From: Escherichia phage vB_EcoM_CUA3
Reading direction: 5' to 3' (one strand)
Sequence record: PP410321
Length of the DNA stretch: 64,000 bases
Part shown: positions 1-64,000 of the stretch, piece after piece
How positions within the stretch are numbered: position 1 is the stretch's first letter
How the letters are laid out: the number at the start of each line of letters is the position of its first letter
Program-made: the position numbers and the translations under genes
Notes under the pieces: generated by a model
Database searches by the model: none
The model's input: only the letters and a program-made list of their open reading frames with translations
Told to the model about the DNA's origin: nothing

Positions 1-68
1 GTTTTCAAAAGATATTTGAATACTGAATCTTTGTGCATAAGTCCTCCTACCACATCCATGTGATTAAA

Positions 69-296
69 TTATTTTCCTAAAGAAATACGGGTAGGTTTTT
101 TACCAAAGTATTCTTCATAAGAGCCATCTAAACGACCCGCTTTAGACCGACAATACGAATCGTACTTTTTGTAATAAGTCATCTCGGTATTATAACGCGG
201 GTGTCTATCGGCCATAATAATACTTAATGGCCAACCTTTGGCATAATCGCGAAGACCATTTATTTTACGAATGTATCTTTTCTTTAATTTTAGCAT
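69..296 (-). CDS. hypothetical small basic protein (75 aa)
   Basis: Minus-strand ORF; its ATG (294-296) overlaps the last codons of the upstream gene (tcATGcTAA); no recognisable motif. Confidence 0.4.
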   Translation of the reverse strand: MLKLKKRYIRKINGLRDYAKGWPLSIIMADRHPRYNTEMTYYKKYDSYCRSKAGRLDGSYEEYFGKKPTRISLGK

Positions 297-514
297 GAGC
301 TCGGGTACCAGATTTTACCATCAGAACGAGCAACGAAGGTACGTCCAGCTTCTTCACCATAACAAGAGCTGTTCAACCAGTCTTCGAGACGAACTTCACC
401 GTCATAATCATCGAGCTCAACACCGAAATCCTGAGCAGAAGCCATTTCTTTTACTTTCTTATACAGTGCAGCCAGTTCGAGTGCCGCTTTTTCTAATTCA
501 TTAATATCAGTCAT
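290..514 (-). CDS. small acidic protein, member 5 of tandem paralog array (C-terminus ...WYPSSC)
   Basis: ORF track; acidic N-terminal helix-like segment; C-terminal Trp-x-Pro-Ser-Ser-Cys-stop shared with the four upstream ORFs. Confidence 0.55.
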   Translation of the reverse strand: MTDINELEKAALELAALYKKVKEMASAQDFGVELDDYDGEVRLEDWLNSSCYGEEAGRTFVARSDGKIWYPSSC

Positions 515-526
515 TTTTTTNANNCC

Positions 527-736
527 TTAGCAAGACATAGAGGAGCTAAACCAGAAACCTTCACCTTCAGGAATACCGTAATCATCACGAACCCATTCGT
601 AATCATCATATTCCGGACTAGAAGCTGGAATATATTCTTCGCCACCGGCGTGGAAGTGCTGACCTGTTTCGTCAGCCACGGACTGGCCTTTACGTACTAA
701 TTCACGGATTTGTTTTTCAATTTCATCAATAGTCAT
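527..736 (-). CDS. small acidic protein, member 4 of tandem paralog array (C-terminus ...WFSSSMSC)
   Basis: ORF track; conserved tail; stop codon followed by TAAGG Shine-Dalgarno-like sequence for the next gene. Confidence 0.55.
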   Translation of the reverse strand: MTIDEIEKQIRELVRKGQSVADETGQHFHAGGEEYIPASSPEYDDYEWVRDDYGIPEGEGFWFSSSMSC

Positions 737-745
737 TTTATTACC

Positions 746-943
746 TTAGCATTCGTAAGAGGATGATACCCAAGAGGTACCACTAATTGTAATACAACCA
801 TTATAAAGCGTGATATGACGTTCCAGGTTACGTTGACCATCGATATAGATATCAGCTTCTTCGCGTTCTTCTTTACAAATCTGGATAACGTTTTCAATAG
901 CTGCGGCTGCAGTACGGATTGCACAATCTAATTCACGAGACAT
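746..943 (-). CDS. small acidic protein, member 3 of tandem paralog array (C-terminus ...WVSSSYEC)
   Basis: ORF track; conserved tail encoded with different synonymous codons than its paralogs. Confidence 0.55.
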   Translation of the reverse strand: MSRELDCAIRTAAAAIENVIQICKEEREEADIYIDGQRNLERHITLYNGCITISGTSWVSSSYEC

Positions 944-952
944 AATATTTCC

Positions 953-1234
953 TTAACATTCAGCAGAAGAGGACACCCAGCCGCCATTTTCTAGGTCGGT
1001 TGTGTAGTCATGAGTATTAACAATAGCCCATTCAGGATGACCATGTTCTTCCCAATGAGCAAGGTCAGCTTTCAAGGCGCCAGGAGAATAATAGTCACCG
1101 CCCATACCGCGAGCAGGGTATATATTAAAATGAGTCTCATATTTGTCTGCAATTTCCTCAGCACGACGAATAGCTTTATGGATGTCATTTACTGCGGCCA
1201 GNNNNTCTTTATTTTTACGGTAATCATTCATCAT
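953..1234 (-). CDS. small acidic protein, member 2 of tandem paralog array (C-terminus ...WVSSSAEC)
   Basis: ORF track; shares the internal EEIADKY...GGDYY segment with member 1; 4 N bases at 1202-1205. Confidence 0.55.
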   Translation of the reverse strand: MMNDYRKNKXXLAAVNDIHKAIRRAEEIADKYETHFNIYPARGMGGDYYSPGALKADLAHWEEHGHPEWAIVNTHDYTTDLENGGWVSSSAEC

Positions 1235-1243
1235 AGCGTTTCC

Positions 1244-1534
1244 TTAGCACATTGCCGAAGAGGAGACCCAAGCACCAACTGTAACGACACCGTTTTCAAC
1301 TTCGCCGCCGTTGTTTTCAATTTCATCTTTAAACCACTGGGAGCATTCATAACCGACCGGATAGTATGTACGTCCTGAACCATAATCGCCGGTACCGAAT
1401 TGGATACCATACTTATCGGCAATAGCTTCACATTTATGTTCGATGATATCTACTTTACCGAGTAGAGCATAGATAGCCTTTTCTGCAGATTTCTCGTCAT
1501 TGTATTCAGGGATTTCAATTTCAATTTTATTCAT
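1244..1534 (-). CDS. small acidic protein, member 1 of tandem paralog array (C-terminus ...WVSSSAMC)
   Basis: ORF track; AIADKYGIQFGTGDYGSG segment resembles member 2; conserved tail. Confidence 0.55.
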   Translation of the reverse strand: MNKIEIEIPEYNDEKSAEKAIYALLGKVDIIEHKCEAIADKYGIQFGTGDYGSGRTYYPVGYECSQWFKDEIENNGGEVENGVVTVGAWVSSSAMC

Positions 1535-1884
1535 GATTTACATTCCTTAATAAAGGTTTCAAGGTCATTACGTTTGGTTTGTTTTACATACTCATTATAA
1601 TTAGCCATCTCTAAAGCATATCTCTTACGGATTGGAGCATTCAAAGCATTTGTATGGCAAATATCATACACGAGAGGGATAAAATAAGTCACGACAGCTG
1701 GAGCGATTATCATATAGAAGCCCATCTCAATAGGCTTGACTCCTTCGATTGCCGCCATAACCGTGGTCATTACCAGACCAACCAGACCTCCGAGCATACC
1801 GGTGATAATTCCCGTAAATAAGGAAATAGCAATATCATATTCAGCCAATTGATAAACATGTGATGAAAGATTAGGCCGTTCCAT
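1531..1884 (-). CDS. small predicted membrane protein (about 117 aa, two hydrophobic helices)
   Basis: ORF 1531..1908; probable start ATG at 1882-1884 preceded by AAAGAGG; long hydrophobic stretches (GIITGMLGGLVGLVMTTVMAAI, FYMIIAPAVVTYFIPLV). Confidence 0.5.
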   Translation of the reverse strand: MERPNLSSHVYQLAEYDIAISLFTGIITGMLGGLVGLVMTTVMAAIEGVKPIEMGFYMIIAPAVVTYFIPLVYDICHTNALNAPIRKRYALEMANYNEYVKQTKRNDLETFIKECKS

Positions 1885-2413
1885 TTTGAACCTCTTTAGC
1901 GTATTCACGGCATTCTTTAATAAAATTATTAAGCTTACGTTGCTGTTTACGACTTTCTAATGTATACTCGTCTGCCAAAATAGTAAGTTCACCTTTATCG
2001 TAATTTTTAATATCCGAATAACTCGGGCGGCGGTCGACCATTCCAAATACATCACCGTTTTCTAGTGCCACATAACATACTAAATGATAATCATCATCTG
2101 CATCATTAATATGTACACAGTCGGTACTCTCGTTTAAAGAATATACCGAATATCTCACTCCGGCGAATTTAGCACTCTGTATACCCAATNNNNNGTCGAT
2201 GATTTCTAAAGCTTCTGCAAAAGAAAGGTCTTCAGCTAAAGCAAAGATAAAGGGTAATTTGGTAGTATCGCCACGGCTAGATGTTCTGCTTAAGAAATCG
2301 TTTGAATAGCCTAGGTCTTGGCGAATTCTATAAAGAACTGAATTGGTTTCATGGGAAAGACCACTATTTTTAAACCAATCAATATTTGATATCAAATTAT
2401 CATATAAACTCAT
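1871..2413 (-). CDS. hypothetical protein (180 aa)
   Basis: ORF track; ATG at 2411-2413 preceded by GGAGGAGAGGAG; 5 N bases inside; no recognised motif. Confidence 0.5.
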   Translation of the reverse strand: MSLYDNLISNIDWFKNSGLSHETNSVLYRIRQDLGYSNDFLSRTSSRGDTTKLPFIFALAEDLSFAEALEIIDXXLGIQSAKFAGVRYSVYSLNESTDCVHINDADDDYHLVCYVALENGDVFGMVDRRPSYSDIKNYDKGELTILADEYTLESRKQQRKLNNFIKECREYAKEVQNGTA

Positions 2414-2436
2414 AATATTCTCCTCTCCTCCAAATA

Positions 2437-2454
2437 GGGAGACCGAAGTCTCCC
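2437..2454 (-). terminator. stem-loop (gggagac-cgaa-gtctccc) between two minus-strand genes; possible attenuator/terminator
   Basis: Perfect 7-bp stem with tetraloop read directly; on the minus strand it is followed by TATTT and then the SD/ATG of the next gene. Confidence 0.4.
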
Positions 2455-2461
2455 GGTAATA

Positions 2462-3055
2462 TTACTTAAGTGAATTAATGTAGTCTTCGATATCAGCAGA
2501 AGTCGTATCCATTCCAACTTGTGGGCCTTTAAACGTTTCTACACGAAGCAGGGTATCTTCAATATCAATCTTAGTCAGTGCAGCGATTTCAACAACATCA
2601 TCGGCAGTAGCAATACCAAGGGCCGCCATATTACGAGTTTCACGAATGTACTCAAGCTTAACCGCTAGTTCCTGGCGAGAGTCATCAAGTTCCTTGACCT
2701 TAAGCTTAATTTCATTACGCATTTCAACATAATCATCGGCTTTCTTACGAAGTTGAGTAGCCGTACGACGATAAAGGAGGCCAAGTTTAGCATGCACCTG
2801 AACATCAGAGCCTTCTTTAATCAGTTTACGAATTTCTCGTTCTTTAGAACTAGCCAGTTGGTCCTTTTCGTTAGCGAGTTCACGGATACGTTTTTCTTCA
2901 TTCACAGACTTAACATGGGCAGTCTGGAGCTCAGTGATTTTATCAATCAGAGTAGAAGCAGCTTTGGTATACTGGTCTTCGATTGACAGGTTCTGAGTCA
3001 TTGCGGTACCCAGTTTAGAACGGATGAATTCAACGATTTTCTTTAAAGTGTTCAT
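2462..3055 (-). CDS. coiled-coil protein (about 198 aa), possibly PspA/IM30-like
   Basis: ORF 2462..3100; probable start ATG 3053-3055 preceded by AAGGAAA; charged heptad-like helical sequence throughout; PspA resemblance is impressionistic only. Confidence 0.45.
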
Positions 3056-3132
3056 AGTATTTCCTTCAGTCGGTTGATATTTTGTAATCCACGAGGACAT
3101 TATACCCTGTCCTCAGAGGTTTGTAAACATTT

Positions 3133-3531
3133 TTATTTCATTTTTGCGAGGCAGATTTCATTGGCTTCCCATTGAGCTTGCTTAATAATAGCTTTGGATA
3201 CAGGAACCCTTTGACCGTAAGTTTTTGATGTTGAGAGAACAATATGTTTGTTTGCTTCATTATGCCAGCCCCATGATTTTTCGCCATGAGTACCTTTAAC
3301 TACAGCTGACACCTCAACAGAGCAACCACCATCAGAAATCTTGGTTTCAACAATCCATTCATTTCTCTCAGCGGCTTCAATTTCCGATCTCCTTTTTTCT
3401 TCATACATGGCGGCCCAATCAGTTTTCGCCAGGTTGAAAGCAAGAGCTTTCTCTAATTCTTTGGCAGCTTTTTGTTGTTCGGGCGATAACGAATTATACA
3501 ACTCTTGCATTTCTTTATCTTCGATGTTCAT
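3133..3531 (-). CDS. hypothetical protein (about 133 aa)
   Basis: ORF 3133..3546 begins with a non-ATG codon in the track; first ATG at 3529-3531 is preceded by AAGGAG; conserved promoter/leader motif lies just upstream. Confidence 0.5.
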   Translation of the reverse strand: MNIEDKEMQELYNSLSPEQQKAAKELEKALAFNLAKTDWAAMYEEKRRSEIEAAERNEWIVETKISDGGCSVEVSAVVKGTHGEKSWGWHNEANKHIVLSTSKTYGQRVPVSKAIIKQAQWEANEICLAKMK

Positions 3532-3551
3532 TATGCTCTCCTTCACTCTGT

Positions 3552-3576
3552 TGTTTTGATAGGTCTATAGTATCAT
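3552..3576 (-). promoter_or_regulatory. conserved promoter/leader motif, copy 1 (minus strand reads ATGATACTATAGACCTATCAAAACA)
   Basis: One of three near-identical ~25-nt copies immediately upstream of minus-strand genes; contains an extended -10-like TGaTACTAT; upstream half masked by N. Confidence 0.4.
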
Positions 3577-4232
3577 NTTNNNNNNNNNNNNNNNNNNNNN
3601 NNNNNNNNNNNNNNNNNNNNNNNNNNNNNNNNNNNNNNNNNNNNNNNNNNNNNNNNNNNNNNNNNNNNNNNNNNNNNNNNNNNNNNNNNNNNNNNNNNNN
3701 NNNNNNNNNNNNNNNNNNNNNNNNNNNNNNNNNNNNNNNNNNNNNNNNNNNNNNNNNNNNNNNNNNNNNNNNNNNNNNNNNNNNNNNNNNNNNNNNNNNN
3801 NNNNNNNNNNNNNNNNNNNNNNNNNNNNNNNNNNNNNNNNNNNNNNNNNNNNNNNNNNNNNNNNNNNNNNNNNNNNNNNNNNNNNNNNNNNNNNNNNNNN
3901 NNNNNNNNNNNNNNNNNNNNNNNNNNNNNNNNNNNNNNNNNNNNNNNNNNNNNNNNNNNNNNNNNNNNNNNNNNNNNNNNNNNNNNNNNNNNNNNNNNNN
4001 NNNNNNNNNNNNNNNNNNNNNNNNNNNNNNNNNNNNNNNNNNNNNNNNNNNNNNNNNNNNNNNNNNNNNNNNNNNNNNNNNNNNNNNNNNNNNNNNNNNN
4101 NNNNNNNNNNNNNNNNNNNNNNNNNNNNNNNNNNNNNNNNNNNNNNNNNNNNNNNNNNNNNNNNNNNNNNNNNNNNNNNNNNNNNNNNNNNNNNNNNNNN
4201 NNNNNNNNNNNNNNNNNNNNNNNNNNNNNNNN

Positions 4233-4240
4233 TATTTATA
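4233..4240 (-). promoter_or_regulatory. T4-type late promoter TATAAATA (minus strand) reading into masked region
   Basis: Plus strand tatttata is the reverse complement of TATAAATA; the downstream gene is masked by N. Confidence 0.4.
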
Positions 4241-4269
4241 CAAAAAAGGCCCAACCTTTCGGAAGGGCC
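4241..4269 (-). terminator. intrinsic terminator hairpin ending the tRNA/small-RNA transcript
   Basis: ggccc aacc-tttc-ggaa gggcc stem-loop, followed on the minus strand by a T run (plus caaaaaa); identical 29-mer recurs at 51443-51471. Confidence 0.55.
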
Positions 4270-4271
4270 TT

Positions 4272-4439
4272 TAACCTAGGGTAACCTTGTCGGGGTTCCA
4301 CCTGCTAGGCAAGTGTTCNGTGCGCCGTTTCAGCTGTGAGATAAGGGACTTTAAGATGAACTCATGTACGCCTTAAAGTCGGGTCTTATTCAGGGAACAT
4401 CAGTCCGACGACTTACCGGTAGCGACCCGGTTTCTTGTT
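4272..4439 (-). ncRNA. candidate small stable RNA between tRNA-Arg and the terminator
   Basis: ~170 nt non-coding, GC-rich interval inside the tRNA transcription unit with no tRNA T-loop signature; T4 is known to carry small stable RNAs in its tRNA cluster. Confidence 0.25.
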
Positions 4440-4515
4440 TGGTCGAGACAGTAGGGATCGAACCTACGACCCAGGACTTAGAAGGTCCTTGCTCTTCCTT
4501 CTGAGCTATGCCTCG
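4440..4515 (-). tRNA. tRNA-Arg (anticodon UCU)
   Basis: Manual cloverleaf fold of the reverse complement: acceptor CGAGGCA/TGTCTCG, D-arm GCTC/GAGC, anticodon loop CTTCTAA, T-arm GTAGG-TTCGATC-CCTAC, encoded CCA; 76 nt. Confidence 0.8.
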
Positions 4516-4519
4516 TATT

Positions 4520-4594
4520 TGGCGGACATGCATGGATTCGAACCATGGACCAATTGATTAACAGTCAACTGCTCTACCACTGAGCTACACATCC
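4520..4594 (-). tRNA. tRNA-Asn (anticodon GUU)
   Basis: Manual fold: acceptor GGATGTG/CATGTCC, D-arm GCTC-AGTGGTA-GAGC, anticodon loop CTGTTAA, T-arm CATGG-TTCGAAT-CCATG, encoded CCA; 75 nt. Confidence 0.8.
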
Positions 4595-4598
4595 AAAT

Positions 4599-4672
4599 TG
4601 GTGGCCCTGGGTGGAATCGAACCACCATCCAGCGATTATGAGTCGCTCGCTTGACCGTCCAGCTACAGGGCC
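4599..4672 (-). tRNA. tRNA with CAU anticodon (Ile2/lysidine-type or Met)
   Basis: Manual fold: acceptor GGCCCTG/CAGGGCC, anticodon stem-loop AGCGA-CTCATAA-TCGCT (resembles the E. coli tRNA-Ile2 anticodon arm), T-arm GGTGG-TTCGATT-CCACC, encoded CCA; D-arm atypical. Confidence 0.65.
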
Positions 4673-5577
4673 TTAATTNNNNNNNNNNNNNNNNNNNNNN
4701 NNNNNNNNNNNNNNNNNNNNNNNNNNNNNNNNNNNNNNNNNNNNNNNNNNNNNNNNNNNNNNNNNNNNNNNNNNNNNNNNNNNNNNNNNNNNNNNNNNNN
4801 NNNNNNNNNNNNNNNNNNNNNNNNNNNNNNNNNNNNNNNNNNNNNNNNNNNNNNNNNNNNNNNNNNNNNNNNNNNNNNNNNNNNNNNNNNNNNNNNNNNN
4901 NNNNNNNNNNNNNNNNNNNNNNNNNNNNNNNNNNNNNNNNNNNNNNNNNNNNNNNNNNNNNNNNNNNNNNNNNNNNNNNNNNNNNNNNNNNNNTCTATTA
5001 TGAAAGGCTCTTTGAGTGAAGAACCTTTGGTAATAGAGGGTATTAATGATAGAGTAATAATATCATATAATTCTTAAAGCATATTAANNNNNNNNNNNNN
5101 NNNNNNNNNNNNNNNNNNNNNNNNNNNNNNNNNNNNNNNNNNNNNNNNNNNNNNNNNNNNNNNNNNNNNNNNNNNNNNNNNNNNNNNNNNNNNNNNNNNN
5201 NNNNNNNNNNNNNNNNNNNNNNNNNNNNNNNNNNNNNNNNNNNNNNNNNNNNNNNNNNNNNNNNNNNNNNNNNNNNNNNNNNNNNNNNNNNNNNNNNNNN
5301 NNNNNNNNNNNNNNNNNNNNNNNNNNNNNNNNNNNNNNNNNNNNNNNNNNNNNNNNNNNNNNNNNNNNNNNNNNNNNNNNNNNNNNNNNNNNNNNNNNNN
5401 NNNNNNNNNNNNNNNNNNNNNNNNNNNNNNNNNNNNNNNNNNNNNNNNNNNNNNNNNNNNNNNNNNNNNNNNNNNNNNNNNNNNNNNNNNNNNNNNNNNN
5501 NNNNNNNNNNNNNNNNNNNNNNNNNNNNNNNNNNNNNNNNNNNNNNNNNNNNNNNNNNCATATTAATATAGTCAAGT

Positions 5578-5837
5578 TTAATAGAAGCAATCTTTAAAGG
5601 ATTTTTAAAGATGTCGTATTCGACCAATCCATTTTCAGTTGCGGTATAAAAAGTAAAGTTGACAGAATTATAACGATGGCTGTTAACTTTGAGTTTAACA
5701 CCGCTTGAACTACGGCCAATATTAACCTGTTGAACATCAAGCACAGCATCTTTGCCGTAATTTCGAATCAACAACTCGGCTGCAACCTGATCGGATTTAT
5801 ATCCATTCTCTGGATTAGTAACCTTAACGTATAACAT
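5578..5837 (-). CDS. hypothetical protein, N-terminal part only (C-terminal part masked)
   Basis: Minus ORF starting ATG 5835-5837 (MLYVKVTNPENGYK...); reads into the N run 5088-5558. Confidence 0.4.
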
Positions 5838-6023
5838 TTAACCCTCGTCTACAATAGTGTGGGTATTGGCATTAACAATCTGCCACCAGTCAAAACGATT
5901 GGAACCATAACAAGGCTTATTCTCGTTTTCTTTAATGATATCGCGCAGTTCATCTTCAGNGAAGCCTTTNGCGATTAAGTCAGCATAACCGCCACGAGGG
6001 TAATAGTTATCACCCGCAAACAA
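5838..6023 (-). CDS. hypothetical protein, C-terminal fragment (N-terminal part masked)
   Basis: Open frame ending at stop 5838-5840 (...NRFDWWQIVNANTHTIVDEG); upstream portion lies in N run 6026-6238. Confidence 0.35.
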   Translation of the reverse strand: MFAGDNYYPRGGYADLIXKGFXEDELRDIIKENENKPCYGSNRFDWWQIVNANTHTIVDEG

Positions 6024-6238
6024 AANNNNNNNNNNNNNNNNNNNNNNNNNNNNNNNNNNNNNNNNNNNNNNNNNNNNNNNNNNNNNNNNNNNNNNNNNNN
6101 NNNNNNNNNNNNNNNNNNNNNNNNNNNNNNNNNNNNNNNNNNNNNNNNNNNNNNNNNNNNNNNNNNNNNNNNNNNNNNNNNNNNNNNNNNNNNNNNNNNN
6201 NNNNNNNNNNNNNNNNNNNNNNNNNNNNNNNNNNNNNN

Positions 6239-6424
6239 TTACTCACCTTTAGAGATTTTATCCATAACGAAAGAGATTGAACCAATTAAGAATGCCACTA
6301 CTAAAGAGATTGTATTCTCGGAAGTTGTAAGCAAATCCAACATGAATCCTGCAAACATACTAAAGCCAAAAGCAGTAACAGCGGCCAGTGCAGTAACATT
6401 TCTAATTAATTCGCAACGTTTCAT
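6239..6424 (-). CDS. small predicted membrane protein (61 aa)
   Basis: ORF track; two hydrophobic segments ([33 protein letters not shown]); conserved promoter/leader motif copy immediately upstream. Confidence 0.5.
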   Translation of the reverse strand: MKRCELIRNVTALAAVTAFGFSMFAGFMLDLLTTSENTISLVVAFLIGSISFVMDKISKGE

Positions 6425-6445
6425 TTTATTATCCNNNNNCTCATN

Positions 6446-6469
6446 TGTTTTGATAGGGCTATAGTATCA
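6446..6469 (-). promoter_or_regulatory. conserved promoter/leader motif, copy 2 (one substitution)
   Basis: tgttttgatagggctatagtatca; same element as 3552-3576 and 6812-6836. Confidence 0.4.
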
Positions 6470-6764
6470 NNNNNNNNNNNNNNNNNNNNNNNNNNNNNNN
6501 NNNNNNNNNNNNNNNNNNNNNNNNNNNNNNNNNNNNNNNNNNNNNNNNNNNNNNNNNNNNNNNNNNNNNNNNNNNNNNNNNNNNNNNNNNNNNNNNNNNN
6601 NNNNNNNNNNNNNNNNNNNNNNNNNNNNNNNNNNNNNNNNNNNNNNNNNNNNNNNNNNNNNNNNNNNNNNNNNNNNNNNNNNNNNNNNNNNNNNNNNNNN
6701 NNNNNNNNNNNNNNNNNNNNNNNNNNNNNNNNNNNNNNNNNNNNNNNNNNNNNNNNNNNNNNNN

Positions 6765-6786
6765 TAAATTCTTGATAAGTTTTCAT
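6765..6786 (-). CDS. internal protein (IP) gene, visible N-terminus only: MKTYQEF capsid-targeting sequence
   Basis: ATG at 6784-6786 followed by codons for K-T-Y-Q-E-F; I recall MKTYQEFIAE as the N-terminal capsid targeting sequence of T4 internal proteins; gene body masked by N (6470-6764). Confidence 0.55.
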
Positions 6787-6811
6787 TTTNNNGTTTCCAT
6801 TTGGTTNNNTT

Positions 6812-6836
6812 TGTTTTGATAGGTCTATAGTATCAT
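6812..6836 (-). promoter_or_regulatory. conserved promoter/leader motif, copy 3, upstream of the IP gene
   Basis: tgttttgataggtctatagtatcat, identical to copy 1. Confidence 0.4.
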
Positions 6837-7072
6837 NNNTATAGNCCTTGTAAANAACTTTTNNNNNNNNNNNNNNNNNNNNNNNNNNNNNNNNNNNNNN
6901 NNNNNNNNNNNNNNNNNNNNNNNNNNNNNNNNNNNNNNNNNNNNNNNNNNNNNNNNNNNNNNNNNNNNNNNNNNNNNNNNNNNNNNNNNNNNNNNNNNNN
7001 NNNNNNNNNNNNNNNNNNNNNNNNNNNNNNNNNNNNNNNNNNNNNNNNNNNNNNNNNNNNNNNNNNNNNNTT

Positions 7073-7780
<708 letters not shown>

Positions 7781-7788
<8 letters not shown>

Positions 7789-8542
7789 TTTTATTTCCTA
7801 ATAATTTATCAATAGTAGTGTATAGTTCAGAAAGAGTGCCGTTATTTTCAACAACAACGTCACCAGGTAAAATTGGTAGACCCGCTTCAGTGATGTGCGA
7901 GTCTTGTACTTGACCGGTTTCAGCGCGAACTACATGAATAATCGTAGCACCCATCGCTCTGAGCGAATCAATTTCGTGTGTTTGACGAACATCAGGTACG
8001 ACATAGTATTTCGCATCAGAGTATATTTTATCAAAATAGTCTAAAGCGAACAACTTAACCCAATACATCTTATCAAATTGGTTAACAATAATATCAGTCC
8101 CAAGGGTCTGCATGAGACGACGTACTGACCAATTGTTATTTTTATTTATTACTTCAAACAGCTGGTCTTTTGTTTCTTCAGACAGATACTGAACTGGGGT
8201 AAGACCATAATGATACGCGGTACGAACATCAATTCCTGGAATAGGAAGGATATTATTCAGCTTAACAATAGCATGTTCAAAGATATCAATAACATCATAT
8301 GGTTTTAAAGGAAGGGCTTCTTCACGGTCATAACCGATGCCTTCAAAACAATTAAAATCCAATTTAGGCATATAGCTACGGTCGAATACAGGGTCATCAG
8401 ATATGTATTCATAAGCTTCAGCCAGATACTTTTTAATAGGACCCGCGAGTTGGAATTTTACAGAATCCATATTCTCAATTACATAGTTAGCAACGGTATC
8501 CTTACCGCTACGTTTGATTCCTACAATTGATATTAGTTTCAT
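7781..8542 (-). CDS. 1: gp1 deoxynucleoside monophosphate kinase
   Basis: MKLISIVGIKRSGKDT P-loop-like N-terminus and synteny (between 57A and 3); stop/start overlaps with neighbours. Confidence 0.85.
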
Positions 8543-9132
8543 TATTTTCTCATAGATGGATGCATAGACATACGAGCCACACGTTGTTCGGCATACGAAT
8601 CAATTTGTGGACGACCTGTAACTATTGTACCATCTATTTCTACAGCAAACGACTTGAAGTTGAATGTTGCTGTAGCGATTATAGCAGGGTCAGAATCTTC
8701 TTTATACGAGTATTGGATTTCCGATAGGTCGGACGGCCAACCGCCGTAGTAATGAATGCTCATTACGATTTTCTGTTTGTTGTTATCAAGGATATGGAGG
8801 GTAATCGCTTCAGGCAAGCCTTTAGGGTGCCAGGCTTCGGATTCATGTGTTACATAGTTGTTTAATGATAACATCCATTTATAAACGTCCATCCATGATT
8901 TCAACTCACGGTCTACAAGAAAGTTTACAATCAAGGGGTCGAATTCTACTGTAGAACCTGGCAGCTTAGCACGATGTATGCCCTGGGTCGATCCCGGGAC
9001 GTCTGAGATAGGAATATGGATACCAGGTAGTGTTACATCTTGCACGTTCAATTTGAATGACTGCGTCATTCCTGAGTCACTAACCTCTAAGATAAAGTTG
9101 GTAGTGTTAGTTTGGTTAAATAAACCGTTCAT
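8542..9132 (-). CDS. 3: gp3 tail completion / sheath stabiliser protein
   Basis: Synteny (1-3-2-4); start chosen at ATG 9130-9132 preceded by AGGAA; the ORF-track N-terminal extension to 9297 overlaps gp2 and is rejected; alternative start at 9069. Confidence 0.7.
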   Translation of the reverse strand: MNGLFNQTNTTNFILEVSDSGMTQSFKLNVQDVTLPGIHIPISDVPGSTQGIHRAKLPGSTVEFDPLIVNFLVDRELKSWMDVYKWMLSLNNYVTHESEAWHPKGLPEAITLHILDNNKQKIVMSIHYYGGWPSDLSEIQYSYKEDSDPAIIATATFNFKSFAVEIDGTIVTGRPQIDSYAEQRVARMSMHPSMRK

Positions 9133-9217
9133 AGGATTCCTATATTGCTTAAGTCCCAGACAGTGTATAATGGTCCTAGGTCTGTTCCATTCAATAACTG
9201 GCTGGGATAATAGATTA

Positions 9218-10054
9218 TTATGCGTTCTTCCATACTTTCTGAGCCGAGTAACGCTTACCTTTAGACATGAACTGTTGAAGTGGAAGCATGACCACATTAG
9301 CCCAATCAGAAGGTTTTATCTCTACTAAAGGTCCCTTGATATTTCCAGGGATATAAGCCTTAATCATCACGTCAGCACCAGCAAATCCTTTTACCTTACT
9401 CCAATCGATTTTTAATTTGGTCGAGTTCGTAATGGTAGGCGTACTCGCGTATTGCTTCAGCAATTCTTCTAGAAATTGTTGGCGTGCTTTAGGCGGAATA
9501 TAGTGTAAGTTCAACCCATACATCAGATTATGCTTACCGAGACCGAGATAAATGATTAAAGGATATTTGTCCCAGTAGGGTAATGTATCCTTGTGTTTAG
9601 CATCGTAGATATAAGCATAAAGCTTACCAGGAGATGGTTTAGATACCTGGTGTCCTCTAATTCCTTTCTTTAATGTTTCTGTAAACCATTTAGCTGATTT
9701 ATTGTTTACAGCAGCGCCTTCGTTAGCAATCTTATCACGAATACTCTTTCTAAAACTATTCACCAAAATCAATTGACGTTCAGCTTTGGTTAATTTATTG
9801 CCAGGTTTCTTCTGGAGTTTTTCGACCTGTACAGCAGTTTTAATTCGACTCGAGTATCGAGACATCGCAGATGTAAAGCTAGAATACTTAATGCCTTTAT
9901 CTTCAGCGAATTTCTTAGCCGAGACACCTTTGGCCTTAGCTTTGGCATATTCAACACCTAAAGCTATCCATTGTTGTTCTGAACGAGTAGGCTTGGAACC
10001 TTTTGTAGTTTCAGTAGCCTCATTGATGTAGGAAAATATACTCATCCTTTCCAT
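9218..10054 (-). CDS. 2: gp2 DNA end-protector protein
   Basis: 278-aa basic protein in the gp2 position; length matches T4 gp2 (about 274 aa). Confidence 0.8.
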
Positions 10055-10491
10055 CCTAATTTTTTCAGTGAATGTTCGGTAATCAATCTAAAGGTGATAC
10101 CCATTTTATCTGCTGTAGCTTTAGCTGCTTTCCACTTATCAGTATTAACAGACCAAGTATAGTGTTCGTTGATATATCTCTTTTTAGCAGCCGTAGTCAT
10201 TTTAACAGGCACCGCAGGAGCATGGGTTTCTTTAAAAGGTTTGACTTCAAAAAAGAATTGTTGGCCTGTATCAAATTTAACCCAGAAGTCCATAAAATAT
10301 CGTCTTTTCTTTCCTTCGGCATTGCAAAAGTAAGGAATGACCACCTCTTCTGAATTCCACTGGACTACATTAGGATGGTTGTCAAGCCAACGCATAAACC
10401 ATGCTTCCCATGAGGAACGATATTGGATTTTCTTCCAGTCACCTTTATATTTTTGTAAGTTGGTAGGTTTAAATTTCCCTGAGTAAGCCAT
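10042..10491 (-). CDS. 4: gp4 head completion protein
   Basis: Synteny; start ATG 10489-10491 preceded by AAGGAGG and a minus-strand TATAAATA; about 149 aa as in T4. Confidence 0.8.
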
Positions 10492-10502
10492 AGTTGCCTC
10501 CT

Positions 10503-10510
10503 TATAAATA
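10503..10510 (+). promoter_or_regulatory. late promoter TATAAATA for gene 53
   Basis: Exact TATAAATA 28 nt upstream of the gp53 ATG. Confidence 0.7.
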
Positions 10511-10517
10511 TTAATAT

Positions 10518-10525
10518 TATTTATA
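10518..10525 (-). promoter_or_regulatory. late promoter TATAAATA (minus strand) for gene 4
   Basis: Reverse complement of plus tatttata; divergent from the gp53 promoter. Confidence 0.65.
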
Positions 10526-10537
10526 CTCGGAGGCCCT

Positions 10538-11140
10538 ATGCTCTTCTCATTTTTCGATCCCATCGATTACGAATCAAAAACAGTCAAGCCGGATTCGGGC
10601 TCATTAACTAATGCCGATGTATTGAGCGTACCGATGACTGATATATTTAGAAATTATAAAGAATATTTTGATAAAGTGGCTAAAAACTATACACTAAAGA
10701 CTTATTATATCAACGGAGCTCCACGTCCTGAAGAACTTGCCAATCTTCTTTATGGCAACGTCCAATTATATTGGGTTCTACTGATGTGTAATAATATATA
10801 CGACCCGTATTATGGATGGATTACCGGCCAAGAAGCGGCCTACCAAGCAGCTGTCCAAAGATATTCTACAGCCGGCGGAAACCAGGTCCTTTACCATGTA
10901 AACGAAAAAGGTGAGAAATTCTGGAATCTTGTCAACACCCCGGAAAATCCATATACTTGGTATGATAAAGGTGATACAGAAAAACGTTATCCTCAATACG
11001 AAGGCCCGTTGGCTGCAGTAGATATTTACGAGGATGCTATTCGCAAAAATGAATATAAGCGCGAAATAAAAATTATAGACCCTAATGATATTGAGTCTTT
11101 TATTTCTGCTCTTATTCGTGAAATGGAGAAAGCCCTCTAA
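10538..11140 (+). CDS. 53: gp53 baseplate wedge subunit
   Basis: Sequence and length (200 aa) match T4 gp53 as recalled; synteny upstream of gene 5. Confidence 0.9.
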   Translation: MLFSFFDPIDYESKTVKPDSGSLTNADVLSVPMTDIFRNYKEYFDKVAKNYTLKTYYINGAPRPEELANLLYGNVQLYWVLLMCNNIYDPYYGWITGQEAAYQAAVQRYSTAGGNQVLYHVNEKGEKFWNLVNTPENPYTWYDKGDTEKRYPQYEGPLAAVDIYEDAIRKNEYKREIKIIDPNDIESFISALIREMEKAL

Positions 11141-12882
11141 TGATTAACATGTCTGATAACGTAAGTTGGTTCGTCGGTGTAGTTGAAGACCGAATGGACC
11201 CGCTCCAACAGGGCCGAGTACGCGTACGCGTATGGGGTATGCACCCGTATGAAAAAGTACAGGGCCCTGTAAAAGGCCTTCGTACAGAAGATTTACCATG
11301 GATGTCGGTATTAATGCCCACATCTTCTGCCTCTGTTTCAGGTATACAAACCGCTATGACAGGTATGGTCCCAGGTACACAAGTTTACGGACACTTTCTT
11401 GATAAGTGGAAATTAAACGGGCTTGTCCTAGGTACATATGGTTCAGCTTCAAAACAAAAGGCAAATCCAAACGAAGGTTTTAGCGACCCCACAGGACAGT
11501 ATCCACTTTATTTAGGTAATGATGCCGCTGCACTAAACCGAGGTGGTGAAGTTGGATACGACGCCACTTCTAACGTAATACAAGATGCAAACACTGATGT
11601 GGGTATTAATCCCGATGGGTTGGATTTAAGCCAAGTTAAGCCTGATGATAATCCTAATTTCACAATAGAAAACATGCTTCATCGTGATGAGGGTCTTCGT
11701 CTTAAGGTATATTGGGACACTGAAGGATATCCTACCATAGGTATAGGTCACCTTATTACTCCACAACCTATTAGAGATATGAATCAAATAAACAAAATAT
11801 TATCTAATCAAATAGGTCGTGAAGTTAAAGGAAACCCGGGTGCAATATCAATGGACGAGGCTTCTAAATTATTCCAAGAAGACCTTAAAAAAGTCCAGAG
11901 CGATATAGGCCGTCACAGTGTCGTAGGTCCGGTTTACAATAAAGAAAACCGTTCGAGACAAATGGCCCTTGAAAACATGGCTTTCCAAATGGGGTTAGGC
12001 GGGCTTGCTAAATTNNNNNNNNNNNNNNNNNNNNNNNNNNNNNNNNNNNNNNNNNNNNNNNNNNNNNNNGCTCGTAATTCAGTATGGTTTAACCAAACTA
12101 AGGGACGTGCCTCAAGGGTATCAATGATTATTCTTACCGGTAATATGGAATCATACGGTATTATGGCCCCTAAAGAAAGAGAATTTAATGGCCGTTCTTA
12201 TAGGATGATTCAAACCTTTGCGGCCCCTACAAATTCAGACCCGGCCGACCCATGGACTCCGGAAGATACAAGGATTCTTTTTAAAGAGCCAGATTCCAGT
12301 TATAAAGGCGAATATCCATATGTCCAAACTATGCAAACTGAAGGCGGGCATATCCAAGAATTCGATAACACCCCAGGGCAAGAACGTTACCGATTAATTC
12401 ACCCTACAGGTAGTTATGAAGAAGTTGCTCCTGACGGACGTAAAACTTCTAAGACTGTAGCCGATGGATATTATATGACCCAAGGCGATTCCAATACTTA
12501 TGTTGGTGGTAATAATAAAGTCAATATAGGTGGTGATGAAACCTATTATAATATGGCAAACGTTCGACGTCAAACTGACGGTTCTGAAAGCATTCATATT
12601 CGTGGTAATGAAACCAAAACGGTAGAAGGTGACGGAACCCTTATTGTTAAAGGAAATGTTACGGTTATTGTTGAAGGTAATGCCGATATAACTGTTAAAG
12701 GTGATGCAAAAACCTTAGTCGAAGGCAACCATGATTATACAGTAAATGGAAATGTTAAGTGGTCGGTAAATGGAAACGTTGATATGACTGTTGCCGGTAA
12801 TTGGTCTGAAACTATGTCAACAATGAGTTCAATTGCATCTGGACAATATACTATTGATGGTTCGAGGATTGACATTGGCTAA
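11140..12882 (+). CDS. 5: gp5 baseplate hub subunit and tail lysozyme
   Basis: 580 aa; N-terminal OB-fold region, lysozyme-like middle and C-terminal beta-helix repeats (VKGNVTVIVEGNADITVKGDAKTLVEGNHDYTVNGNVKWSVNGNVDMTV); short N run inside. Confidence 0.95.
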   Translation: MINMSDNVSWFVGVVEDRMDPLQQGRVRVRVWGMHPYEKVQGPVKGLRTEDLPWMSVLMPTSSASVSGIQTAMTGMVPGTQVYGHFLDKWKLNGLVLGTYGSASKQKANPNEGFSDPTGQYPLYLGNDAAALNRGGEVGYDATSNVIQDANTDVGINPDGLDLSQVKPDDNPNFTIENMLHRDEGLRLKVYWDTEGYPTIGIGHLITPQPIRDMNQINKILSNQIGREVKGNPGAISMDEASKLFQEDLKKVQSDIGRHSVVGPVYNKENRSRQMALENMAFQMGLGGLAKXXXXXXXXXXXXXXXXXXXARNSVWFNQTKGRASRVSMIILTGNMESYGIMAPKEREFNGRSYRMIQTFAAPTNSDPADPWTPEDTRILFKEPDSSYKGEYPYVQTMQTEGGHIQEFDNTPGQERYRLIHPTGSYEEVAPDGRKTSKTVADGYYMTQGDSNTYVGGNNKVNIGGDETYYNMANVRRQTDGSESIHIRGNETKTVEGDGTLIVKGNVTVIVEGNADITVKGDAKTLVEGNHDYTVNGNVKWSVNGNVDMTVAGNWSETMSTMSSIASGQYTIDGSRIDIG

Positions 12883-12892
12883 TATTCTACCT

Positions 12893-13368
12893 ATGAGCAC
12901 GGATTTAGGAGACTCCATGGAAGGAGCCTCAATCGATGTTACGTTTACCGCTCAATTAGAAACAAACGAAACATTAGTCGAAATAAATATAACAGAATAT
13001 GAGCCAACAGAAGGCATTATTGTCGATGGGGCTCGTTTATATGGAACCTATGAATCAGTATTTGGATTCTCTGAAGATGCGTTAAAATACCGATTAGGCG
13101 ATGAATTTAAAACAGCCGGTTCATGGAAAGATTTACCAGAGGACAAGAGCACTCAATTATACCTCTGGAAAGCCCCTGGTAATCTCCAGAAGACTTTTTC
13201 CTATACCGTCACATTAATCTATGACTTCCAAGAAGAGTCATCAGGAGGTGATACAGGGAGCTCAGGAGGAAGTAATTCTAGAGCCGGTAGTGAAACCGAC
13301 CCTCCTCCAGCACCAGTAAGAAAAACTCTTACTAAGGTCTATACAAAGGTTATAGTAGGTAATTGGAG
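12893..13368 (+). CDS. 5.1: gp5.1-like protein, N-terminal part (rest masked)
   Basis: ATG at 12893 directly after gene 5 stop; frame runs into N block 13369-14009. Confidence 0.5.
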
Positions 13369-14014
13369 NNNNNNNNNNNNNNNNNNNNNNNNNNNNNNNN
13401 NNNNNNNNNNNNNNNNNNNNNNNNNNNNNNNNNNNNNNNNNNNNNNNNNNNNNNNNNNNNNNNNNNNNNNNNNNNNNNNNNNNNNNNNNNNNNNNNNNNN
13501 NNNNNNNNNNNNNNNNNNNNNNNNNNNNNNNNNNNNNNNNNNNNNNNNNNNNNNNNNNNNNNNNNNNNNNNNNNNNNNNNNNNNNNNNNNNNNNNNNNNN
13601 NNNNNNNNNNNNNNNNNNNNNNNNNNNNNNNNNNNNNNNNNNNNNNNNNNNNNNNNNNNNNNNNNNNNNNNNNNNNNNNNNNNNNNNNNNNNNNNNNNNN
13701 NNNNNNNNNNNNNNNNNNNNNNNNNNNNNNNNNNNNNNNNNNNNNNNNNNNNNNNNNNNNNNNNNNNNNNNNNNNNNNNNNNNNNNNNNNNNNNNNNNNN
13801 NNNNNNNNNNNNNNNNNNNNNNNNNNNNNNNNNNNNNNNNNNNNNNNNNNNNNNNNNNNNNNNNNNNNNNNNNNNNNNNNNNNNNNNNNNNNNNNNNNNN
13901 NNNNNNNNNNNNNNNNNNNNNNNNNNNNNNNNNNNNNNNNNNNNNNNNNNNNNNNNNNNNNNNNNNNNNNNNNNNNNNNNNNNNNNNNNNNNNNNNNNNN
14001 NNNNNNNNNCNATA

Positions 14015-14308
14015 ATGTCGGGCTTAAGTTATAACCAATGCGTAACGGCAGGTCATGAAGCATGGCCTCCTACAGTAATAAATGCCACCCAGGGTAAAGT
14101 ATTTACAGGTGGCATTCCTGTACTAGTCGATGGGGACCCAATAACTCCTCATACAGAAATTAAAAAACCATATGAAACCCACGGTGGGGTAACCCAACCT
14201 AGAACATCAAAGGTATATGTTACAGGCAAAAAGGCTGTCCAAATGGCAGACCCTATTTCGTGTGGCGATACAGTCGCACAAGCCTCATCTAAAGTATTCA
14301 TAAAATAG
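14015..14308 (+). CDS. 5.4: gp5.4 PAAR-repeat spike tip protein
   Basis: 97-aa ORF ending immediately before gene 6, size and position of T4 gp5.4; ATG at 14015 right after N block. Confidence 0.8.
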
Positions 14309-14316
14309 GAATTAAA

Positions 14317-16275
14317 ATGGCTACTCCTACGAATTACCAATTAACAAGAACCGTTAACGCTATCCCAAAAGTATTTGTGGGAGCTACGTTTGAAGAAATT
14401 AAAAAGAATATTATAGACTGGCTTTCCAGCCAGGACGAATTTAAGGATTATGATTTCGTTGGTTCTCGAATGAATATCCTTATTGATATGCTTGCTTATA
14501 ATACCCTTTATATGCAGCAATTTGCTAACACAGCTTTATACGAATCTTTTATAGGAACAGCAAACCTTCGTTCTTCGGTTGTCCAAGCGGCACAAGACAA
14601 TGGATATCTCCCTAGTTCTAAGTCTGCAGCCAAAACTAGTANNATGCTAACATGTACGCAAGCCCTTAATGAAAAGAATATTCGTATCCCTAGAGGTACT
14701 AAATTCCTGGCTTATGCACGTGATACATCAGCGGACCCGTATGCTTTTGTGACCACTGATAACGTTATTGCCGTACGTGATGTTAATAACCAATATTGGC
14801 CTATTGTTTCTTTGGCCCAGGGACGTATTATTCGTACCGAACTTAAATATGACCCTAAAACTCCTATTCTTATTCGTGACCCTGATATCGATAGACAAGA
14901 AGTTAGACTTTATGTTGATGGCGCCGAATGGATTAACTGGACTGATAAATCAATGGTTCACGCTGGCAGTACTTCAACAATTTATTATATGCGTGAAACC
15001 GTAGATGGTAATACAGAATTCTTCTTTGGTGAGGGTGAAGCCGAGAAATCTGTTGCAGGTGGAGTATTAGAAGCTAATTATATCGGTGGTCTAAAACCTG
15101 TTAAAGATTCTACTATTGTCATTGAATATCTTCGTACAGATGGTGAAGTTGCTAANNNNNNNNNNNNNNNNNNNNNNNNNNNNNNNNNNNNNNNNNNNNN
15201 NNNNNAAAANATNANNNAAANNTATNNNNNNNNNCCTGATTATGTGGGTGCTGATGGCGGTGGTGACCCTGAAGATATTGAACGTATTCGAGAGCTGGCT
15301 GTAGTTAAGCGTGAAGCCCAGATGCGTGCTGTTACAGGAACCGACTATGATACATTCGTGTCTGAACGTTTTGGTTCTATTGTACAAGCAGTACAAACCT
15401 TTACAGACCCAAATAAACCAGGTTATGCTTTTGTTACCATTAAACCTAAATCAGGATTGTATTTGACCGCGGTTCAACGTGAAGATATCCAGGATTATCT
15501 AAAAGAATTTAACTTAGCCCCTATTACCGCTTCTGTTATTTCTCCAGATTATTTGTTCTTAAAGCATAAAATTAAGGTATCGTATGCCTTGAATAAATTA
15601 CAGGAATCTGAACAGTGGCTATCGGCTCAAATTCTTTCTCAGATAGACCGTTATTATATTAACGAAGTAGAAATTTTTAACCATGGATTCGCTAAGTCAA
15701 AAATGCTGACTTATATTGATAACGCAGACCATAGTATTTTAGGCTCCTCTGCTACCATAACAATGGTTCGCGAGGTATTGAACTTTTTCAAAACTCCTGA
15801 GTCAGGTATTAAATACTATAATCAATACACTAACCGTTCTGTGGTTTCTAGTGAATTTGAGTTTGTCCCTACTAACGTTTCNNNNNNNNNNNNNNNNNNN
15901 NNNNNNNNNNNNNNNNNNACAGATAAAGATGAGCGTGGTGATGGTAAAATAGTTATTGGTCCTTTCCGTCCAGGAGATGTGATTGAAAACCAATATATTA
16001 AACCTTATACAGGAAATGACTTTGATAAAATGCCTGCTCCTGCAGACCAATCTGTTTATTACGTTATAGGTGAAATCGATTATTATTCAGATTTCATTTT
16101 CTGGGANNNNNNNNNNNNNNNNNNNNNNNNNGATCGTTTTGAAGTTCAATCTATAGAACTTTATGCAGGACCTGACCAAGATAACATCTTTACAAAAGAC
16201 GGTTCGTTAATCGTATTTGAAGATGACCTCCGCCCTCAATACACGACCATTGAATTAGAACCTATTACAATATAA
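14317..16275 (+). CDS. 6: gp6 baseplate wedge subunit
   Basis: 652 aa (T4 gp6 about 660); synteny; three short N runs. Confidence 0.9.
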   Translation: MATPTNYQLTRTVNAIPKVFVGATFEEIKKNIIDWLSSQDEFKDYDFVGSRMNILIDMLAYNTLYMQQFANTALYESFIGTANLRSSVVQAAQDNGYLPSSKSAAKTSXMLTCTQALNEKNIRIPRGTKFLAYARDTSADPYAFVTTDNVIAVRDVNNQYWPIVSLAQGRIIRTELKYDPKTPILIRDPDIDRQEVRLYVDGAEWINWTDKSMVHAGSTSTIYYMRETVDGNTEFFFGEGEAEKSVAGGVLEANYIGGLKPVKDSTIVIEYLRTDGEVAXXXXXXXXXXXXXXXXXXXXXXXYXXXPDYVGADGGGDPEDIERIRELAVVKREAQMRAVTGTDYDTFVSERFGSIVQAVQTFTDPNKPGYAFVTIKPKSGLYLTAVQREDIQDYLKEFNLAPITASVISPDYLFLKHKIKVSYALNKLQESEQWLSAQILSQIDRYYINEVEIFNHGFAKSKMLTYIDNADHSILGSSATITMVREVLNFFKTPESGIKYYNQYTNRSVVSSEFEFVPTNVXXXXXXXXXXXXXTDKDERGDGKIVIGPFRPGDVIENQYIKPYTGNDFDKMPAPADQSVYYVIGEIDYYSDFIFWXXXXXXXXXDRFEVQSIELYAGPDQDNIFTKDGSLIVFEDDLRPQYTTIELEPITI

Positions 16276-16302
16276 GCCTCTTAGGAGGTTTGAGGAGATT
16301 TA

Positions 16303-19300
16303 ATGTCTGTGCAAGCGCCTTCCGTTACTAGTTTGAGAATCGATAAACTCTCGGCTAACCATGTAAGTATTCTTTGGGATGACGTAGGCGCCAATTTCTA
16401 TTATTTTGTAGAACTGGCCCAAACCAAGGATGCGGGTGAATCTATACCCGATGATAAGTTATTTTGGAGAAATTTAGGTTACACCCCTACCAACAATTGG
16501 TTCGAAGAAAGATTTATTTCTCCTAATTCGTTTTATAAAATGCGTGTCGCTGTAGCAGCTCAAGGATTTGAACAATCTGAATGGGTTTATACAGAAGAAT
16601 TCGAGACGTTTTCTACTAACGCATATACCTTCGAGCATATGCGTGAATTTACTTTATCCAATAAATTCATTGAAGAAAAATTTACCAAAAATAANNNNNN
16701 NNNNNNNNNNNNNNNNNNNNNNNNNNNNNNNNNNNNNNNNNNNNNNNNNNNNNNNNNNNNNNNNNNNNNNNNNNNNNNNNNNNNNNNNNNNNNNAATTAT
16801 GTATTAAAGGCCGACCGTTTTCATGAGATTCAAGGAAGTATTCAAGCTGTATGTAAGGACCCTAATCGTTCCATTTTAATGGAGCTTGGTGGTGTACTTT
16901 ATCTTTTAGAAAGATTCCAGAACACTGCTAAGGTGTCTAATGACAAAGCTCAAAACTGGCACTATATTCGTTTGTTTAATGACCGAGTTGGTAATCCGGT
17001 TTCACGTACGGCTCATTACCAAACAGATACCACAACTTATGTTTTAGGTTATGACCGTATATTTTACGGACGTAAATCGAGTGATATCAGATGGTCTGCT
17101 GATGATGTACGTTTTAGCTCACAAGATGTAACTTTTGCTAAAATTGGTAGTGATATCGACCTTNNNNNNNNNNNNNNNNNNNNNNNNNNNNNNNNNNNNN
17201 NNNNNNNNNNTATTTCTACTATAGCAGAGGCAATGTGTGCTTCGGATGATTTTATTTACGTAGCGGCTAGAGACAGAGTTTATAAAGCAAAAACTACTGA
17301 TGCTCCTATTGACACCGACCCAGGTTCACCTACTTACGGTGAAAAAATATTTGAAAGTGGATATTCGACTATAACTGGCAACCCTAAAGCAGTTTGTTAT
17401 AAATTAGACTCCATTCAAGGAAGTACCTTTGCCTTAATTACGGGCGAAGTTAAAGAAGAAAGAATGGACCCTACNNNNNNNNNNNNNNNNNTTGATTCTG
17501 AATCTAAAGGTGTTTATTGGCTTGATGTTGAAACCGATACATGGACCCGAGTATTTGGTAACACTGAAGAAGAGAGACGCCGTATTGAGCATGGTTATAC
17601 CAGCATGTCTACAGACGGTGAAGAAATATTNTTTAGNNNNNNNNNNNNNNNNNNNNNNNNNNNNNNNNNNNNNNNNNNNNNNNNNNNNNNNNNNNNNNNN
17701 NNNNCTTCTGCCGTAAAATATGTTAAGGACGAGCAGTGGATTCATGATAAACATTATCTGATGATGAGCTTTAGAGCCAACAGTAAATCAGATTTTAAAG
17801 AATTCAAACCAGGTCGAATGGCCTATTACGCTGAACCGTTCTTTAGTTGGTCTAGACGCGATGGAACCCGCTCTTGGATTACCACAAGTAATCATGCGAT
17901 GGTGGTTTATAACGATGCGTTATATCAAAAAATNNNNNNNNNNNNNNNNNNNNNNNNNNNNNNNNNNNNNNNNNNNNNNNNNNNNNNNNNNNNNNNNNNN
18001 NNNNNNNNNNNNNNNNNNNNNNNNNNNNNNNNNTTTAAAAAATATTCTTCAGGTATCATGATTCACAAATCNNNNNNNNNNNNNNNNNNNNNNNNNNNNN
18101 NNNNNNNNNNNNNNNNNNNNNNNNNNNNNNNNATTTGGAAGCCTAAAGAAATAATGTTTACTGCAGAGCTCCAAAACCAAGAGCATGAAATTCCATGGAC
18201 CCCTAAAGAAGAAACAGGTGAACAAGACCCTGATTTGCGTCCTTTATTGGTTAAAATGGTTCCTGATAGTTATTTGCTTCAAGATTCCAACTTTGAAAAA
18301 TTCTGCGAATATTACCTTCAGTTTATTAGTGACGGCTCCGGCACTCATTATAATAACCTATTAAATCTTATTCGTAACCAATATCCTAGAGAAGAAGACT
18401 CGTGGGAATACTTATGGTCTGAAATCTATAAACGTAATATCTACCTGTCTAAAGAAAAGCGCGACGAAGTGGTTCGCTTCTTCCAGGCTCGTCAATCGGA
18501 TTTCTGGTCTACAAAAGGTACCGAGGCTTCATATAAATTCCTGTTTAAATTGCTTTACAACGAAGATGTCGAAATTGATATCGAGTCCAAGAACTCTATT
18601 GAATACGATATTATCGTAGAATCCGATAACATCAGTGAAGATATCGTTGGCCAAACAATTTATACCCCTACAGGAAGAAGTAATGTTACTTATATAGAAC
18701 GAAATTATAAAGATGGTAAATTGCAATGGCGTTTAACCATTCATAATCTTTTAGGTCGTTTTATAGTGGGTCAAGAGATTAAATCTGAACGCACATCATT
18801 TAAAGGTATGATAGTGCAGGGTGTACGCGGTAAAGAATTGTTAAGTAACAATATCGATTATATTAACCGCAACCGTTCTTATTATGTTATGACTATTAAA
18901 TCCAACCTCCCTACTTCTCGATATCGTAATGACGTATTGAGATTTGTCCACCCTGTAGGATTTGGTTTTATAGGGATTACATTGCTTTCTATGTTTGTTA
19001 ACGTCGGTTTGACATTAAAGCACACGGAAACCATTATTAATATACTTAAGAACTATAAGTGGGACTCAGGACTTCCATCCGAATGGTACGATAGAGTTGC
19101 TGTAATCGGATTTGATGGTAATATAGAACGAGACCCTAGAACAGGNGCTCCGGTTTATAACGTTGGACCTAAAGCAGGCGAACCTTTTGATATTCCTGCT
19201 GATTATGACGCAGAAAATGATTTCTCTGTATTCCAAGGCCAATTACCTCATGAACGTATTAAAAAGCATAGTCCTTTATTTGACCAAAGTGCAGTAACAT

Positions 19301-19398
19301 TTTCAAAATGGCGTGCTTTAGTTGATGACAGACTTAAAGCTGATATTGGAAACCCTAGAGACCCGCAAGACCCAACTCAGGTAAAAATTGATGATTAA
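16303..19398 (+). CDS. 7: gp7 baseplate wedge initiator
   Basis: 1031 aa (T4 gp7 about 1032); synteny; several N runs. Confidence 0.9.
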   Translation: MSVQAPSVTSLRIDKLSANHVSILWDDVGANFYYFVELAQTKDAGESIPDDKLFWRNLGYTPTNNWFEERFISPNSFYKMRVAVAAQGFEQSEWVYTEEFETFSTNAYTFEHMREFTLSNKFIEEKFTKNXXXXXXXXXXXXXXXXXXXXXXXXXXXXXXXXXXNYVLKADRFHEIQGSIQAVCKDPNRSILMELGGVLYLLERFQNTAKVSNDKAQNWHYIRLFNDRVGNPVSRTAHYQTDTTTYVLGYDRIFYGRKSSDIRWSADDVRFSSQDVTFAKIGSDIDLXXXXXXXXXXXXXXXXISTIAEAMCASDDFIYVAARDRVYKAKTTDAPIDTDPGSPTYGEKIFESGYSTITGNPKAVCYKLDSIQGSTFALITGEVKEERMDPXXXXXXXDSESKGVYWLDVETDTWTRVFGNTEEERRRIEHGYTSMSTDGEEIXFXXXXXXXXXXXXXXXXXXXXXXXXSAVKYVKDEQWIHDKHYLMMSFRANSKSDFKEFKPGRMAYYAEPFFSWSRRDGTRSWITTSNHAMVVYNDALYQKXXXXXXXXXXXXXXXXXXXXXXXXXXXXXXXXXXFKKYSSGIMIHKXXXXXXXXXXXXXXXXXXXXXIWKPKEIMFTAELQNQEHEIPWTPKEETGEQDPDLRPLLVKMVPDSYLLQDSNFEKFCEYYLQFISDGSGTHYNNLLNLIRNQYPREEDSWEYLWSEIYKRNIYLSKEKRDEVVRFFQARQSDFWSTKGTEASYKFLFKLLYNEDVEIDIESKNSIEYDIIVESDNISEDIVGQTIYTPTGRSNVTYIERNYKDGKLQWRLTIHNLLGRFIVGQEIKSERTSFKGMIVQGVRGKELLSNNIDYINRNRSYYVMTIKSNLPTSRYRNDVLRFVHPVGFGFIGITLLSMFVNVGLTLKHTETIINILKNYKWDSGLPSEWYDRVAVIGFDGNIERDPRTXAPVYNVGPKAGEPFDIPADYDAENDFSVFQGQLPHERIKKHSPLFDQSAVTFSKWRALVDDRLKADIGNPRDPQDPTQVKIDD

Positions 19399-20395
19399 CT
19401 CAACAGTAATATATCGTTCTATTGTTACTTCTAAATTTAGAACGGAAAAGATGTACAACTTTTACAGAACAATCGGTGACGGTGAAGACCAGAACACGAT
19501 GTATGTATCTTTCGGGAGAGCCCAACCATGGGCTCCTAACGAAAATGACCCAGGCTTTGCCCCACCGTATCCTGTAGATGATTCTGAGGGCGTAGAGGAC
19601 GTCTGGACAAACATGATGGGTTGTGTTAAGGTTTATAAGAGTATGTTGGATTGTGTTGTTCCTCGCAAAGACTGGGGCGATACCTCTTATCCTAATCCTT
19701 TTACATTCCAGATTGGTGAAATTGTAGTAGCGAATAGCCAGCCACAAAACCGTACTGATGTCGGTGCAGGTTGGATGGTTTATCGTTGTGTGGATGTTCC
19801 TGAATCCGGAGCATGCTCTATTTTATCTCTTGATAATAAAGCCGAGTGTATTAAACTTGGTGGTAAATGGACTGCTAACGTCCCTTCAGTTAAAGCCCCT
19901 GCTGGACAAGGTGATACCGAAGGTATGGTTGATACCGGTGATGGGTATCTTTGGGAATATCTTTATGAGATTCCACCTGATGTGAGTATTAACCGCTGCA
20001 CCAATGAATACATTGTAGTTCCATGGCCGGAAGAAATTGCTGAAGACCCTGAACGTTGGGGATACGAGAATAACCTCACTTGGCAACAAGACGATTATGG
20101 ATTGATTTATCGTATTAAAGCCAATACTATTCGCTTTAAAGCATTCTTAGATTCAGTTTATTTCCCTGAATTTAGTTTGCCAGGGAATAAAGGATTTAGA
20201 CAACTTTCAATAATTTCCAACCCATTGGAAGCTAAAGCCCACCCATCCGACCCGATCATTAAAGCCGAAAAAGAGTACTATGACGTTATAGACCTCTCCC
20301 GCCACTCCGGTGAAATGATTTATATGGAAAACCGTCCTCCGGTTATTCGTTCCATGGACCAAACCGAAGAAATTAACATTATCTTCGAATTCTAA
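19391..20395 (+). CDS. 8: gp8 baseplate wedge subunit
   Basis: Strong match to T4 gp8 as recalled (…VIYRSIVTSKFRTEKMYNFY…NRCTNEYIVVPWPEE…); track start 19388 is TTG, first ATG is 19391. Confidence 0.95.
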   Translation: MINSTVIYRSIVTSKFRTEKMYNFYRTIGDGEDQNTMYVSFGRAQPWAPNENDPGFAPPYPVDDSEGVEDVWTNMMGCVKVYKSMLDCVVPRKDWGDTSYPNPFTFQIGEIVVANSQPQNRTDVGAGWMVYRCVDVPESGACSILSLDNKAECIKLGGKWTANVPSVKAPAGQGDTEGMVDTGDGYLWEYLYEIPPDVSINRCTNEYIVVPWPEEIAEDPERWGYENNLTWQQDDYGLIYRIKANTIRFKAFLDSVYFPEFSLPGNKGFRQLSIISNPLEAKAHPSDPIIKAEKEYYDVIDLSRHSGEMIYMENRPPVIRSMDQTEEINIIFEF

Positions 20396-20416
20396 AAAGG
20401 GCCGCAAGGCCCTTTC
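20396..20416 (+). terminator. stem-loop terminator after gene 8
   Basis: gggcc-gcaa-ggccc hairpin followed by ttt. Confidence 0.5.
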
Positions 20417-20523
20417 GGGGNNNNNNNNNNNNNNNNNNNNNNNNNNNNNNNNNNNNNNNNNNNNNNNNNNNNNNNNNNNNNNNNNNNNNNNNNNNNNNNN
20501 NNNNNNNNNNNNNAGGCATACCT

Positions 20524-21384
20524 ATGATTAAGCAAACTGGTAAATTACTAATTGACGTTGGTGAAATTGGTAATGCTAGCACCGGCGACATCTTATATGA
20601 CGGTGGTGTTAAACTAAACACCGACTTAAACAACATTTATAATACCTTTGGTGACCAACGTAAAACCGCTCTTACAGGCGAAACTACCGGTCAGAAATTA
20701 CATGCCACTGGATACTATCAAAAATTTGGCGATACCGACCAAGCAGGTTCTGTTGACCTTGGGTCTTTGGTTGATATTGATGCTTCTACAGGTTCTATAG
20801 TGTTAACCACGGTAAAAGGAGCTGTAGGTGAAGGTATTGAAATAATTAACTCCAACGGGAGTATTTCAGCTACCAATTATCTTGAAATCCGTATATTAGA
20901 TNCNNNNNNNNNNNNNNNNNNNNNNNNNNNNNNNNNNNNNNNNNNNNNNNNNNNNNNNNNNNNNNNNNNNNNNNNNNNNNNNNNNNNNNNNNNNGTATGG
21001 GATTATTCTATTGAAAGTATGTTTGGTGATAAACGAGTACCGTTAAATAGAACATATAACATNNNNNNNNNNNNNNNNNNNNNNNNNNNNNNNNNTTCAG
21101 GCCAATATTCTTTGGTCAAGCTTTTAGTTACGGCAGTAAATGCTAATGAAACCATTTATAAAGCTTCTGAATATCTTTTGTTTATGGATAACCAAGCTAA
21201 AAAAATATATTCTACGGAATACGCTGTTATNNNNNNNNNNNNNNNNNNNNNNNNNNNNNNNNNNNNNNNNNNNGATTTTAAATTTGATACATCTAACTAT
21301 ANNNNNNNNNNNNNNNNNNNNNNNNNNNCTATGAGATTNGCAATTAAAGTCGTAGATACCCAAACTATTGGAGTTCCAGTATAA
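20524..21384 (+). CDS. 9: gp9 baseplate wedge / long tail fibre attachment protein
   Basis: 286 aa (T4 gp9 288); synteny; N runs inside. Confidence 0.85.
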   Translation: MIKQTGKLLIDVGEIGNASTGDILYDGGVKLNTDLNNIYNTFGDQRKTALTGETTGQKLHATGYYQKFGDTDQAGSVDLGSLVDIDASTGSIVLTTVKGAVGEGIEIINSNGSISATNYLEIRILDXXXXXXXXXXXXXXXXXXXXXXXXXXXXXXXVWDYSIESMFGDKRVPLNRTYNXXXXXXXXXXXXSGQYSLVKLLVTAVNANETIYKASEYLLFMDNQAKKIYSTEYAVXXXXXXXXXXXXXXXDFKFDTSNYXXXXXXXXXXMRXAIKVVDTQTIGVPV

Positions 21385-23195
21385 TGAAACAAGAATTAAA
21401 AATAGGCCCCGCCGTTGATGATGGCTCCGGAGATTACCTGCGTGCAGGTGGTCTAAAAATCAATAATAACTTTAANGAGNNNNNNNNNNNNNNNNNNNNN
21501 NNNNNNNNNNNNNNNNNNNNNNNNNNNNNNNNNNNNNNNNNNNNNNNNNNNNNNNNNNNNNNNNNNNNNNNNNNNNNNNNNNNNNNNNNNNNNNNNNNNN
21601 NNNNNNNNNNNATTAACGTTCAGCTTCCTAAAGGCACCCCTTCAGAATATAACTTTGTAATTCGTTTGCGTGACGTTTATTCTTCTTGGCAAGCAAACCC
21701 TGTAACNNNNNNNNNNNNNNNNNNNNNNNNNNNNNNNNNNNNNNNNNNNNNNNNNNNNNNNNNNNNNNNNNNNNNNGACCTTGAACTTGTTTACTGTGCA
21801 CCGGGTCGCTGGGAATATGTCGAGAACAAACAAGTTAACCGTATTCCNAATAACGACCTAGCTACTGTAGCAACCAAACAGTTTATTGCTACNGAAGGCC
21901 AAACTGANNNNNNNNNNNNNNNNNNNNNNNNNNNNNNNNNNNNNNNNNNNNNNNNNNNNNNNNNNNNNNNNNNNNNNNNNNNNNNNNNNNNNNNNNNNNN
22001 NNNNNNNNNNNNNNNNNNNNNNNNNNNNNNNNNNNNNNNNNNNNNNNNNNNNNNNNNNNNNNNNNNNNNNNNNNNNNNNNNNNNNNNNNNNNNNNNNNNN
22101 NNNNNNNNNNNNNNNNNNNNNNNNNNNNNNNNNNNNNNNNNNNNNNNNNNNNNNNNNNNNNNNNNNNNNNNNNNNNNNNNNNNNNNNNNNNNNNNNNNNN
22201 NNNNNNNNNNNNNNNNNNNNNNNNNNNNNNNNNNNNNNNNNNNNNNNNNNNNNNNNNNNNNNNNNNNNNNNNNNNNNNNNNNNNNNNNNNNNNNNNNNNN
22301 NNNNNNNNNNNNNNNNNNNNNNNNNNNNNNNNNNNNNNNNNNNNNNNNNNNNNNNNNNNNNNNNNNNNNNNNNNNNNNNNNNNNNNNNNNNNNNNNNNNN
22401 NNNNNNNNNNNNNNNNNNNNNNNNNNNNNNNNNNNNNNNNNNNNNNNNNNNNNNNNNNNNNNNNNNNNNNNNNNNNNNNNNNNNNNNNNNNNNNNNNNNN
22501 NNNNNNNNNNNNNNNNNNNNNNNNNNNNNNNNNNNNNNNNNNNNNNNNNNNNNNNNNNNNNNNNNNNNNNNNNNNNNNNNNNNNNNNNNNNNNNNNNNNN
22601 NNNNNNNNNNNNNNNNNNNNNNNNNNNNNNNNNNNNNNNNGGCCAGGTTCGTATTACTGATGTGGATAATCCNNNNNNNNNNNNNNNNNNNNNNNNNNNN
22701 NNNNNNNNNNNNNNNNNNNNNNNNNNNNNNNNNNNNNNNNNNNNNNNNNNNNNNNNNNNNNNNNNNNNNGAGAACACAGTGAACCCTAATAACCCTGCAA
22801 CTTATATGGGNNNNNNNNNNNNNNNNNNNNNNNNNNNNNNNNNNNNNNNNNNNNNNNNNNNNNNNNNNNNNNNNNNNNNNNNNNNNNNNNNNNNNNNNNN
22901 NNNNNNNNNNNNNNNNNNNNNNNNNNNNNNNNNNNNNNNNNNNNNNNNNNNNNNNNNNNNNNNNNNNNNNNNNNNNNNNNNNNNNNNNNNNNNNNNNNNN
23001 NNNNNNNNNNNTGATGATAACNNNGGCCCTATTGTTATCGGTGGATGTTTGGTAGACCCGGATGCGCAAGGTCCTGCTTATACCAAATATCGTGAAGATA
23101 AAGCNNNNNNNNNNNNNNNNNNNNNNNNNNNNNNNNNNNNNNNNNNNNNNNNNNNNNNNNNNNNAACCGTTTATCGCTGGGTGAGGATTGCGTAA
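21384..23195 (+). CDS. 10: gp10 baseplate wedge subunit and tail pin
   Basis: 603 codons, matching T4 gp10 length; about 60 percent of the gene is N-masked. Confidence 0.7.
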   Translation: MKQELKIGPAVDDGSGDYLRAGGLKINNNFXEXXXXXXXXXXXXXXXXXXXXXXXXXXXXXXXXXXXXXXXXXXXXINVQLPKGTPSEYNFVIRLRDVYSSWQANPVXXXXXXXXXXXXXXXXXXXXXXXXDLELVYCAPGRWEYVENKQVNRIXNNDLATVATKQFIAXEGQTXXXXXXXXXXXXXXXXXXXXXXXXXXXXXXXXXXXXXXXXXXXXXXXXXXXXXXXXXXXXXXXXXXXXXXXXXXXXXXXXXXXXXXXXXXXXXXXXXXXXXXXXXXXXXXXXXXXXXXXXXXXXXXXXXXXXXXXXXXXXXXXXXXXXXXXXXXXXXXXXXXXXXXXXXXXXXXXXXXXXXXXXXXXXXXXXXXXXXXXXXXXXXXXXXXXXXXXXXXXXXXXXXXXXXXXXXXXXXXXXXXXXXGQVRITDVDNXXXXXXXXXXXXXXXXXXXXXXXXXXXXXXXXXENTVNPNNPATYMXXXXXXXXXXXXXXXXXXXXXXXXXXXXXXXXXXXXXXXXXXXXXXXXXXXXXXXXXXXXXXXXXXXXDDNXGPIVIGGCLVDPDAQGPAYTKYREDKXXXXXXXXXXXXXXXXXXXXXTVYRWVRIA

Positions 23196-23860
23196 TGACT
23201 TTAACAGAAATGAAAAGCGGGTTAAAATCCCGCNTNGCCGACTNNNNNNNNNNNNNNNNNNNNNNNNNNNNNNNNNNNNNNNNNNNNNNNNNNNNNNNNN
23301 NNNNNNNNNNNNNNGCAAACCAAACCCAAAAAGGTGTTTATTATCCTACAGTCCAAAGTGCTATTGATGATATTGCNNNNNNNNNNNNNNNNNNNNNNNN
23401 NNNNNNNNNNNNNNNNNNNGAAAACAGAGCACCGGGCTTTATTCAACAATCAGATNNNNNNNNNNNNNNNNNNNNNNNNNNNNNNNNNNNNNNNNNNNNN
23501 NNNNNNNNNNNNNNNNNNNNNNNNNNNNNNNNNNNNNNNNNNNNNNNNNNNNNNNNNNNNNNNNNNNNNNNNNNNNNNNNNNNNNNNNNNNNNNNNNNNN
23601 NNATTGCCAATAGTTATATTTTAGCAGAAACCTCTATTGACNNNNNNNNNNNNNNNNNNNNNNNNNNNNNNNNNNNNNNNNNNNNNNNNNNNNNNNNNNN
23701 NNNNNNNNNNNNNNNNNNNNNNNNNNNNNNNNNNNNNNNNNNNNNNNNNNNNNNNNNNNNNNNNNNNNNNNNNNNNNNNNNNNNNNNNNNNNNNNNNNNN
23801 NNNNNNNNNNNNNNNNNNNNNNNNNNNNNNNCTTTATATCACTATAAGCGAGTAAGTTAA
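23195..23860 (+). CDS. 11: gp11 baseplate wedge subunit and tail pin
   Basis: 221 codons (T4 gp11 219); heavily masked; stop/start overlaps with genes 10 and 12. Confidence 0.7.
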   Translation: MTLTEMKSGLKSRXADXXXXXXXXXXXXXXXXXXXXXXXXANQTQKGVYYPTVQSAIDDIXXXXXXXXXXXXXXXENRAPGFIQQSDXXXXXXXXXXXXXXXXXXXXXXXXXXXXXXXXXXXXXXXXXXXXXXXXXIANSYILAETSIDXXXXXXXXXXXXXXXXXXXXXXXXXXXXXXXXXXXXXXXXXXXXXXXXXXXXXXXXXXXXXXXXLYHYKRVS

Positions 23861-25245
23861 TGTCTACAAATACACTAAAACATATAAGTGATAAATCAGA
23901 ATTTAAAACATTCGACCCTACTGGGTCGAATTTNNNNNNNNNNNNNNNNNNNNNNNNNNNNNNNNNNNNNNNNNNNNNNNNNNNNNNNNNNNNNNNNNNN
24001 NNNNNNNNNNNNNNNNNNNNNNNNNNNNNNNNNNNNNNNNNNNNNNNNNNNNNNNNNNNNNNNNNNNNNNNNNNNNNNNNNNNTGCTGTGACCCCGGCTA
24101 CTTTAAAAGGCCGCTTGGACATTCCTACTCAAGCAACTGAAACCTATGTAGGTATCACCCGTTATGCTACTAATGACGAGGCCATCGCTGGGACAGAGAC
24201 CCAGGCGGCAATCGTAGCATCATCTTTGAAGGCNNNNNNNNNNNNNNNNNNNNNNNNNNNNNNNNNNNNNNNNNNNNNNNNNNNNNNNNNNNNNNNNNNN
24301 NNNNNNNNNNNNNNNNNNNNNNNNNNNNNNNNNNNNNNNNNNNNNNNNNNNNNNNNNNNNNNNNNNNNNNNNNNNNNNNNNNNNNNNNNNNNNNNNNNNN
24401 NNNNNNNNNNNNNNNNNNNNNNNNNNNNNNNNNNNNNNNNNNNNNNNNNNNNNNNNNNNNNNNNNNNNNNNNNNNNNNNNNNNNNNNNNNNNNNNNNNNN
24501 NNNNNNNNNNNNNNNNNNNNNNNNNNNNNNNNNNNNNNNNNNNNNNNNNNNNNNNNNNNNNNNNNNNNNNNNNNNNNNNNNNNNNNNNNNNNNNNNNNNN
24601 NNNNNNNNNNNNNNNNNNNNNNNNNNNNNNNNNNNNNNNNNNNNNNNNNNNNNNNNNNNNNNNNNNNNNNNNNNNNNNNNNNNNNNNNNNNNNNNNNNNN
24701 NNNNNNNNNNNNNNNNNNNNNNNNNNNNNNNNNNNNNNNNNNNNNNNACTTTAAACGTTAACGGTACTTTACGTCGTAATNNNNNNNNNNNNNNNNNNNN
24801 NNNNNNNNNNNNNNNNNNNNNNNNNNNNNNNNNNNNNNNNNNNNNNNNNNNNNNNNNNNNNNNNNNNNNNNNNNNNNNNNNNNNNNNNNNNNNNNNNNNN
24901 NNNNNNNNNNNNNNNNNNNNNNNNNNNNNNNNNNNNNNNNNNNNNNNNNNNNNNNNNNNNNNNNNNNNNNNNNNNNNNNNNNNNNNNNNNNNNNNNNNNN
25001 NNNNNNNNNNNNNNNNNNNNNNNNNNNNNNNNNNNNNNNNNNNNNNNNNNNNNNNNNNNNNNNNNNNNNNNNNNNNNNNNNNNNNNNNNNNNNNNNNNNN
25101 NNNNNNNNNNNNNNNNNNNNNNNNNNNNNNNCGTTTCCATAAACATGCCGGTGGTTTTGGTGAACATGATAACGCAGGTGCTTTTGGTAACACNNCTAAC
25201 NNNNNNNNNNNNGGTACTCGTAAAGGACTAGACTGGGATAACCGT
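23860..25245 (+). CDS. 12: gp12 short tail fibre, N-terminal and middle parts visible (3' end unresolved)
   Basis: MSTNTLKHISDKSEFKTFDPTGSN and AVTPATLKGRLDIPTQATETYVGITRYATNDEAIAG match the T4 gp12 N-terminus as recalled; the end lies in masked sequence. Confidence 0.8.
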
Positions 25246-26349
25246 NNNNNNNNNNNNNNNNNNNNNNNNNNNNNNNNNNNNNNNNNNNNNNNNNNNNNNN
25301 NNNNNNNNNNNNNNNNNNNNNNNNNNNNNNNNNNNNNNNNNNNNNNNNNNNNNNNNNNNNNNNNNNNNNNNNNNNNNNNNNNNNNNNNNNNNNNNNNNNN
25401 NNNNNNNNNNNNNNNNNNNNNNNNNNNNNNNNNNNNNNNNNNNNNNNNNNNNNNNNNNNNNNNNNNNNNNNNNNNNNNNNNNNNNNNNNNNNNNNNNNNN
25501 NNNNNNNNNNNNNNNNNNNNNNNNNNNNNNNNNNNNNNNNNNNNNNNNNNNNNNNNNNNNNNNNNNNNNNNNNNNNNNNNNNNNNNNNNNNNNNNNNNNN
25601 NNNNNNNNNNNNNNNNNNNNNNNNNNNNNNNNNNNNNNNNNNNNNNNNNNNNNNNNNNNNNNNNNNNNNNNNNNNNNNNNNNNNNNNNNNNNNNNNNNNN
25701 NNNNNNNNNNNNNNNNNNNNNNNNNNNNNNNNNNNNNNNNNNNNNNNNNNNNNNNNNNNNNNNNNNNNNNNNNNNNNNNNNNNNNNNNNNNNNNNNNNNN
25801 NNNNNNNNNNNNNNNNNNNNNNNNNNNNNNNNNNNNNNNNNNNNNNNNNNNNNNNNNNNNNNNNNNNNNNNNNNNNNNNNNNNNNNNNNNNNNNNNNNNN
25901 NNNNNNNNNNNNNNNNNNNNNNNNNNNNNNNNNNNNNNNNNNNNNNNNNNNNNNNNNNNNNNNNNNNNNNNNNNNNNNNNNNNNNNNNNNNNNNNNNNNN
26001 NNNNNNNNNNNNNNNNNNNNNNNNNNNNNNNNNNNNNNNNNNNNNNNNNNNNNNNNNNNNNNNNNNNNNNGGTCCACATATTGATACGGTAGGTAAACAA
26101 CCGGCNTANNNNNNNNNNNNNNNNNNNNNNNNNNNNNNNNNNNNNNNNNNNNNNNNNNNNNNNNNNNNNNNNNNNNNNNNNNNNNNNNNNNNNNNNNNNN
26201 NNNNNNNNNNNNNNNNNNNNNNNNNNNNNNNNNNNNNNNNNNNNNNNNNNNNNNNNNNNNNNNNNNNNNNNNNNNNNNNNNNNNNNNNNNNNNNNNNNNN
26301 NNNNNNNNNNNNNNNNNNNNNNNNNNNNNNNNNNNNNNNNNNNNNNNNN

Positions 26350-27795
26350 CGTACTGATGTTAATGAGTTAAAAACCATAGTTGGTGCTAGTTCANNNNNN
26401 NNNNNNNNNNNNNNNNNNNNNNNNNNNNNNNNNNNNNNNNNNNNNNNNNNNNNNNNNNNNNNNNNNNNNNNNNNNNNNNNNNNNNNNNNNNNNNNNNNNN
26501 NNNNNNNNNNNNNNNNNNNNNNNNNNNNNNNNNNNNNNNNNNNNNNNNNNNNNNNNNNNNNNNNNNNNNNNNNNNNNNNNNNNNNNNNNNNNNNNNNNNN
26601 NNNNNNNNNNNNNNNNNNNNNNNNNNNNNNNNNNNNNNNNNNNNNNNNNNNNNNNNNNNNNNNNNNNNNNNNNNNNNNNNNNNNNNNNNNNNNNNNNNNN
26701 NNNNNNNNNNNNNNNNNNNNNNNNNNNNNNNNNNNNNNNNNNNNNNNNNNNNNNNNNNNNNNNNNNNNNNNNNNNNNNNNNNNNNNNNNNNNNNNNNNNN
26801 NNNNNNNNNNNNNNNNNNNNNNNNNNNNNNNNNNNNNNNNNNNNNNNNNNNNNNNNNNNNNNNNNNNNNNNNNNNNNNNNNNNNNNNNNNNNNNNNNNNN
26901 NNNNNNNNNNNNNNNNNNNNNNNNNNNNNNNNNNNNNNNNNNNNNNNNNNNNNNNNNNNNNNNNNNNNNNNNNNNNNNNNNNNNNNNNNNNNNNNNNNNN
27001 NNNNNNNNNNNNNNNNNNNNNNNNNNNNNNNNNNNNNNNNNNNNNNNNNNNNNNNNNNNNNNNNNNNNNNNNNNNNNNNNNNNNNNNNNNCCTATTAAAG
27101 CCGATATAACCAAGAATAAAGGTGATATCGTTACTTTAACTGGACGAGTAGCAGCTAATGAAGGCGAAATTACTGATATTAAANTNGATACCGCNAAAAT
27201 AGCTCCTTTAACAACTNNNNNNNNNNNNNNNNNNNNNNNNNNNNNNNNNNNNNNNNNNNNNNNNNNNNNTGTTAAAGTCGAATCCGATAAAGTAGAAGGA
27301 ATTGATACTCGNNNNNNNNNNNNNNNNNNNNNNNNNNNNNNNNNNNNNNNNNNNNNNNNNNNNNNNNNNNNNNNNNNNNNNNNNNNNNNNNNNNNNNNNN
27401 NNNNNNNNNNNNNNNNNNNNNNNNNNNNNNNNNNNNNNNNNNNNNNNNNNNNNNNNNNNNNNNNNNNTGAAGGTAAAGTTAGTACTCTTGAAACGGGCTT
27501 AGCCGCCGTTAAAGTTGAATCGGATAAAGTNGNAGGAATNAATACCCGTTTAGGTACGGTCGAAGGTAAAGTTGGTACTCTTGAAACAGGTTTGGCTGCA
27601 GTTAAAGTTGAATCTGATAAAGTGGCAGGATTAACTACTCGCTTATCTGCGGCTGAAGCTAAAATCACTGCCTTAGAAACAGAATTAGCTAAACGTCCAC
27701 CGGTGGCTCCTGCTGCAGACGGACTTCCGTATGTTCTGGTTGATAACGCATGGGTATTATTGTCTGATTTTGTGACTTTAAATCCAGCACCATAA
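26350..27795 (+). CDS. wac: wac fibritin (whisker), C-terminal part with foldon-like end (5' end unresolved)
   Basis: Coiled-coil repeats ending in ...DGLPYVLVDNAWVLLSDFV, resembling the T4 fibritin foldon (…GEWVLLSTFL); followed by terminator and the gene 13 late promoter. Confidence 0.75.
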   Translation, partial: RTDVNELKTIVGASSXXXXXXXXXXXXXXXXXXXXXXXXXXXXXXXXXXXXXXXXXXXXXXXXXXXXXXXXXXXXXXXXXXXXXXXXXXXXXXXXXXXXXXXXXXXXXXXXXXXXXXXXXXXXXXXXXXXXXXXXXXXXXXXXXXXXXXXXXXXXXXXXXXXXXXXXXXXXXXXXXXXXXXXXXXXXXXXXXXXXXXXXXXXXXXXXXXXXXXXXXXXXXXXXXXXXXXXXXXXXXXXXXXXXXXXXPIKADITKNKGDIVTLTGRVAANEGEITDIKXDTXKIAPLTTXXXXXXXXXXXXXXXXXXVKVESDKVEGIDTXXXXXXXXXXXXXXXXXXXXXXXXXXXXXXXXXXXXXXXXXXXXXXXXXXXXXEGKVSTLETGLAAVKVESDKXXGXNTRLGTVEGKVGTLETGLAAVKVESDKVAGLTTRLSAAEAKITALETELAKRPPVAPAADGLPYVLVDNAWVLLSDFVTLNPAP

Positions 27796-27796
27796 T

Positions 27797-27818
27797 AAAA
27801 GGGCTTCGGCCCTTTTTT
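27797..27818 (+). terminator. intrinsic terminator after wac
   Basis: aaaa-gggc-ttcg-gccc-tttttt hairpin plus T run. Confidence 0.65.
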
Positions 27819-27820
27819 GC

Positions 27821-27828
27821 TATAAATA
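27821..27828 (+). promoter_or_regulatory. late promoter TATAAATA for gene 13
   Basis: Exact TATAAATA 22 nt upstream of the gp13 ATG. Confidence 0.7.
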
Positions 27829-27849
27829 CGGTTATTAGAGGAATAAAAC

Positions 27850-28785
27850 ATGGCAAGTGAATCATTTAACCCTAAGCAACTCAAGGACGCTATTCTGCGC
27901 CGCCTGGGTGCACCGATTACAAATATTGAAGTAACTACAGACCAAGTATACGATTGCATCCAGCGCGCTCTAGAGCTCTACGGTGAATACCATTATAACG
28001 GATATAACAAAGGCTACCAGGCTTTTTATATCGGCCATGACGATGAAGAAAAATTCCGTAATGGTGTATTTGACCTTAAAGGACGTAATATATTTGCAGT
28101 AACACAAATTTTGAGAACTAATGTTGGTTCGTTAACATCTATGGACGGGCAAGCAACCTATCCGTGGTTTACTGATTTTGTATTAGGTTTAGCTGGGATT
28201 AATGGCGGCCTTGGGTCTTCATGTAATAGTTTTGGGCCTAATGCCTTCGGTGCCGACCTTGGTTATTTTACCCAGCTAATGCAATACCGTTCTATGATGC
28301 AAGACCTTTTAGTTCCACTCCCGGATTATTGGTATAATGATGCCACAGAACAATTGAAGGTAATGGGTAACTTCGTTAAAGGCGATTTTATTGTAATTGA
28401 AGTTTATACTCGCTCTTTTAATGGGGTAGATTCTATGGTTGGAAATACCGTAGGCTATGGTTATGCTTCNNNNGGCNGTGGTGAAAATGAATGGAGTCCT
28501 GGTGCTATTTGGGATAACCCAGCTCGTCGTATTTCCGGTATGCGTGTAGGCGAGGACCTTGGCCTTCAAGACGGTGCATATAATAACCGTTGGGTTAAAG
28601 ATTATGCCACTGCATTGGTTAAAGAAGTCAATGGCAATATTCTAGCCAAACACCAAGGCATGCAACTTGCAGGTGGAACCACTGTAGATGGTATTCGATT
28701 GATTGAAGAAGCTCGTTTAGAAAAAGAACGTCTTCGTGAAGAATTAGATTTGCTCGACCCACCAACACCTATTTTAATTGGATAA
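27850..28785 (+). CDS. 13: gp13 neck protein
   Basis: 311 aa; strong match to T4 gp13 as recalled (…[37 protein letters not shown]…). Confidence 0.95.
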
Positions 28786-28787
28786 TT

Positions 28788-29561
28788 ATGGCTACTTTCG
28801 ATTCGAGTTTATTCGCTAAGCTAGAAGATAATACTGGCTATGCTAATACGAACGAAACTGAAATAATGAACCCATTCGTCAACTTTTATCGCCATGAGAA
28901 TACCCAAACATTGGCTGATGCTTTAGTTGCTGAGTCTATTCAAATGCGTGGTATCGAGCTTTATTATATACCACGTGAATATGTTAAACCAGACCAACTA
29001 TTTGGCGAAGACCTTCAGAACAAATTTACTAAAGCCTGGAAGTTTGCAGGTTATTTGGATTCCTTTGAAGGTTATTCCGGTGACAATACTTATTTCAGTA
29101 AGTTCGGTATGATGGTTAATGATGAAGTAACAATCACAATTAACCCTAACCTTTTTAAACATCAATGTAATGGTACTGAACCTGTTTCAGGTGACTTGAT
29201 TTATTTCCCTATGGACAACAGTCTATTTGAAATTAATTGGGTTCAACCTTACGACCCGTTCTATCAAGTTGGTACAAACGTCCAGCGTCGTATTACTGCT
29301 ACCAAGTTCATTTATAACGGTGAAGAACTTCGTCCTGAATTACAGAGAAATGAAGGCATTAATATTCCTGAATTCAGTGAGCTTGATTTAATGCCTGTTA
29401 AAAATATCGACGGGTTGGCTGATATCTCTGATATCCAATATGAAGAGGTTAATGAGATTAATGCTGAAGCAGAGGAATTCGTACATCCTTATGTGGTGAT
29501 TAATGGTAGAGGAGAAGATGCTCCTCCTACAGCATTTGATGATGCTTTTTTAGATGATTAA
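28788..29561 (+). CDS. 14: gp14 neck protein
   Basis: 257 aa (T4 gp14 256); synteny. Confidence 0.9.
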
Positions 29562-29568
29562 ATAATAC

Positions 29569-29590
29569 ATGGCGCATAGTGCGCCATTTT
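29569..29590 (+). terminator. stem-loop terminator after gene 14
   Basis: atggcgc-atagt-gcgccat hairpin followed by ttt. Confidence 0.5.
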
Positions 29591-29600
29591 AGGAGGTTTG

Positions 29601-30463
29601 ATGTTTGGACATTGGTATAATAGTTCGCTACGTCGCTATATTGTTTTGATGGGTGATTTATTTTCCCATGTTCAAGTAGCACGTCAAAGAGAAGATACAG
29701 GGCTTAAATTTATTAAGGTTCCTATTACGTATGCTTCTAAAGAAAGATTTATGGCTAATTTAGGTAAGTGGACAGCAGTACAGAATATCCCAAATCCTAA
29801 TATGTCCCCAAAAGAAAGGGCTGAACAAAAAGCTAAAGTGGAAACTGTTCTTCCACGTATGAACCTTCAAATGGTTGACATGCTTTATAACTCACAATAC
29901 AAAACGGCTCTTCAAAATAGAACACAAATTCAATTTGAGAATGGAGACCCTCGGAAAAGAGTCAGCCAATATTCTCCTACTCCAGTAAAAATGATTTTTG
30001 AACTGGGTATTTACACTAGAACTCAAGATGATATGTTCCAGATTGTGGAACAAATTATGCCGTATTTCCAACCTCACTTTAATACAACAATTACCGAACT
30101 CTATACAAACGAAATTAAATTTGACCGTGATATTCGTATTGTGTTCCAATCTATAGCAATGGACGAACAATTAGAAGGTGATACCACTTCACGTCGTCGC
30201 TTAGAATGGTCTATGATGTTTGAGGTTAACGGATGGTTATATCCTCCTGTTAAAGAAATGGAAGGCGAAATCAAAACCATTTATCTTGATTTCTTTGCCA
30301 ACTCTAAAGAACTCGCTCCTGAAGGTAATTTTGAATCGGTTGATAGCGAAGTAGTTCCTAGAGGTGTAGAAGAAAAAGAATGGGATGGTAAGTCCATTCA
30401 AACGTATTCACAAGATATTCCGGTGCCTGTTGAACCAGAACCTCCAGCACCAAGGAGAAACCC

Positions 30464-30467
<4 letters not shown>
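29601..30467 (+). CDS. 15: gp15 tail sheath stabiliser / tail terminator
   Basis: Match to T4 gp15 (MFG..YNSS.RRY…[17 protein letters not shown]…); track start 29598 is TTG, ATG at 29601 follows AGGAGG. Confidence 0.95.
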
Positions 30468-32777
<2,310 letters not shown>

Positions 32778-32806
32778 ACAATAAAGCATAACCAAGAGGA
32801 TTCAAA

Positions 32807-34789
32807 ATGTCTTTATTATCACCGGGCATTGAGCTCAAAGAAACGTCCGTACAGAGTACTGTCGTTCGTAACGCAACGGGTCGTGCAGCGCTGGTTGGTA
32901 AATTCCAGTGGGGCCCTGCTTTCCAGGTAACTCAAATTACTAACGAAGTTGAACTGGTGGATTTGTTTGGAGGTCCTAACAACGAAGTGGCAGATTATTT
33001 TATGTCTGGTATGAACTTCCTCCAATATGGTAACGACCTTCGTACTGTTCGTGTTGTTAACCGTGAATTCGCTAAAAACGCATCTCCTATTGCAGGCAAT
33101 ATCGAAACCACTATTACTACGGCTGGTTCTAACTATGCGGTAGGCGATAAAATCAATATTAAATATAACCAAACTGTTGTTGAATCTGAAGGCCGTGTGA
33201 CTTCTGTAGATACGGACGGTAAAATTCTTTCCGTGTTTATCCCAACAGCAAAAATTATTGCTTATGCACGTTCTCTAAACCAGTATCCTACCCTGGGTCC
33301 GGCTTGGACAGCTGAAGTTACTTCCGCATCTTCCGGTGTTTCTGGTACTATTACCGTAGGTAAAATTGTTACGGATTCAGGTATTCTTTTGACTGAAGCA
33401 GAGAATAGCGAAGAAGCTATTACTTCTCTTGAATTCCAAGCATCTCTTAAGAAATTTGCTATGCCAGGCGTAGTGGCTCTTTATCCTGGTGAAATTGGTT
33501 CTACTCTGGAAGTAGAAATCGTTTCCAAAGCCGCTTATGATGCTGGTTCTTCTAAAATGCTGGATATTTATCCTGGCGGTGGCACCCGTGCTTCTATTGC
33601 TAAGGCAGTATTTAATTACGGCCCGCAAACAGATGACCAATATGCAATTATTGTTCGTCGCGATGGCGCTATCGTAGAATCCGTCGTACTTTCTACCAAA
33701 GAAGGTGAAAAAGACGTTTACGGTAATAACATTTATCTTGACGACTATTTCGCTAAAGGTACTTCCAATTACATCTATGCTACCTCTTTGAACTGGCCTA
33801 AAGGCTTCAGCGGTATCATTAATCTGATGGGTGGTGTTTCTGCTAACGATAAAGTTACTGCAGGCGATTTGATGCAAGGTTGGGATTTGTTTGCCGATCG
33901 TGAAGCACTCCATATTAACCTTTTGATTGCTGGTGCTGTTGCCGGTGAAGGCGACGAAGTGGCTTCTACTGTTCAGAAACACGTTGTGAGTATTGCTGAT
34001 GAACGTCAGGATTGCTTAGCATTTATTTCTCCTCCTAAAGGACTGTTGGTTAACGTTCCATTGACTCGTGCAGTAGATAATCTTATCGACTGGCGTACCG
34101 GTGCAGGTACTTTCGATGCCAACAACATGAACATTAGCACCACTTATGCTGCTATTGATGGTAACTATAAATATCAGTATGACAAATATAATGACGTAAA
34201 CCGTTGGGTACCACTGGCTGCCGATATGGCTGGTTTGTGTGCACGTACTGATGATGTGTCTCAGCCTTGGATGTCTCCTGCTGGTTATAATCGTGGTCAG
34301 ATTCTTAACGTTCTGAAATTGGCAATTGAACCACGCCAAGCACAACGTGACCGCATGTACCAGGAAGCTATTAACCCGGTTGTTGGTTTTGCTGGTGGTG
34401 ATGGTTTCGTATTGTTTGGTGATAAGACTGCAACTAAAGTTCCATCTCCGATGGACCACATTAACGTTCGCCGTCTGTTCAACATGCTTAAGAAAAATAT
34501 CGGTGATGCCTCTAAATATAAACTGTTTGAATTGAACGATAACTTCACTCGTTCAAGCTTCCGTATGGAAGTTTCTCAGTACTTAGATGGTATTAAGGCA
34601 CTTGGTGGGATTTATGAAGGACGTGTGGTTTGTGATACTACGGTGAACACTCCTGCGGTTATCGACCGTAACGAGTTTATTGCTAATATCTATGTTAAAC
34701 CTTCTCGTTCTATTAACTACATCACGTTGAACTTCGTTGCAACGAGCACTGGTGCTGATTTTGATGAATTGATTGGACCTTTAGTATAA
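32807..34789 (+). CDS. 18: gp18 tail sheath protein
   Basis: 660 aa; strong match to T4 gp18 as recalled. Confidence 0.97.
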   Translation: MSLLSPGIELKETSVQSTVVRNATGRAALVGKFQWGPAFQVTQITNEVELVDLFGGPNNEVADYFMSGMNFLQYGNDLRTVRVVNREFAKNASPIAGNIETTITTAGSNYAVGDKINIKYNQTVVESEGRVTSVDTDGKILSVFIPTAKIIAYARSLNQYPTLGPAWTAEVTSASSGVSGTITVGKIVTDSGILLTEAENSEEAITSLEFQASLKKFAMPGVVALYPGEIGSTLEVEIVSKAAYDAGSSKMLDIYPGGGTRASIAKAVFNYGPQTDDQYAIIVRRDGAIVESVVLSTKEGEKDVYGNNIYLDDYFAKGTSNYIYATSLNWPKGFSGIINLMGGVSANDKVTAGDLMQGWDLFADREALHINLLIAGAVAGEGDEVASTVQKHVVSIADERQDCLAFISPPKGLLVNVPLTRAVDNLIDWRTGAGTFDANNMNISTTYAAIDGNYKYQYDKYNDVNRWVPLAADMAGLCARTDDVSQPWMSPAGYNRGQILNVLKLAIEPRQAQRDRMYQEAINPVVGFAGGDGFVLFGDKTATKVPSPMDHINVRRLFNMLKKNIGDASKYKLFELNDNFTRSSFRMEVSQYLDGIKALGGIYEGRVVCDTTVNTPAVIDRNEFIANIYVKPSRSINYITLNFVATSTGADFDELIGPLV

Positions 34790-34914
34790 TCTATTATCCC
34801 AGGCTGTAATATAAAGAACCTAAAACCATTATACCATGTGTTCGGTTACAGCGTATATCACGTAGAATTGCGCCTGGGATTGATTAACTATCGGGAATAT
34901 GATTTATCAACTGT

Positions 34915-34922
34915 TATAAATA
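34915..34922 (+). promoter_or_regulatory. late promoter TATAAATA for gene 19
   Basis: Exact TATAAATA 41 nt upstream of the gp19 ATG. Confidence 0.65.
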
Positions 34923-34962
34923 AATTAATCAGAACGTTCCTGGTGTGGCCAGGAACTGACTT

Positions 34963-35466
34963 ATGAGGCATCCCATGGAGTTGACAGATATCACTCGTGC
35001 GTTTGAGTCAGGTGACTTTGCACGCCCTAACCTTTTCGAAGTGGAAATTCCATTTCTCGGTAAAAACTTTAGCTTTAAATGTAAAGCAGCACCCATGCCG
35101 GCAGGCATTGTAGAAAAAGTACCGGTTGGCTACATGAACCGTAAAATTAACGTAGCCGGTGACCGTACATTTGATGATTGGACCATTACCATTTATAACG
35201 ATGATGCTCATGACACCCGTCAGGCAATTGTTGATTGGCAGAACCTCTGTCACGGTATGACCAATGAAATTACCGGTGCTGCACCTGCAGAATATAAGAA
35301 ACAAGCAGTAGTTCGCCAGTTCCATCGTGATGGCAAGACTGTGACTAAAGAAGTTACAATTTATGGCTTATGGCCTACTAACGTTGGTGAAGTCCAGATG
35401 GACTGGGATTCAAACAACGAGGTAGAAACTTTCGAATCTACGTTCGCTATCGATTGGTGGGAATGA
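34963..35466 (+). CDS. 19: gp19 tail tube protein
   Basis: 167 aa; strong match to T4 gp19 (…TRAFESGDFARPNLF…KINVAGDRTFDDWT…). Confidence 0.97.
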   Translation: MRHPMELTDITRAFESGDFARPNLFEVEIPFLGKNFSFKCKAAPMPAGIVEKVPVGYMNRKINVAGDRTFDDWTITIYNDDAHDTRQAIVDWQNLCHGMTNEITGAAPAEYKKQAVVRQFHRDGKTVTKEVTIYGLWPTNVGEVQMDWDSNNEVETFESTFAIDWWE

Positions 35467-35467
35467 G

Positions 35468-35475
35468 TATAAATA
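35468..35475 (+). promoter_or_regulatory. late promoter TATAAATA for gene 20
   Basis: Exact TATAAATA immediately after the gene 19 stop codon. Confidence 0.6.
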
Positions 35476-35485
35476 GAACTATAAA

Positions 35486-35499
35486 GGAGCTTCGGCTCC
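35486..35499 (+). other. stem-loop ggagc-ttcg-gctcc in the gene 20 leader
   Basis: Perfect 5-bp stem with tetraloop between the late promoter and the gp20 ATG; could be a partial terminator or leader structure. Confidence 0.4.
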
Positions 35500-35523
35500 T
35501 TATCCCATTCATCGGAGACTCTA

Positions 35524-37101
35524 ATGGCAAACTTTAATACAATATTAAGTTTTCTTAAGCCATGGGCTAATGAAGACGAAAAAGAATTTAAACAACAATT
35601 AAATAACAATTTAGAGTCTGTCACTGCACCTAAGCTTGATGATGGCGCTCGCGAAATTGAAACCCAAGAGCAAAATATTCCTTATAACGCTCTTATGCAA
35701 CAAATGTTTGGTAGTAATGAGCCTGAAGTAAAAAACACCAGGGAACTCATTGATACCTACCGTAATTTGATGAACAACTATGAAGTCGATAACGCAGTTC
35801 AAGAAATTGTGTCTGACGCTATTGTCTATGAGGATGATAAAGAAGTAGTTGCATTGAATTTAGACGGGACAGAATTCAGTCAATCAATTAAAGATAAAAT
35901 TTTGGCTGAATTTAGTGAAGTTTTAAACCTTTTAAATTTCCAACGTAAAGGCACTGACCATTTCCAACGTTGGTATGTAGACTCGAGAATATTCTTTCAT
36001 AAAATTATAAACCCTAAAAAAATGAAAGATGGCGTACAAGAGCTTCGACGCTTAGACCCGCGCCAAGTCCAATATATTCGTGAAATCGTTACACGTATGG
36101 AAGACGGCGTTAAAATTGTAGACGGGTATCGCGAGTTTTTCGTTTACGACACAGGCCATGAAAGTTATTGCGCTGATGGACGCATTTATTCAGCCGGGAC
36201 TAAAGTTAAAATTCCTCGTGCTGCGGTAGTTTATGCACATTCCGGATTATTAGATTGTTGTGGTAAAAACATCATTGGCTATTTGCAACGTGCTATTAAG
36301 CCTGCAAACCAGCTTAAATTGATGGAAGACGCAATGGTCATCTACCGTATTACACGTGCTCCCGACCGTCGTGTGTTTTATATCGATACAGGTAATATGC
36401 CTTCTCGTAAGGCGGCAGCACAAATGCAACATATCATGAACACGATGAAAAACCGTGTGGTGTATGATGCTTCGACCGGTAAAATTAAAAACCAGCAACA
36501 TAATATGTCAATGACTGAAGACTATTGGTTGCAACGTCGAGACGGTAAAGCAGTTACAGAAGTTGATACAATGCCAGGTGCTACTGGTATGAGTGATATG
36601 GATGACGTTCTTTATTTCCGCACAGCACTTTACCGTGCGCTGCGTATTCCAGAGTCGCGTATCCCTAGTGAATCTAATTCCGGTGTTATGTTTGATGCTG
36701 GTACGGCTATAACTCGTGATGAGTTGAAATTTGCTAAATGGATTCGTCAGCTCCAAAATAAATTCGAAGAAATTTTCTTAGACCCATTAAAAACAAACCT
36801 CATTCTTAAAAAGATTATTACAGAAGATGAGTGGGAAAGAGAAATAAATAATATTAAAGTTACGTTCAACCGTGATAGCTACTTCAGTGAAATGAAAGAT
36901 GCGGAAATCATGGAACGCAGAATCAATATGCTAACGATGGCTGAACCATTTATTGGTAAGTATATTTCACATCAAACGGCTATGAAAGATTTCCTTCAGA
37001 TGACTGACGAAGAAATTAATCAAGAAGCTAAGCAAATTGAAGAAGAGTCTAAAGAGGCTCGTTTCCAAAACCCAGATGAAGAAGAAGAAGAGGATTTCTA
37101 A
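35524..37101 (+). CDS. 20: gp20 portal vertex protein
   Basis: 525 aa (T4 gp20 524); synteny. Confidence 0.95.
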
Positions 37102-37376
37102 TGGAAGATTTAATCGAAGCTATTAAATCAAACGACCTCGTAGCAGTTCGTAAAGCAGCAGCCCCGCTTATCGAATCTCGAGTAGCCGCTTTGATTGAAG
37201 CCCGTAAAGCAGAAATTGCTCGCTCCGTTATGATTGAAGGCGAAGAAGCCGACGAAGATGACGAAGACGAAGATAAAGACGAAAAATCCGATAAAGCAGA
37301 TAAGAAAGACAAAAAAGAATCTGACGATGCGGATGAAGGTGATGACGGCGATGATGAAGACGAGGACGACGAATAA
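37101..37376 (+). CDS. 67: gp67 prohead core protein
   Basis: 91 aa with highly acidic C-terminal tail ([11 protein letters not shown]…); position between 20 and 68. Confidence 0.85.
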
Positions 37377-37804
37377 TGTTCCTTATCCCTGATGATTACG
37401 AATTAACTCTAGAAAGTGTAGAGGCCAAAATTCCAGAAGCACAGGGACGTTTTGCTACTCTTTCTGAAGCCCTCGAGAAAAGCGATATAAATAATCTTGT
37501 AGAGAACATGATTGCTGATGGCGATATTGATACAGCTATTGCCATCGCCTCTTTGAATGAAAATATGGCTCTTAACGAATTTATTGTTAAGCACGTTTCT
37601 TCTAAAGGTGAGCTTACTCGTACTAAAGATATTAAAACCCGTCAACGCAACGCTTATCAAACGACCGGGTTGTCTAAAGCAAAACGCCGTCAGATTGCTC
37701 GCAAAGCATCTAAAACCAAACGTGCTAATCCGTCTACTCAAGTACGTGCTGAACGTAAGCGTAAGAAAGCTCGTTCTAAACGTAAAGCCTTTGGACTTAA
37801 CTAA
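37376..37804 (+). CDS. 68: gp68 prohead core protein
   Basis: 142 aa (T4 gp68 141); synteny. Confidence 0.85.
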
Positions 37805-38439
37805 TGAAACCTGAATTGCTCATCGAACATTGGGGACAACCAGGTGAAATTATCGATGGGGTTCCAATGTTGGAATCTCATGATGGAAAAGATTCTGGAC
37901 TTGCCCCAGGCCTTTATATAGAAGGCATATTCATGCAAGCCGAAGTGGTTAACCGTAATAAACGCCTTTATCCAAAACCTATTTTGGAAAAAGCTGTTGC
38001 CGATTATATGGCAGAACAGGTTGCTACTAAACAAGCTTTAGGAGAATTAAATCATCCGCCTCGTGCTAACGTTGACCCTATGCAAGCCGCTATTATTATT
38101 GAAGATATGTGGTGGAAAGGTAATGACGTTTATGGACGTGCTCGTATTATTGAAGGCGACCATGGTCCTGGTGATAAACTAGCTGCTAATATTAGAGCCG
38201 GTTGGGTACCTGGTGTTAGTTCTCGTGGTCTAGGTTCTTTAACTGAAACCAACAAAGGATATAAGCGTGTAAACGAAGGTTATAAATTAACCGTCGGTGT
38301 TGATGCAGTATGGGGACCATCTGCTCCTGATGCTTATGTAACTCCTAAACAAATTACAGAATCACAAACGGTAGATACCGATACCAGTGCCGATGACGCC
38401 TTTATGGCTCTCGCAGAGGCCATGAAAAAAGCGTTATAA
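37804..38439 (+). CDS. 21: gp21 prohead core scaffold protein and protease
   Basis: 211 aa; near-identical to T4 gp21 as recalled (…LIEHWGQPGEIIDGVPMLESHDGKD…). Confidence 0.97.
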   Translation: MKPELLIEHWGQPGEIIDGVPMLESHDGKDSGLAPGLYIEGIFMQAEVVNRNKRLYPKPILEKAVADYMAEQVATKQALGELNHPPRANVDPMQAAIIIEDMWWKGNDVYGRARIIEGDHGPGDKLAANIRAGWVPGVSSRGLGSLTETNKGYKRVNEGYKLTVGVDAVWGPSAPDAYVTPKQITESQTVDTDTSADDAFMALAEAMKKAL

Positions 38440-38442
38440 ATA
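38435..38442 (+). promoter_or_regulatory. late promoter TATAAATA for gene 22
   Basis: Exact TATAAATA overlapping the gene 21 stop codon, 28 nt upstream of the gp22 ATG. Confidence 0.7.
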
Positions 38443-38469
38443 TTATTATCTAAACAACAGGACTACAAA

Positions 38470-39285
38470 ATGCTTAAAGAACAACTGATTGCTGAAGCAC
38501 AGAATATTGATGCTTCCGTTGCTCTTGACAGTATTTTCGAATCAGTTAATATTTCTCCGGAAGCAAAAGAAACTTTCGGCACTGTATTCGAAGCTACCGT
38601 CAAGCAACACGCCGTTAAACTGGCTGAATCTCACATCGCTAAAATCGCTGAAAAAGCGGAAGAAGAAGTTGAGAAAAATAAAGAAGAAGCTGAAGAAAAA
38701 GCCGATAAGAAAATCCAAGAAGCTGCCGGTCGTTTCCTTGACCACGTCGCTAAAGAATGGATGGCTGAAAACCAGCTGGCTGTTGATAAAGGTATTAAAG
38801 CCGAACTGTTCGAATCCATGTTGATGGGTATGAAAGAACTGTTTGTTGAACACAACGTGGTTGTTCCAGAAGAAGCAGTAGACGTTGTCGCTGAAATGGA
38901 AGAAGAACTTCAAGAGCAGAAAGATGAAACCGCTCGTCTGTTCGAAGAAGTTGGTAAGCGCGATGCGTATATTAATTACGTACAGCGTGAAGTTGCGTTG
39001 ACTGAAGCAACTAAAGACCTGACTGAATCTCAGAAAGAAAAAGTTAGTTCTCTGGTAGAAGGCATGGATTATTCCGATGCATTTGGTAAAAAAATTGGCG
39101 CTATCGTTGAAATGGTTAAAGGCCAGACCGACGTTGAAAAACCAATCACCGAAGCCGCTATAAATAAAACTGAAGACGATGCTGCAGCACTGAATTATAT
39201 TTCGGAAGCAGTTGAAGAAAAAGGCGCTAAGCCTACCCTGTCCTTCGCGGACCTGTCTGCAATCGCAGCATCACGAATTTCTTAA
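38470..39285 (+). CDS. 22: gp22 prohead core scaffold protein
   Basis: 271 aa acidic helical protein (T4 gp22 269); synteny. Confidence 0.93.
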   Translation: MLKEQLIAEAQNIDASVALDSIFESVNISPEAKETFGTVFEATVKQHAVKLAESHIAKIAEKAEEEVEKNKEEAEEKADKKIQEAAGRFLDHVAKEWMAENQLAVDKGIKAELFESMLMGMKELFVEHNVVVPEEAVDVVAEMEEELQEQKDETARLFEEVGKRDAYINYVQREVALTEATKDLTESQKEKVSSLVEGMDYSDAFGKKIGAIVEMVKGQTDVEKPITEAAINKTEDDAAALNYISEAVEEKGAKPTLSFADLSAIAASRIS

Positions 39286-39306
39286 TTTAATAAGGTTATA
39301 CAACAC

Positions 39307-40866
39307 ATGAAAAAGAATGCATTAGTTCAAAAATGGTCCGCTCTGCTGGAAAACGAAGCTCTTCCTGAAATCGTTGGTGCTTCTAAACAAGCTATCATCG
39401 CTAAAATTTTCGAAAACCAGGAACAAGACATCCTGACTGCTCCGGAATATCGTGACGAAAAAATCTCCGAAGCATTTGGTTCTTTCTTGACCGAAGCTGA
39501 AATCGGCGGTGACCACGGTTATGATGCTACCAATATCGCAGCTGGCCAGACCTCTGGTGCTGTAACTCAGATTGGGCCGGCAGTAATGGGTATGGTTCGT
39601 CGTGCTATTCCTCATCTGATTGCTTTTGATATTTGTGGTGTTCAGCCTCTGAATAACCCTACCGGCCAGGTATTTGCACTGCGTGCAGTATATGGTAAAG
39701 ACCCTATCGCTGCTGGCGCTAAAGAAGCTTTCCACCCGATGTATGCTCCAAATGCTATGTTCTCTGGTCAGGGTGCTGCTCAGACTTTTGAAGCACTGGC
39801 TGCAAGTAAAGTTCTGGAAGTTGGTAAAATTTATTCTCACTTCTTCGAAGCTACCGGTTCTGCACACTTCCAGGCTGTTGAAGCTGTAACCGTTGATGCT
39901 GGCGCTACTGATGCCGCTAAACTGGATGCTGCTGTAACCGCTCTGTTGGAAGCTGGTCAGTTGGCTGAAATCGCTGAAGGCATGGCTACTTCTATCGCTG
40001 AACTTCAGGAAGGCTTTAATGGTTCTCAGGATAACCCGTGGAACGAAATGGGCTTCCGTATCGATAAACAAGTTATCGAAGCTAAATCCCGTCAGCTGAA
40101 AGCAAGCTACTCCATCGAACTGGCACAGGACCTTCGTGCAGTACACGGTATGGATGCAGATGCTGAACTGTCCGGTATCCTTGCTACCGAAATTATGCTC
40201 GAAATCAACCGTGAAGTTATCGATTGGATTAACTACTCTGCACAGGTTGGTAAATCTGGTATGACCAACACCGTTGGCGCTAAAGCTGGTGTGTTTGACT
40301 TCCAGGACCCGATTGATATCCGTGGTGCTCGTTGGGCCGGTGAAAGCTTTAAAGCTCTCCTGTTCCAGATTGATAAAGAAGCAGCCGAAATCGCTCGTCA
40401 GACCGGTCGTGGTGCTGGTAACTTCATCATCGCTTCCCGTAACGTAGTTAACGTACTGGCTGCAGTTGATACTTCTGTAAGTTATGCAGCTCAGGGTCTT
40501 GGTCAAGGTTTCAACGTTGACACCACTAAAGCAGTATTTGCCGGTGTTCTTGGTGGTAAATATCGCGTTTACATTGACCAGTATGCACGTTCCGATTACT
40601 TCACTATCGGTTATAAAGGCGCTAACGAAATGGACGCAGGTATCTACTACGCTCCGTACGTTGCACTGACCCCGCTGCGTGGTTCCGATCCGAAGAACTT
40701 CCAACCGGTAATGGGCTTCAAAACTCGTTACGGTATCGGTATCAACCCGTTTGCTGACCCAGCTGCTCAGGCACCTACCAAACGTATTCAGAATGGTATG
40801 CCGGACATCGTTAACAGCCTTGGTCTGAATGGTTACTTCCGTCGTGTTTATGTTAAAGGTATCTAA
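39307..40866 (+). CDS. 23: gp23 major capsid protein
   Basis: 519 aa; near-identical to T4 gp23 over most of its length as recalled. Confidence 0.98.
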   Translation: MKKNALVQKWSALLENEALPEIVGASKQAIIAKIFENQEQDILTAPEYRDEKISEAFGSFLTEAEIGGDHGYDATNIAAGQTSGAVTQIGPAVMGMVRRAIPHLIAFDICGVQPLNNPTGQVFALRAVYGKDPIAAGAKEAFHPMYAPNAMFSGQGAAQTFEALAASKVLEVGKIYSHFFEATGSAHFQAVEAVTVDAGATDAAKLDAAVTALLEAGQLAEIAEGMATSIAELQEGFNGSQDNPWNEMGFRIDKQVIEAKSRQLKASYSIELAQDLRAVHGMDADAELSGILATEIMLEINREVIDWINYSAQVGKSGMTNTVGAKAGVFDFQDPIDIRGARWAGESFKALLFQIDKEAAEIARQTGRGAGNFIIASRNVVNVLAAVDTSVSYAAQGLGQGFNVDTTKAVFAGVLGGKYRVYIDQYARSDYFTIGYKGANEMDAGIYYAPYVALTPLRGSDPKNFQPVMGFKTRYGIGINPFADPAAQAPTKRIQNGMPDIVNSLGLNGYFRRVYVKGI

Positions 40867-40882
40867 GACCTAACCTTATTAT

Positions 40883-40910
40883 GGGAGACTTCGGTCTCCC
40901 ATTCTTGTTT
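40883..40910 (+). terminator. intrinsic terminator after gene 23
   Basis: gggagac-ttcg-gtctccc hairpin followed by attcttgttt. Confidence 0.65.
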
Positions 40911-41247
40911 CTGTACNNNNNNNNNNNNNNNNNNNNNNNNNNNNNNNNNNNNNNNNNNNNNNNNNNNNNNNNNNNNNNNNNNNNNNNNNNNNNNNNNNNN
41001 NNNNNNNNNNNNNNNNNNNNNNNNNNNNNNNNNNNNNNNNNNNNNNNNNNNNNNNNNNNNNNNNNNNNNNNNNNNNNNNNNNNNNNNNNNNNNNNNNNNN
41101 NNNNNNNNNNNNNNNNNNNNNNNNNNNNNNNNNNNNNNNNNNNNNNNNNNNNNNNNNNNNNNNNNNNNNNNNNNNNNNNNNNNNNNNNNNNNNNNNNNNN
41201 NNNNNNNNNNNNNNNNNNNNNNNNNNNNNNNNNNNNNNNNNNACCTT

Positions 41248-41255
41248 TATAAATA
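41248..41255 (+). promoter_or_regulatory. late promoter TATAAATA for gene 24
   Basis: Exact TATAAATA 28 nt upstream of the gp24 ATG. Confidence 0.7.
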
Positions 41256-41283
41256 AACATATACCCTCAATAAGGAAAGCGCA

Positions 41284-42567
41284 ATGGCAAAGATTAACGA
41301 ATTACTGCGCGAGTCAACAACTACTACCAGCAACTCATTGGGTCGCCCTAATCTTGTTGCTTTGACCCGTGCTACCACTAAACTAATTTATCGCGATATC
41401 ATCGCTGAACAACGTACAAACCAGCCTATCGCTGCATTGTATGGTGTCAAATATCTTACTCCTGATAATGAATTTAGCTTCCAAACCGGCGCCGTTTATG
41501 GCGGTGAAGTTGGTGCTAAAGACCGCGAAACCATTCCAGAATTAACAGATAAGTCCCAGGCGATTGCCAAGGGTGACTACTTTAAGTATCAGAATGTGGT
41601 TTATAAGGCTCTTGAATCAAGCCCTCTCGCATCTACTAGCGCTACAGGATTGGCTGATGCTCTTCAAGAAGGTTTGGTGTCATTAACATGTCGTCTGGTT
41701 CCGGACGCTGCTCATACCACTAAATTCGAAGAGAGTGATGTAGAAATCTCTGATGCCGTATTCCAGGTTAATAAATGGAATGCCCCTGTTAAGACTCGTA
41801 AATTGAAGACTGCTTTGACAGTAGAATTGGCCCAGGATATGGAATCAAATGGCTTCGACGCCCCTGCATTCTTAGAAGACCTCCTGGCCACAGTAATGGC
41901 AGATGAAATTAATAAAGACGTTCTTCAATCCTTGATTACGGTATCCAAACGTTATAAAGTAACTGGTGTATCCGATAACGGCATTATAGATTTGACTTAT
42001 GCCAGTGCCCCAGAATCTGCACGTAAACTTTATGAAATTGTTTGTGAGATGAATTCTGAAATCCAGAAAACTACTTCTTATTCTGGCACGTTTGTTGTGG
42101 CTTCAAGTCGTGTAGCTGCAATGCTTGCAGGTTCTGGCTGGTTAAAACATAGACCTGAAGATAATAATTGGCTCCCAGAAACTGCCTATGGTTATTTGTT
42201 GAATGGATTACCTCTGTTCTGTGATGTTAACAGCCCATTGGATTATGTTATCGTCGGTGTTAAAGAGAACTATGGTGGTAATGAAGTTGTCGGTTCTATT
42301 TTCTATGCCCCGTATACAGAAGGCCTAGATTTAGATGACCAAGAACACGTTGGTGCTTATAAGGTTATTGTCGACCCGGATTCATTACAGCCTTCTATTT
42401 CTCTGATGGTTCGTTATGCACTTTCGGCTAACCCATACACCGTAGCTAAAGACGATAAAGAAGCTCGTGTTATCGATGCAACCAATATGGATTTAATGGC
42501 TGGTCAGAGTAATATGTCTTATCTGCTTGGTGTTAAACTTCCAGCAATTATTTACGAGGCTGATTAA
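41284..42567 (+). CDS. 24: gp24 capsid vertex protein
   Basis: 427 aa; strong match to T4 gp24 (MAKINELLRESTTT…). Confidence 0.95.
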   Translation: MAKINELLRESTTTTSNSLGRPNLVALTRATTKLIYRDIIAEQRTNQPIAALYGVKYLTPDNEFSFQTGAVYGGEVGAKDRETIPELTDKSQAIAKGDYFKYQNVVYKALESSPLASTSATGLADALQEGLVSLTCRLVPDAAHTTKFEESDVEISDAVFQVNKWNAPVKTRKLKTALTVELAQDMESNGFDAPAFLEDLLATVMADEINKDVLQSLITVSKRYKVTGVSDNGIIDLTYASAPESARKLYEIVCEMNSEIQKTTSYSGTFVVASSRVAAMLAGSGWLKHRPEDNNWLPETAYGYLLNGLPLFCDVNSPLDYVIVGVKENYGGNEVVGSIFYAPYTEGLDLDDQEHVGAYKVIVDPDSLQPSISLMVRYALSANPYTVAKDDKEARVIDATNMDLMAGQSNMSYLLGVKLPAIIYEAD

Positions 42568-43841
42568 TGTCTAAGATTATAGACCTAATTAAAGAATCCA
42601 CACTGACGGCTGCCAACTCGGTTGGCCGTCCTGCTCTTCTTTCATACACCCAAGCAACTAATAAAAGAATCTTTAAAGCCTTAGTTGCCGAACAAAAAAC
42701 AAGCCAACCTGTTGCCGCTCTGTACGGGGTTCGTGTACTTAATCCTGACGACAAAATGACTTATATTGGTGGCGCTACATTTGCAGGCCAGATTGGTATG
42801 TCGGAACGTGAAAATATTCCTGAATTTACTGATTCGTCTACAGCTTATGCAGCAGGTGATATGTTCCAGTTTGAAAGTGTAGTGTTTAAAGTTCTGGAAG
42901 CATCTCCTTTCGCCGGAACCACAGAAACCGACCTCGGTGAAGTTATTTCTGAAGCAGTGGCCGCTGGACATATTCGTATGGTATCAGATGCTGCTATTAC
43001 TTCTAAATTCGAACAAGGCCATCCTGAAATTGCTGAAGCAGGCTTCCGTATTGATAAATGGCAATCTGAAGTTAAATCACGTAAATTGAAAACTTCGTTG
43101 ACAGTTGAATTGGCCCAAGACCTAGAATCAAACGGGTTTAATGCTCCTAATTTCGTTGAAAATCTGCTAGGAATTCAAATGGCAGAAGAAATTAATAAGG
43201 ACGTATTACAGTCATTAATTACGGTTAGTTCTCGTTTTAAAGTCCAAGGTGTTTCTGAAAAGGGTGTATTAGACCTTACCAACCCACGTTACGATAATGC
43301 CCAGGACCGTGCTCGTACACTATATTATTACATGTGTGAGATGAACTCTGCCGTCCAACGTCAAACTTCTTTCGCTGGGACTTATGCAGTAGCTAGTTCT
43401 CGTTGTGCTGCTATTCTCGCCGCTTCCGGTTGGGTTGAGAAAAAGGAAGACCAAGACGAACTGGCTTATGGTGTATTAAAGAACGGCCTGCCACTTTATG
43501 CTGATATGAATAGTCCATGTGATTATGTTATTGTTGGTGTGAATGCTCAGATGGGTGAAGGACAGACGGTCGCATCTTTATATTATGCGCCTTATACGGA
43601 AGGTTTGAATGTGGTTGATGAAGAAGGTGATACTTCAGTAGGTGAATTTAAGGTTATTGTTGACCCTGAAAGCTTACAACCTACAGTAGCATTGCTTGCT
43701 CGTTATGCATTGACTGCAAACCCTTATACCGTCGCTAAGGACGATAAAGAAGCCCGCATTATTGATGGCTCTGATATGGACAAAATGGCTAACCAAAGCC
43801 AATTGAGTTCTTATCTTGGTGTTAAACTTCCACCTTTAGAN
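42567..43841 (+). CDS. second gp24-like capsid vertex protein (divergent tandem paralog); 3' end uncertain
   Basis: About 425 aa, alignable along its whole length with the upstream gp24 (roughly half of residues identical by eye); true stop lies in or next to the N-containing stretch 43841-43850. Confidence 0.8.
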
Positions 43842-43853
43842 ANAAANNNAAAA

Positions 43854-43880
43854 GGGACCTCACGGTCCCTTTATTGTTTA
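43854..43880. terminator. terminator hairpin between convergent gp24 paralog and rnlB
   Basis: gggacc-tcac-ggtccc hairpin followed by tttattgttta. Confidence 0.55.
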
Positions 43881-44885
43881 TTTGGATACTAATTCAATCC
43901 ATACAGCTCGTAGCGTATCTTTAACACACTCAATGAGCTGCTTTTTAACTTCAACAGGATTTTCGGCATCGGTTAATTCTAATTCTTCACGGGCCGCTTC
44001 TTCCAAAATATCTTGGACCGTCAGTCCCATTACCTTTCCAAAATCTTTAGGTGATACTTCACCAATCTTACTGATAACATTGTTAATACGGTTAACAGTC
44101 ACATAATCAGTGAATTGCCACATCAAGTCCATATCGTCTTGGGACAATACCACTGCAACTTTAATAGGCTTGTCAGACTTTTTCTTCTCGCTGAATTTAG
44201 AGTTCTTACATTTAATCGCTACACGATTTCCATTAGGAAGCCAGATTGGAACATCAGGTTTCAGTACAAAGCCTTCAGCCGTAAATACTTTACCTTCAAC
44301 CTTAGGAATAAAATCAGTCGAGTTAGCAATGGTTAAACCTGCATTATCCACTGCAAAATTATAATCTGGGATAACAGAATCAAAATCATTTGGAAGTTTA
44401 ATAAGGTCTTCAAAGCTACCTGTGGCTAAGCATGGAGCAACCTTAAACTTATGGATAATACAGAAAGCTTCCATAAGGGTATCAGTTAGAACAGATTCGG
44501 TGCCATCTTCTTTAGTAACACGGATATCAAATACATAAAAGTCTTTATCGCCGTAATCCACATTCTTCTGGATACCTGTACCAGCGAACTCACCATAAAT
44601 TTGATATGACTGATAATTAATAGATTCGATTAGATGTTGAACAGATTTAATAGAATCAGCATAGTTCTTAAGTACGATTTCATAGCCGTAGAAATCTTCA
44701 GCAGGGAGAATTGGTCCGGTGCGCTTGGCGCATGTGACTGCGTCACGTTCTATGATTAAACTAAAGTTGGTTCCATGAATCTTCTCACGTGCTACCCATT
44801 CACCGCCAGTCAAACCATTAATACGGAGTTTTTCAATAAACTTATTGTTGTAGTGGTTTTCCAGACTGCTATATTTCTTGAACAT
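43878..44885 (-). CDS. rnlB: RNA ligase 2 (Rnl2)
   Basis: About 335 aa; EKIHGTNFS lysine-containing ligase motif near the N-terminus; length and position match T4 rnlB; ATG at 44883-44885 abuts an N run. Confidence 0.85.
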
Positions 44886-45370
44886 ANNNNNNNNNNNNNN
44901 NNNNNNNNNNNNNNNNNNNNNNNNNNNNNNNNNNNNNNNNNNNNNNNNNNNNNNNNNNNNNNNNNNNNNNNNNNNNNNNNNNNNNNNNNNNNNNNNNNNN
45001 NNNNNNNNNNNNNNNNNNNNNNNNNNNNNNNNNNNNNNNNNNNNNNNNNNNNNNNNNNNNNNNNNNNNNNNNNNNNNNNNNNNNNNNNNNNNNNNNNNNN
45101 NNNNNNNNNNNNNNNNNNNNNNNNNNNNNNNNNNNNNNNNNNNNNNNNNNNNNNNNNNNNNNNNNNNNNNNNNNNNNNNNNNNNNNNNNNNNNNNNNNNN
45201 NNNNNNNNNNNNNNNNNNNNNNNNNNNNNNNNNNNNNNNNNNNNNNNNNNNNNNNNNAATCACCATAATAAATATAATTAAATAGAAGAGTTAGTATTCT
45301 TCTGTCACCAAGCCAAATGGTTTAACGGAAGGACCTAGACCCATTATAACACATCTAAATTTAAAGCATA

Positions 45371-45580
45371 TTACTTTGAACCAGAACGCGCTTTGCGCCG
45401 AACCTTATTGNNNNNNNNNNNNNNNNNNNNNNNNNNNNNNNNNNNNNNNNNNNNNNNNNNNNNNNNNNNNNNNNNNNNNNNNNNNNNNNNNNNNNNNNNN
45501 NNNNNNNNNNNNAATTTTTTAGCAATATCAATAAAATTCATACCAGATTCATGTAAAAAATGTACTTTAATCTTATCCAT
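45371..45580 (-). CDS. small hypothetical protein, largely masked
   Basis: ORF track: MDKIKVHFLHESGMNFIDIAKK … NKVRRKARSGSK with an N block between; weak. Confidence 0.3.
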   Translation of the reverse strand: MDKIKVHFLHESGMNFIDIAKKXXXXXXXXXXXXXXXXXXXXXXXXXXXXXXXXXXXNKVRRKARSGSK

Positions 45581-47613
45581 AACAATTCTCTTGTNNNNNN
45601 NNNNNNNNNNNNNNNNNNNNNNNNNNNNNNNNNNNNNNNNNNNNNNNNNNNNNNNNNNNNNNNNNNNNNNNNNNNNNNNNNNNNNNNNNNNNNNNNNNNN
45701 NNNNNNNNNNNNNNNNNNNNNNNNNNNNNNNNNNNNNNNNNNNNNNNNNNNNNNNNNNNNNNNNNNNNNNNNNNNNNNNNNNNNNNNNNNNNNNNNNNNN
45801 NNNNNNNNNNNNNNNNNNNNNNNNNNNNNNNNNNNNNNNNNNNNNNNNNNNNNNNNNNNNNNNNNNNNNNNNNNNNNNNNNNNNNNNNNNNNNNNNNNNN
45901 NNNNNNNNNNNNNNNNNNNNNNNNNNNNNNNNNNNNNNNNNNNNNNNNNNNNNNNNNNNNNNNNNNNNNNNNNNNNNNNNNNNNNNNNNNNNNNNNNNNN
46001 NNNNNNNNNNNNNNNNNNNNNNNNNNNNNNNNNNNNNNNNNNNNNNNNNNNNNNNNNNNNNNNNNNNNNNNNNNNNNNNNNNNNNNNNNNNNNNNNNNNN
46101 NNNNNNNNNNNNNNNNNNNNNNNNNNNNNNNNNNNNNNNNNNNNNNNNNNNNNNNNNNNNNNNNNNNNNNNNNNNNNNNNNNNNNNNNNNNNNNNNNNNN
46201 NNNNNNNNNNNNNNNNNNNNNNNNNNNNNNNNNNNNNNNNNNNNNNNNNNNNNNNNNNNNNNNNNNNNNNNNNNNNNNNNNNNNNNNNNNNNNNNNNNNN
46301 NNNNNNNNNNNNNNNNNNNNNNNNNNNNNNNNNNNNNNNNNNNNNNNNNNNNNNNNNNNNNNNNNNNNNNNNNNNNNNNNNNNNNNNNNNNNNNNNNNNN
46401 NNNNNNNNNNNNNNNNNNNNNNNNNNNNNNNNNNNNNNNNNNNNNNNNNNNNNNNNNNNNNNNNNNNNNNNNNNNNNNNNNNNNNNNNNNNNNNNNNNNN
46501 NNNNNNNNNNNNNNNNNNNNNNNNNNNNNNNNNNNNNNNNNNNNNNNNNNNNNNNNNNNNNNNNNNNNNNNNNNNNNNNNNNNNNNNNNNNNNNNNNNNN
46601 NNNNNNNNNNNNNNNNNNNNNNNNNNNNNNNNNNNNNNNNNNNNNNNNNNNNNNNNNNNNNNNNNNNNNNNNNNNNNNNNNNNNNNNNNNNNNNNNNNNN
46701 NNNNNNNNNNNNNNNNNNNNNNNNNNNNNNNNNNNNNNNNNNNNNNNNNNNNNNNNNNNNNNNNNNNNNNNNNNNNNNNNNNNNNNNNNNNNNNNNNNNN
46801 NNNNNNNNNNNNNNNNNNNNNNNNNNNNNNNNNNNNNNNNNNNNNNNNNNNNNNNNNNNNNNNNNNNNNNNNNNNNNNNNNNNNNNNNNNNNNNNNNNNN
46901 NNNNNNNNNNNNNNNNNNNNNNNNNNNNNNNNNNNNNNNNNNNNNNNNNNNNNNNNNNNNNNNNNNNNNNNNNNNNNNNNNNNNNNNNNNNNNNNNNNNN
47001 NNNNNNNNNNNNNNNNNNNNNNNNNNNNNNNNNNNNNNNNNNNNNNNNNNNNNNNNNNNNNNNNNNNNNNNNNNNNNNNNNNNNNNNNNNNNNNNNNNNN
47101 NNNNNNNNNNNNNNNNNNNNNNNNNNNNNNNNNNNNNNNNNNNNNNNNNNNNNNNNNNNNNNNNNNNNNNNNNNNNNNNNNNNNNNNNNNNNNNNNNNNN
47201 NNNNNNNNNNNNNNNNNNNNNNNNNNNNNNNNNNNNNNNNNNNNNNNNNNNNNNNNNNNNNNNNNNNNNNNNNNNNNNNNNNNNNNNNNNNNNNNNNNNN
47301 NNNNNNNNNNNNNNNNNNNNNNNNNNNNNNNNNNNNNNNNNNNNNNNNNNNNNNNNNNNNNNNNNNNNNNNNNNNNNNNNNNNNNNNNNNNNNNNNNNNN
47401 NNNNNNNNNNNNNNNNNNNNNNNNNNNNNNNNNNNNNNNNNNNNNNNNNNNNNNNNNNNNNNNNNNNNNNNNNNNNNNNNNNNNNNNNNNNNNNNNNNNN
47501 NNNNNNNNNNNNNNNNNNNNNNNNNNNNNNNNNNNNNNNNNNNNNNNNNNNNNNNNNNNNNNNNNNNNNNNNNNNNNNNNNNNNNNNNNNNNNNNNNNNN
47601 NNNNNNNNNNNNN

Positions 47614-48984
47614 ATGAATAATTCTACCGTTACGAGATTCTTGTACATCAACCTCTGGATAATCGGCGACCATTTTTTGAAGAGTATAGCGATGGAGATA
47701 ATATTCACTATCAGGGTCATCAGTTTTCCAGTCTTTACCTTCAAGTGTCATTTTCTGGATTTCATCCATAACCCACCAACCAGCCCAAATATAAGCTGAA
47801 TTACGAACAGGAAGTGGATGTACATAAGGTAGTTCACCGTCAGGAACAGGAGCCACTTTAGCAGTAATTGTTACATTACCTGTTTTTTTGACCGTCACTG
47901 GGTTATAATCGGTTGCGGAAACCGCAACAGAAACTTCAATAACCTGCGAACCTTCAGCACTTGTATCGATTGCCAAAGTATCCGTGGTGCCTGCAACAGG
48001 TGAACCATCTTTCTTCCAAGAATATGCAAAAGTAGCACCAGCAGGGGCACCGGCTACGGTAGCTTTAAAAGAAGCTGGAATTCCTTCAGAGACATTAATA
48101 GACGGTGGCGTTAAGTTAACAGAAACACCCGTCATAGTCTTTTTAGTAATTGTTACACTTCCTGTTTTGGCAACGGTTAAATCTTTATAATCCGCACCTG
48201 TTAGGACTACCGAAACTTCAATAGAGTAAGAACCTATTGTAGATGTATCGACAGCAAGAATATTGCTGCTTTCGCCTGGAATAATAGAACCATTTTTCTT
48301 CCAAGAATAAGTTGCATTTACACCGGAAGGAGCGCCGATTACATCCGCTTTAAACTGTGCAGATGAGTCTTTCTCTGTACTAATTGAGGCCGGCGTTAAA
48401 GTAACAGAAACACCTGACAAAGTTTTCTTAACAAAAGTTACAGCAGCACCTTTAGTAGCGGTAGCCGAATTATATTCAGGGGCAGTAACGGTAACTTCAC
48501 AGTTCAAAGTGTAATTTGCTTCTGCTGCTTCAGTTATGGTAATAGTTTTACCTGTTTGACCTGATATTACGCTAGTGTTACGTTTCCAAACATAAGCGAT
48601 TGTTGCACCGGAAGGAGCACCTGTTACGTTAGCAGTAACAACCTGAGATTGGCCAATTTCTTTAGAAACGGAAGTAGGGTCTAAGGCCAAAGAAATGGTC
48701 NNNATGGTCTTATTAACTACGGTGACTTCAAAAGTATCTTCAGCTACCTCAGGTTCGCCTTCAGCTGGAGTAGAAGTTGCTACTACCTTTAAAACTTTCT
48801 TACCAGCCGGAGCCGCACCGGTATATTTCAAAACATTGGTTGCCTCTGGATTAGAAGCACCGCCAACGGTCCATACATATGTAATGGTTCCTTCTACAGC
48901 TGCACCTGTTGCGGTAGCAGTGTAGTTGGCACTTTCGCCTATTTTTATAGACGCAGCACCGGCTATACTTACAGTAAAAGCCAT
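47614..48984 (-). CDS. hoc: Hoc outer capsid decoration protein with four Ig-like repeats (C-terminal few residues masked)
   Basis: Four consecutive ~90-aa repeats each ending ...T(V/I)(T/V)xKKT, then …AKVAPVPDGELPYVHPLP…YLHRYTLQKM… matching the T4 Hoc capsid-binding domain as recalled. Confidence 0.85.
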
Positions 48985-48993
48985 AGTTTACCC

Positions 48994-49665
48994 TTATTTT
49001 AAAGTTACGAAAGATGAATTACGTGTTTCACGTACTAATACTGAACCATTACGATTAATGTAATAAATCAGACTGAATAGTGTTTGGTGGGCAGATGGGT
49101 GTTGGAAATCTTTAGGACGTTCTTTCCAATCAGGGGTTTCGGCAATCCATTGATAAATCCACCAAGGCACAGTACAATACCCTGGATTTTTACCAATGAG
49201 TAAAAGATTAGGGCTAAAATTTTCAGGCAAAGAGAATACAGGTTTTTCAGATTCAATAACATTGGTTACAGCCTCTTCGAATTTCTCTTCGATAAAAGGA
49301 GTATCTTCTTCAATAANNNNNNNNNNNNNNNNNNNNNNNNNNNNNNNAACTTCAACCACGGCCTCAGGGGCATCAAATAATAGGGTGGCCTCTTCTTTAG
49401 CGGGTTCAGCACCATCAATAAATTCGTTAGCACCGGTAAGTTCATCAGCGGCGTCAATCAAATCAGAAATAGACAAACCTTCGGTTTCCGGAAGTGGTTC
49501 ATCTGCCAAGGCTTTAAGGCCTTCAGAGATATCGATAATCAAATTATCAAACGAACGGGTTTTCTTAAGTTTTAAACCGAACTGTTCGCCGTATTCGATT
49601 AACTTAGCTTTAGCTTCTTTTTTATCTTCGAGTGCACGAAGCTCTTCAATATATTGAGTATCCAT
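48994..49665 (-). CDS. inh: Inh, inhibitor of the prohead protease
   Basis: 223 aa in the inh position between hoc and uvsW (T4 Inh about 226 aa); short N run inside. Confidence 0.7.
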   Translation of the reverse strand: MDTQYIEELRALEDKKEAKAKLIEYGEQFGLKLKKTRSFDNLIIDISEGLKALADEPLPETEGLSISDLIDAADELTGANEFIDGAEPAKEEATLLFDAPEAVVEVXXXXXXXXXXXIEEDTPFIEEKFEEAVTNVIESEKPVFSLPENFSPNLLLIGKNPGYCTVPWWIYQWIAETPDWKERPKDFQHPSAHQTLFSLIYYINRNGSVLVRETRNSSFVTLK

Positions 49666-49684
49666 AATTAGTCTCTTGTTGGTG

Positions 49685-49692
49685 TATAAATA
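49685..49692 (+). promoter_or_regulatory. late promoter TATAAATA for uvsW
   Basis: Exact TATAAATA 29 nt upstream of the uvsW ATG. Confidence 0.65.
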
Positions 49693-49698
49693 TAACTA

Positions 49699-49706
49699 TA
49701 TTTATA
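49699..49706 (-). promoter_or_regulatory. late promoter TATAAATA (minus strand) for inh
   Basis: Plus tatttata; divergent from the uvsW promoter. Confidence 0.6.
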
Positions 49707-49720
49707 ACTGAGAATTAGAC

Positions 49721-51217
49721 ATGCAAATTCAAGTACATTTTGATAATTTTAGTCATGTTCGTGTTGAGTGTGATGAATCCACCTTCTACGAACTCAGAGA
49801 CTATTTCAGCTTTGAAGCTGATGGATATAAATTTAACCCTAAATACCGATATGGACAATGGGATGGGAGAATTCGTCTTCTAGATTATAACCGTAAACTT
49901 CCATATGGTTTAGTCCCACAAATTAAAAAATTCGCTGACCAGTTTGAATACTCTCTTTGGATAGACCCACGAATTCTTGAACAGGAAGATATTTCACGTG
50001 AAGATTTTGACTCATGGGTGGCTTCACAAGAGATTTATTCAGGTTCTACCAAGATTGAGCCACATTGGTATCAGAATGAAGCCGTATACAACGGCCTGAC
50101 AAAACGACGCGCAATTCTGAATTTACCTACATCTGCAGGTAAATCATTGATTCAGGCGCTCCTGAGTCGATATTACGTTGAGAACTACGAAGGTAAAATT
50201 CTTATCTTAGTTCCTACTACTGCACTCGTAGACCAGATGATTAACGACTTCGTTGATTATCGTTTGTTCCCTAAAGCTGCTATGCTTGGTATTCGTTCAG
50301 GTACTGCTCGTGATTCCGATGCAATGATTTATGTTTCAACTTATCAAACGGCTATTAAACAACCTAAAGAGTGGTTTGCCCAGTTTGGTATGTTTATGAA
50401 CGACGAATGCCATTTAGCAACAGGTAAATCAATTTCTACCATCATCGAAGGCCTTACCAATTGTATGTTTAAATTTGGTTTGTCAGGTTCTTTAAAAGAC
50501 GGTAAAGCCAATTTAATGCAATACATGGGTTTATTTGGCGATGTGTTTAAACCTGTTTCCACCTCTCAATTGATGGAAGAAGGACAGGTCACTGATTTAA
50601 AAATAAACAGTATTTTCCTTCGTTATCCAGACGAATTCACTGTTAAGATGAAAGGTAAAGATTACCAATCAGAAATTAAAGTCATTACTAAGGCTACTCG
50701 TCGTAATAAATGGGTTGCTAATTTAGCTGTTAAACTCGCTAAGAAAGAAGAGAACGTATTCTTGATGTTTAAAAACATCGAGCACGGTAAAACTCTTTTT
50801 GAAATGGTTAAAGAGCAACATAAAGAGGTTTATTACGTATCAGGTGAAGTTAATACAGAAACTCGTAATGCTCTTAAAGTAATGGCGGAAAATGGTAAGG
50901 GTATTATTGTTGTGGCAAGTTATGGTGTATTTTCTACAGGTATTTCCGTTAAGAATCTCCATCATGTAATATTTGCACACCCAGTAAAATCTAAAATCAT
51001 TGTACTCCAGACAATAGGTCGTGTGCTCCGTAAACATGCATCTAAAACAACTGCACAAGTTTGGGACATTATAGACGACATGGGCGTTAAGCCTAAATCA
51101 GCAAATGCTAAAAAGAAATATGTTCATTTGAATTATGCATTAAAACATGCCTTAGAACGTATTCAACGTTATGCTGACGAGAAATTTAATTACGTAATGA
51201 AACAGGTGGATTTATGA
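49721..51217 (+). CDS. uvsW: UvsW DNA/RNA helicase
   Basis: 498 aa; N-terminus matches T4 UvsW as recalled; helicase motifs (LNLPTSAGKS, DECH). Confidence 0.95.
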   Translation: MQIQVHFDNFSHVRVECDESTFYELRDYFSFEADGYKFNPKYRYGQWDGRIRLLDYNRKLPYGLVPQIKKFADQFEYSLWIDPRILEQEDISREDFDSWVASQEIYSGSTKIEPHWYQNEAVYNGLTKRRAILNLPTSAGKSLIQALLSRYYVENYEGKILILVPTTALVDQMINDFVDYRLFPKAAMLGIRSGTARDSDAMIYVSTYQTAIKQPKEWFAQFGMFMNDECHLATGKSISTIIEGLTNCMFKFGLSGSLKDGKANLMQYMGLFGDVFKPVSTSQLMEEGQVTDLKINSIFLRYPDEFTVKMKGKDYQSEIKVITKATRRNKWVANLAVKLAKKEENVFLMFKNIEHGKTLFEMVKEQHKEVYYVSGEVNTETRNALKVMAENGKGIIVVASYGVFSTGISVKNLHHVIFAHPVKSKIIVLQTIGRVLRKHASKTTAQVWDIIDDMGVKPKSANAKKKYVHLNYALKHALERIQRYADEKFNYVMKQVDL

Positions 51218-51441
51218 AGTCCTTTAAAGAAGTTATCTATGAAGCCTCTATTGAGAGCTTCATGTCTAAAATTAGTTCCTGTCAAACCATGGACGGTTTG
51301 GAGGAATTGGAGAAGTATTACAAAACTCGTAGTAAAGAAGCTGAGCTTCGAGATTCGGATGATATCAGCGTTCGTGATGCCCTAGCAGGTAAACGAGCTG
51401 AATTGGAGTCGATGGACGACGAGGAAGAGGAAGATTTCTAA
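51214..51441 (+). CDS. uvsW.1: UvsW.1
   Basis: 75-aa ORF overlapping the uvsW stop, as in T4; acidic C-terminus. Confidence 0.8.
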   Translation: MKSFKEVIYEASIESFMSKISSCQTMDGLEELEKYYKTRSKEAELRDSDDISVRDALAGKRAELESMDDEEEEDF

Positions 51442-51442
51442 A

Positions 51443-51471
51443 CAAAAAAGGCCCAACCTTTCGGAAGGGCC
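51443..51471 (-). terminator. intrinsic terminator hairpin, exact copy of the 4241-4269 element
   Basis: Identical 29-mer caaaaaaggcccaacctttcggaagggcc; on the minus strand the hairpin is followed by a T run. Confidence 0.55.
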
Positions 51472-51501
51472 AATAACCATAAAATGGCTATACACACTAG
51501 A

Positions 51502-51669
51502 CTAAAGTAGTAATTGGGTTTCGTTCAGCTGTTCTTCAGTGTTTTCCGTAACAGGCATGCTTTGAACGTAATTATAACATGAACCCGGATGAACCGGACC
51601 TTTTTCTGTTTCAACAACCAATGCAGCATCGATTGGAGTTTTACAGACAACGCAAATCTTATCTGACAT
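51502..51669 (-). CDS. small Cys-containing protein (55 aa), not in the ORF track
   Basis: Manual translation: MSDKICVVCKTPIDAALVVETEKGPVHPGSCYNYVQSMPVTENTEEQLNETQLLL; ATG preceded by TAAGGAGA; occupies the interval downstream of uvsY. Confidence 0.45.
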   Translation of the reverse strand: MSDKICVVCKTPIDAALVVETEKGPVHPGSCYNYVQSMPVTENTEEQLNETQLLL

Positions 51670-51795
51670 GATTGTCTCCTTAGTTTAACTTACATATCTA
51701 TTTATTACTTGCTAAAGCGGCATTAATGAATTCTTGGAGAAGTTTCATCTTATTAGCATCTACTTTAATGGGTTTGGTATTTTTAGTACGCCTCA

Positions 51796-52230
51796 TTATT
51801 TGCCGGCCTCAAATTGTCTCATCTCATGCATGGTTTTAAGGTTAAACCCTCGCGCCTTAATAGCATCTAGTGCCGAACTACAAAAGTCTTGTAACAAAGC
51901 CCAATACTGGATTGATGTATCGATTTTAATCACGCTAGAATCTGCAGCCATTACGGTCTTTAATTCTGACTTCTCGTATTGGTCCATACAAACCTCATCA
52001 CCAGGCTCTCCACGTCCCGTGTAGAAATCTAATCGCTTCTTAAGAGAGGTCTTTTTCTGGATTTCTAATCGCATTATCTCTTTCTTACAATTCGTATACA
52101 GTCTTAGCCATTTGCTGTGCAGCAAAACGTTGTTCTGTACTTCATACTGTAAACGAGTCCCATCAATCTTTAAATCTTCATCTAATGCATCTTGGAATGA
52201 TTCCAATTTATATTCAATCTCTTTACTCAT
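51796..52230 (-). CDS. uvsY: UvsY recombination mediator
   Basis: Strong match to T4 UvsY (…KSELKTVMAADSSVIKIDTSIQYWALLQDFCSSALDAIKARGFNLK…); start taken at MSKEIEY (ATG 52228-52230). Confidence 0.93.
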   Translation of the reverse strand: MSKEIEYKLESFQDALDEDLKIDGTRLQYEVQNNVLLHSKWLRLYTNCKKEIMRLEIQKKTSLKKRLDFYTGRGEPGDEVCMDQYEKSELKTVMAADSSVIKIDTSIQYWALLQDFCSSALDAIKARGFNLKTMHEMRQFEAGK

Positions 52231-52288
52231 CGCATGTTTCCTGTTGAATGACCATAGGACCATTATACACTATTTGTTTGTACAGCAA

Positions 52289-52678
52289 TTAACCACTTTG
52301 TGAGAGCTGGATTCTAATTTGCTCTAACGTATCCGGGTCATCAACAATACTAAACTGGACGGTTACTATAATAGAGTTGTCATCATAAACAGGGGTAACG
52401 CCTACAGCAAGAGCAGAAATTCTAGGTTCGAAGTTCCGCACAGCGGAAACTATATTACGCTTAATGGTATCCGTGATTAATGGAGTAATATTCTCAAACA
52501 GTTGATTACTGATATCACATCCAAATTCAGGCATAAAAGGGCGAGAGCCTTTACGAGTAGTAATAATGCCTAACAAACTATTTTTTACTGCACGGGCCCC
52601 TGTAGCTTTAGCGACGTCTCTATTCCAAGACGTCCTCATTTCAGGGTCTAAATCTGAATACATTTTATTGATATTCAT
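52289..52678 (-). CDS. 25: gp25 baseplate wedge subunit
   Basis: 129 aa; strong match to T4 gp25 (…NSLLGIITTRKGSRPF.PEFGCD…). Confidence 0.95.
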   Translation of the reverse strand: MNINKMYSDLDPEMRTSWNRDVAKATGARAVKNSLLGIITTRKGSRPFMPEFGCDISNQLFENITPLITDTIKRNIVSAVRNFEPRISALAVGVTPVYDDNSIIVTVQFSIVDDPDTLEQIRIQLSQSG

Positions 52679-53301
52679 TACATCACCTTAAAGAACTCTT
52701 TAAGTCCCTCAATAACGTGGACGGTATGCTCACCACATTCACAAGAAATAGGTATGGCCAAAATAGGCTTAGGGGTGACTAGAGCATCATAAACTTCTTT
52801 TACATCTTTTTCTGTTATCACAGAATAAAGGTCGTCTAGTTCCGCATCACTTAAATCAGAAAGAAGAAGCTTTTCGCCGGCAGAAGTTAAAATATAATCG
52901 ATACACCCTGCAACCATCATAGCCCTATTTTTGTCTTCAAAGAGCTTAGGATATCTGAACACTATTTTAAAGTTGCCAAAGTCCTTAATAACATCGGGCT
53001 CTTTACCTAATGTAGTGCGAGTTAACGTCATAGGGACCACCTGTGAGCGACCACAACTACAAACCCACTCACGTTCTATATTCACTTCAGCCAATGAATG
53101 GGCCCACAGGTTTATCACCAGGAGCTCAGATTCTTGCTTGTTTAAATCACGAGCATCTGTGCAATTCAAAATGAGTTCATTGATAAAGGACTCTATTCTG
53201 TCTTCTAATTTAGCTTGGAGCAAGTCCTTATACTCTCTGAGGGTAAATGCTCTGCATTTTATGGTCTTGTTTTTAATTTTTACGTCAAAAGTATAATTCA
53301 T
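52678..53301 (-). CDS. 26: gp26 baseplate hub subunit
   Basis: 207 aa (T4 gp26 208); synteny; TAATG stop/start overlap with gene 25. Confidence 0.88.
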   Translation of the reverse strand: MNYTFDVKIKNKTIKCRAFTLREYKDLLQAKLEDRIESFINELILNCTDARDLNKQESELLVINLWAHSLAEVNIEREWVCSCGRSQVVPMTLTRTTLGKEPDVIKDFGNFKIVFRYPKLFEDKNRAMMVAGCIDYILTSAGEKLLLSDLSDAELDDLYSVITEKDVKEVYDALVTPKPILAIPISCECGEHTVHVIEGLKEFFKVM

Positions 53302-53319
53302 TGTCTTCTCCTTTAAGCT

Positions 53320-53327
53320 TATTTATA
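53320..53327 (-). promoter_or_regulatory. late promoter TATAAATA (minus strand) for gene 26
   Basis: Plus tatttata; overlaps the plus-strand promoter for gene 51. Confidence 0.6.
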
Positions 53328-53331
53328 AATA
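53324..53331 (+). promoter_or_regulatory. late promoter TATAAATA for gene 51
   Basis: Exact TATAAATA 20 nt upstream of the gp51 ATG. Confidence 0.65.
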
Positions 53332-53351
53332 CATCAATAAGAGGATACCCT

Positions 53352-54104
53352 ATGGCTAATATAGTACGTTGTGAAATGCCTGATGGAGTCCACCGATTTA
53401 AGCCTTTTACAGTAGCTGATTATCGTGATTTTATTTTGATTCGAAATGATATGAATAGTAAATCACCTGAAGAGCAAAAACAAATTTTAGATGAGTTACT
53501 GGAAGAATACTTTGGTGAGTACCCTGTGTCATGGCGCCCATACATGTTTATTGAACTGTATACGTCATCTCTTGGCAAGACTAAAATTCCTATCCGATAC
53601 ACTTGCAGTAAGTGTGAAAAAGATAGACAAGTTTTATTTAATTTGAAGCAGGCTAAGTTGGACAACCCTACAATTGAAGTGGCCGGCTTAAAACTGACAT
53701 TCAAATTCCCTGAAATAGAATATCATGATAAGTCTGAATTAATTTTGAATACCATCCAGTCAGTAGAAGATGAAAATGGGGTTTATAATTGGTCGGACCT
53801 TTCTGAAGAGGACCAGTTAGCTGTAATAGATGCTATAGACTTATCTACTTTAGAAGATATAGTCAAACAAACCAGCCCTATTCATTTCGAGCTCAAATAC
53901 GGGTGTTGTAATCGTAGAACAATTACATATACCGATATTTTAGAGGTGTTTAAGCTTATAGTCAATCCGGATGAGATATTTTTATTTTACCAAATAAACC
54001 ATTTACTGGTAAAGAACAATTATTCATTAGAAAGCATTATGCATATGATTCCAATCGAACGTGGTATTGCTTTGTCTTTGGTTGAAAAGGACCTTAAGAA
54101 ATGA
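53352..54104 (+). CDS. 51: gp51 baseplate hub assembly catalyst
   Basis: Start at MANIV (ATG 53352 after GAGGA); match to T4 gp51 (…[18 protein letters not shown]…). Confidence 0.9.
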
Positions 54105-55270
54105 GTTCAAAAACTATGCAGCGTGAAGGCTTTCCTAATATCAGCATTCGCCTTTACGAAGATTATGACGCCTGGTTAGAGCATCGTTTTGTTGAACTAG
54201 GCGCGACATTTACTACCCTAACAATGCGAGACGGCCTTTACGGTAGTAATGAAGGATTGCTCCAGTTTTATGATGCAAAAAACCTTCATACTAAAATGGA
54301 TGGTGAACAAATTATCCAAGTTTCCGTTAAGAATGCCAACTCTGAACGTACCCAATCAAGAATTTACGGAAGTAAACACTTTGCAGTAGGGGTGGATTCT
54401 AAGGGCGACAATATCATAACAATACAACTCGCCCCTATCCACTTTTTAGAAAATCTTAAATTCGGACGTATGTTCTTCCCTAGCGTTCAAGAAACATTAA
54501 CCGAAATGATTGGGGTTATTTATCAAGACCGCCCGTTACTTGCTCCTCCTTTGAACGGAATAAACGTTTACGTTCCTAATGTTCCTTGGTGTGATTCAAT
54601 GGACAGATATATGGAATTTGTGCGAGAAGTAGGTATGGCTGTTGAATCCGATAAATTTGTATTTGTCTGGGAAGATATAGATGGTATTTCTATTATGGAC
54701 TACGAATTTATGGTTAATCAAGAGCCTATCAATTTTGTGGTGGGTGAGCCTCGTTTAATAGGCCAATACGTCCAAGATATGGATACCCCTATTGCATTTG
54801 ATTTTGAGTGGCTAACTAAAGCTAACCAACATACCAGAAAGCCGTATGAAAATGCTACAGTATACGCCCATTCGTTCCTAGATAAAAACGCTACACGAAT
54901 TACTTTTGGTGATGGACAAAACAGTATATTGGTTTCTCGTTCAGGTGGATATTCTGATTATACCTACCGAAACGGATTTGAAGAAGCTGATAGATTAGTT
55001 ACAATGGCCCAGTATGATGGTTATGCTCATTGCAAGGTATACGGAAACTTTGAGTTAACTCCAGGTGATAAGATTAATTTCTATGACCCTAAAAACCAAT
55101 TCCAGTACGATTTTTATGTAGACGAAGTTATTCATGAAGTGAGTAACAACACATCAATTACAAACCTTTATATGTTTACTAATGGTAAGCCTATTAAGAT
55201 TGAAGAGCCACCGAAGGTTAAAAATGAACTTAAAACTGATACTCCCGATCAAGAAAATAACGCTGGGTGA
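54101..55270 (+). CDS. 27: gp27 baseplate hub subunit
   Basis: 389 aa (T4 gp27 391); synteny. Confidence 0.92.
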
Positions 55271-55745
55271 TAAAGAGATTTCCATTCCTAAATTGGGTCT
55301 TAAACACCAAAAATTGGTTAAAGATGAAAAAGACCCTTATAAAGCTCTTCATATATTAATGAATTCCATTTATAAGGGTTTAACTGCAGCGGAAACCGAT
55401 TTCGCTGCTCTCCATCTTTTGGAATTCAATGGACGGTTAAAAGAAAAGGTGACTAAGGATGGATTTACGTATAACCTAAATGACCTTTATATCTGCCAAC
55501 GTCTTGAATTCCAATTCCAAGGTAAAACGTTTAAATTTAAATCGCATGAACCGTTCCAAACATTTGGTCCTGTTGATAGCGTACTACAATCTCTTTATCT
55601 TGGTGATGATGTACCAGATTTTCTGGATATGCCTGCCTTTGTTGCTACATGGGCCGACGATATAACTTCTACTGTAGCTATCCCTGGTCCTAATGGTCCT
55701 ATTAAAGGATTGCTTAAAATCATGGATATCTTAAATGAAGAATGA
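55224..55745 (+). CDS. 28: gp28 baseplate hub distal subunit
   Basis: About 173 aa; start taken at MNLKLILP (ATG 55224 after GAAGG), overlapping the gp27 3' end. Confidence 0.8.
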
Positions 55746-57471
55746 ATCTAATCAGAATAGTTTTCGTCGCAATAAACTGATTGAAGAAATGGCTCCTCAG
55801 CGTCGTGCTGAGGCGCTAGCACAAACCCAGAACGACGAATTAGGAAATATAACAGAAGCTTTATCAGAAACCCAGGCGGCGTCTGAATTGCTCTCTGAAG
55901 TTGTTGAAACAAAGTCTAATCAGATTATTAATTCTGTAGACCGAGTAGATAAAAGTGTTCAAGATGTTGTCGCCGGAACAGAATTAACAGCCGAAGCTAT
56001 ATCAGAACAGACCCAACAATCTAAAGCTCTTTCGGAAGCATTAAACGAAAAGATTAATAAGCTTTCTAATATGTTGGAGGCTAAATTTTCTGGTATTTCT
56101 ATACCACCAGACGGGAGCTCGTTAAAGGTTATTGAAGACTCTATTCCGGAAGAACCTAAGGCCGAAACTCCTAAAGTTCCTGCTGTTGTTGAAGATATTC
56201 TTCCGCCTGAAGATAATAAACCTGACGCTGAATTTGTACCAGAGCCTCCTAAAAATTCAAATGAAGGTAAAGAAGGTGATAAGTCTTCTCTTTCTGATAA
56301 AATCGAAGCCCTTACAAAAATAACCGAAAAAGGATTTAAAGCCTCTGTGGGTGTGGCTGATAGAATTTCAGGCATGCTTTTTAAGTATACCATTACCGCT
56401 GCCGCTGAAGCTGCTAAACTGGCTGCAGGTCTGGCCCTTTTAATATTTGGTATAGATGCTATTCGTGTATACTTCCAATATTTCATGGACCAATTTAATG
56501 AAGGGTGGAAGAAATTTAACGATAAGTTTAAAGAGTGGGGCCCTGTACTTGAAGGATTAATGACATGGGCCAAGAATGCTGAAGCTATGTTTAGCGAAAG
56601 AAATTGGTTAGGCCTGGCAGAAGCTATTATTCGTGGTATGGTTAATCTTACCAAAAATATGGCCCAACTTTTAATGCTCGGTATTTCTAAATTGATTTCA
56701 GCCATTTTAAGTAAAATACCTGGTATGGGTGATTTAGCTGAAAACGTAGAGGCTTCCGCCTTAATGTCATATCAACAAAATACCGGAGCCACTTTAGATG
56801 ACGAAGACCAGACTAAAGTAGCTAAGTACCATGATAGACGTTCAGCCGAGGCTTTAGAAGCAGCCGAGAAAATGAATAAGAAGTATAAGGATAAACCTGA
56901 GCTTATAAACCAGGCAGAGAAATACGGTAACCTTACTAAAGAACAAGCTGACCAATTACGCGCAGGTGGAATTGACACAAGCTTCCGTGACCTCCCTGAA
57001 GAAGAACGTTTAGAGTATTTCAAGAAACGTGATAAAGCCCAGGCTGATATTATTCGTTTAACCCAAACTGCCGATAATATAATGAAGCCTGATTCTAAAG
57101 ATATCGAAAATGCCAAGGCATTTAAAGCAGATATCGAGAAACAATTGGCCGACCCTATTATGGCTAAAGGTGGAGCACCGAAGGACCTTAATATCCAGCA
57201 ATTACTTGATAAGATGAATAAATCTTTAGAGAAATTTAATGAAGCTGAAAAGCCTAAACCTGCTTCTGTAGCGGAATCTCCTGAAAATACCCAGGTTAAA
57301 AAGGTTGATGAGCAAATGAGAGCAAAGGAAAATGCTAAATATAGTCAGCAAGCTCCAACTCAAATAAATCAGCAAACGAATATCAAGAAAACGAGTAAGA
57401 CCAGCTATAATTTGCCACCACAGTCTTCTACTCCTGCTCCTGGTATGCGTCAAGCTACTAAAGTTAATTAG
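55735..57471 (+). CDS. 29: gp29 baseplate hub subunit / tail length determinator
   Basis: 578 aa (T4 gp29 about 590); synteny. Confidence 0.9.
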   Translation: MKNESNQNSFRRNKLIEEMAPQRRAEALAQTQNDELGNITEALSETQAASELLSEVVETKSNQIINSVDRVDKSVQDVVAGTELTAEAISEQTQQSKALSEALNEKINKLSNMLEAKFSGISIPPDGSSLKVIEDSIPEEPKAETPKVPAVVEDILPPEDNKPDAEFVPEPPKNSNEGKEGDKSSLSDKIEALTKITEKGFKASVGVADRISGMLFKYTITAAAEAAKLAAGLALLIFGIDAIRVYFQYFMDQFNEGWKKFNDKFKEWGPVLEGLMTWAKNAEAMFSERNWLGLAEAIIRGMVNLTKNMAQLLMLGISKLISAILSKIPGMGDLAENVEASALMSYQQNTGATLDDEDQTKVAKYHDRRSAEALEAAEKMNKKYKDKPELINQAEKYGNLTKEQADQLRAGGIDTSFRDLPEEERLEYFKKRDKAQADIIRLTQTADNIMKPDSKDIENAKAFKADIEKQLADPIMAKGGAPKDLNIQQLLDKMNKSLEKFNEAEKPKPASVAESPENTQVKKVDEQMRAKENAKYSQQAPTQINQQTNIKKTSKTSYNLPPQSSTPAPGMRQATKVN

Positions 57472-57473
57472 GA

Positions 57474-58568
57474 TTGACAATGAAAGTAAAAGAAATTGAC
57501 ATTGATATAGCCTCCTTATTTAAAGGAGGTTCAAAGACCTCCGCGGGCCAGTCTAAAGCTAAACCGGTCCAAACTACGGTAACTGCACAGTATCCAGCCG
57601 AAAGGGCCTCCGGCAATGATACCTCTACAGATATGGTGTTAAGCGATTTATATAAAAATGGATTACTTTTTACAGCATATAATTTTAGCTCTCGTGTATC
57701 ACCAGATTTGCGTAACGACCGTTCAAGCCAAATGACTAAAAAGTTTTCAAAAGCCGCTAGTAAGCTTACTGGTAATAATGGCGGATTTAGTGCAGTTAAA
57801 AACTTGTTTAGTAACAACTCTAAAGGAGTTAAATTTGACAGCCAGGCTTTAGCCAATATTTTACTCCCACGTTCTAAATCTGACGTTGATTCGGTCACCC
57901 ATAAATTTAATGATGTAGGCGAATCCTTAATTACTAAAGGCGGTGGTACTGCTACAGGTATTTTGAGTAACGTTGCAAGTACTGCTGTATTTGGCGCATT
58001 GGAATCTGTAACCAATGGTGTAATGGCCGATTCCGGTGAGCAAATATACACCACCGCTCGTAGTATGTATGCAGGGCCAGATAACCGTACTAAGGTATTC
58101 ACTTGGGAAATGACCCCTAGAAATGCTCAAGACCTTATTCAGATTATTAAAATATACGAAATCTTTAATTACTATTCTTATGGCGAAACTGGTAACTCAG
58201 CCTTCGCTGGTGAATTAAAAGAGAAGATTGATACTTGGTACCGTTCCACGTTTAAAAAAGAAGCCATTGATAACTTTGATGGTAAACTATTAGGCGAAGG
58301 TATTACGAGCTTCCTTTCTAACGTTATTGTGGTAAGTAACCCAACTATTTGGTATATCAGAAACTTTGGCGATAGTAGTTCATATGATGGCCGTGAAGAT
58401 ATTTTCGGACCATGCCAAATCCAAAGTATACGATTTGATAAAACTCCTGATGGGCATTTTAATGGTTTGGCTATTGCTCCTAACTTACCGTCCACGTTTA
58501 GTTTAGAAGTTACTTTCCGTGAAATCATTACTTTGAACCGTGGCTCACTTTATACGGAAGGATTCTAA
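57474..58568 (+). CDS. 48: gp48 baseplate tail tube cap
   Basis: 364 aa (T4 gp48 364); synteny. Confidence 0.92.
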   Translation: MTMKVKEIDIDIASLFKGGSKTSAGQSKAKPVQTTVTAQYPAERASGNDTSTDMVLSDLYKNGLLFTAYNFSSRVSPDLRNDRSSQMTKKFSKAASKLTGNNGGFSAVKNLFSNNSKGVKFDSQALANILLPRSKSDVDSVTHKFNDVGESLITKGGGTATGILSNVASTAVFGALESVTNGVMADSGEQIYTTARSMYAGPDNRTKVFTWEMTPRNAQDLIQIIKIYEIFNYYSYGETGNSAFAGELKEKIDTWYRSTFKKEAIDNFDGKLLGEGITSFLSNVIVVSNPTIWYIRNFGDSSSYDGREDIFGPCQIQSIRFDKTPDGHFNGLAIAPNLPSTFSLEVTFREIITLNRGSLYTEGF

Positions 58569-59521
58569 TGTATACTTTACAAGAATTTCAAAACCAGGCA
58601 ATTAATATTGACCTGCAGAGGAATAACCTGTTTAGTGTAGTATTTGCTACAGTTCCTTCTTCTAAATCTCAAGCGCTCCTCGACCAGTTCGGTGGAGCCT
58701 TATTTAATAATATTCCTTTAAATACAGATTTGTTTGGCATTACTCAAGGAGAGTTGACCCAAGGTGTTACGACATTAGTGACAGCGGGCACTCAGAAGTT
58801 GATTCGTAAGTCAGGCATAAGTAAATATCTGATTGGAGCTATGTCATCCAGGGTTGTGCAGAGCTTACTAGGAGAGTTTGAAGTAGGTACATATCTGATG
58901 GATTTTTTCAATATGGCCTATCCTACCGCAGGTCTTTTAGTCCATGCTGTTAAAATTCCAGATAATACCTTGAATTATGAAATGGATTTGAACCATAACT
59001 CGCCTAATATAAAAATTACTGGGAGAGAATATTCTCCATTGGTATTAAGCTTCCGTATGGATTCTGAAGCTGCCAACTACCGTGCTTTTAATGATTGGGT
59101 CAACAGTGTCCAAGACCCTATTACACAGTTAAGAGCATTACCGGAGGATGTTGAAGCTGACATCCAAGTCAACCTTCATTCTCGTAATGGATTGCCGCAT
59201 ACAGTAGTAATGCTTAATGGATGTGTTCCTGTAGGTGTTTCTTCGCCTGAATTATCTTATGATGGCGATAACCAAATTGCTTCGTTTGATGTTACATTTG
59301 CTTATAGAAGTGTACAGACAGGTGCAGTTGGTAAACAAGCCGCTTATGAATGGCTGGAAGATAAAGTCCTTAAAGGCGTAGCAGGCATAAGTGAGAGTAA
59401 CTCATTAAGTTCTTCTGTAGCTAAACTAAGCCGACTTTCAGGAGCTTCTAGTGGATTGACTGGATTGGTTAATACATTTGGTGGGCGTGCTATTAATAAT
59501 GGGGTATCGAGGTTGTTATAA
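58568..59521 (+). CDS. 54: gp54 baseplate tail tube initiator
   Basis: 317 aa (T4 gp54 320); synteny. Confidence 0.92.
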   Translation: MYTLQEFQNQAINIDLQRNNLFSVVFATVPSSKSQALLDQFGGALFNNIPLNTDLFGITQGELTQGVTTLVTAGTQKLIRKSGISKYLIGAMSSRVVQSLLGEFEVGTYLMDFFNMAYPTAGLLVHAVKIPDNTLNYEMDLNHNSPNIKITGREYSPLVLSFRMDSEAANYRAFNDWVNSVQDPITQLRALPEDVEADIQVNLHSRNGLPHTVVMLNGCVPVGVSSPELSYDGDNQIASFDVTFAYRSVQTGAVGKQAAYEWLEDKVLKGVAGISESNSLSSSVAKLSRLSGASSGLTGLVNTFGGRAINNGVSRLL

Positions 59522-59522
59522 C

Positions 59523-59550
59523 AAAAAAGGAGAGCGTATGCTCTCCTTTA
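59523..59550. terminator. terminator hairpin between convergent gene 54 and the minus-strand small ORF
   Basis: aggagagc-gtat-gctctcct 8-bp stem; A run upstream on plus gives a T run after the hairpin on the minus strand. Confidence 0.6.
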
Positions 59551-59555
59551 GGGGG

Positions 59556-59846
59556 TTATTTGCGGAACGAGATAAAACCTGCAGCGGTCATTAATGGCTG
59601 CTTTTTAACAAAGACCGTAATAGAAATAGGAGCTTCAGATTCAAGCTGACCGGTTACTACGCCATTAAAGATATTTTCGGTTTGTTCGGGTTGTGAAAAA
59701 TTTTCAACCGGACGTAAGTCGAACTGCTTGTCTTCACCGAAAACTCGACGTAATTCATTACCTACTGCACTGTCGAACTCTTCAGAAGCAGGGATAACGT
59801 TTTCAACTACCAACTCTTGACCATTAAAACGGAATGCAGATTTCAT
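59556..59846 (-). CDS. hypothetical protein (96 aa) downstream of alt
   Basis: ORF track; position corresponds to the small alt.-1/-2/-3 ORFs of T4, but no similarity established. Confidence 0.5.
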   Translation of the reverse strand: MKSAFRFNGQELVVENVIPASEEFDSAVGNELRRVFGEDKQFDLRPVENFSQPEQTENIFNGVVTGQLESEAPISITVFVKKQPLMTAAGFISFRK

Positions 59847-59903
59847 AATGTTCTCCTCATGTTTATGTAAGGTAATAGTACCACATCCTTGTTGTGATGT
59901 AAA

Positions 59904-62027
59904 CTACATTTTGAATTTATTTGATAAAGAAGAGATGTCCAAAGATGCAGCAAGGATTTCCATAGCCTCATTACTTTCTGAAACAGATTCTGAAATTAGG
60001 AATTCTTTAAACCCGTTCATCAATTTAACTTCACCGGTTTCCATCAAATGGTCACCATCGTAAACAGATTCACTGAGCTCTGAAGGAGACGTTACGGTAG
60101 CTTCCATAAGGTATTTGTGAGATACTCTATCGTTCATAGCAAAAGCCGCTACTTTATCAACCTTCAACAACAATCCACGCGGAAGGATAATTTCTGCTTC
60201 TTCGGCGTATTCTGTAAGGTCACCAGGAGCGATAACTTTAACTGCTTCAGCACCTCTAATAACCATACCAATTTCGGCAATTCTATCTGCAGGACCTTCA
60301 GGTGCAATTGGATTACCAAACTCGTCTTCTTCCCATTCTACCTCTTCGTCATCGACTTCACCCACATCAGATGAACTACCGCTGGTCAATTTAAACAACT
60401 CATCAGCAGAGGATAAAGAACCTTCACCACCAACAAAAACGGCTTGGTTGTCGAGGGCCATATAATTTTTACCGAATTCACCAAAGATGTTAGGCTTTAA
60501 TGAGGCTGATACAAAGTTCTTAAAGTAAAATGTTTTGTTATCGATATTATGACGCAGAATTTTGTATGGCAAATCCTGACCACGATACAAAATAGTACCC
60601 TTAGGAAGTTTAATACCCTTAGTAAATGCTGAGTCTAAATCCTTAATCAATCTAATAGCCGTTGTATTGTTTTCGGATTCAGGTTTACCTAAAAGGAATA
60701 AGTTCATAGGAGCATATTCGGCCGCACAATATTCAATAATGGCGTTACTTTCGTCTTTAGTCAAGCCCTTAGGTTTAATGAGCTCGCCTGAATAAGCATA
60801 CGCATCACCAATAGAATCGTTAATCAGTTTATAAACGGCTTCCATAGCGAAAGCAATTCGGGATGCTTTCTCTGAAGGAGTACCCTTAAAACGGGTGCTC
60901 AGGTTATTAACAATTTTCTTAATAATATCCAGACTATTGGTTGTATTGATTTGCGAAAGGCCGCTTAAAAGTCTATCGACTTCTGTATTAAAAAATGCCA
61001 TATTTTTAGAGTAAATTTCAAACCCTTGTTTATCTCTATTAGCATAGTTTAGTTTAAATTTACTATCGGTCATTAAAGCGTGCGTAAGAGCAATGGTGTA
61101 TCTAAAGTTGGCAAGGTCCTCACTCTTAGATTTAAACTGAGAGGCCTGACGCATTTTAGTAATAGCACCTTTTTTAAAGTTCTGGCTAATCTGTTCAATA
61201 CCTTCGTTCTCAGGGCCTTCGGCCGAGTGAACAGGGACAGAAGCTTCAAACTCGTTATAAACCTGCAATTCTTTAGGTGATAAAGTTTCAGGTTCAGCAG
61301 TAGAATACTGCGCTGCTGCAGCCATACGACGGGAAATCTTAGTACGAGAAATAACAGCCTTATCGGTACGTTTCTCTTCAACCTGTGCAATAGATGCTGC
61401 TACGGCTTCTACCTTACTTACGGCCTGGCCGGTTTTCTTAGAAACATAAACTTCACCGACTTTAGACTCAACCTTGGTATAAAGGTCCGCATCAATTTCA
61501 GGCATACCCTTGATATCTTCGATATTAGTGCCACGACGTGCTAAAAGAACGTATGTATGTTTACCACTAAACTGGAACATATCATCGACAACTTTAAACT
61601 TACCACCGGTACGTGCCATCGCCAAACGAGCTAATACACGCTGAACGGTAGGACCCTTACCTTTCATTTTCTTGGTAGGGAAACGGAACAGAACTGCGTC
61701 CATTTTAAGTTTATTTACTTGTTCATATATTGTATCGAAAATAGTATTCAATGCGCCAAGTGGGTCTGGACCAAGACCACCTTTGAGTTCAGCCGGAGCA
61801 CCCTTGCTCGATAAACTCATTAGAATAACGTGGACATATTTGTCGCCGGGCTTAACCATTTTAATAGCGTCTCCTTGAGACGCATAAGATACCATACGAG
61901 CAACCAGGTTATCATTACCTGGTGCTTGGATAGAGAAAATCTGTGGGATACCTGAGCCTGGCTTAAGATTTGTTACTGGATAGTTTTTAGCTGAATCACT
62001 ATCAAAAACTTCGTTTAAATTTTCCAT
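59904..62027 (-). CDS. alt: Alt-like ADP-ribosyltransferase, copy 1 (707 aa)
   Basis: Alignable with T4 Alt along its length as recalled; ART motifs visible: …TILYRGQDL…, …FYFKNFVSASL…, …EEAEIILPRG… (R, S-x-S and E-x-E). Confidence 0.9.
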   Translation of the reverse strand: MENLNEVFDSDSAKNYPVTNLKPGSGIPQIFSIQAPGNDNLVARMVSYASQGDAIKMVKPGDKYVHVILMSLSSKGAPAELKGGLGPDPLGALNTIFDTIYEQVNKLKMDAVLFRFPTKKMKGKGPTVQRVLARLAMARTGGKFKVVDDMFQFSGKHTYVLLARRGTNIEDIKGMPEIDADLYTKVESKVGEVYVSKKTGQAVSKVEAVAASIAQVEEKRTDKAVISRTKISRRMAAAAQYSTAEPETLSPKELQVYNEFEASVPVHSAEGPENEGIEQISQNFKKGAITKMRQASQFKSKSEDLANFRYTIALTHALMTDSKFKLNYANRDKQGFEIYSKNMAFFNTEVDRLLSGLSQINTTNSLDIIKKIVNNLSTRFKGTPSEKASRIAFAMEAVYKLINDSIGDAYAYSGELIKPKGLTKDESNAIIEYCAAEYAPMNLFLLGKPESENNTTAIRLIKDLDSAFTKGIKLPKGTILYRGQDLPYKILRHNIDNKTFYFKNFVSASLKPNIFGEFGKNYMALDNQAVFVGGEGSLSSADELFKLTSGSSSDVGEVDDEEVEWEEDEFGNPIAPEGPADRIAEIGMVIRGAEAVKVIAPGDLTEYAEEAEIILPRGLLLKVDKVAAFAMNDRVSHKYLMEATVTSPSELSESVYDGDHLMETGEVKLMNGFKEFLISESVSESNEAMEILAASLDISSLSNKFKM

Positions 62028-62030
62028 TAT

Positions 62031-64000
62031 TTACCCTTGGATGAATTTTTCTGGGATGTCATAGAGGTCTATGCATGAAGCCAAAAGAGGCAGTACGTCA
62101 AACCGTGTAGATTTAACAAATGAATCAAAAGATACAGGGCTTTCGGAAGTATCGAAGTCATCTTGATATACAACCAATTCACCGGTTTCCATTAGTACGT
62201 CACCATCATACACTACAGATTCTTGAAGCTCATCTGTCGTCATAACTTCAGCTTGAATGAGTTTTGTATTNNNNNNNNNNNNNNNNNNNNNNNNNNNNNN
62301 NNNNNNNNNNNNNNNNNNNNNNNNNNNNNNNNNNNNNNNNNNNNNNNNNNNNNNNNNNNNNNNNNNNNNNNNNNNNNNNNNNNNNNNNNNNNNNNNNNNN
62401 NNNNNNNNNNNNNNNNNNNNNNNNNNNNNNNNNNNNNNNNNNNNNNNNNNNNNNNNNNNNNNNNNNNNNNNNNNNNNNNNNNNNNNNNNNNNNNNNNNNN
62501 NNNNNNNNNNNNNNNNNNNNNNNNNNNNNNNNNNNTCTAAAAGACCTACACCGGCATGGGTAACACCAAAACGACCGAAAATAATAGGGGTCAGTGAAGT
62601 TGATACAAAGTTTCTAAAATAGAATACTTTATTTTTNNNNNNNNNNNNNNNNNNNNNNNNNGTCATACTCTGTGCACGATAAACTGTGATGCCTTCAGGT
62701 AATCTATCGCCGTTTTCAAAAGCAGAATCCAAATTATTAACTGCAGATTCGATATCTTTTTCGCTCATAACTTCATAGTTCTGAGGATTATATCGTCCTA
62801 AAAGAAGGTTATTGATATCGNNNNNNNNNNNNNNNNNNNNNNNNNNNNNNNNNNNNNNNNNNNNNNNNNNNNNNNNNNNNNNNNNNNNNNNNANAGTAAT
62901 ATCAACCATAATACCGCCACCTACACCAGCAAAACTATAAACACGTTTTTTAATGAACTTGGTCTTAGCGGCTTTCCACTTAGACTCGGTCAATTCGTTC
63001 CAGAGGTCGTCAGGTTGACCTTTACGAGTTTTGTTATGCTTAGCCAGCCATTCGCCTTTATATTCTTCAAAAACTGTATTAATAACAGAGGCATATTTTT
63101 CTAGAGCTTTAACAGATGTCAAAGGTTCGTTTTTGATGGCTGTAAGGATTTTCTCTTTAATTTTCTCTTGGATTTCACCTATACCGTGAAGAGGAAACAT
63201 TTTATAATCGTAATGCAACTCTTCAGCAGTGCCTTCAGCTACTATATTAGCAACCTTATTTTTAGCCGCAGGAGAATTGTTATTAGTAACCATTTCTTGG
63301 GCATCAGGGATTAATGGAGCTGTTGCCGGTTTATTAAAATCAGCGGCAGTGGCTTCATATTTCTTAAACAGTTCGCTTTCATTACGATAGGATTCTAAAG
63401 ACTGGCTTGCCGCAATAGCACGTCGAGAAATCTTAGTCTTGGTTATAACCATTTTATCGGTGCGACGTTCTTCAACTTTAGCAATACTGCCGGCAATAGC
63501 AGTTTCTTTAGTAACCTGCACGCCTTCTTTTTTAGAAATATAAACTTCACCGACATCAGAATCTACCTTAGTGTATAATTCGGAATTAATTCCAGGCATA
63601 CCTTTGATATCTTCGATATCAGCTTGTTTACGGACTACCAGGATGTAAGTATGTTTACCGGTAAATTGGTACATAGCCGGAACCACTTTAAAACGTCCAC
63701 CGGTTTTCTGCGCTACCAAACGTTGGATAATACGTTGAACGATAGGGCCTTGACCTTTCATTTTCTTAGTAGGGAAACGGAACATCACGGCATCCATACG
63801 AAGCTTTTTAACTTGTTCGAATACTACGTCGAAAATGGTATTGATAGCATCAATAGGAGTAGGGCCTAAGCCACCTTTGAGTTCAGCCGGAGAACCTTTA
63901 GCTGAAAGGCTCATAAGGATAACGTGGGCGTATTTATCACCTAATTTAACCTGTTTAATAGCATCGCCTTCAGAGGCATAAGATACCATACGAGCCACCA
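62031..64000 (-). CDS. Alt-like ADP-ribosyltransferase, copy 2 (N-terminus beyond window end; internal N runs)
   Basis: Parallel to copy 1 (…VARMVSYASEGDAIKQVK…, …GITVYRAQSM…, …FYFRNFVSTSL…, C-terminus …ASCIDLYDIPEKFIQG like T4 Alt); stops 3 nt before the copy 1 ATG. Confidence 0.85.
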   Translation of the reverse strand, partial: VARMVSYASEGDAIKQVKLGDKYAHVILMSLSAKGSPAELKGGLGPTPIDAINTIFDVVFEQVKKLRMDAVMFRFPTKKMKGQGPIVQRIIQRLVAQKTGGRFKVVPAMYQFTGKHTYILVVRKQADIEDIKGMPGINSELYTKVDSDVGEVYISKKEGVQVTKETAIAGSIAKVEERRTDKMVITKTKISRRAIAASQSLESYRNESELFKKYEATAADFNKPATAPLIPDAQEMVTNNNSPAAKNKVANIVAEGTAEELHYDYKMFPLHGIGEIQEKIKEKILTAIKNEPLTSVKALEKYASVINTVFEEYKGEWLAKHNKTRKGQPDDLWNELTESKWKAAKTKFIKKRVYSFAGVGGGIMVDITXXXXXXXXXXXXXXXXXXXXXXXXXDINNLLLGRYNPQNYEVMSEKDIESAVNNLDSAFENGDRLPEGITVYRAQSMXXXXXXXXXKNKVFYFRNFVSTSLTPIIFGRFGVTHAGVGLLXXXXXXXXXXXXXXXXXXXXXXXXXXXXXXXXXXXXXXXXXXXXXXXXXXXXXXXXXXXXXXXXXXXXXXXXXXXXXXXXXXXXXXXXXNTKLIQAEVMTTDELQESVVYDGDVLMETGELVVYQDDFDTSESPVSFDSFVKSTRFDVLPLLASCIDLYDIPEKFIQG

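Follow-up and report, generated by a model that had tools for sequence, protein, structure and literature searches.

The closest described analogue of the module analysed here is the MenA1/MenT1 pair of the MenAT/AbiE toxin-antitoxin systems, in which MenA1 is a protein of 68 aa whose long helix is enough for inhibition (PMC10435456; PMC11375011). MenAT/AbiE systems lie on bacterial chromosomes and their toxin is a DUF1814 protein, whereas the module considered here, made of genes for small Cys-tailed proteins and a gene for a nucleotidyltransferase with a C-terminal DUF7275 domain, is found in large, mostly lytic phages.

Five adjacent genes for Cys-tailed proteins

The window (the whole stretch of 64,000 nucleotides of record PP410321 that was analysed) comes from a JS98-like Dhakavirus, and its positions relate to those of JS98 (L001) by a coordinate offset of 4821. 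Five adjacent genes on the minus strand at 290-1534 encode acidic proteins of 65-96 aa (pI 4.2-5.4), all with an ATG start and a Cys-TAA end (5/5), so that the five small ORFs of the original prediction are all present:

1244-1534, minus strand: member 1, 96 aa, ending in GAWVSSSAMC, with the full family motif of long N-terminal helix, AIADKYG.QF, GDYGSGRTYYP and tail (phrog_899 E 1e-22; family HMM E 3e-24)
953-1234, minus strand: member 2, 93 aa, ending in GGWVSSSAEC, with the motifs EEIADKYETHF and ARGMGGDYYSP (phrog_899 E 3e-18; family HMM E 4e-22)
746-943, minus strand: member 3, 65 aa, ending in TSWVSSSYEC, a minimal form with helix and tail and without the YGxGG loop (phrog_4882 E 2e-36; family HMM E 0.003-0.006)
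527-736, minus strand: member 4, 69 aa, ending in GFWFSSSMSC (phrog_899 E 2e-13; family HMM E 6e-19)
290-514, minus strand: member 5, 74 aa, ending in KIWYPSSC, a shortened tail, with a second, internal copy of the motif (DWLNSSCYGE) (phrog_899 E 4e-10; family HMM E 7e-4)

Four of the five were assigned to phrog_899 (E 1e-22 to 4e-10) and the 65-aa member to phrog_4882, both labelled "unknown function". A single family HMM matched all five proteins, weakly in member 3, whose tail is nonetheless identical; the strict tail was present in four of the five, member 5 having the shortened WYPSSC. The segment EEIADKY...GDY(Y/G)S noted earlier as common to members 1 and 2 is real and forms part of a family-wide ExIAD.xGxxF....YG(M/S)GGxYYP pattern. 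Members 2 and 3 correspond to JS98 orf128 (annotated as RB69 ORF137c-like) and orf127 (RB69 ORF136c-like), and the ortholog of member 4 lies at L001 5346-5555, without annotation in the JS98 record. The internal W.SSSCYGE subtype of member 5 also occurs in phAPEC8 and an Aeromonas phage, beside the same enzyme. A masked run of 4 bases lies inside member 2 (1202-1205). The start codon of member 1 overlaps the stop of the membrane-protein gene upstream (ATGA). Of the TAAGG sequence proposed to follow every stop, four genes bear the pattern out; the last gene (290-514) has TAAAATT and shares its final bases with the start of the next ORF (TCATGCTAA).

The surroundings in the window comprise the following features:

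1-38, minus strand: start of a JS98 orf124-like gene; 38 to 1 reads MHKDSVFKYLLK and matches the start of JS98 orf124
3099-3127, minus strand: candidate sigma-70-type promoter upstream of an e.6-like gene (TTTACA-17-TATAAT, 11/12 consensus matches), proposed from the consensus match alone
4440-4672: tRNA-Arg/Asn/Met genes

The candidate promoter could drive a series of minus-strand genes with the array among them, and the minus strand showed no terminator-like site from one to the other. The array sits in an accessory part of the genome, with the lysozyme gene e on one side and the tRNA genes on the other, in agreement with the position originally described; a role in anti-defence or host takeover, as first suggested, is no more than a guess from this genome position.

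The tail is conserved as protein

Compared with JS98, pN/pS was 0.09 over all five array genes (0.03, 0.24, 0.15 and 0.08 for members 1, 2, 3 and 5 respectively, with 7 synonymous and 0 non-synonymous differences in member 4), and the genes are under strong purifying selection. The argument from synonymous codons made for the five copies holds when extended to 35 distinct family genes, in which the conserved Ser positions were encoded by TCN 76 times and by AGY 28 times, the terminal Cys by TGC 25 times and by TGT 10 times, all three stop codons were used and the downstream sequences were unrelated. The tail is kept as protein, not as DNA. In four of the five genes the coding end reads TGY TAA GG followed by the start codon of the next gene, as would be expected if the tail were the by-product of a nucleotide signal (stop codon and Shine-Dalgarno sequence) or if the ORFs were not genes; given both Ser codon families, the three stops in unrelated contexts, the low pN/pS and the retention of the tail in the last genes of arrays and in unrelated phages, we rejected this explanation, whose likelihood we consider negligible. 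The genes are paralogous and protein-coding, as originally proposed. Nor is the terminal Cys of all five neighbours a matter of chance, because few ORFs of at least 30 aa in T4 end in Cys (22/1285) and one family HMM fits all five proteins.

A large family beyond T-even phages

We defined the family by a C-terminal W-x-[SPAGT]-S-[ST]-x-x-C at most 3 residues from the end together with an N-terminal helix carrying an (E)A(E)xIAD-like motif, and gathered its loci with a degenerate DNA pattern for YGMGGTYYP. It is a large, uncharacterised family (PHROG 899/4882) that extends far beyond T-even phages, an exhaustive search yielding 273 representative clusters. Its architecture consists of a long N-terminal helix bearing the conserved EAExIAD motif, a small beta-sheet, a variable acidic insert and a near-invariant C-terminal W-x-S-S-[S/T]-x-x-Cys, with a median pI of 4.44. 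The pattern W.[SPAGT]S[ST]..C-COOH was fitted by 265 of 286 members, the second Ser being invariant and the third position Ser or Thr; 273 members (95%) end in Cys, which is the sole Cys of the protein in 184 (64%), while 10 (~3%) have 1-3 residues beyond it. Because of these additional residues and of the shortened tail of member 5, a free Cys carboxylate is not strictly required. In 67 of the 286 members there are extra W(x)SS repeats inside the protein, similar to short linear binding motifs. Copy number is 5 in Dhakavirus, 3 in Mosigvirus and 1-6 elsewhere.

An AF2 monomer model of member 1 predicts a compact helix plus sheet domain (pLDDT 90.9), with the tail Trp within a beta-strand of the fold and a tail pLDDT of ~76, and the conservation of the tail may therefore be partly structural.

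Searches of Pfam, NCBIfam and PADLOC returned nothing significant for the five proteins and for consensus-like members, and the PDB gave no fold match. Profile, database and source-name searches found no named homologue, the source names of distant members being all "hypothetical", and the literature searched held nothing relevant on RB69 ORF139c, phrog_899, DUF7275/DUF7277, phage MenT homologues or C-terminal-cysteine phage paralogs. Two JGI names given to family members (seryl-tRNA synthetase, NRPS component E) look like automatic mislabels. The original prediction had left open whether the array corresponds to a named T4 ORF: none matches, since the complete T4 genome contains neither a family member nor the partner enzyme described below. 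T4 gave no clue to the family because it lacks the entire module.

Linkage to a DUF7277-DUF7275 nucleotidyltransferase

In the closest relatives (JS98 and NC-G), the array is followed about 1 kb downstream by orf122:

L001 3084-4043: JS98 orf122 (ORF134c in RB69), the partner nucleotidyltransferase (Pfam DUF7275 E 1e-78, DUF7277 E 1e-26)

The corresponding gene would begin ~779 bp past window position 1, outside the window, and we infer its presence in the PP410321 genome from these relatives. Three unrelated small ORFs separate array and enzyme gene in Dhakavirus. The DUF7277-DUF7275 enzyme is a MenT/ANT-like nucleotidyltransferase of the pol-beta superfamily with an intact catalytic motif (G-S...D-x-D...E), is no member of DUF1814 by sequence, and belongs to a group of more than 2,200 proteins at E 1e-10 or better. 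An H...DHD..H pattern led us to consider the C-terminal domain as an HD phosphohydrolase, an idea reduced to speculation as Pfam gave it no support. We also discarded the idea that in RB69-like phages the enzyme serves the arabinosyl-hmC DNA modification pathway: the paper on RB69 is silent on these ORFs and the Thanatos nucleotidyltransferase is a sugar pyrophosphorylase.

A DUF7277-DUF7275 gene was found on the same strand at most ~1.5 kb downstream of the family genes in all 8 IMG/VR loci with enough flank, in Myxococcus Mx1 and two jumbo phages (3/3), in 7 of 8 contigs picked solely by length, and also in Dhakavirus and Mosigvirus. Adjacency was kept in 19 of the 20 lineages reached from the small protein, and the genes around the module differed from one lineage to another; the remaining locus (L040) had a family member and no enzyme within 5 kb. 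A search from the enzyme side showed arrays of 2-6 family genes immediately upstream of it in phAPEC8, Otagovirus phiPsa381, Acinetobacter Lazarus, Ralstonia RSP15 and an Aeromonas phage, and no family member was found near the enzyme in CC31 and in distant Vibrio, Gordonia and Streptomyces phages. The module ranges over Straboviridae, jumbo phages, phAPEC8-like and Otagovirus phages and Myxococcus Mx1, its carriers being large, mostly lytic phages and phage-like metagenomic contigs, one of which (L039) also has an integrase gene. Because the family stands directly upstream of the enzyme in many unrelated phages, the two probably work together.

Genes of phage accessory regions can be linked by co-regulation rather than direct partnership, and the small proteins might instead be independent effectors acting on host targets (as acidic nucleic-acid mimics, in anti-defence or in host takeover), with a tail serving folding, oligomerisation, metal binding or docking on host proteins and a linkage due to a shared early accessory operon. 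Their strong acidity, the position of the array between gene e and the tRNA genes, the copy number varying by lineage, the internal W(x)SS repeats and the one locus without a nearby enzyme all agree with such a role. We hold it to be unlikely, as adjacency persists across unrelated phage families with differing neighbours, the PADLOC defence library gave no match and no named homologue was found.

Possible roles of the tail

On grounds of synteny, we tentatively favour, at somewhat less than even chances, that the small proteins are dedicated partners of the DUF7277-DUF7275 enzyme, whose active site would be engaged by the hydroxyl- and thiol-rich tail as acceptor or pseudo-substrate. The conserved helix would dock on the nucleotidyltransferase and the flexible Ser/Thr/Cys-rich tail would reach the catalytic G-S...D-x-D...E centre, where its invariant Ser/Thr could accept a nucleotidyl or phosphoryl group or, as a pseudo-substrate, imitate the 3' end of an RNA. 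With their divergent bodies, the paralogs would give a single enzyme several differently specialised partners, and the presence of one enzyme with many paralogs of constant tail and variable body fits such a one-enzyme, many-partners logic. The joint absence of family and enzyme from T4 was counted in favour of the partnership. The physical interaction, the location of the tail at the active site and the covalent modification discussed below are all putative steps. Among the functions first suggested for the tail (docking, packaging, modification or targeting), docking or modification fits best because a gene for one conserved nucleotidyltransferase almost always comes directly after the family genes; nothing indicates packaging into the capsid or a role like that of internal proteins.

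In many loci the module has an RNA ligase, polynucleotide kinase or tRNA gene nearby, which suggests that the real substrate of the enzyme is an RNA or tRNA end. In line with this, the small proteins could be MenA1-like regulators that bind the enzyme through the N-terminal helix and inhibit, time or retarget it, with no covalent modification and with a tail that provides binding contacts or blocks the active site. A small gene upstream of a MenT-like enzyme reproduces the menA1-menT1 gene order, and the conserved long helix of the family recalls the one that suffices for inhibition in MenA1. A mere binder, however, rarely needs an invariant Ser-Ser/Thr...Cys at the chain end, simple inhibition does not need several paralogs per genome, the proteins resemble neither MenA1 nor any PDB chain in sequence or fold, and the enzyme falls outside DUF1814; we regard this alternative as rather unlikely.

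A stronger form of the favoured partnership, in which the enzyme covalently modifies each paralog's tail at the invariant Ser (by O-nucleotidylylation or phosphorylation), with elimination and trapping by the terminal Cys as a possible next step, seems doubtful to us. If true, it would amount to a new protein-tagging system operated by a MenT/ANT-like enzyme and common to many large phages, its products being phage effectors armed by modification after translation, or proteins that imitate the 3' end of an RNA.

An S-x-x-C sequence at the C-terminus has the spacing of AviCys and small lanthionine rings in epidermin-type peptides. With the last residue usually Cys and tandem precursor-like genes beside a single candidate modifying enzyme, the tail could undergo a RiPP-like cross-link, in which an activated Ser (e.g. 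by O-nucleotidylylation or phosphorylation) would become dehydroalanine and the terminal Cys would add to it and so close a ring of the lanthionine or AviCys type. We consider this highly improbable: neighbourhoods with Pfam calls contained no LanB, LanM, LanKC, LanD or radical-SAM gene, the prediction for the proteins is a folded domain whose sheet includes the Trp, in contrast to leader-core peptides, 10 members have residues past the Cys, the spacing differs in member 5, and we know of no nucleotidyltransferase of this kind with a part in Ser elimination or Cys cross-link chemistry.

The partnership favoured here is a testable proposal for two widespread families of unassigned function, the Cys-tailed proteins, which have no Pfam model, and the DUF7277-DUF7275 nucleotidyltransferase. 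Should the tail prove to be a substrate or pseudo-substrate of a MenT-like enzyme, a new protein modification or a new means of phage control over tRNA-end chemistry during infection could come to light.

Comparison with known systems

RlaP-type and other nucleotidyltransferases for RNA repair in large phages (e.g. T4 NrdC.11) are likewise phage pol-beta enzymes often encoded close to genes for RNA ligase, polynucleotide kinase and tRNAs (PMC7824862). T4 NrdC.11 was considered as an equivalent of the enzyme and rejected, since it matches Pfam RlaP and not DUF7275. To our knowledge, RlaP has no described family of small Cys-tailed partners. The antibiotic O-nucleotidyltransferases ANT(2'')-Ia (AadB) and LnuA differ in having small-molecule substrates, no protein partners and no phage role, and their sequence identity is 5-10%.

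Precursors of lanthipeptides and AviCys peptides share with the family small multi-copy genes in tandem and a C-terminal S-x-x-C with Cys last. They differ in that the family is predicted to be folded (AF2 pLDDT 90.9 in member 1) and in that conserved and variable parts are ordered otherwise than leader and core; no Pfam match to a dehydratase/cyclase or LanD-type decarboxylase was found among called genes within 5 kb in eight contigs, nor in annotated phage loci. T4 internal proteins also form a small phage family with a shared terminal tag in the same general genome region, with an N-terminal capsid-targeting tag in contrast to the C-terminal one here. As for a relation to IPI-III/Alt, the complete T4 genome held no homologue and PHROG and Pfam gave no internal-protein match.

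As regards MenAT/AbiE, the enzyme is not a DUF1814 nucleotidyltransferase with motifs I-IV, and the small proteins showed no homology to MenA1 or COG5340/AbiEi and no fold likeness to MenA1. The C-terminus of MenA1 is dispensable and has no counterpart to the W-x-S-S-S-x-x-Cys tail, and the small gene occurs here as tandem arrays of divergent paralogs. Were the tail a substrate or pseudo-substrate, MenT/AbiE-type chemistry would extend from bacterial toxin-antitoxin systems to phages.

Cys-tailed array and its surroundings

The five minus-strand ORFs with Cys-ending tails lie exactly at the coordinates of the original prediction (listed below); all five have an ATG start and a Cys-TAA end and encode acidic proteins (pI 4.2-5.4). 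The TAAGG that had been placed after every stop follows four of the five genes and is lacking after member 5, because the ATG of the next ORF overlaps its final codons.

Array members in the window (coordinates, strand, product)
1244-1534, minus strand: member 1, 96 aa, C-terminus WVSSSAMC
953-1234, minus strand: member 2, 93 aa, C-terminus WVSSSAEC
746-943, minus strand: member 3, 65 aa, C-terminus WVSSSYEC
527-736, minus strand: member 4, 69 aa, C-terminus WFSSSMSC
290-514, minus strand: member 5, 74 aa, C-terminus WYPSSC

The window holds 11,821 masked bases (N), including 521-524, 1202-1205, 2190-2194, 3577-4232, 4319 and 4679-4993; two of the five ORFs, or the spacers around them, contain short masked runs, with X residues in member 2. 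Among the other ORFs of the 64-kb window, the family HMM found no further match. The first 3.6 kb share ~92-93% identity with the Dhakavirus genomes JS98, JS10 and NC-G, which are T-even relatives. The JS98 ortholog of member 4 (positions 5346-5555 of the JS98 locus L001, minus strand) is unannotated in the RefSeq record, which leaves a gap from orf126 to orf127 at this place; the gene is intact and differs from the window copy by synonymous changes only.

Features upstream of the array
1531-1908, minus strand: 125-aa predicted membrane protein (phrog_2330), its stop overlapping the member 1 start (ATGA); the Mosigvirus gene at this position is annotated as a T4 e.3-like membrane protein
3099-3127, minus strand: near-consensus sigma-70-type promoter candidate (TTTACA-17-TATAAT, 11/12), upstream of an e.6-like gene
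4440-4672, minus strand: three phage tRNA genes (Arg-TCT, Asn-GTT, Met-CAT), ~3 kb upstream of the array

Judging from its sequence, the candidate promoter is likely the start of an early transcript running through the array.

Family definition and distribution

Four array members matched phrog_899 and the 65-aa member phrog_4882, both PHROGs of unknown function, and neither the array proteins nor consensus-like family members matched Pfam, NCBIfam or PADLOC models. When 1.84 billion representative proteins were searched exhaustively by profile, 273 clusters emerged at E <=1e-3, nearly all of them with alignments extending to the protein's very C-terminus. The family consensus reads:

...A..I..L...A.....EAE.IAD..G..F.F..aYGMGGTYyP...(variable acidic insert)...dW..s......eGgW[VI]SSS.sC

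Among 286 family members (median length 84 aa, median pI 4.44), Cys is the last residue in 273 and is followed by 1-3 residues in 10, the strict tail W-x-[SPAGT]-S-[ST]-x-x-C occurs in 265, and the tail Cys is the sole Cys in 184. Additional internal W(x)SS repeats are found in 67 (for example WESSSEGWESSSEGWVSSSSQC in the family protein P0095). The EEIADKY...GDY(Y/G)S segment singled out earlier proved to be the family motif IAD..G..F / YGxGG.YYP, and the 65-aa and 74-aa members keep the helix and the tail without the Gly-rich loop. The 74-aa member (290-514, minus strand) represents a subtype with an internal second motif copy, DW[LQ][NS]SSCYGE, besides the terminal one, also conserved in phAPEC8 and an Aeromonas phage (L016:3413-3631, L025:3749-3964). 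JGI calls two distant members, P0349 and P0400, a "seryl-tRNA synthetase" and a "non-ribosomal peptide synthetase component E"; as they are just 112 and 76 aa long, these are almost certainly automatic mislabels.

By tBLASTn, close relatives of the array proteins were present in 386 phage records, from Dhakavirus, Mosigvirus, Karamvirus and Klebsiella, Serratia and Aeromonas T4-like phages. Erwinia and Xanthomonas jumbo phages, Myxococcus Mx1 and Pseudomonas Otagovirus carry consensus-type members, as do metagenomic contigs reaching ~396 kb in length. The family HMM scan of the complete T4 genome found no Cys-tailed member and gave only a marginal match to Tk.1 without the Trp-Ser-Cys tail, so that the family has no counterpart among the named T4 ORFs. 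Tk.1 (62 aa; L026:5347-5535 of the T4 locus, minus strand; E 0.008-0.018) matches in the N-terminal helix / F.F..YG..TYY part of the HMM; it may be either a relative that has decayed or a coincidental match.

Selection on the tail

Compared with their JS98 orthologs, the five array genes pooled gave pS 0.245 and pN 0.023 (ratio 0.09), and each gene alone gave pN/pS <0.5. The original prediction had argued from mixed codon usage for protein-level selection on the tail, and this was borne out across the 35 distinct family genes with DNA available. Their conserved tail Ser codons comprise 76 TCN and 28 AGY, two codon families that lie two substitutions apart, and their tail Cys codons 25 TGC and 10 TGT; all three stop codons are used, and the genes do not resemble one another in the bases beyond the stop. 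A nucleotide signal therefore does not account for the tail. A terminal Cys is found in just 22 of 1285 T4 ORFs, so five such ORFs in a row are not due to chance, and we regard an artefact or nucleotide-level by-product as excluded.

Linkage to a DUF7277-DUF7275 enzyme

A degenerate YGMGGTYYP pattern was used to fetch IMG/VR loci. Their family genes stand alone or form tandem pairs or triplets, and are followed on the same strand by a ~300-aa protein starting MLxIGSxAL...D.D, with an N-terminal Pfam DUF7277 and a C-terminal DUF7275 domain, as also found in JS98 orf122 (RB69 ORF134c-like). In JS98 and NC-G a stretch of ~1 kb with three small, unrelated ORFs lies between the array and the downstream enzyme gene; orf122 occupies L001:3084-4043 (minus strand) and JS98 locus position 4822 is the counterpart of window position 1, which would place the start of the enzyme gene ~779 bp outside the window. 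In Mosigvirus, three family genes are followed by a single small ORF and the enzyme.

Starting from family genes, the enzyme was present in 8/8 IMG/VR loci with enough flank, in all three of Mx1, Hallingskeid and XbC2, and in seven of eight contigs chosen by length alone; overall, 19 of 20 lineages (Dhakavirus/Mosigvirus taken as one) showed the linkage, while the remaining neighbour genes vary among lineages. One contig with two family genes had no enzyme within 5 kb. Starting from the enzyme (733 phage records by tBLASTn), family arrays were found directly upstream in five further lineages.

Family copies upstream of the enzyme
phAPEC8: 3
Otagovirus phiPsa381: about 5-6
Acinetobacter Lazarus: at least 2
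Ralstonia RSP15: 3
Aeromonas 50AhydR13PP: 2

CC31 and some distant phages, of Vibrio, Gordonia, Streptomyces and Roseobacter, have the enzyme with no family gene nearby. A different small protein adjoins distant DUF7275 enzymes in Streptomyces, Vibrio and Gordonia phages (L022:4633-5311, L023:3705-4001, L021:4600-4890), with the common pattern ...YF+..G.Y.SW....WDG.L.EV.P..., and may be an alternative partner family. That the Cys-tailed proteins act as independent host-directed effectors, their linkage to the enzyme reflecting mere co-regulation, we consider unlikely.

Nature of the enzyme

At an E cutoff of 1e-10, the DUF7277-DUF7275 family comprises >2,200 proteins. It has an invariant G-S/D-x-D/E motif and a single invariant Cys (KVCTS), and its C-terminal domain shows an H...DHD..H pattern. 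Some GenBank records already label the enzyme "putative nucleotidyltransferase"; by sequence it is not DUF1814. The comparison below continues with other small nucleotidyltransferases.

Enzyme comparison
MenT1 toxin: 10.0
ANT(2'') AadB: 8.4
TglT / MenT3: 8.4
MenT4: 7.8
LnuA: 7.0

At least 8 loci have a gene for RNA ligase, polynucleotide kinase or phosphoesterase no more than a few kb away. The enzyme gene borders a tRNA gene cluster in CC31, where it comes directly after the cluster, and in Gordonia phages; in this window the tRNA genes lie 3-4 kb away. Such neighbours suggest that the enzyme may act on RNA or tRNA ends, as RlaP enzymes of large phages do (PMC7824862).

Proposed role of the tail and comparison with known systems

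The most conserved family feature is the terminal nucleophilic cluster (Ser, Ser/Thr, Cys) behind an aromatic anchor. Paralog bodies are divergent and each ortholog is conserved from phage to phage, with one enzyme per one to ~six paralogs. Since the tail Cys is usually the protein's only Cys, an intramolecular disulfide or metal site is excluded. A RiPP-like Ser-to-Cys cross-link within the tail would be chemically attractive but comes without supporting enzymes, and seems very improbable.

MenT toxins attach nucleotides to the 3' end of tRNAs, and ANT enzymes transfer NMP onto substrate hydroxyl groups. Our favoured, still tentative reading is that the Cys-tailed proteins are dedicated partners of the enzyme whose tail might engage its catalytic centre, either receiving a nucleotidyl or phosphoryl group or, alternatively, mimicking an RNA 3' end as a pseudo-substrate. 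The arrangement resembles that of MenA1 and MenT1, in that family members are small, predicted-helical proteins encoded upstream of a MenT/ANT-like enzyme. MenA1, 68 aa long and helical, is encoded immediately upstream of MenT1 and controls it, its helix blocking the active sites (PMC10435456). A further report (PMC11375011) describes MenA1 as inducing auto-phosphorylation of the active-site Thr in MenT1. A purely regulatory, MenA1-like role without covalent modification appears rather doubtful, if less so than independent effectors.

Full-text literature queried by ORF names and PHROG/DUF ids gave no described function for the Cys-tailed or DUF7277-DUF7275 family, and nothing relevant on phage MenT homologues or Cys-tailed phage paralogs. 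The pairing of a small protein with a MenT-like nucleotidyltransferase is already known from bacterial toxin-antitoxin systems; new here are the phage setting, the tandem paralog arrays, the predicted small-protein fold, the invariant Cys-terminated tail and the DUF7275 domain.

Follow-up and report, generated by a model that had tools for sequence, protein, structure and literature searches.

What do four small genes of a T4-like phage, lying upstream of an array of paralogs on the same strand, contribute to infection, and are they better read as one unit or as neighbors by accident? The window considered here is the whole stretch of 64,000 nucleotides from Escherichia phage vB_EcoM_CUA3 (PP410321); it is Dhakavirus DNA, from a JS98/JS10-like T4-type phage, with 92-93% identity to JS10, JS98, and NC-G. 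An initial annotation had placed in it four minus-strand genes, and all four (117, 180, 197, and 132 aa) are present where it put them (Table 1).

Table 1. Positions in the window of the four genes and of the signals and motifs discussed in the text
Feature	Position	Strand	Description
orfA	1531-1884	minus	117 aa; two-TM protein, T4 e.3 family (phrog_2330)
orfA C-terminal motif	1537-1554	minus	F-I-K-E-C-K, residues 111-116
orfB	1871-2413	minus	180 aa; probable divergent member of the T4 e.5 family
orfB C-terminal motif	1907-1924	minus	F-I-K-E-C-R, residues 164-169
GC-rich hairpin, UUCG loop	2437-2454	minus	7 nt past the e.6 stop codon
orfC	2462-3055	minus	197 aa; predicted all-helical, T4 e.6 ortholog
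e.6 predicted amphipathic basic N-terminal helix, residues 2-19	2999-3052	minus	
e.6 promoter, sigma70-type (T4 early-type)	3099-3127	minus	TTTACA-N17-TATAAT
orfD	3133-3531	minus	132 aa; variable slot at the T4 e.7 position

The four are genuine, co-transcribed, early-type Dhakavirus genes. Each is preceded by a Shine-Dalgarno sequence and matches a PHROG family (E from 8e-45 to 1e-111), and dN/dS values of 0.04-0.20 against phages JS10 and CLB_P2 indicate purifying selection. T4 e.3, e.5, and e.6 proteins are detected during infection (PMC9697503). The coding signal is real. The orfB and orfA reading frames share 14 nt, and the start of the next gene overlaps the stop codon of orfA (ATGA). 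The two X residues in the orfB protein reflect five masked bases. tRNA genes occupy positions 4440-4672 of the window, an Rfam scan of 2400-4700 returning three tRNAs and nothing else; the T4 block likewise lies downstream of a tRNA cluster.

How far these genes are new is readily answered for three of them: orfA, orfB, and orfC have T4 counterparts already catalogued, without an assigned role. T4 e.6, e.5, and e.3/e.4 correspond to phrog_1203, phrog_2607, and phrog_2330 and phrog_2604, and are entered as msp3-msp6 in GenBank L13089. The clearest case is orfC, which is by sequence the ortholog of T4 e.6 (74% identity across residues 1-197; phrog_1203, E=1.5e-83) and carries that name in the JS10 annotation. 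Homologs measure 195-202 aa; a 212-aa reading of orfC from an ATG within the -10 box is unlikely, both because of these lengths and because the promoter precedes the start of the 197-aa form. Conservation within the family is strong (mean column identity of 67%, dN/dS 0.04-0.07). It occurs in 1110 phage records, is confined to T4-like phages, and, in a set of 1.84 billion proteins, forms only 46 clusters at 50% identity. The name "Host specificity protein" (RAST/UniRef) attached to homologs is an automated label for which experimental support was not found.

The relationship of orfB to T4 is more distant. Its match to phrog_8788 is strong (E=1e-111), that to phrog_2607, the T4 e.5 family, weak (E=0.009), and a direct BLASTP alignment with T4 e.5 covers only the last 15 aa. 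A BLAST chain nevertheless leads from the window through loci L093 and L110 to T4 e.5 in alignments of 142-180 aa; hhalign against the L087/L104-L111 group gave 88% for the Dhakavirus group and 97.7% for the T4 group, with 71% for Dhakavirus against T4 directly. Given also that the position directly past the e.6 hairpin is kept for an e.5-like gene in 41 of 42 loci, orfB (dN/dS 0.13) is probably a remote member of the e.5 family. orfA is, by sequence, a member of the e.3 family, predicted to be an inner-membrane protein with two TM segments and a basic cytoplasmic C-terminal tail: it aligns with T4 e.3 over the full length (BLASTP E=1e-8) and falls in the same PHROG (phrog_2330; E=8e-45 for orfA, 2.9e-57 for T4 e.3). 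The two hydrophobic helices foreseen for it are placed at residues 20-38 and 54-72 (Kyte-Doolittle 1.98 and 1.89), T4 e.3 also having two, and an N-in/C-in topology is suggested by the K/R-rich tail after TM2. Its dN/dS is 0.10-0.20.

orfD occupies the position of T4 e.7, upstream of e.6, and is not homologous to e.7. Three helices at the N-terminus are followed by a conserved beta-beta-beta-alpha domain at the C-terminus, marked by the motif SVEVSAV.KG.HG..SWGWH; searches of the PDB by sequence and by profile returned nothing for orfD, as was the case for e.6 and for the e.5-like family. Most likely orfD is an accessory gene in its own right, independent and open to exchange. When the four proteins were scanned against Pfam, NCBIfam, and PADLOC, nothing scored above threshold, and for defense and anti-defense families the best scores (PADLOC E=0.0019, PDC-M48A with orfA; NCBIfam E=2e-4) are far below cut-off. 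Weak family matches to TssN, Mu Gp27, PsbQ, LptE, and KCNQ1 were dismissed as noise. The initial annotation had named no T4 structural or replication protein similar to any of the four, and in that respect it holds: the genes are non-structural, non-replicative, and accessory, and among T4 proteins e.3, e.5, and e.6 alone are homologs, none of them a characterized housekeeping protein. Comparison with the T4 e genes, which it had left as a check, is where likeness does appear.

Are these genes tied together by more than adjacency? A sigma70-type promoter matching 11 of 12 consensus positions, the sole such match in 1-4400, stands before e.6. Equivalents score 10/12 in T4, where the L13089 record annotates -35 and -10 elements before e.6, 11/12 at loci L102/L103 (71-72% e.6 identity), and 9-10/12 at loci with 62-64% identity. 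Past the gene, the stem-loop of the initial annotation is exactly where it was drawn (GGGAGAC-UUCG-GUCUCCC, 7-bp stem, centroid -13.4 kcal/mol). The 61-nt region around it folds no better than shuffles (z = -0.5), and a terminator scan passed it over, as it is followed by only three U residues. The hairpin itself, even so, is kept after e.6 in nearly all lineages: one is found at the same place in 28 of 29 distinct e.6-e.5 spacers examined, with differing stem sequences that show compensatory changes and mostly a UUCG loop, and T4 L13089 annotates a stem-loop directly after msp3 (= e.6). Its probable role between e.6 and e.5 is that of a leaky terminator or of a 3'-end stabilizer.

Across some 40 loci of T4-like genera the order is early sigma70 promoter, e.6, GC hairpin, e.5-like gene, and small two-TM genes, often followed by the WxSSSxxC array; the co-directional block with the paralog array, proposed as one of candidate host-interaction genes, therefore recurs well beyond this phage. 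Promoter, e.6, hairpin, e.5-like gene, and one to four two-TM genes form a unit conserved in T4-like phages of enterobacteria, Aeromonas, and Erwinia. In a Pseudotevenvirus, e.6 (32% identity) adjoins nrdD/nrdG and has no motif-bearing neighbors, a point against the docking model favored below.

The same survey feeds a different explanation, doubtful on balance and still to be taken seriously, in which the accessory genes of the block are independent of one another and exchangeable, part of a hyperplastic region of a T4-type genome; shared early transcription would keep them together, and recombination at promoter/stem-loop elements (PeSL-type) would shuffle them. On this account e.6 would be a generic coiled-coil with a non-membrane target, such as an inhibited host protein, and tail motifs shared by e.3, e.4, and e.5 would reflect common descent. 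Twelve unrelated gene families fill the slot upstream of e.6 among 40 loci, the number of two-TM genes ranges from 0 to 4, the WxSSSxxC array is missing from T4, and the e.6 promoter fits the early consensus of the T4/PST pair, TTTACW-N17-TAYWAT (PMC4122927). Against this account, the order e.6, hairpin, e.5-like, two-TM persists as e.6 identity falls from 98% to 50%, even though adjoining slots change, and the strong conservation of e.6 also sits poorly with free exchange.

Expression and fitness in T4 bear on two further readings. In T4, e.3-e.8 RNAs are classed as early, and e.4, e.5, and e.6 proteins accumulate early or middle, e.3 protein being classed as late (PMC9697503). A T4 knock-down screen scored e.2-e.8 all as "Not fit" in the laboratory, a result that counts both for independent accessory genes and for the dispensable membrane module favored below. 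No phenotype is known for the T4 counterparts: literature searches on e.6 or on phage PspA/ESCRT-III brought up no functional study, and the main text of the HIDEN-SEQ preprint leaves e.3-e.7 unmentioned.

A lysis function (holin, antiholin, or spanin-like) suggests itself because in related genomes the endolysin gene e is only a few kilobases away from the block; in JS10, e and nudE are downstream on the same strand. Faint matches of orfA to a holin family (phrog_9407, E=0.006) and of e.6 to the Rz-like LysB (E=0.26) point the same way, but both are far below threshold, the T4 e.4, e.5, and e.6 proteins are not late (e.3 protein is), and knock-down has no measurable fitness effect. In T4, moreover, the genes for holin, antiholins, and spanins are known and lie elsewhere, and this reading is very improbable.

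Superinfection exclusion or immunity, although unlikely, fares better. Imm of T4 is an 83-aa early inner-membrane protein, and an early two-TM protein of this block, perhaps with e.5 and e.6, might similarly block entry of secondary phage DNA. orfA and T4 e.3/e.4 are small two-TM proteins, with early RNAs in T4; orfA homologs diverge rapidly (51-97% identity among close relatives); and the T4 counterparts are dispensable in single-infection laboratory assays. Against this, family searches found no sequence similarity to Imm or Sp, both of which T4 already encodes elsewhere in its genome, and an exclusion device of this kind leaves the conserved soluble partners and a shared cytoplasmic motif unexplained.

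That motif, F-[IV]-x-x-C-[RK], is shared by the e.5-like and two-TM proteins in their C-terminal regions. In strict form it is present in 37 of 38 e.5-position proteins and 39 of 72 two-TM proteins, against 0 of 283 upstream ORFs, and a relaxed form raises the count to 65 of the 72 small TM proteins downstream of e.6. The T4 e.3 tail reads FVIDCRK, and T4 e.4 has the relaxed FVKESR. Apart from orfA and orfB, a single ORF of the whole 64-kb window, itself probably spurious, has the motif in its tail. A role as a DNA signal, whether as Shine-Dalgarno of the next gene or as a recombination site, was rejected because F, I/V, C, and R form no Shine-Dalgarno sequence and the Arg codons differ (CGT in orfB of the window, AGA in T4); it follows that the constraint is on the peptide, not on the DNA. 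F164, C168, and R169 of orfB are three of only five invariant columns among 18 e.5-like sequences of 11-21% identity. Invariance of F, C, and R in so divergent a family argues for a maintained function rather than residual ancestry, and hence against common descent of the tails as the whole explanation.

If the tails have a common partner, e.6 is the protein to consider, and its predicted shape invites comparison with the bacterial membrane-repair protein PspA. The initial annotation had noted a charged, helical protein of about 198 aa with a faint likeness to PspA/IM30 N-termini. The protein is indeed predicted all-helical: an N-terminal amphipathic helix, a long helical hairpin, and short C-terminal helices. 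The AF2 model has helices at 3-19, 25-80, and 86-145; the hairpin (25-80, 86-145) has pLDDT 80-95, and the N-terminal helix is helical and poorly positioned (pLDDT below 50). Residues 2-19 have a hydrophobic moment of 0.46 (0.42 for PspA helix alpha0) and a net charge of +3, and among 35 homologs F10 is invariant and K5, I11, and K14 nearly so. The moment gives p=0.065 in a permutation test and so is not significant alone; the helix may bind membranes.

Foldseek searches of the PDB with the e.6 model returned Vipp1/PspA as all of the top eight matches (E 4e-3 to 2e-2, every E-value for e.6 being above 1e-3), the archaeal ESCRT-III protein CdvB2 being among those that follow. With hhalign, e.6 and PspA/Vipp1 align collinearly (residues 1-178 against 1-174) at a probability of 5-7% (P=0.005-0.007). 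The score of 25.6 compares with 13.7+/-2.2 for block shuffles, none of 100 reaching it, and with 16-17 for reversed controls; 1 of 100 21-column shuffles attained it, and the signal lies almost wholly within residues 1-63. The PspA profile behind these values is shallow (Neff 2.9), built from two metagenome scaffolds, one actinobacterial plasmid gene, and two Vipp1 sequences from PDB alignments, since a large protein search, a GTDB genome scan, and a plasmid tblastn yielded almost only relatives above 82% identity; with the shallow alignment of those relatives, the probability is 0.6%.

By sequence, membership of e.6 in PspA/IM30 or Snf7 fails every test. None of 35 homologs matches PF04012 or PF03357 even at E<=10, a PDB profile search brought up no PspA or Vipp1, and an exhaustive HMMER search found e.6-like proteins only, which the reading of independent accessory genes accommodates at once. 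What remains of the early impression of PspA, with modest independent support, is a likeness of predicted fold and of the N-terminal region, from which e.6 may resemble PspA without being a recognizable member of its family. Neither this resemblance in predicted fold and Foldseek ranking nor the shared motif was described in the literature searched.

The account that we tentatively favor, though with less than even confidence, is a four-gene early block in which e.6 would serve as a PspA-like membrane scaffold with motif-docked partners. Made early from its own promoter, and, as the hairpin should limit read-through, probably in excess over the downstream products, e.6 would form a helical-hairpin scaffold whose basic amphipathic N-terminal helix rests against the inner membrane of the host from the cytoplasmic side, as in PspA/Vipp1. 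The e.5-like and e.3/e.4-like two-TM proteins would each have the motif on a terminal amphipathic helix in the cytoplasm, and these tails would probably dock to one common partner, for which e.6 is the obvious candidate by analogy with PspB/PspC recruiting PspA; alternatively, a host target might be bound instead. During infection such a module could keep the host membrane stable or reshape it, or it could oppose exclusion or abortive-infection effectors that target membranes; on a laboratory host that lacks those defenses it would be dispensable. A bolder version is rather unlikely as it stands: an early phage counterpart of the Psp system, in which e.6 would be an extremely diverged PspA/ESCRT-III-type scaffold, recruited by its own helix and, through the shared docking helix, by two-TM e.3/e.4 and the soluble adaptor e.5, so as to preserve or remodel the energized membrane when, say, superinfecting phage or pore-forming abortive-infection effectors threaten it.

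Among T4-like phage genes without an assigned function, e.6 is one of the most widely conserved; T4 is the best-studied lytic phage, yet no role had been proposed for the e.3-e.6 block. If e.6 is PspA/ESCRT-III-like and works with motif-tagged membrane proteins, it would be the viral form of a machine for membrane maintenance that phages otherwise almost entirely lack: of 50,697 phage records, only 2 contain canonical PspA, and both are metagenome scaffolds that are unverified. It would also open a direct way into how T-even phages manage the host membrane or evade membrane-targeting defenses. The F-[IV]-x-x-C-R tail offers a simple, mutable test point. Should the genes instead be independent and exchangeable, the locus is an ordinary hyperplastic accessory region, and the value lies in corrected annotation only.

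Comparison with known systems places the block most closely beside T4 itself, where promoter, e.6, stem-loop, e.5, and membrane genes have the same layout; T4 differs in having two two-TM genes (e.3, e.4) for the one of the window, e.7 where the window has the unrelated orfD, and no WxSSSxxC array past the block. PeSL promoter/stem-loop cassettes (Arbiol 2010; Comeau 2014, PMC4122927) share the early promoter consensus, the punctuation of genes by GC hairpins, and a highly variable adjoining slot. In contrast to those cassettes, an e.5 ribosome-binding site, not a promoter, comes past the e.6 hairpin, and the linkage of e.6 and e.5 is stable rather than shuffled. BAR-domain and helical-hairpin scaffolds (SNX5, Vps5, F-BAR, I-BAR) are eukaryotic dimeric three-helix modules, unlike e.6, with 5-10% sequence identity to it; such matches are typical of any long antiparallel helical model, and Foldseek places them below Vipp1.

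PspA/Vipp1 (IM30; bacterial ESCRT-III superfamily, PF04012) differs in its longer C-terminal region, and PspA in its control by sigma54/PspF rather than an early sigma70 promoter and in its PspB and PspC neighbors, to which those of e.6 are unrelated. It resembles e.6 in length class (222 aa, against 197 aa) and in predicted architecture, with an N-terminal amphipathic helix, a short ED-containing linker, a hairpin of about 56 + 60 residues, and shorter C-terminal helices; and, as pspA adjoins pspB and pspC, so e.6 is encoded beside small membrane proteins of its own.

The four ORFs that the initial annotation placed at 1531-3531 were found at the same coordinates, all on the minus strand, and are real genes rather than chance ORFs, given their coordinates, their Shine-Dalgarno sequences, dN/dS values of 0.04-0.20 against JS10 and CLB_P2, and a PHROG match for each (E 8e-45 to 1e-111); the coding signal is thereby borne out. 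There is a 14-nt overlap between orfB and orfA, and the orfA stop overlaps the start codon of the first paralog of the neighboring array (ATGA). The two strongly hydrophobic helices noted in the ~117-aa protein correspond to segments at orfA residues 20-38 and 54-72, and the stem-loop lies exactly where it had been placed. None of the four ORFs matched Pfam, NCBIfam, or PADLOC above threshold. The initial observation is confirmed; its interpretation is partly supported.

Features of the e.6 block and its surroundings in the window
Feature	Position	Strand	Remarks
WxSSSxxC small-paralog array	69-1534	minus	downstream of orfA
orfA	1531-1884	minus	117 aa; Shine-Dalgarno in front
orfB	1871-2413	minus	180 aa; Shine-Dalgarno in front
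Post-e.6 hairpin	2437-2454		GGGAGAC-UUCG-GUCUCCC
orfC	2462-3055	minus	197 aa; Shine-Dalgarno in front
sigma70-type promoter			TTTACA-N17-TATAAT, directly upstream of e.6; 11/12 consensus positions
Inverted repeat	3093-3114	minus	GAGGAC-N10-GTCCTC
orfD	3133-3531	minus	132 aa; Shine-Dalgarno in front
N-masked block	about 3580-4230		upstream of orfD on minus strand
Stretch after tRNA-Arg	4236-4440	minus	
Three tRNA genes	4440-4672		upstream of block on minus strand
Other N-masked stretches	4651-5019, about 5100-5560, 6040-6250, 6440-6770, 7560-7720		short N runs also, e.g. 2189-2193
Three further ORFs	7073-7528, 7528-7788, 7781-8542	minus	151, 86, 253 aa

The first 3.6 kb of the window share 92-93% DNA identity with the T4-type phages NC-G, JS10, and JS98 (JS10 record: Straboviridae, Tevenvirinae, genus Dhakavirus), and the equivalent T4 order is tRNA cluster, e.8, e.7, e.6, e.5, e.4, e.3, e.2, nudE, e. 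In the comparison with T4 e.1-e.8 that the initial annotation had proposed, orfC and orfA find direct counterparts, orfB probably finds a remote one through intermediates, and orfD does not match the gene in its position. orfC is the T4 e.6 ortholog (74% identity across all 197 residues); its JS10 counterpart is annotated e.6, and T4 e.6 was named msp3 in the old record L13089. Both orfA (E=8e-45) and T4 e.3 (E=2.9e-57) match phrog_2330, the T4 e.3 family (PMC11879866 supplement), and the two align over their full length (E=1e-8). Direct similarity between orfB and T4 e.5 is confined to the last 15 residues; a BLAST chain through intermediates links them (alignments of 142-180 aa), and in hhalign the group from loci L087/L104-L111 of other phages joins the Dhakavirus group containing orfB (88%) to the T4 e.5 group (97.7%). 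These orfB/e.5-like genes always stand right after e.6. orfA-orfC are Dhakavirus members of the long-catalogued, uncharacterised T4 e.6/e.5/e.3 block, and orfD is a variable cassette.

orfD is unrelated to T4 e.7, though both lie upstream of e.6, and this slot holds 12 unrelated BLAST clusters across 40 loci. AF2 (mean pLDDT 86.7) predicts three helices at the N-terminus plus a small, conserved beta-beta-beta-alpha domain that occurs in other phages alone (76 aa) or behind a different N-terminal domain (195 aa). Homologs P0084, P0108, and P0077 illustrate the range: some Enterobacter-type phages encode 195-203 aa, of which 65 at the N-terminus form an additional domain (precomputed PF26909; phrog_2183), and others just the 76-aa C-terminal domain, so that the conserved unit is the small domain, combined modularly. 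Fold and sequence searches with orfD gave no match offering a functional lead.

Masking hides the gene directly upstream of orfD, whose JS10 counterpart is 555 nt long, as well as parts of the trna.2-trna.4 region. Beyond the 3580-4230 block, about 165 nt separate tRNA-Arg from a strong terminator-like hairpin (AAGGCCC...GGGCCTTTTTT); TATAAATA, which is the T4 late-promoter consensus, comes next, bordering the masked sequence. T4 has the stable RNAs rnaC and rnaD at this position, and an Rfam scan found no match in the stretch. Farther upstream, three ORFs agree in order and size with T4 57B (anti-CBASS nuclease Acb1), 57A, and gene 1 (dNMP kinase), putative identities taken from position and the T4 map alone.

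Comparison of e.6 loci (39 from IMG/VR and four from GenBank; e.6 identity 98% to 32%) revealed a shared order from 98% down to 50% identity: e.6 (195-202 aa), a spacer of 35-63 nt, a soluble protein of 180-290 aa, and one to four small two-TM genes, ending in many genera, not in T4, with the WxSSSxxC array. Many T4-like genera have one to four copies of the array genes (phrog_899) behind their e.5-like and two-TM genes (besides the window, downstream of e.6 in L086, L102-L111, L115, L119, and L121-L126); an Erwinia phage copy is 54% identical to a window copy, and T4 has none. An exception to the shared order is Klebsiella phage Kp_GWPR59 (L088, Pseudotevenvirus), whose e.6 homolog (32% identity) sits in the nrdD-nrdG region, flanked by genes for a Seg-like homing endonuclease and for a protein of 316 aa, and has neighbors neither motif-bearing nor two-TM; this locus could be a natural test case for the e.6 module.

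In 28/29 distinct e.6-e.5 spacers examined, the e.6 stop is followed by a GC-rich hairpin whose loop is usually UUCG, and a stem-loop is annotated at the same place in T4 record L13089. Stems vary by lineage (GGGAGAC, GGGGC, GGGCCTC, CCGGGGA, GAGGGC, and others), which argues that structure, not sequence, is maintained. The promoter in front of e.6 scores 10/12 in T4, 11/12 in L102/L103 (71-72% identity), and 9-10/12 in loci at 62-64% identity, and fits the T4/PST early-promoter consensus as quoted in PMC4122927. Its -10 box lies in the loop of the inverted repeat, which would be transcribed only through read-through from orfD and so could be a PeSL-type composite terminator/promoter. Its own promoter upstream and the hairpin after its stop codon suggest a larger output for e.6 than for the genes downstream. 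In T4, e.3-e.8 RNAs are classed early and the proteins were detected, with e.4, e.5, e.7, and e.8 early, e.6 middle, and e.3 late as protein classes (PMC9697503 supplements).

The e.5-like and small two-TM proteins, otherwise unrelated, share a C-terminus consisting of a hydrophobic residue, two variable residues, and F-[IV]-x-x-C-[RK]: FIKECR in orfB, FIKECK in orfA, FVKECR in T4 e.5, FVIDCR in T4 e.3, FVDYCR in Aeromonas phage Riv-10, and FINYCR in Erwinia phage COW86c. Within their last 22 residues, 37/38 proteins in the e.5 position have the strict motif, as do 39/72 of the downstream TM proteins, a figure that rises to 65/72 when the pattern is relaxed; among the 283 ORFs lying upstream of e.6 in these loci, none does. 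Across the 64-kb window the motif is limited to orfA, orfB, and a single ORF that is probably spurious. Three of the five invariant columns in the e.5-like alignment (18 sequences, 11-21% identity) are the motif F, C, and R, and the Arg codon differs (CGT in the window, AGA in T4), which points to selection on the peptide. Counting the array proteins, two families of the block have a conserved Cys that is C-terminal or nearly so. The motif residues are spaced (i, i+3/4, i+7) in a way compatible with one helix face, and the orfA tail should be cytoplasmic because it follows the K/R-rich stretch after TM2. A common docking helix would be the simplest reading of these sequences, with e.6, always encoded immediately upstream, as the obvious candidate partner.

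In the preferred reading, which is tentative and has the odds somewhat against it, e.6 may be an early, peripheral-membrane helical scaffold at the host inner membrane, where its partners would be the e.5-like and two-TM proteins that carry the motif; it would be useful conditionally, as when the membrane is stressed or in the face of exclusion or defense. The chief competing view takes the genes as independent accessory genes of a hyperplastic region, kept together by transcription; roles in superinfection exclusion or lysis are weaker alternatives. A CRISPRi-ART screen of T4 put e.2-e.8 all in the class "Not fit," so that any effect on fitness in a laboratory host was too small to measure, by a method with false negatives according to its authors (PMC11879866), and the main text of the HIDEN-SEQ preprint does not mention e.3-e.7. 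The conserved promoter-e.6-hairpin unit, the F-[IV]-x-x-C-R tail, and the predicted likeness to PspA are leads open to testing, not established facts.

The faint PspA/IM30 likeness seen by the initial annotation at the N-terminus gained modest structural support but no family match. The e.6 AF2 model (35-sequence alignment; mean pLDDT 73, hairpin 80-95) comprises helix 3-19, a long hairpin of 25-80 and 86-145, and short helices 151-160, 166-173, and 186-196, which in order and approximate size resemble PspA/Vipp1 alpha0, alpha1, alpha2/3, alpha4, and alpha5. No e.6 homolog (0/35) matched PF04012 or PF03357, PspA was absent from a PDB profile search, and exhaustive HMMER over 1.84 billion representatives returned only 46 e.6-like clusters (full-length members about 195-209 aa), so that these searches do not establish membership in the PspA/ESCRT-III family; we found no paper tying e.6 to either. 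Canonical PspA (PF04012-type) is very rare in phages, occurring in 2/50,697 records, L128 and L129, both of them unverified and perhaps bacterial scaffolds from human-gut metagenomes. Against a PspA/Vipp1 profile assembled here, hhalign aligned e.6 residues 1-178 with 1-174 (score 25.6, probability only 5-7%), nearly all of the signal lying within residues 1-63, where the initial annotation had seen the likeness; 7-column block shuffles gave 13.7+/-2.2 (score reached in 0/100), 21-column shuffles 15.7+/-1.9 (1/100), and reversed profiles 16-17. Residues 2-19 are amphipathic and basic (charge +3; K5, F10, I11, and K14 conserved), with a hydrophobic moment of 0.46 against 0.42 for PspA alpha0, which by itself is not significant (permutation p=0.065) and is no more than consistent with PspA likeness. 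Each of the eight top-ranked Foldseek matches in the PDB belongs to Vipp1/PspA (E 3.7e-3 to 1.8e-2, probability 0.97-1.0), and the archaeal ESCRT-III protein CdvB2 is prominent among the matches that come after them. Homology between e.6 and PspA is possible but unproven; the architecture of e.6 is likely that of a PspA/ESCRT-III-like protein.

Follow-up and report, generated by a model that had tools for sequence, protein, structure and literature searches.

A repeated minus-strand element in a Dhakavirus genome is very probably the core of T4-type early promoters, two of which border an exchangeable internal-protein slot

Why should one short sequence stand in front of three different minus-strand genes of a T4-like coliphage? 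In the window, meaning the whole 64,000-nt stretch of Escherichia phage vB_EcoM_CUA3 (PP410321) analysed here, the 24-nt TGATACTATAGACCTATCAAAACA is found on the minus strand at 6812-6835 (copy 1; 0 mismatches), 6446-6469 (copy 2; 1 mismatch, A to C) and 3552-3575 (copy 3; 0 mismatches). Copies 1 and 3 have the same 24-mer, and the initial A of copy 2 is unread in the window because position 6470 is N. Allowing up to 3 mismatches, these are the only matches in the window, compared with an average of 0.00 over 100 shuffles that preserve dinucleotide composition, and a 15-mer of the motif is matched 3 times against 0.27 expected. All three copies contain TGaTACTAT. An earlier note on this DNA described a repeat of about 25 nt at three minus-strand sites, each followed by a start codon within 20 to 50 nt; all three were located, and the start codons (6786, 6424, and 3531, respectively) lie 20 to 25 nt downstream. 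The number three, however, is set by the limits of the window and by masking, as the related phage JS10 has a fourth and a fifth copy of the same sub-variant, one at JS10 105220 (corresponding to window position ∼41220, inside the N run 40917-41242) and one at JS10 62222, just to the left of the window. We conclude that each copy very probably represents the -15 to about +9 core of a T4-type early promoter, with a consensus shared across the genus, hairpins embedded in copies 1 and 2, and exchange of the gene cassette between them.

The window phage is a JS98/JS10-type Dhakavirus, and our comparison set consists of eight complete Dhakavirus genomes, with JS10 and dhaeg among the relatives used to read the masked halves. 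The window is in exact and ungapped register with JS10 64001-128000, with 94.1% identity over non-N positions and an N content of 18.5%, and thus looks like a JS10-scaffolded, reference-guided consensus; its N runs coincide with JS10-specific cargo genes. This makes both the gene neighboring copy 3 and the base-by-base reading of short islands less certain, and multi-mapped reads could have contributed to the short conserved islands. Taken to its extreme, the repeat itself would be an assembly or mapping artifact, with reads from paralogous promoters piled onto JS10 positions, which the exact register, the N runs around the islands, and the Ns scattered within them would fit. We regard this as very unlikely, because the same motif is present at the same three sites in eight independently assembled genomes, and because the window retains both the site-specific AGCCC variant of copy 2, found at the orthologous site in all eight Dhakavirus genomes, and a copy 1 leader that is dhaeg/IME08-like and not that of JS10.

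The relatives reveal what lies upstream of the core. The full element has an A-rich tract, GTTTACA, a 16- to 17-nt spacer, TGaTACTAT, a predicted +1 A, a short leader, a Shine-Dalgarno sequence, and ATG. A GTTTAC(A/T)-type -35, at the 16- to 18-nt distance from the -10 expected of T4-type (Tevenvirinae) early promoters, is present in dhaeg, JS10, and six other Dhakavirus genomes at each of the three orthologous sites. The A-rich UP-like tracts read aaaaa(g/t) in relatives, with positions -43 to -39 and -53 to -49 being A in the JS10 consensus. These unmasked halves bear out the proposal that the repeat is the downstream half of a sigma70-type promoter together with the start of its leader. T4 early promoters are similarly composed of UP, -35, TGn, and -10 elements plus extra consensus regions (PMC2988021), with GTTTAC spanning -36 to -31 and logos that are specific to each genus (PMC1524935).

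The element had been assigned to an early or middle promoter, and only the first part of that assignment stands, as GTTTACA occupies -35 and there is no MotA box (TGCTT) at -30. A MotA/AsiA-dependent middle promoter would account for the TGn-extended -10, which is also present in about half of T4 middle promoters (PMC2988021), but it is highly improbable here: the relatives have no (a/t)3TGCTT(t/c)A box centered at -30, and the only GCTTTA, at -25 to -20 of copy 2, is separated from the -10 by 7 nt, where 11 to 13 nt are needed. We note that a well-spaced MotA box with a -10 match is present nearby at 5081-5057 (box 5081-5075). The T4 late promoter sequence TATAAATA (-13 to -6) is absent from the three elements, and occurs apart from them at 4240-4233.

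The three copies belong to a much larger set. A whole-genome search for further copies, as the earlier note had advised, identified in JS10 at least 30 early-type promoters that pass the threshold, every one of them upstream of an ATG on the minus (early) strand, and the same promoter scan of a shuffled JS10 genome gave no site above threshold. Their consensus is TGaTAcTATAgaCCTATCAAc; among 30 sites the TG, T-12, A-11, A-8, and T-7 are invariant (2.0 bits), and positions -15 to +7 are rich in information. The genome of JS10 has 15 occurrences of the shorter core TACTATAGACCTATCAA, exclusively on the minus strand, and a query with the 91-nt element matched 505 phage records, including Tequatrovirus ip loci. 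The element is very probably the standard strong early promoter that T4-like coliphages have ahead of many early genes, here bordering exchangeable genes for injected proteins, an arrangement already in the literature; the T4 early-promoter consensus was reportedly set out by Liebig and Rueger in 1989 and by Miller and colleagues in 2003. The idea of a single promoter module recycled three times does not survive this census, since the element is a genus-wide consensus with at least 30 JS10 copies. The census also bears on whether the copies could be the terminal repeats of some small mobile element, either MITE-like or associated with a homing endonuclease. They are short, repeated, and palindrome containing, and phage AnYang and T4 have a homing endonuclease gene in the region, but all 30 JS10 copies have the same orientation and a fixed distance to a start codon, with neither inverted pairs nor target-site duplications among them, and we consider this origin extremely unlikely.

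A recently duplicated promoter cassette, mobile and particular to these three genes rather than part of an old genome-wide family, would explain the identical 24-mers of copies 1 and 3, as well as the distribution of ATCAAAACA and its AAAACA tail, which is present in 5 of the 30 JS10 promoters, 4 of which cluster in 8.6 kb (p = 0.002 by permutation); the copy at JS10 62222 moreover resembles a mosaic of the copy 1 spacer and the copy 3 leader. This explanation is nonetheless improbable, as the core to +3 is common to 12 to 17 further JS10 promoters, by their upstream halves the three copies are not mutual nearest relatives, and T4 and fPS-90/PST carry promoters at the same three positions. The AAAACA tail (+4 to +9) alone is, as judged from its distribution, a local signature of these sites, and gene conversion among neighboring promoters would best explain it. 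The copies would otherwise look alike because the genus holds its promoters, at 30 or more sites, to a single very tight consensus.

The T4 sites, predicted from sequence to be of the same type, are located before ipI, trna.4, and e.8, and the record of fPS-90 (a Tequatrovirus) has a "predicted early promoter" annotated before the ip genes and trna.4 of the orthologous locus. The three promoter positions thus appear to be ancient and shared with T4, which has the same gene order (57B - ip - trna.4/.3/.2 - tRNAs - e.8), the same strand logic, and the same organization of A-tract, GTTTAC, 16- to 17-nt spacer, TGnTAcTAT, and ..CCTATCAAc.. around +1. The cores differ, with TATTACCC/CTCATC in Tequatrovirus and TATAGACCTATC in Dhakavirus, and the three T4 sites diverge from one another (ATCAAAATT, ATCAACTAC, and ATCAACTAC), whereas the Dhakavirus trio all have ATCAAAACA.

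Conservation from -6 to +9 (AGACCTATCAAc) extends beyond what sigma70 requires, and it is conceivable, if quite improbable, that this segment is an operator or an RNA 5'-end signal recognized by a phage factor, perhaps one acting in early shut-off or mRNA processing, with the promoter being only half of the function. The 30 promoters have 1.0 to 1.6 bits per position between -3 and +7, the same CCTATCAAC is present in T4, and T4 early promoters have an unexplained extra consensus, with early shut-off persisting without AsiA (PMC2988021). However, the conservation could equally reflect optimization of open-complex formation or promoter escape, or the 3' arm of a hairpin, and the factor is putative only; such a role is also compatible with the early-promoter explanation. 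As early promoters, the elements would be bound by host sigma70 RNA polymerase, without a phage factor, through the UP-like tract, GTTTAC(A), and the extended -10 TGaTACTAT. Initiation is predicted at the A of ATCAA, ∼7 nt past the -10, and the transcript would begin with the conserved ATCAAAACA leader, followed by the Shine-Dalgarno sequence and an ATG 20 to 25 nt past the motif. Immediate-early expression would then extend from copy 1 into the internal-protein gene, from copy 2 into the trna.4-trna.3-trna.2 unit towards the tRNA genes, and from copy 3 into e.8 or the open reading frame (ORF) starting at 3531. No Dhakavirus transcription start or timing data were found in the searchable literature, and initiation and early timing at the three sites are predictions from sequence.

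Copy 1 is the most legible of the three. Its -35 hexamer TTTACA can be read directly on the minus strand of the window, from 6854 down to 6849, so that the -35 halves, earlier described as hidden by N, are masked at copies 2 and 3 but not here. An N at 6855 replaces the G of GTTTACA in relatives, and aaaa at 6862-6859 is a remnant of the A-rich UP-like tract. Relatives read aaaaagatGTTTACA and aaaaatgtTTTACA at this site, and a consensus scan of dhaeg reports TTTACA, 17 nt, and TACTAT, with the TG. The core (6812..6835, minus) has its TG at 6835-6834, -10 TACTAT at 6832-6827, and a predicted +1 A at 6820, placed by its 7-nt distance to the -10 hexamer, with the conserved initial transcribed ATCAAAACA at 6820-6812. 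The leader and first codons (6765..6811, minus) are composed of an A/C-rich leader with a weak GGA Shine-Dalgarno sequence and, from the ATG at 6786, the seven codons ATGAAAACTTATCAAGAATTT (MKTYQEF), the capsid-targeting start of an internal protein, after which the sequence is N.

The copy 2 core (6446..6469, minus) has its TG at 6469-6468, -10 TACTAT at 6466-6461, the AGCCC variant, and a predicted +1 A at 6454 followed by ATCAAAACA; its -35 and spacer are masked by the N run 6470-6764. The leader, ..GGATAATAAAATG, and gene (6239..6445, minus; ATG at 6424, stop at 6239) code for a predicted membrane protein of 61 aa that matches phrog_1692. The gene is annotated as trna.4 in JS10, JS98, and T4, and is the first of a unit continuing into trna.3, trna.2, and the tRNA genes.

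Both of these promoters have an inverted repeat that pairs the spacer with the -10/+1 region. At copy 1 (6821..6848, minus; from the window letters and the JS10 fold) the 5' arm aggNctataN (6848-6839) is in the spacer, the loop is at 6838-6831, and CTATAGACCT (6830-6821), the 3' arm, shares bases with the -10 hexamer and extends to -1. Eight of the ten pairs are legible in the window, with the arm also matched on the plus strand, and the JS10 version pairs perfectly over 10 bp (-18.0 kcal/mol, z = -6.2, with 0 of 200 shuffles equally stable). At copy 2 the relatives read GTTTACAACGGGCT(T/C)TAGTGA upstream, forming the stem GGGCTnTAG/CTATAGCCC of 9 bp with one mismatch (fold z-scores of -2.6 for JS10 and -1.9 for dhaeg), in which a G of the spacer matches the C specific to this copy. 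The T4 PipI hairpin has z = -4.1. Across JS10, spacer-to-core complementarity has z = -8.6 relative to shuffled spacers, and no re-pairing permutation is as strong. Neither stem is followed by a T run and a terminator scan calls neither. It is plausible that an otherwise free spacer evolved complementarity to the -10/+1 segment, such that read-through RNA from upstream can form the hairpin, perhaps for attenuation, processing, or insulation.

This is the architecture of PeSLs (promoter-early stem-loops), in which the stem-loop most often lies between the -35 and -10 or overlaps the -10 (PMC2839356; also PMC4122927), and is present in two of the three copies. The PeSL cassettes of RB49/phi1, PST/T4, and nt-1/KVP40 (Arbiol 2010, PMC2839356; Comeau 2014, PMC4122927) similarly combine an early promoter with a stem-loop, in hyperplastic regions beside variable ORFs where insertions, deletions, and replacements are bounded by the elements. 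PeSL stems, however, are polyG/polyC, whereas Dhakavirus stems are A/T rich (AGGTCTATAG/CTATAGACCT) and have no T run after them, so that a terminator function of the PeSL type is putative here, copy 3 has no embedded stem, and the Dhakavirus elements are known from sequence alone. Arbiol et al. regard the T-even IP-locus elements as analogues, not homologues, of the RB49 PeSLs (PMC2839356). Promoters within hairpins are also described for T4 genes e, soc, 49, and I-TevI, where long read-through RNA has both arms and RNA from the inner promoter lacks the 5' arm (PMC3014915); those are late promoters with the Shine-Dalgarno sequence and AUG on the 3' arm, in contrast to copies 1 and 2, in which the 3' arm is the -10/+1 segment. 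Other early promoters of JS10 have a version of the hairpin that pairs with the Shine-Dalgarno sequence.

Between copies 1 and 2 is an exchangeable cassette slot (6470..6764, minus), an N run masking the JS10-type ip cargo gene together with the copy 2 -35 and spacer, and coinciding with JS10 fam19 (70475-70768). The eight Dhakavirus genomes have three unrelated sets of internal-protein genes in this slot, the products matching different PHROG "internal virion/head protein" families. Homology ends on the left after codon 7 (MKTYQEF), with the copy 1 leader and codons common to the three unrelated cargo types, and on the right exactly at the -35 of copy 2. The modular gene shuffling suggested earlier is well supported by these cargo sets and by breakpoints at the promoter and capsid-targeting flanks. 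The conserved left flank (promoter, leader, and seven codons) and right flank (the next promoter) would act as homology arms between co-infecting phages, allowing the cargo gene to be swapped, and recombination is the probable cause of the mosaics. The swap requires only conserved orthologous flanks, not recombination between paralogous promoter copies. The T-even IP-locus promoter/stem-loop elements of Repoila et al. (1994, EMBO J), as far as they are recounted in PMC2839356 and PMC4122927, appear to involve the same locus, internal-protein cargo starting MKTYQEF..., and a similar idea of a shuffled IP palette, although in phages of the T4 genus; the JS98/JS10 genus has a core variant of its own and three sets of cargo genes. 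The slot may also be likened to integron gene cassettes, or to the linkers of modular phage evolution, in having short conserved borders and unrelated genes swapped at a fixed expressed position; unlike integrons it has no dedicated recombinase or attC-like site, and presumably uses general phage homologous recombination.

Copy 3 is located elsewhere, with its core (3552..3575, minus) having TG at 3575-3574, -10 TACTAT at 3572-3567, and a predicted +1 A at 3560 followed by ATCAAAACA. The upstream half is masked in the window, and relatives have, in order, an intrinsic terminator, an A-rich tract, and GTTTAC. No significant hairpin is embedded in this promoter (JS10, z = 0.0; dhaeg, z = -1.4), the terminator hairpin being a separate structure upstream. 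The leader ACAGAGTGAAGGAGAGCATA is followed by a 132-aa ORF from 3531 (3133..3551, minus). The assignment of this copy to the 3531 gene holds for the window, where that start follows the motif, but this adjacency is JS10-like and may be imposed by the JS10 scaffold; the other seven of the eight relatives have e.8 and a second promoter in between, and there copy 3 would drive e.8 instead. The junction of the e.8 indel lies within the Shine-Dalgarno sequence (GGAGAG|CATAATG versus GGAGAG|TAAAATG), outside the promoter core.

The three repeated elements on the minus strand are T4-type early promoters with an architecture like that of promoter-early stem-loops (PeSLs), and they lie in the internal-protein (ip)/tRNA hyperplastic region. 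In our reading of 3300-7100, TGATACTATAGACCTATCAAAACA is present at 6835-6812 (P1, copy 1) and 3575-3552 (P3, copy 3), with a one-base variant, TGATACTATAGCCCTATCAAAACA, at 6469-6446 (P2, copy 2), and start codons follow at 6786, 3531, and 6424, respectively, at distances of 20 to 25 nt; the motif and its three places are as the earlier note had them. The 24-mer (≤3 mismatches) has exactly three matches in the 64 kb and none in 100 dinucleotide-preserving shuffles, and the 15-mer has three matches versus 0.27 expected. No further copies emerge from a loose 14-mer scan of the window (≤3 mismatches; 18 matches versus 14 expected), and an N-tolerant scan of the window with the 17-mer core returns no site besides these three and the palindrome partner of copy 1. 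Rfam searches of 1-9000 at the gathering threshold report three tRNAs only, with no known RNA family at the elements.

The window sequence itself looks like a reference-guided consensus built on a JS10 scaffold, from a phage that is nearer to dhaeg in the 3.3- to 7.1-kb region. All of 1-64000 aligns with JS10 (EU863409) 64001-128000 in exact register and without gaps; identity is 94.1% where the base is not N, and N makes up 18.5% of the sequence, in 99 runs. The motif region is 95 to 97% identical to JS98/JS10-type phages (genus Dhakavirus, Tevenvirinae). The N runs checked, at 3.3 to 7.1 kb, fall on JS10 genes that are missing or replaced in other isolates: the ip cargo gene, the IP-like open reading frame (ORF) upstream of it, the N-terminal half of trna.3, and three ORFs around the tRNAs. 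Gene adjacencies at N-run edges may therefore be those of the reference rather than the sample, and JS10 may likewise be the source of the adjacency between copy 3 and the 3531 ORF. The promoter islands look correctly placed, because copy 2 has AGCCC, as do all eight relatives at the same site, and because the copy 1 leader is of the dhaeg/IME08 type and not the JS10 type.

Since the masked bases are irrecoverable from the window, we read them in relatives, and the upstream half of a promoter that the earlier note had supposed to be masked is present at all three sites in both dhaeg and JS10. Each site has an A-rich tract, (G)TTTACA, a 16- to 17-nt spacer, and TGATACTAT, followed by AG(A/C/G)CCT, ATCAAAACA, a 10- to 25-nt leader, a Shine-Dalgarno (SD) sequence, and ATG; the stretch from -6 to +9 reads AGACCTATCAAAACA. 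A consensus scan scores all three as TTTACA, 16 to 17 nt, and TACTAT, with the TG present. The -35 is not hidden by N at copy 1, where tttaca is legible in the window at 6854-6849 with aaaa farther upstream. There is no MotA box at -30 at the three sites in dhaeg or JS10, and together with the TTTACA -35 architecture this identifies the elements as early-type promoters; of the sigma70-type early/middle promoter proposed earlier, the early part stands and the middle part does not. The copy 2 spacer does contain GCTTTA, just 7 nt from the -10, and a MotA-dependent middle promoter is ruled out by both box sequence and spacing. The late-promoter octamer TATAAATA is not in the elements, and the alternative that they are terminal repeats of a mobile element is contradicted by their orientation and placement. 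The literature holds no usable T4 or Dhakavirus start-site maps that we could find at these loci.

The repeated motif is the core of a Dhakavirus early-promoter consensus. When the motif is used to seed a position-weight scan of the complete JS10 genome, the scan settles on 30 sites; every one lies on the minus strand ahead of a start codon, and a shuffled genome gives no matches. Their consensus is aaaaa..tt..AaaaA...gTTtacatct.Ct.tagacaTGaTAcTATAgaCCTATCAActaa, with an information content of 1 to 2 bits per position from -15 to +7. Exact matches in JS10 number 12 for the 20-mer TGATACTATAGACCTATCAA and 15 for the 17-mer, and none is on the plus strand. Only three are seen in the window because most of it consists of late, plus-strand structural genes. 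The sole feature peculiar to these copies is the AAAACA tail (+4 to +9), which is shared by 5 of the 30 JS10 sites: 70835, 70469, and 67575 correspond to the window copies, 62222 falls a little outside the window, and 105220 is masked within it. Four of these five lie inside 8.6 kb (permutation P = 0.002), which fits local homogenization by recombination between neighboring promoters.

These positions are old. Gene order is the same in T4 (AF158101), where promoters of this type precede ipI, trna.4, and e.8 (e.g., GTTTACATACTGATGAGGTAGTGATACTATTACCTCATCAAAATT...). The record of the Tequatrovirus fPS-90 marks a "predicted early promoter" before the two ip genes and trna.4 at this locus, and the same elements lie between ipV, ipVI, and trna.4 in phage PST. 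A 91-nt query across copy 1 matches 505 phage records, many at ip loci. Recent insertion of one module is contradicted by the T4, fPS-90, and PST counterparts, and the single promoter module that the earlier note saw recycled is better described as a genome-wide family at ancient positions than as a triplet.

In a number of these promoters the spacer is predicted to take part in a stem. At copy 1 of JS10, the inverted repeat AGGTCTATAG-8 nt-CTATAGACCT pairs perfectly over 10 bp (-18.0 kcal/mol; z = -6.2) and runs from the spacer through the final four bases of the -10 hexamer to -1, and most of the spacer arm is legible in the window (aggNctataN, 6848-6839, opposite CTATAGACCT at 6830-6821). 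Copy 2 has the stem GGGCTtTAG/CTATAGCCC (z = -2.6 in JS10 and -1.9 in dhaeg), and copy 3 has no embedded stem (z = 0.0 in JS10 and -1.4 in dhaeg) and is preceded by a separate canonical terminator. The T4 PipI promoter has a comparable stem, GATGAGGTA/TACCTCATC (z = -4.1). We used per-promoter folding together with spacer re-pairing and shuffling rather than one cross-genus covariation alignment, since the stem registers differ, Dhakavirus stems being centered on CTATAG and Tequatrovirus stems being TAGGGTA/TACCCTA. By these tests, 12 of 30 JS10 promoters fold at z < -2, and the spacers are complementary to their own cores far above shuffled spacers (z = -8.6) and above spacers re-paired with other promoters (none of 20,000 permutations attained the observed mean), with the proviso that such statistics overstate independence because the promoters are related to each other.

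A second class of spacer is complementary to the leader and SD of the same promoter (z = -9.2; permutation P = 0.00085). At about seven JS10 early promoters outside the window (e.g., 168991, 138948, 58339, 56052, 47107, and 7741), the spacer is the exact reverse complement of its own leader and SD (e.g., ATCTCCTGTAG...CTACAGGAGAT), and the variable bases covary (ATTAG/CTAAT and TCAT/ATGA). In read-through RNA this pairing would conceal the SD, which would stay free in RNA begun at the promoter. Covariation is also seen between paralogues, as a P2-specific C at -4 is opposite a G in the P2 spacer, and TATTACCCTATC cores accompany GGTAGGGTA spacers. Several stems include G-T pairs, which are better tolerated in an RNA helix than in a DNA helix. 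Between e.8 and the ORF that follows it lies another early-type promoter, distinct from the first (dhaeg stretch 5463-5500, JS98 stretch 5493-5545, and the T4 e.8/e.7 intergenic region), with a 9- to 10-bp inverted repeat across the spacer and -10 (CGGGCTCAT...ATGAGCCCG in dhaeg and ATAGGCTNAT...ATGAGCCTAT in T4); JS10 and the scaffolded window lack both this promoter and e.8.

In RB49 and phi1, the commonest PeSL classes have a stem between -35 and -10 or overlapping the -10, and one PeSL stem was shown to terminate transcription (PMC2839356). A terminator scan finds no T run 3' of the stems here, and we thus only infer attenuation, processing, or insulation of read-through RNA. One possible reading, to which we give a rather low probability, is that the "free" spacer of early promoters is systematically, across the genus, the 5' arm of an RNA hairpin. 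The 3' arm would be either the promoter's own -10/+1 segment, as at copies 1 and 2, or the SD of the downstream gene, as with ATCTCCTGTAG/CTACAGGAGAT at JS10 58339 and 56052. RNA arriving from a promoter farther upstream would then fold shut, or be attenuated or processed, at every cassette boundary, and RNA begun at the cassette's own promoter, without the 5' arm, would alone be open for translation. Were this so, every promoter-gene cassette would be autonomous and freely exchangeable, and early promoters genome-wide would share the hairpin mechanism known from the late genes e, soc, and 49. Spacer complementarity to the core or SD is the sole part of this work with some freshness, and it would extend a known T4 device, that of genes e, soc, 49, and I-TevI (PMC3014915).

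Comparison of eight Dhakavirus genomes from gene 57B to e.6 shows three alternative contents of the slot between P1 and P2, the interval in which the N run at 6764-6470 lies in the window. JS10, JS98, and MN04 carry one 97-amino-acid protein (phrog_27873, function unknown), dhaeg and CLB_P2 a different 92-amino-acid internal virion protein (phrog_4363), and IME281, AnYang, and IME08 two internal head/virion proteins (phrog_8765 and phrog_7673); every one of these proteins begins MK(T/A)YQEF. Pairwise identity is ∼90 to 100% over P1, the leader, and ATGAAAACTTATCAAGAATTT, drops sharply within the cargo, and returns exactly at the P2 -35, directly after the cargo stop codon. Copy 3 precedes e.8 in seven of the eight genomes and the next ORF in JS10 only, where the e.8 junction is within the SD (GGAGAG/CATAATG versus GGAGAG/TAAAATG, the slash marking the junction). 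Both patterns agree with the PeSL model and with the older account of the T-even IP loci. The modular gene shuffling proposed earlier is supported by the three cargo sets; conserved orthologous flanks suffice for the swap and recombination between paralogous copies is not required.

The earlier observation is confirmed, and its interpretation is supported once three points are refined: the promoters are early rather than middle, they form a genome-wide family rather than a triplet, and their positions are ancient. Elements of this kind are known, with only their annotation missing in Dhakavirus, and current understanding is unchanged, the descriptions from T4, PST, and RB49/phi1 being extended to another genus. 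Dhakavirus GenBank records leave early promoters unmarked, and some also omit the small ip genes behind them; in JS10 (stretch coordinates 2684-2977) and JS98 (1283-1576), the ip gene behind copy 1 is unannotated despite a strong predicted promoter, a leader, and an MKTYQEF start. The three sites and about 30 more can now be labeled as early promoters in JS98/JS10-type genomes. The promoters flank a slot where injected internal proteins swap between related phages, and some internal proteins are antidefense factors: IPI counteracts gmrSD, and infection of the E. coli strain ECOR17 requires IPIII, which presumably counters a defense system (PMC9391042). The region is thus useful for finding new antidefense genes and for host-range engineering of therapeutic Dhakavirus phages.

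The region has several other features. A small ORF directly after 57B (6863-7070, an N run; JS10 stretch 2397-2603) is unannotated or variably annotated in relatives, missing in AnYang, and masked in the window; it opens with a capsid-targeting-like ..K(S/T)Y(K/N/S)EFLTEA.., in some genomes from a GTG start overlapping the 57B stop, and is probably a further internal-protein gene. The N-terminal part of trna.3 (6026-6238, an N run; dhaeg stretch 3233-3613 versus JS10 stretch 3231-3632) has two versions, MYKVYADYQANPSEKPD... in dhaeg and MNVEYYVYADYENNPSKD... in the others, with a common C-terminal part, and is a within-gene module swap. A homing endonuclease gene is annotated in AnYang downstream of trna.2 (stretch coordinates 3031-3696) and T4 has segB inside the tRNA cluster, so that homing endonucleases, too, contribute to mosaicism here, independently of the promoters. 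A well-spaced match to the MotA middle-promoter pattern (TGCTTTA, 12 nt, TATTAT) at 5081-5057 on the minus strand shares bases with the trna.2 stop codon and lies immediately ahead of the tRNA genes. It aligns with the T4 trna.2-tRNA-Gln stretch, where the listed middle promoter PtRNAE starts at 72593. Downstream of tRNA-Arg, a stretch at 4233-4440 on the minus strand matches no Rfam family but is similar to T4 stable RNA C (species 1) over the 3' part of that RNA; it closes with the hairpin GGCCCTTCCGAAAGGTTGGGCC and a T run, directly after which is the late-promoter octamer TATAAATA at 4240-4233.

Follow-up and report, generated by a model that had tools for sequence, protein, structure and literature searches.

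A capsid-targeting leader at the ipI locus of a JS98-like Dhakavirus very probably marks an internal-protein gene with a masked body

The window analysed here, the whole 64,000-nt stretch of Escherichia phage vB_EcoM_CUA3 (PP410321), comes from a JS98-like T4-type phage of the genus Dhakavirus, with structural genes about 97% identical to those of phages dhabil, dhaeg and CLB_P2 and about 96% identical to those of JS98 and JS10. On the minus strand the gene order is gp1 dNMP kinase (8542-7781), 57A, 57B, a gene represented by its leader, trna.4, trna.3, trna.2 and the tRNAs, of which there are three (4672-4440). The order in T4 is identical, with ipI occupying the 57B-trna.4 interval, and the leader gene of the window lies at this internal-protein (IP) locus, one of two, the other being e-denV. 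Besides 57B and Trna.4, which form the borders of the locus (Table 1), Trna.3 and Trna.2 are also recognizable by comparison with T4, at 82% and 52% identity. The 151-aa JS10 orthologue of 57B, which has the same coordinates as the window ORF, matches PF23474 with E = 9e-59. We note that 57B/acb1 abuts the IP cassettes, and that the two together make up a small counter-defence island. The ORFs at 5578-6023, which the initial annotation had taken as possible members of the locus, turned out to be parts of two orthologues, the C-terminal part in the case of trna.3 and the N-terminal part in that of trna.2; these are conserved non-IP genes with no leader, and they were dropped as internal-protein candidates.

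Table 1. Features of the internal-protein locus and of the head-assembly genes, in window positions
Feature	Position	Strand	Basis
57B, Acb1 anti-CBASS phosphodiesterase, upstream locus border	7073..7528	-	86% identity to T4 57B
N-run at the place of a 69-aa leader-bearing ORF of JS10 (MKSYKEFLTEA...)	6863..7070	-	alignment to JS10 and relatives
Promoter of sigma-70/T4-early type, TTTACA-16 nt-TACTAT with TG extension	6827..6854	-	promoter-like sequence match
10-bp inverted repeat AGGNCTATAN / CTATAGACCT inside the promoter, PeSL-like stem-loop	6821..6848	-	100% complementary (JS10 repeat I3)
5' UTR with GGAAAC ribosome-binding element	6787..6820	-	comparison with relatives
ATG, seven leader codons in all, and base 1 of codon 8 of the putative internal-protein gene	6765..6786	-	unique site; 21/22 nt as in T4 ipII/ipIII
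N-run in place of the internal-protein body or bodies and of the -35/spacer of the next promoter	6470..6764	-	JS10 register
Second promoter copy, visible 3' part (-10 and 3' hairpin arm), with trna.4 UTR	6425..6469	-	repeat comparison
trna.4 orthologue, 61-aa membrane protein, downstream locus border	6239..6424	-	70% identity to T4 Trna.4; PF26870
gp21 prohead protease, expected to cleave off the leader	37804..38439	+	Peptidase_S77, E = 1e-103
gp22 scaffolding core protein, the expected target structure of the leader	38470..39285	+	T4_CASP, E = 2e-90

The readable part of the leader gene is short. Positions 6786..6766 of the minus strand read ATGAAAACTTATCAAGAATTT, that is ATG AAA ACT TAT CAA GAA TTT, which translates as MKTYQEF; base 6765, an A, opens codon 8, and 6764..6470 is entirely N. 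The initial annotation had read the same peptide from these 22 nt, leaving the strand unstated, and had named MKTYQEFIAE as the T4 leader, which is right for ipII and ipIII when T4 is translated directly; T4 ipI starts MKTFKEF...STITE/A (here and below the slash marks the cleavage point). MKTYQEF has the capsid-targeting leader pattern M-K-(T/S)-(Y/F)-x-E-F and is identical to residues 1-7 of T4 IPII and IPIII, and its DNA differs from the first 21 nt of T4 ipII/ipIII, ATGAAAACATATCAAGAATTT, by one synonymous base. Ahead of the ATG, at 6798-6793, is the Shine-Dalgarno-like GGAAAC, and the NNN in the same 5' UTR falls at the positions of indels in relatives relative to JS10. With just 22 nt visible, might the leader match be chance or non-coding similarity? 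The 21-mer has a single site in the 64 kb at up to three mismatches, where shuffles give 0.01 expected by chance even at that tolerance; the site has the exact syntenic position of ipI and is preceded by a promoter and a ribosome-binding element, and in all relatives IP genes have a 5' flank homologous to the one seen here. We regard the probability of a chance match as negligible.

The promoter ahead of the leader contains an inverted repeat, and the hairpin so formed has a DNA fold z of -5.7, other copies having z = -2.5 to -4.3. The T4 ipI promoter also carries a hairpin, with a stem of different sequence. JS10 has two 63-nt copies of the promoter, 366 nt apart (JS10 repeat D1), and in the window the second copy with the adjoining UTR supplies the block of homology on the downstream side of the cassette. 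Early-promoter copies bracket each cassette or cassette group in the relatives sampled, which are described below. An Rfam scan of 4233-7100 returned nothing beyond the three tRNAs. The bracketing of cassettes by promoter and hairpin agrees with the arrangement of Repoila et al. 1994, as cited in PMC2839356; the latter paper terms the elements flanking both IP loci PeSL-like and considers that they may drive shuffling within them. As an observation in its own right, an early promoter that contains a hairpin and has a conserved CTATCAAAACAA leader recurs on the minus strand at 6821-6857, 6440-6469 and about 3550-3577; the repeated copies bracket variable cassettes, and their stems vary among copies and from that of T4 with the pairing kept.

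The genes for gp21 and gp22 are both present in the window, and the window's gp23 and gp24 retain the LTE/A and LRE/S processing sites. Relatives have genes annotated 'internal head protein', or Ip8 and Ip9, with an MKTYQEF-type leader at 57B-trna.4. Given the unique leader, the synteny with ipI, the early promoter with its hairpin, the presence of gp21 and gp22, and the cassettes in relatives that share the leader, we think it very probable that a T4-type IP gene begins with the visible bases and occupies the ipI locus (57B/acb1-ip-trna.4) of a JS98-like Dhakavirus. The initial annotation had proposed an internal-protein gene here, and the leader, the ipI slot and the annotated genes of relatives support that proposal. 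The kind is already known: this is a textbook hypervariable IP locus, and several relatives are already annotated accordingly.

What do the runs of N stand for? In every alignment the window coordinate plus 64000 is the JS10 coordinate (EU863409 64001-128000), and over 52,179 visible bases the position-wise identity to JS10 is 94.1% with zero indels; a shift of 1 nt against JS10 cuts the identity to 29%. True relatives at comparable divergence do have indels in the same intergenic regions. N-runs 4679-4993 and 5088-5558 coincide to the base with JS10 blocks that are unaligned in dhabil and in locus L008 of our sample, N-run 6026-6238 agrees within 5 nt with a JS10 block unaligned in relatives, and N-run 6863-7070 agrees within 1 nt with the block (6864-7070) missing in phages ABTNLsp5 and FB. 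Elsewhere, N-run 13369-14009 covers JS10 mobE, N-runs 40917-41242 (JS10_0170) and 45595-47613 (tail-fibre-like gene and hoc) cover JS10-specific or variable genes, further N-runs cover gp10-12/wac segments, and single and triple Ns sit at sites of small indels in relatives relative to JS10. Because the register is that of JS10 with zero indels, and because the N-runs fall on unaligned JS10 blocks, the window looks like a reference-projected consensus, that is, another Dhakavirus projected onto JS10 with N where nothing aligned, rather than an independent assembly.

Several consequences bear on how the locus is to be read. The N-runs mark where the real phage departs most from JS10, and lengths across them are uninformative; where a sequence has been projected, a run of N may stand for a deletion as well. 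The effector carried here is thus unreadable, as the initial annotation had held for the masked body, since the body is all N and the N-run does not keep the real length. If the consensus was made by read mapping, the 98 nt visible here may combine several paralogous promoter/leader copies, and such merging would weaken clues taken from individual bases. Beside the locus, the N-run within 57A (7584-7711, -) falls on a stretch of PEASDEE repeats that is expanded by 30 nt in JS10 compared with JS98 and dhabil; the tail-fibre chaperone has here an acidic repeat of variable length. Elsewhere in the window, 290-1534 (-) holds five tandem small ORFs (65-96 aa) that are evidently paralogous and share a W/F-x-SSS-x-x-C-type C-terminal motif (GKIWYPSSC, GFWFSSSMSC, TSWVSSSYEC, GGWVSSSAEC and GAWVSSSAMC); four of the five are annotated in JS10 only as hypothetical, and the fifth has no annotation there.

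Which protein bodies follow this leader in related phages? Our sample comprised about 30 Dhakavirus loci, some taken from phages in GenBank and others from metagenome and Logan contigs on which a protein identical to 57B or trna.4 of the window is encoded; the loci were scanned for the leader, and the mature parts were clustered. One leader heads eight unrelated bodies in these loci, seven of which occur at 57B-trna.4. Type A (69 aa, MKSYKEFLTE/A) has a start that overlaps the 57B stop. Type B (73-74 aa, MKTYQEFITE/A) is annotated Ip8, and type C (86-90 aa, MKTYQEFIAE/S) is annotated Ip9. Type D (91-92 aa, MKTYQEFSK...ITE/A) matches Pfam IPI_T4 with E = 1e-26 and PDB 2JUB with E = 8e-23. Type E (97 aa, MKTYQEFIKE/S) was found only in JS98, JS10, MN04 and two Logan contigs. 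Three further types are left unnamed: one of 84 aa (MKTYSEFS...LTE/S), one of 110 aa (MNIKTYNEFLAE/S), and one of 205-207 aa (MKTYNEFLNE/S) that lies beyond the tRNAs behind a late promoter.

The leader is near-identical in DNA among these cassettes, and the 22 nt of the window are found unchanged before most type B, C, D and E copies. All eight families have a cleavage site of (L/I)xE or similar form at residues 8-18, and nearly every cassette variant of the relatives has (L/I)xE within about 10-20 residues of the start, examples being IKE/S, ITE/A, IAE/S and, at residue 18, ITE/A. A locus holds one to four cassettes in varying combinations, and every sampled locus that spans the full 57B-trna.4 interval has at least one intact leader-bearing ORF. 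The UTR sequence was tried as a marker of cassette type and is not diagnostic, UTR variants being shuffled among types. Only type D has a Pfam family; the other seven of the eight leader-bearing body families of Dhakaviruses have none, and the records and libraries that we searched give no functional annotation for those seven. According to work cited in PMC2839356, the known IP variants number more than 30.

Separately, within window positions 3580-4240 on the minus strand, a 653-nt N-run comes after a T4 late promoter, TATAAATA (4240-4233). The slot is taken in dhabil-like relatives by the 205-207-aa protein (MKTYNEFLNES...), with a proline/alanine/lysine-rich middle, and in JS10 by a DUF7338 membrane protein of 184 aa. 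An additional and larger internal protein may therefore be encoded at this slot in the source phage.

At the upstream end of the locus, JS10, JS98 and most Dhakaviruses have the conserved 69-aa ORF of type A, with a GTG or ATG start overlapping the 57B/acb1 stop (in JS10, 3025-3234 of locus L001). The overlap in the window reads GTAA, not GTGA, which leaves no start, and the remainder is N. Phages ABTNLsp5 and FB, which are without the 69-aa ORF, share with the window the junction TTAAAGTAAAAAAG at the end of 57B, and the window's 57B-end junction, GATTTAAAGTAAAA..., resembles theirs. To judge from these junctions, the 69-aa ORF is probably absent from the source phage. Neither the 69-aa nor the 97-aa leader-bearing ORF is annotated in the JS98 and JS10 GenBank records. 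We note also that in many relatives the 69-aa ORF overlaps the acb1 stop, so that its start may depend on acb1 translation.

Does JS10 tell us what follows the leader? In the JS10 reference the exact coordinates of the leader gene are held by the 97-aa protein of type E (MKTYQEFIKE/STDLY..., phrog_27873), and the masked body might be that protein if the masking were arbitrary. The spacings of the window equal those of JS10 (660 nt from the end of 57B to the trna.4 ATG, 317 nt from the leader ATG to the next -10, and a UTR of 40 nt) and are unlike those of other cassette types. Since the whole window is in JS10 coordinates, however, equal lengths are forced, and the agreement is an artefact; the exact-length argument for the 97-aa protein was dropped once the projection was recognized. 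Further, the N-runs are JS10 blocks that relatives lack, and the N-run here marks a failure of alignment to exactly the 97-aa gene, the mature domain of which reads MKTYQEFIKESTDLYSINK... in JS10. A gene that is 99-100% conserved would have aligned and been visible, so the masked body is probably not it. The visible UTR has AACCAAATGGAAAC, which accompanies types B, C and D, in place of the AACCTAACGGAAAC of 5/5 type-E loci, and the source also seems to be without JS10's 69-aa ORF, JS10_0133, JS10_0134 and mobE. On these comparisons the 97-aa protein of JS10 is most likely not what the N-run at 6470-6764 conceals, and we consider arbitrary masking of a JS10-type gene highly improbable.

Nor do we give much weight to a deletion behind the capsid-targeting sequence (CTS) that would have left a leader remnant and no functional internal-protein gene. 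An N-run can mean a deletion, and those at 6863-7070 and 13369-14009 probably do; every sampled locus spanning 57B-trna.4 nevertheless keeps at least one intact leader-bearing ORF, and in the window the promoter, UTR, ribosome-binding site and ATG are all intact, which makes a bare remnant quite implausible. Given that the window is a projection, we regard the JS10-type and remnant readings even jointly as improbable.

Given the projection, an IPI-family homologue (IPI_T4, PF11634) is one tentative candidate for the masked body. The mask pattern of the window is most like that of dhabil (Jaccard 0.83), and dhabil, dhaeg and CLB_P2, which at about 97% identity are the closest relatives overall, carry a 92-aa IPI homologue here (MKTYQEFSK...ITE/A). 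The visible sequence ends after the A of codon 8, just where AGT (Ser) leaves the ATC of JS10, and this fits the AGT of type D better than the ATT or ATC of types B, C and E. Unlike those relatives, the source phage appears to be without the 69-aa ORF, and its downstream promoter differs from theirs. PDB 2JUB, matched by type D, is IPI*, the inhibitor of GmrSD of E. coli CT596.

Ip8 (RB15-type, 73-74 aa) and/or Ip9 (VR7-type, 86-90 aa) is an equally tentative choice. These proteins have the same leader DNA at the same locus, and the five sampled phages that are without type A and have the window's short 57B-to-promoter spacing all have Ip8 and/or Ip9; Ip9 is also present, together with an IPI homologue, in a sixth phage that lacks type A (locus L026). 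Their ATT or ATC at codon 8, on the other hand, would leave one or two more visible bases than the window has. Neither Ip8 nor Ip9 has a known function, a Pfam family or a solved structure.

In two features the window matches none of the approximately 30 relatives: the -35/spacer of its downstream promoter does not align, and its trna.4 UTR reads GGATAATAAAATG, so that the local architecture is not fully predictable from relatives. Scanned by exact pattern for the leader with its window-specific UTR, IMG/VR and the JGI metagenome contigs each gave 0 hits, and a look-up of contigs by the exact 57B and trna.4 proteins of the window led to 17 places, none with the window's junctions. A cassette outside our sample is unlikely, on the projection reading. 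The failure to align with JS10, the unmatched -35/spacer and trna.4 UTR, and the lack of an identical flank in IMG/VR and JGI would all be consistent with a hidden cassette outside the eight sampled mature-domain families, which would then be a new injected counter-defence effector; we hold this to be a rather unlikely outcome.

The 97-aa protein deserves description as a member of the leader-bearing group in its own right. Its ORF lies at 3315-3608 of the JS10 locus (L001) and 1576-1869 of the JS98 locus (L003), and the RefSeq matches show no feature over it. The gene is 99-100% identical wherever found. The protein forms one 90%-identity cluster among 5.8 billion proteins, and among 1.84 billion representatives it has five matches, only one of which, of 99 aa, looks like a true homologue. 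It matches only phrog_27873, whose function is unassigned; no Pfam family was found for it, and its profile gave no match to PDB sequences. The single-sequence AlphaFold model is poor (pLDDT 58.7), and a Foldseek search of this model against the PDB gave nothing below E = 0.02, with IPI* not among the matches listed. In an hhalign comparison with the IPI family only the 16-residue leader aligns, the mature domain sharing nothing with IPI. Leader-bearing homologues at 33-38% identity are present at the e-denV IP locus of Edwardsiella phage PEi20 and Enterobacter phage CC31, and a leaderless homologue adjoins motA in Yersinia phage MHG19. The distribution of these homologues supports the 97-aa protein as a genuine IP family.

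What might the protein behind the window's leader do? The anti-restriction principle of internal proteins and the hypervariability of the locus have been known since 1994. By analogy with T4 biology, the leader (CTS) would dock the protein into the prohead scaffolding core, gp21 would cut the leader off after an (L/I)-x-E site, and hundreds of copies of the small mature protein would stay in the head and be injected with the DNA. The CTS is described as directing proteins to the core, and gp21 as removing it (PMC5694885), and the T-even internal proteins are diverse defence proteins that have the CTS alone in common (PMC3012670). Once injected, the protein may block a specific host defence. 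Its most likely target would be a type IV (GmrSD-like) nuclease acting on DNA with modified cytosine, since all three T4 internal proteins act in this way, Ip1, Ip2 and Ip3 each inhibiting a different GmrSD type IV restriction enzyme (PMC12373910), and since JS98-type phages make hmC DNA, having gene 42 (hmC) and no glucosyltransferases (PMC2993671). Cassettes would be exchanged among phages by homologous recombination in the flanks, with the promoter-hairpin and leader as the upstream block and the next promoter as the downstream one. Internal proteins enter the host ahead of any phage gene expression, and the IP cassette helps set host range, which is relevant to choosing therapeutic coliphages. 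The window adds no new effector to those known, the effector being absent from the data.

The closest known systems are the internal proteins of T4, encoded by ipI between 57B and trna.4 and by ipII and ipIII between e and denV. The leader gene of the window resembles them in its MKTYQEF, as in IPII and IPIII, in its position in the ipI slot, in its early promoter with hairpin, and in the presence of gp21 and gp22 in the same window; it differs in that the phage is a Dhakavirus of the JS98 group, with hmC DNA and no glucosyltransferases. A second comparison is with the PeSL cassettes of RB49/phi1-type phages, where likewise an accessory gene lies between repeated recombination elements made of an early promoter and a hairpin, and the cassettes are shuffled as modules. 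The elements of the IP locus are analogues of these, not homologues: in the IP locus an AT-rich hairpin is contained within the promoter itself, and the conserved coding leader serves as a second homology block (PMC2839356).
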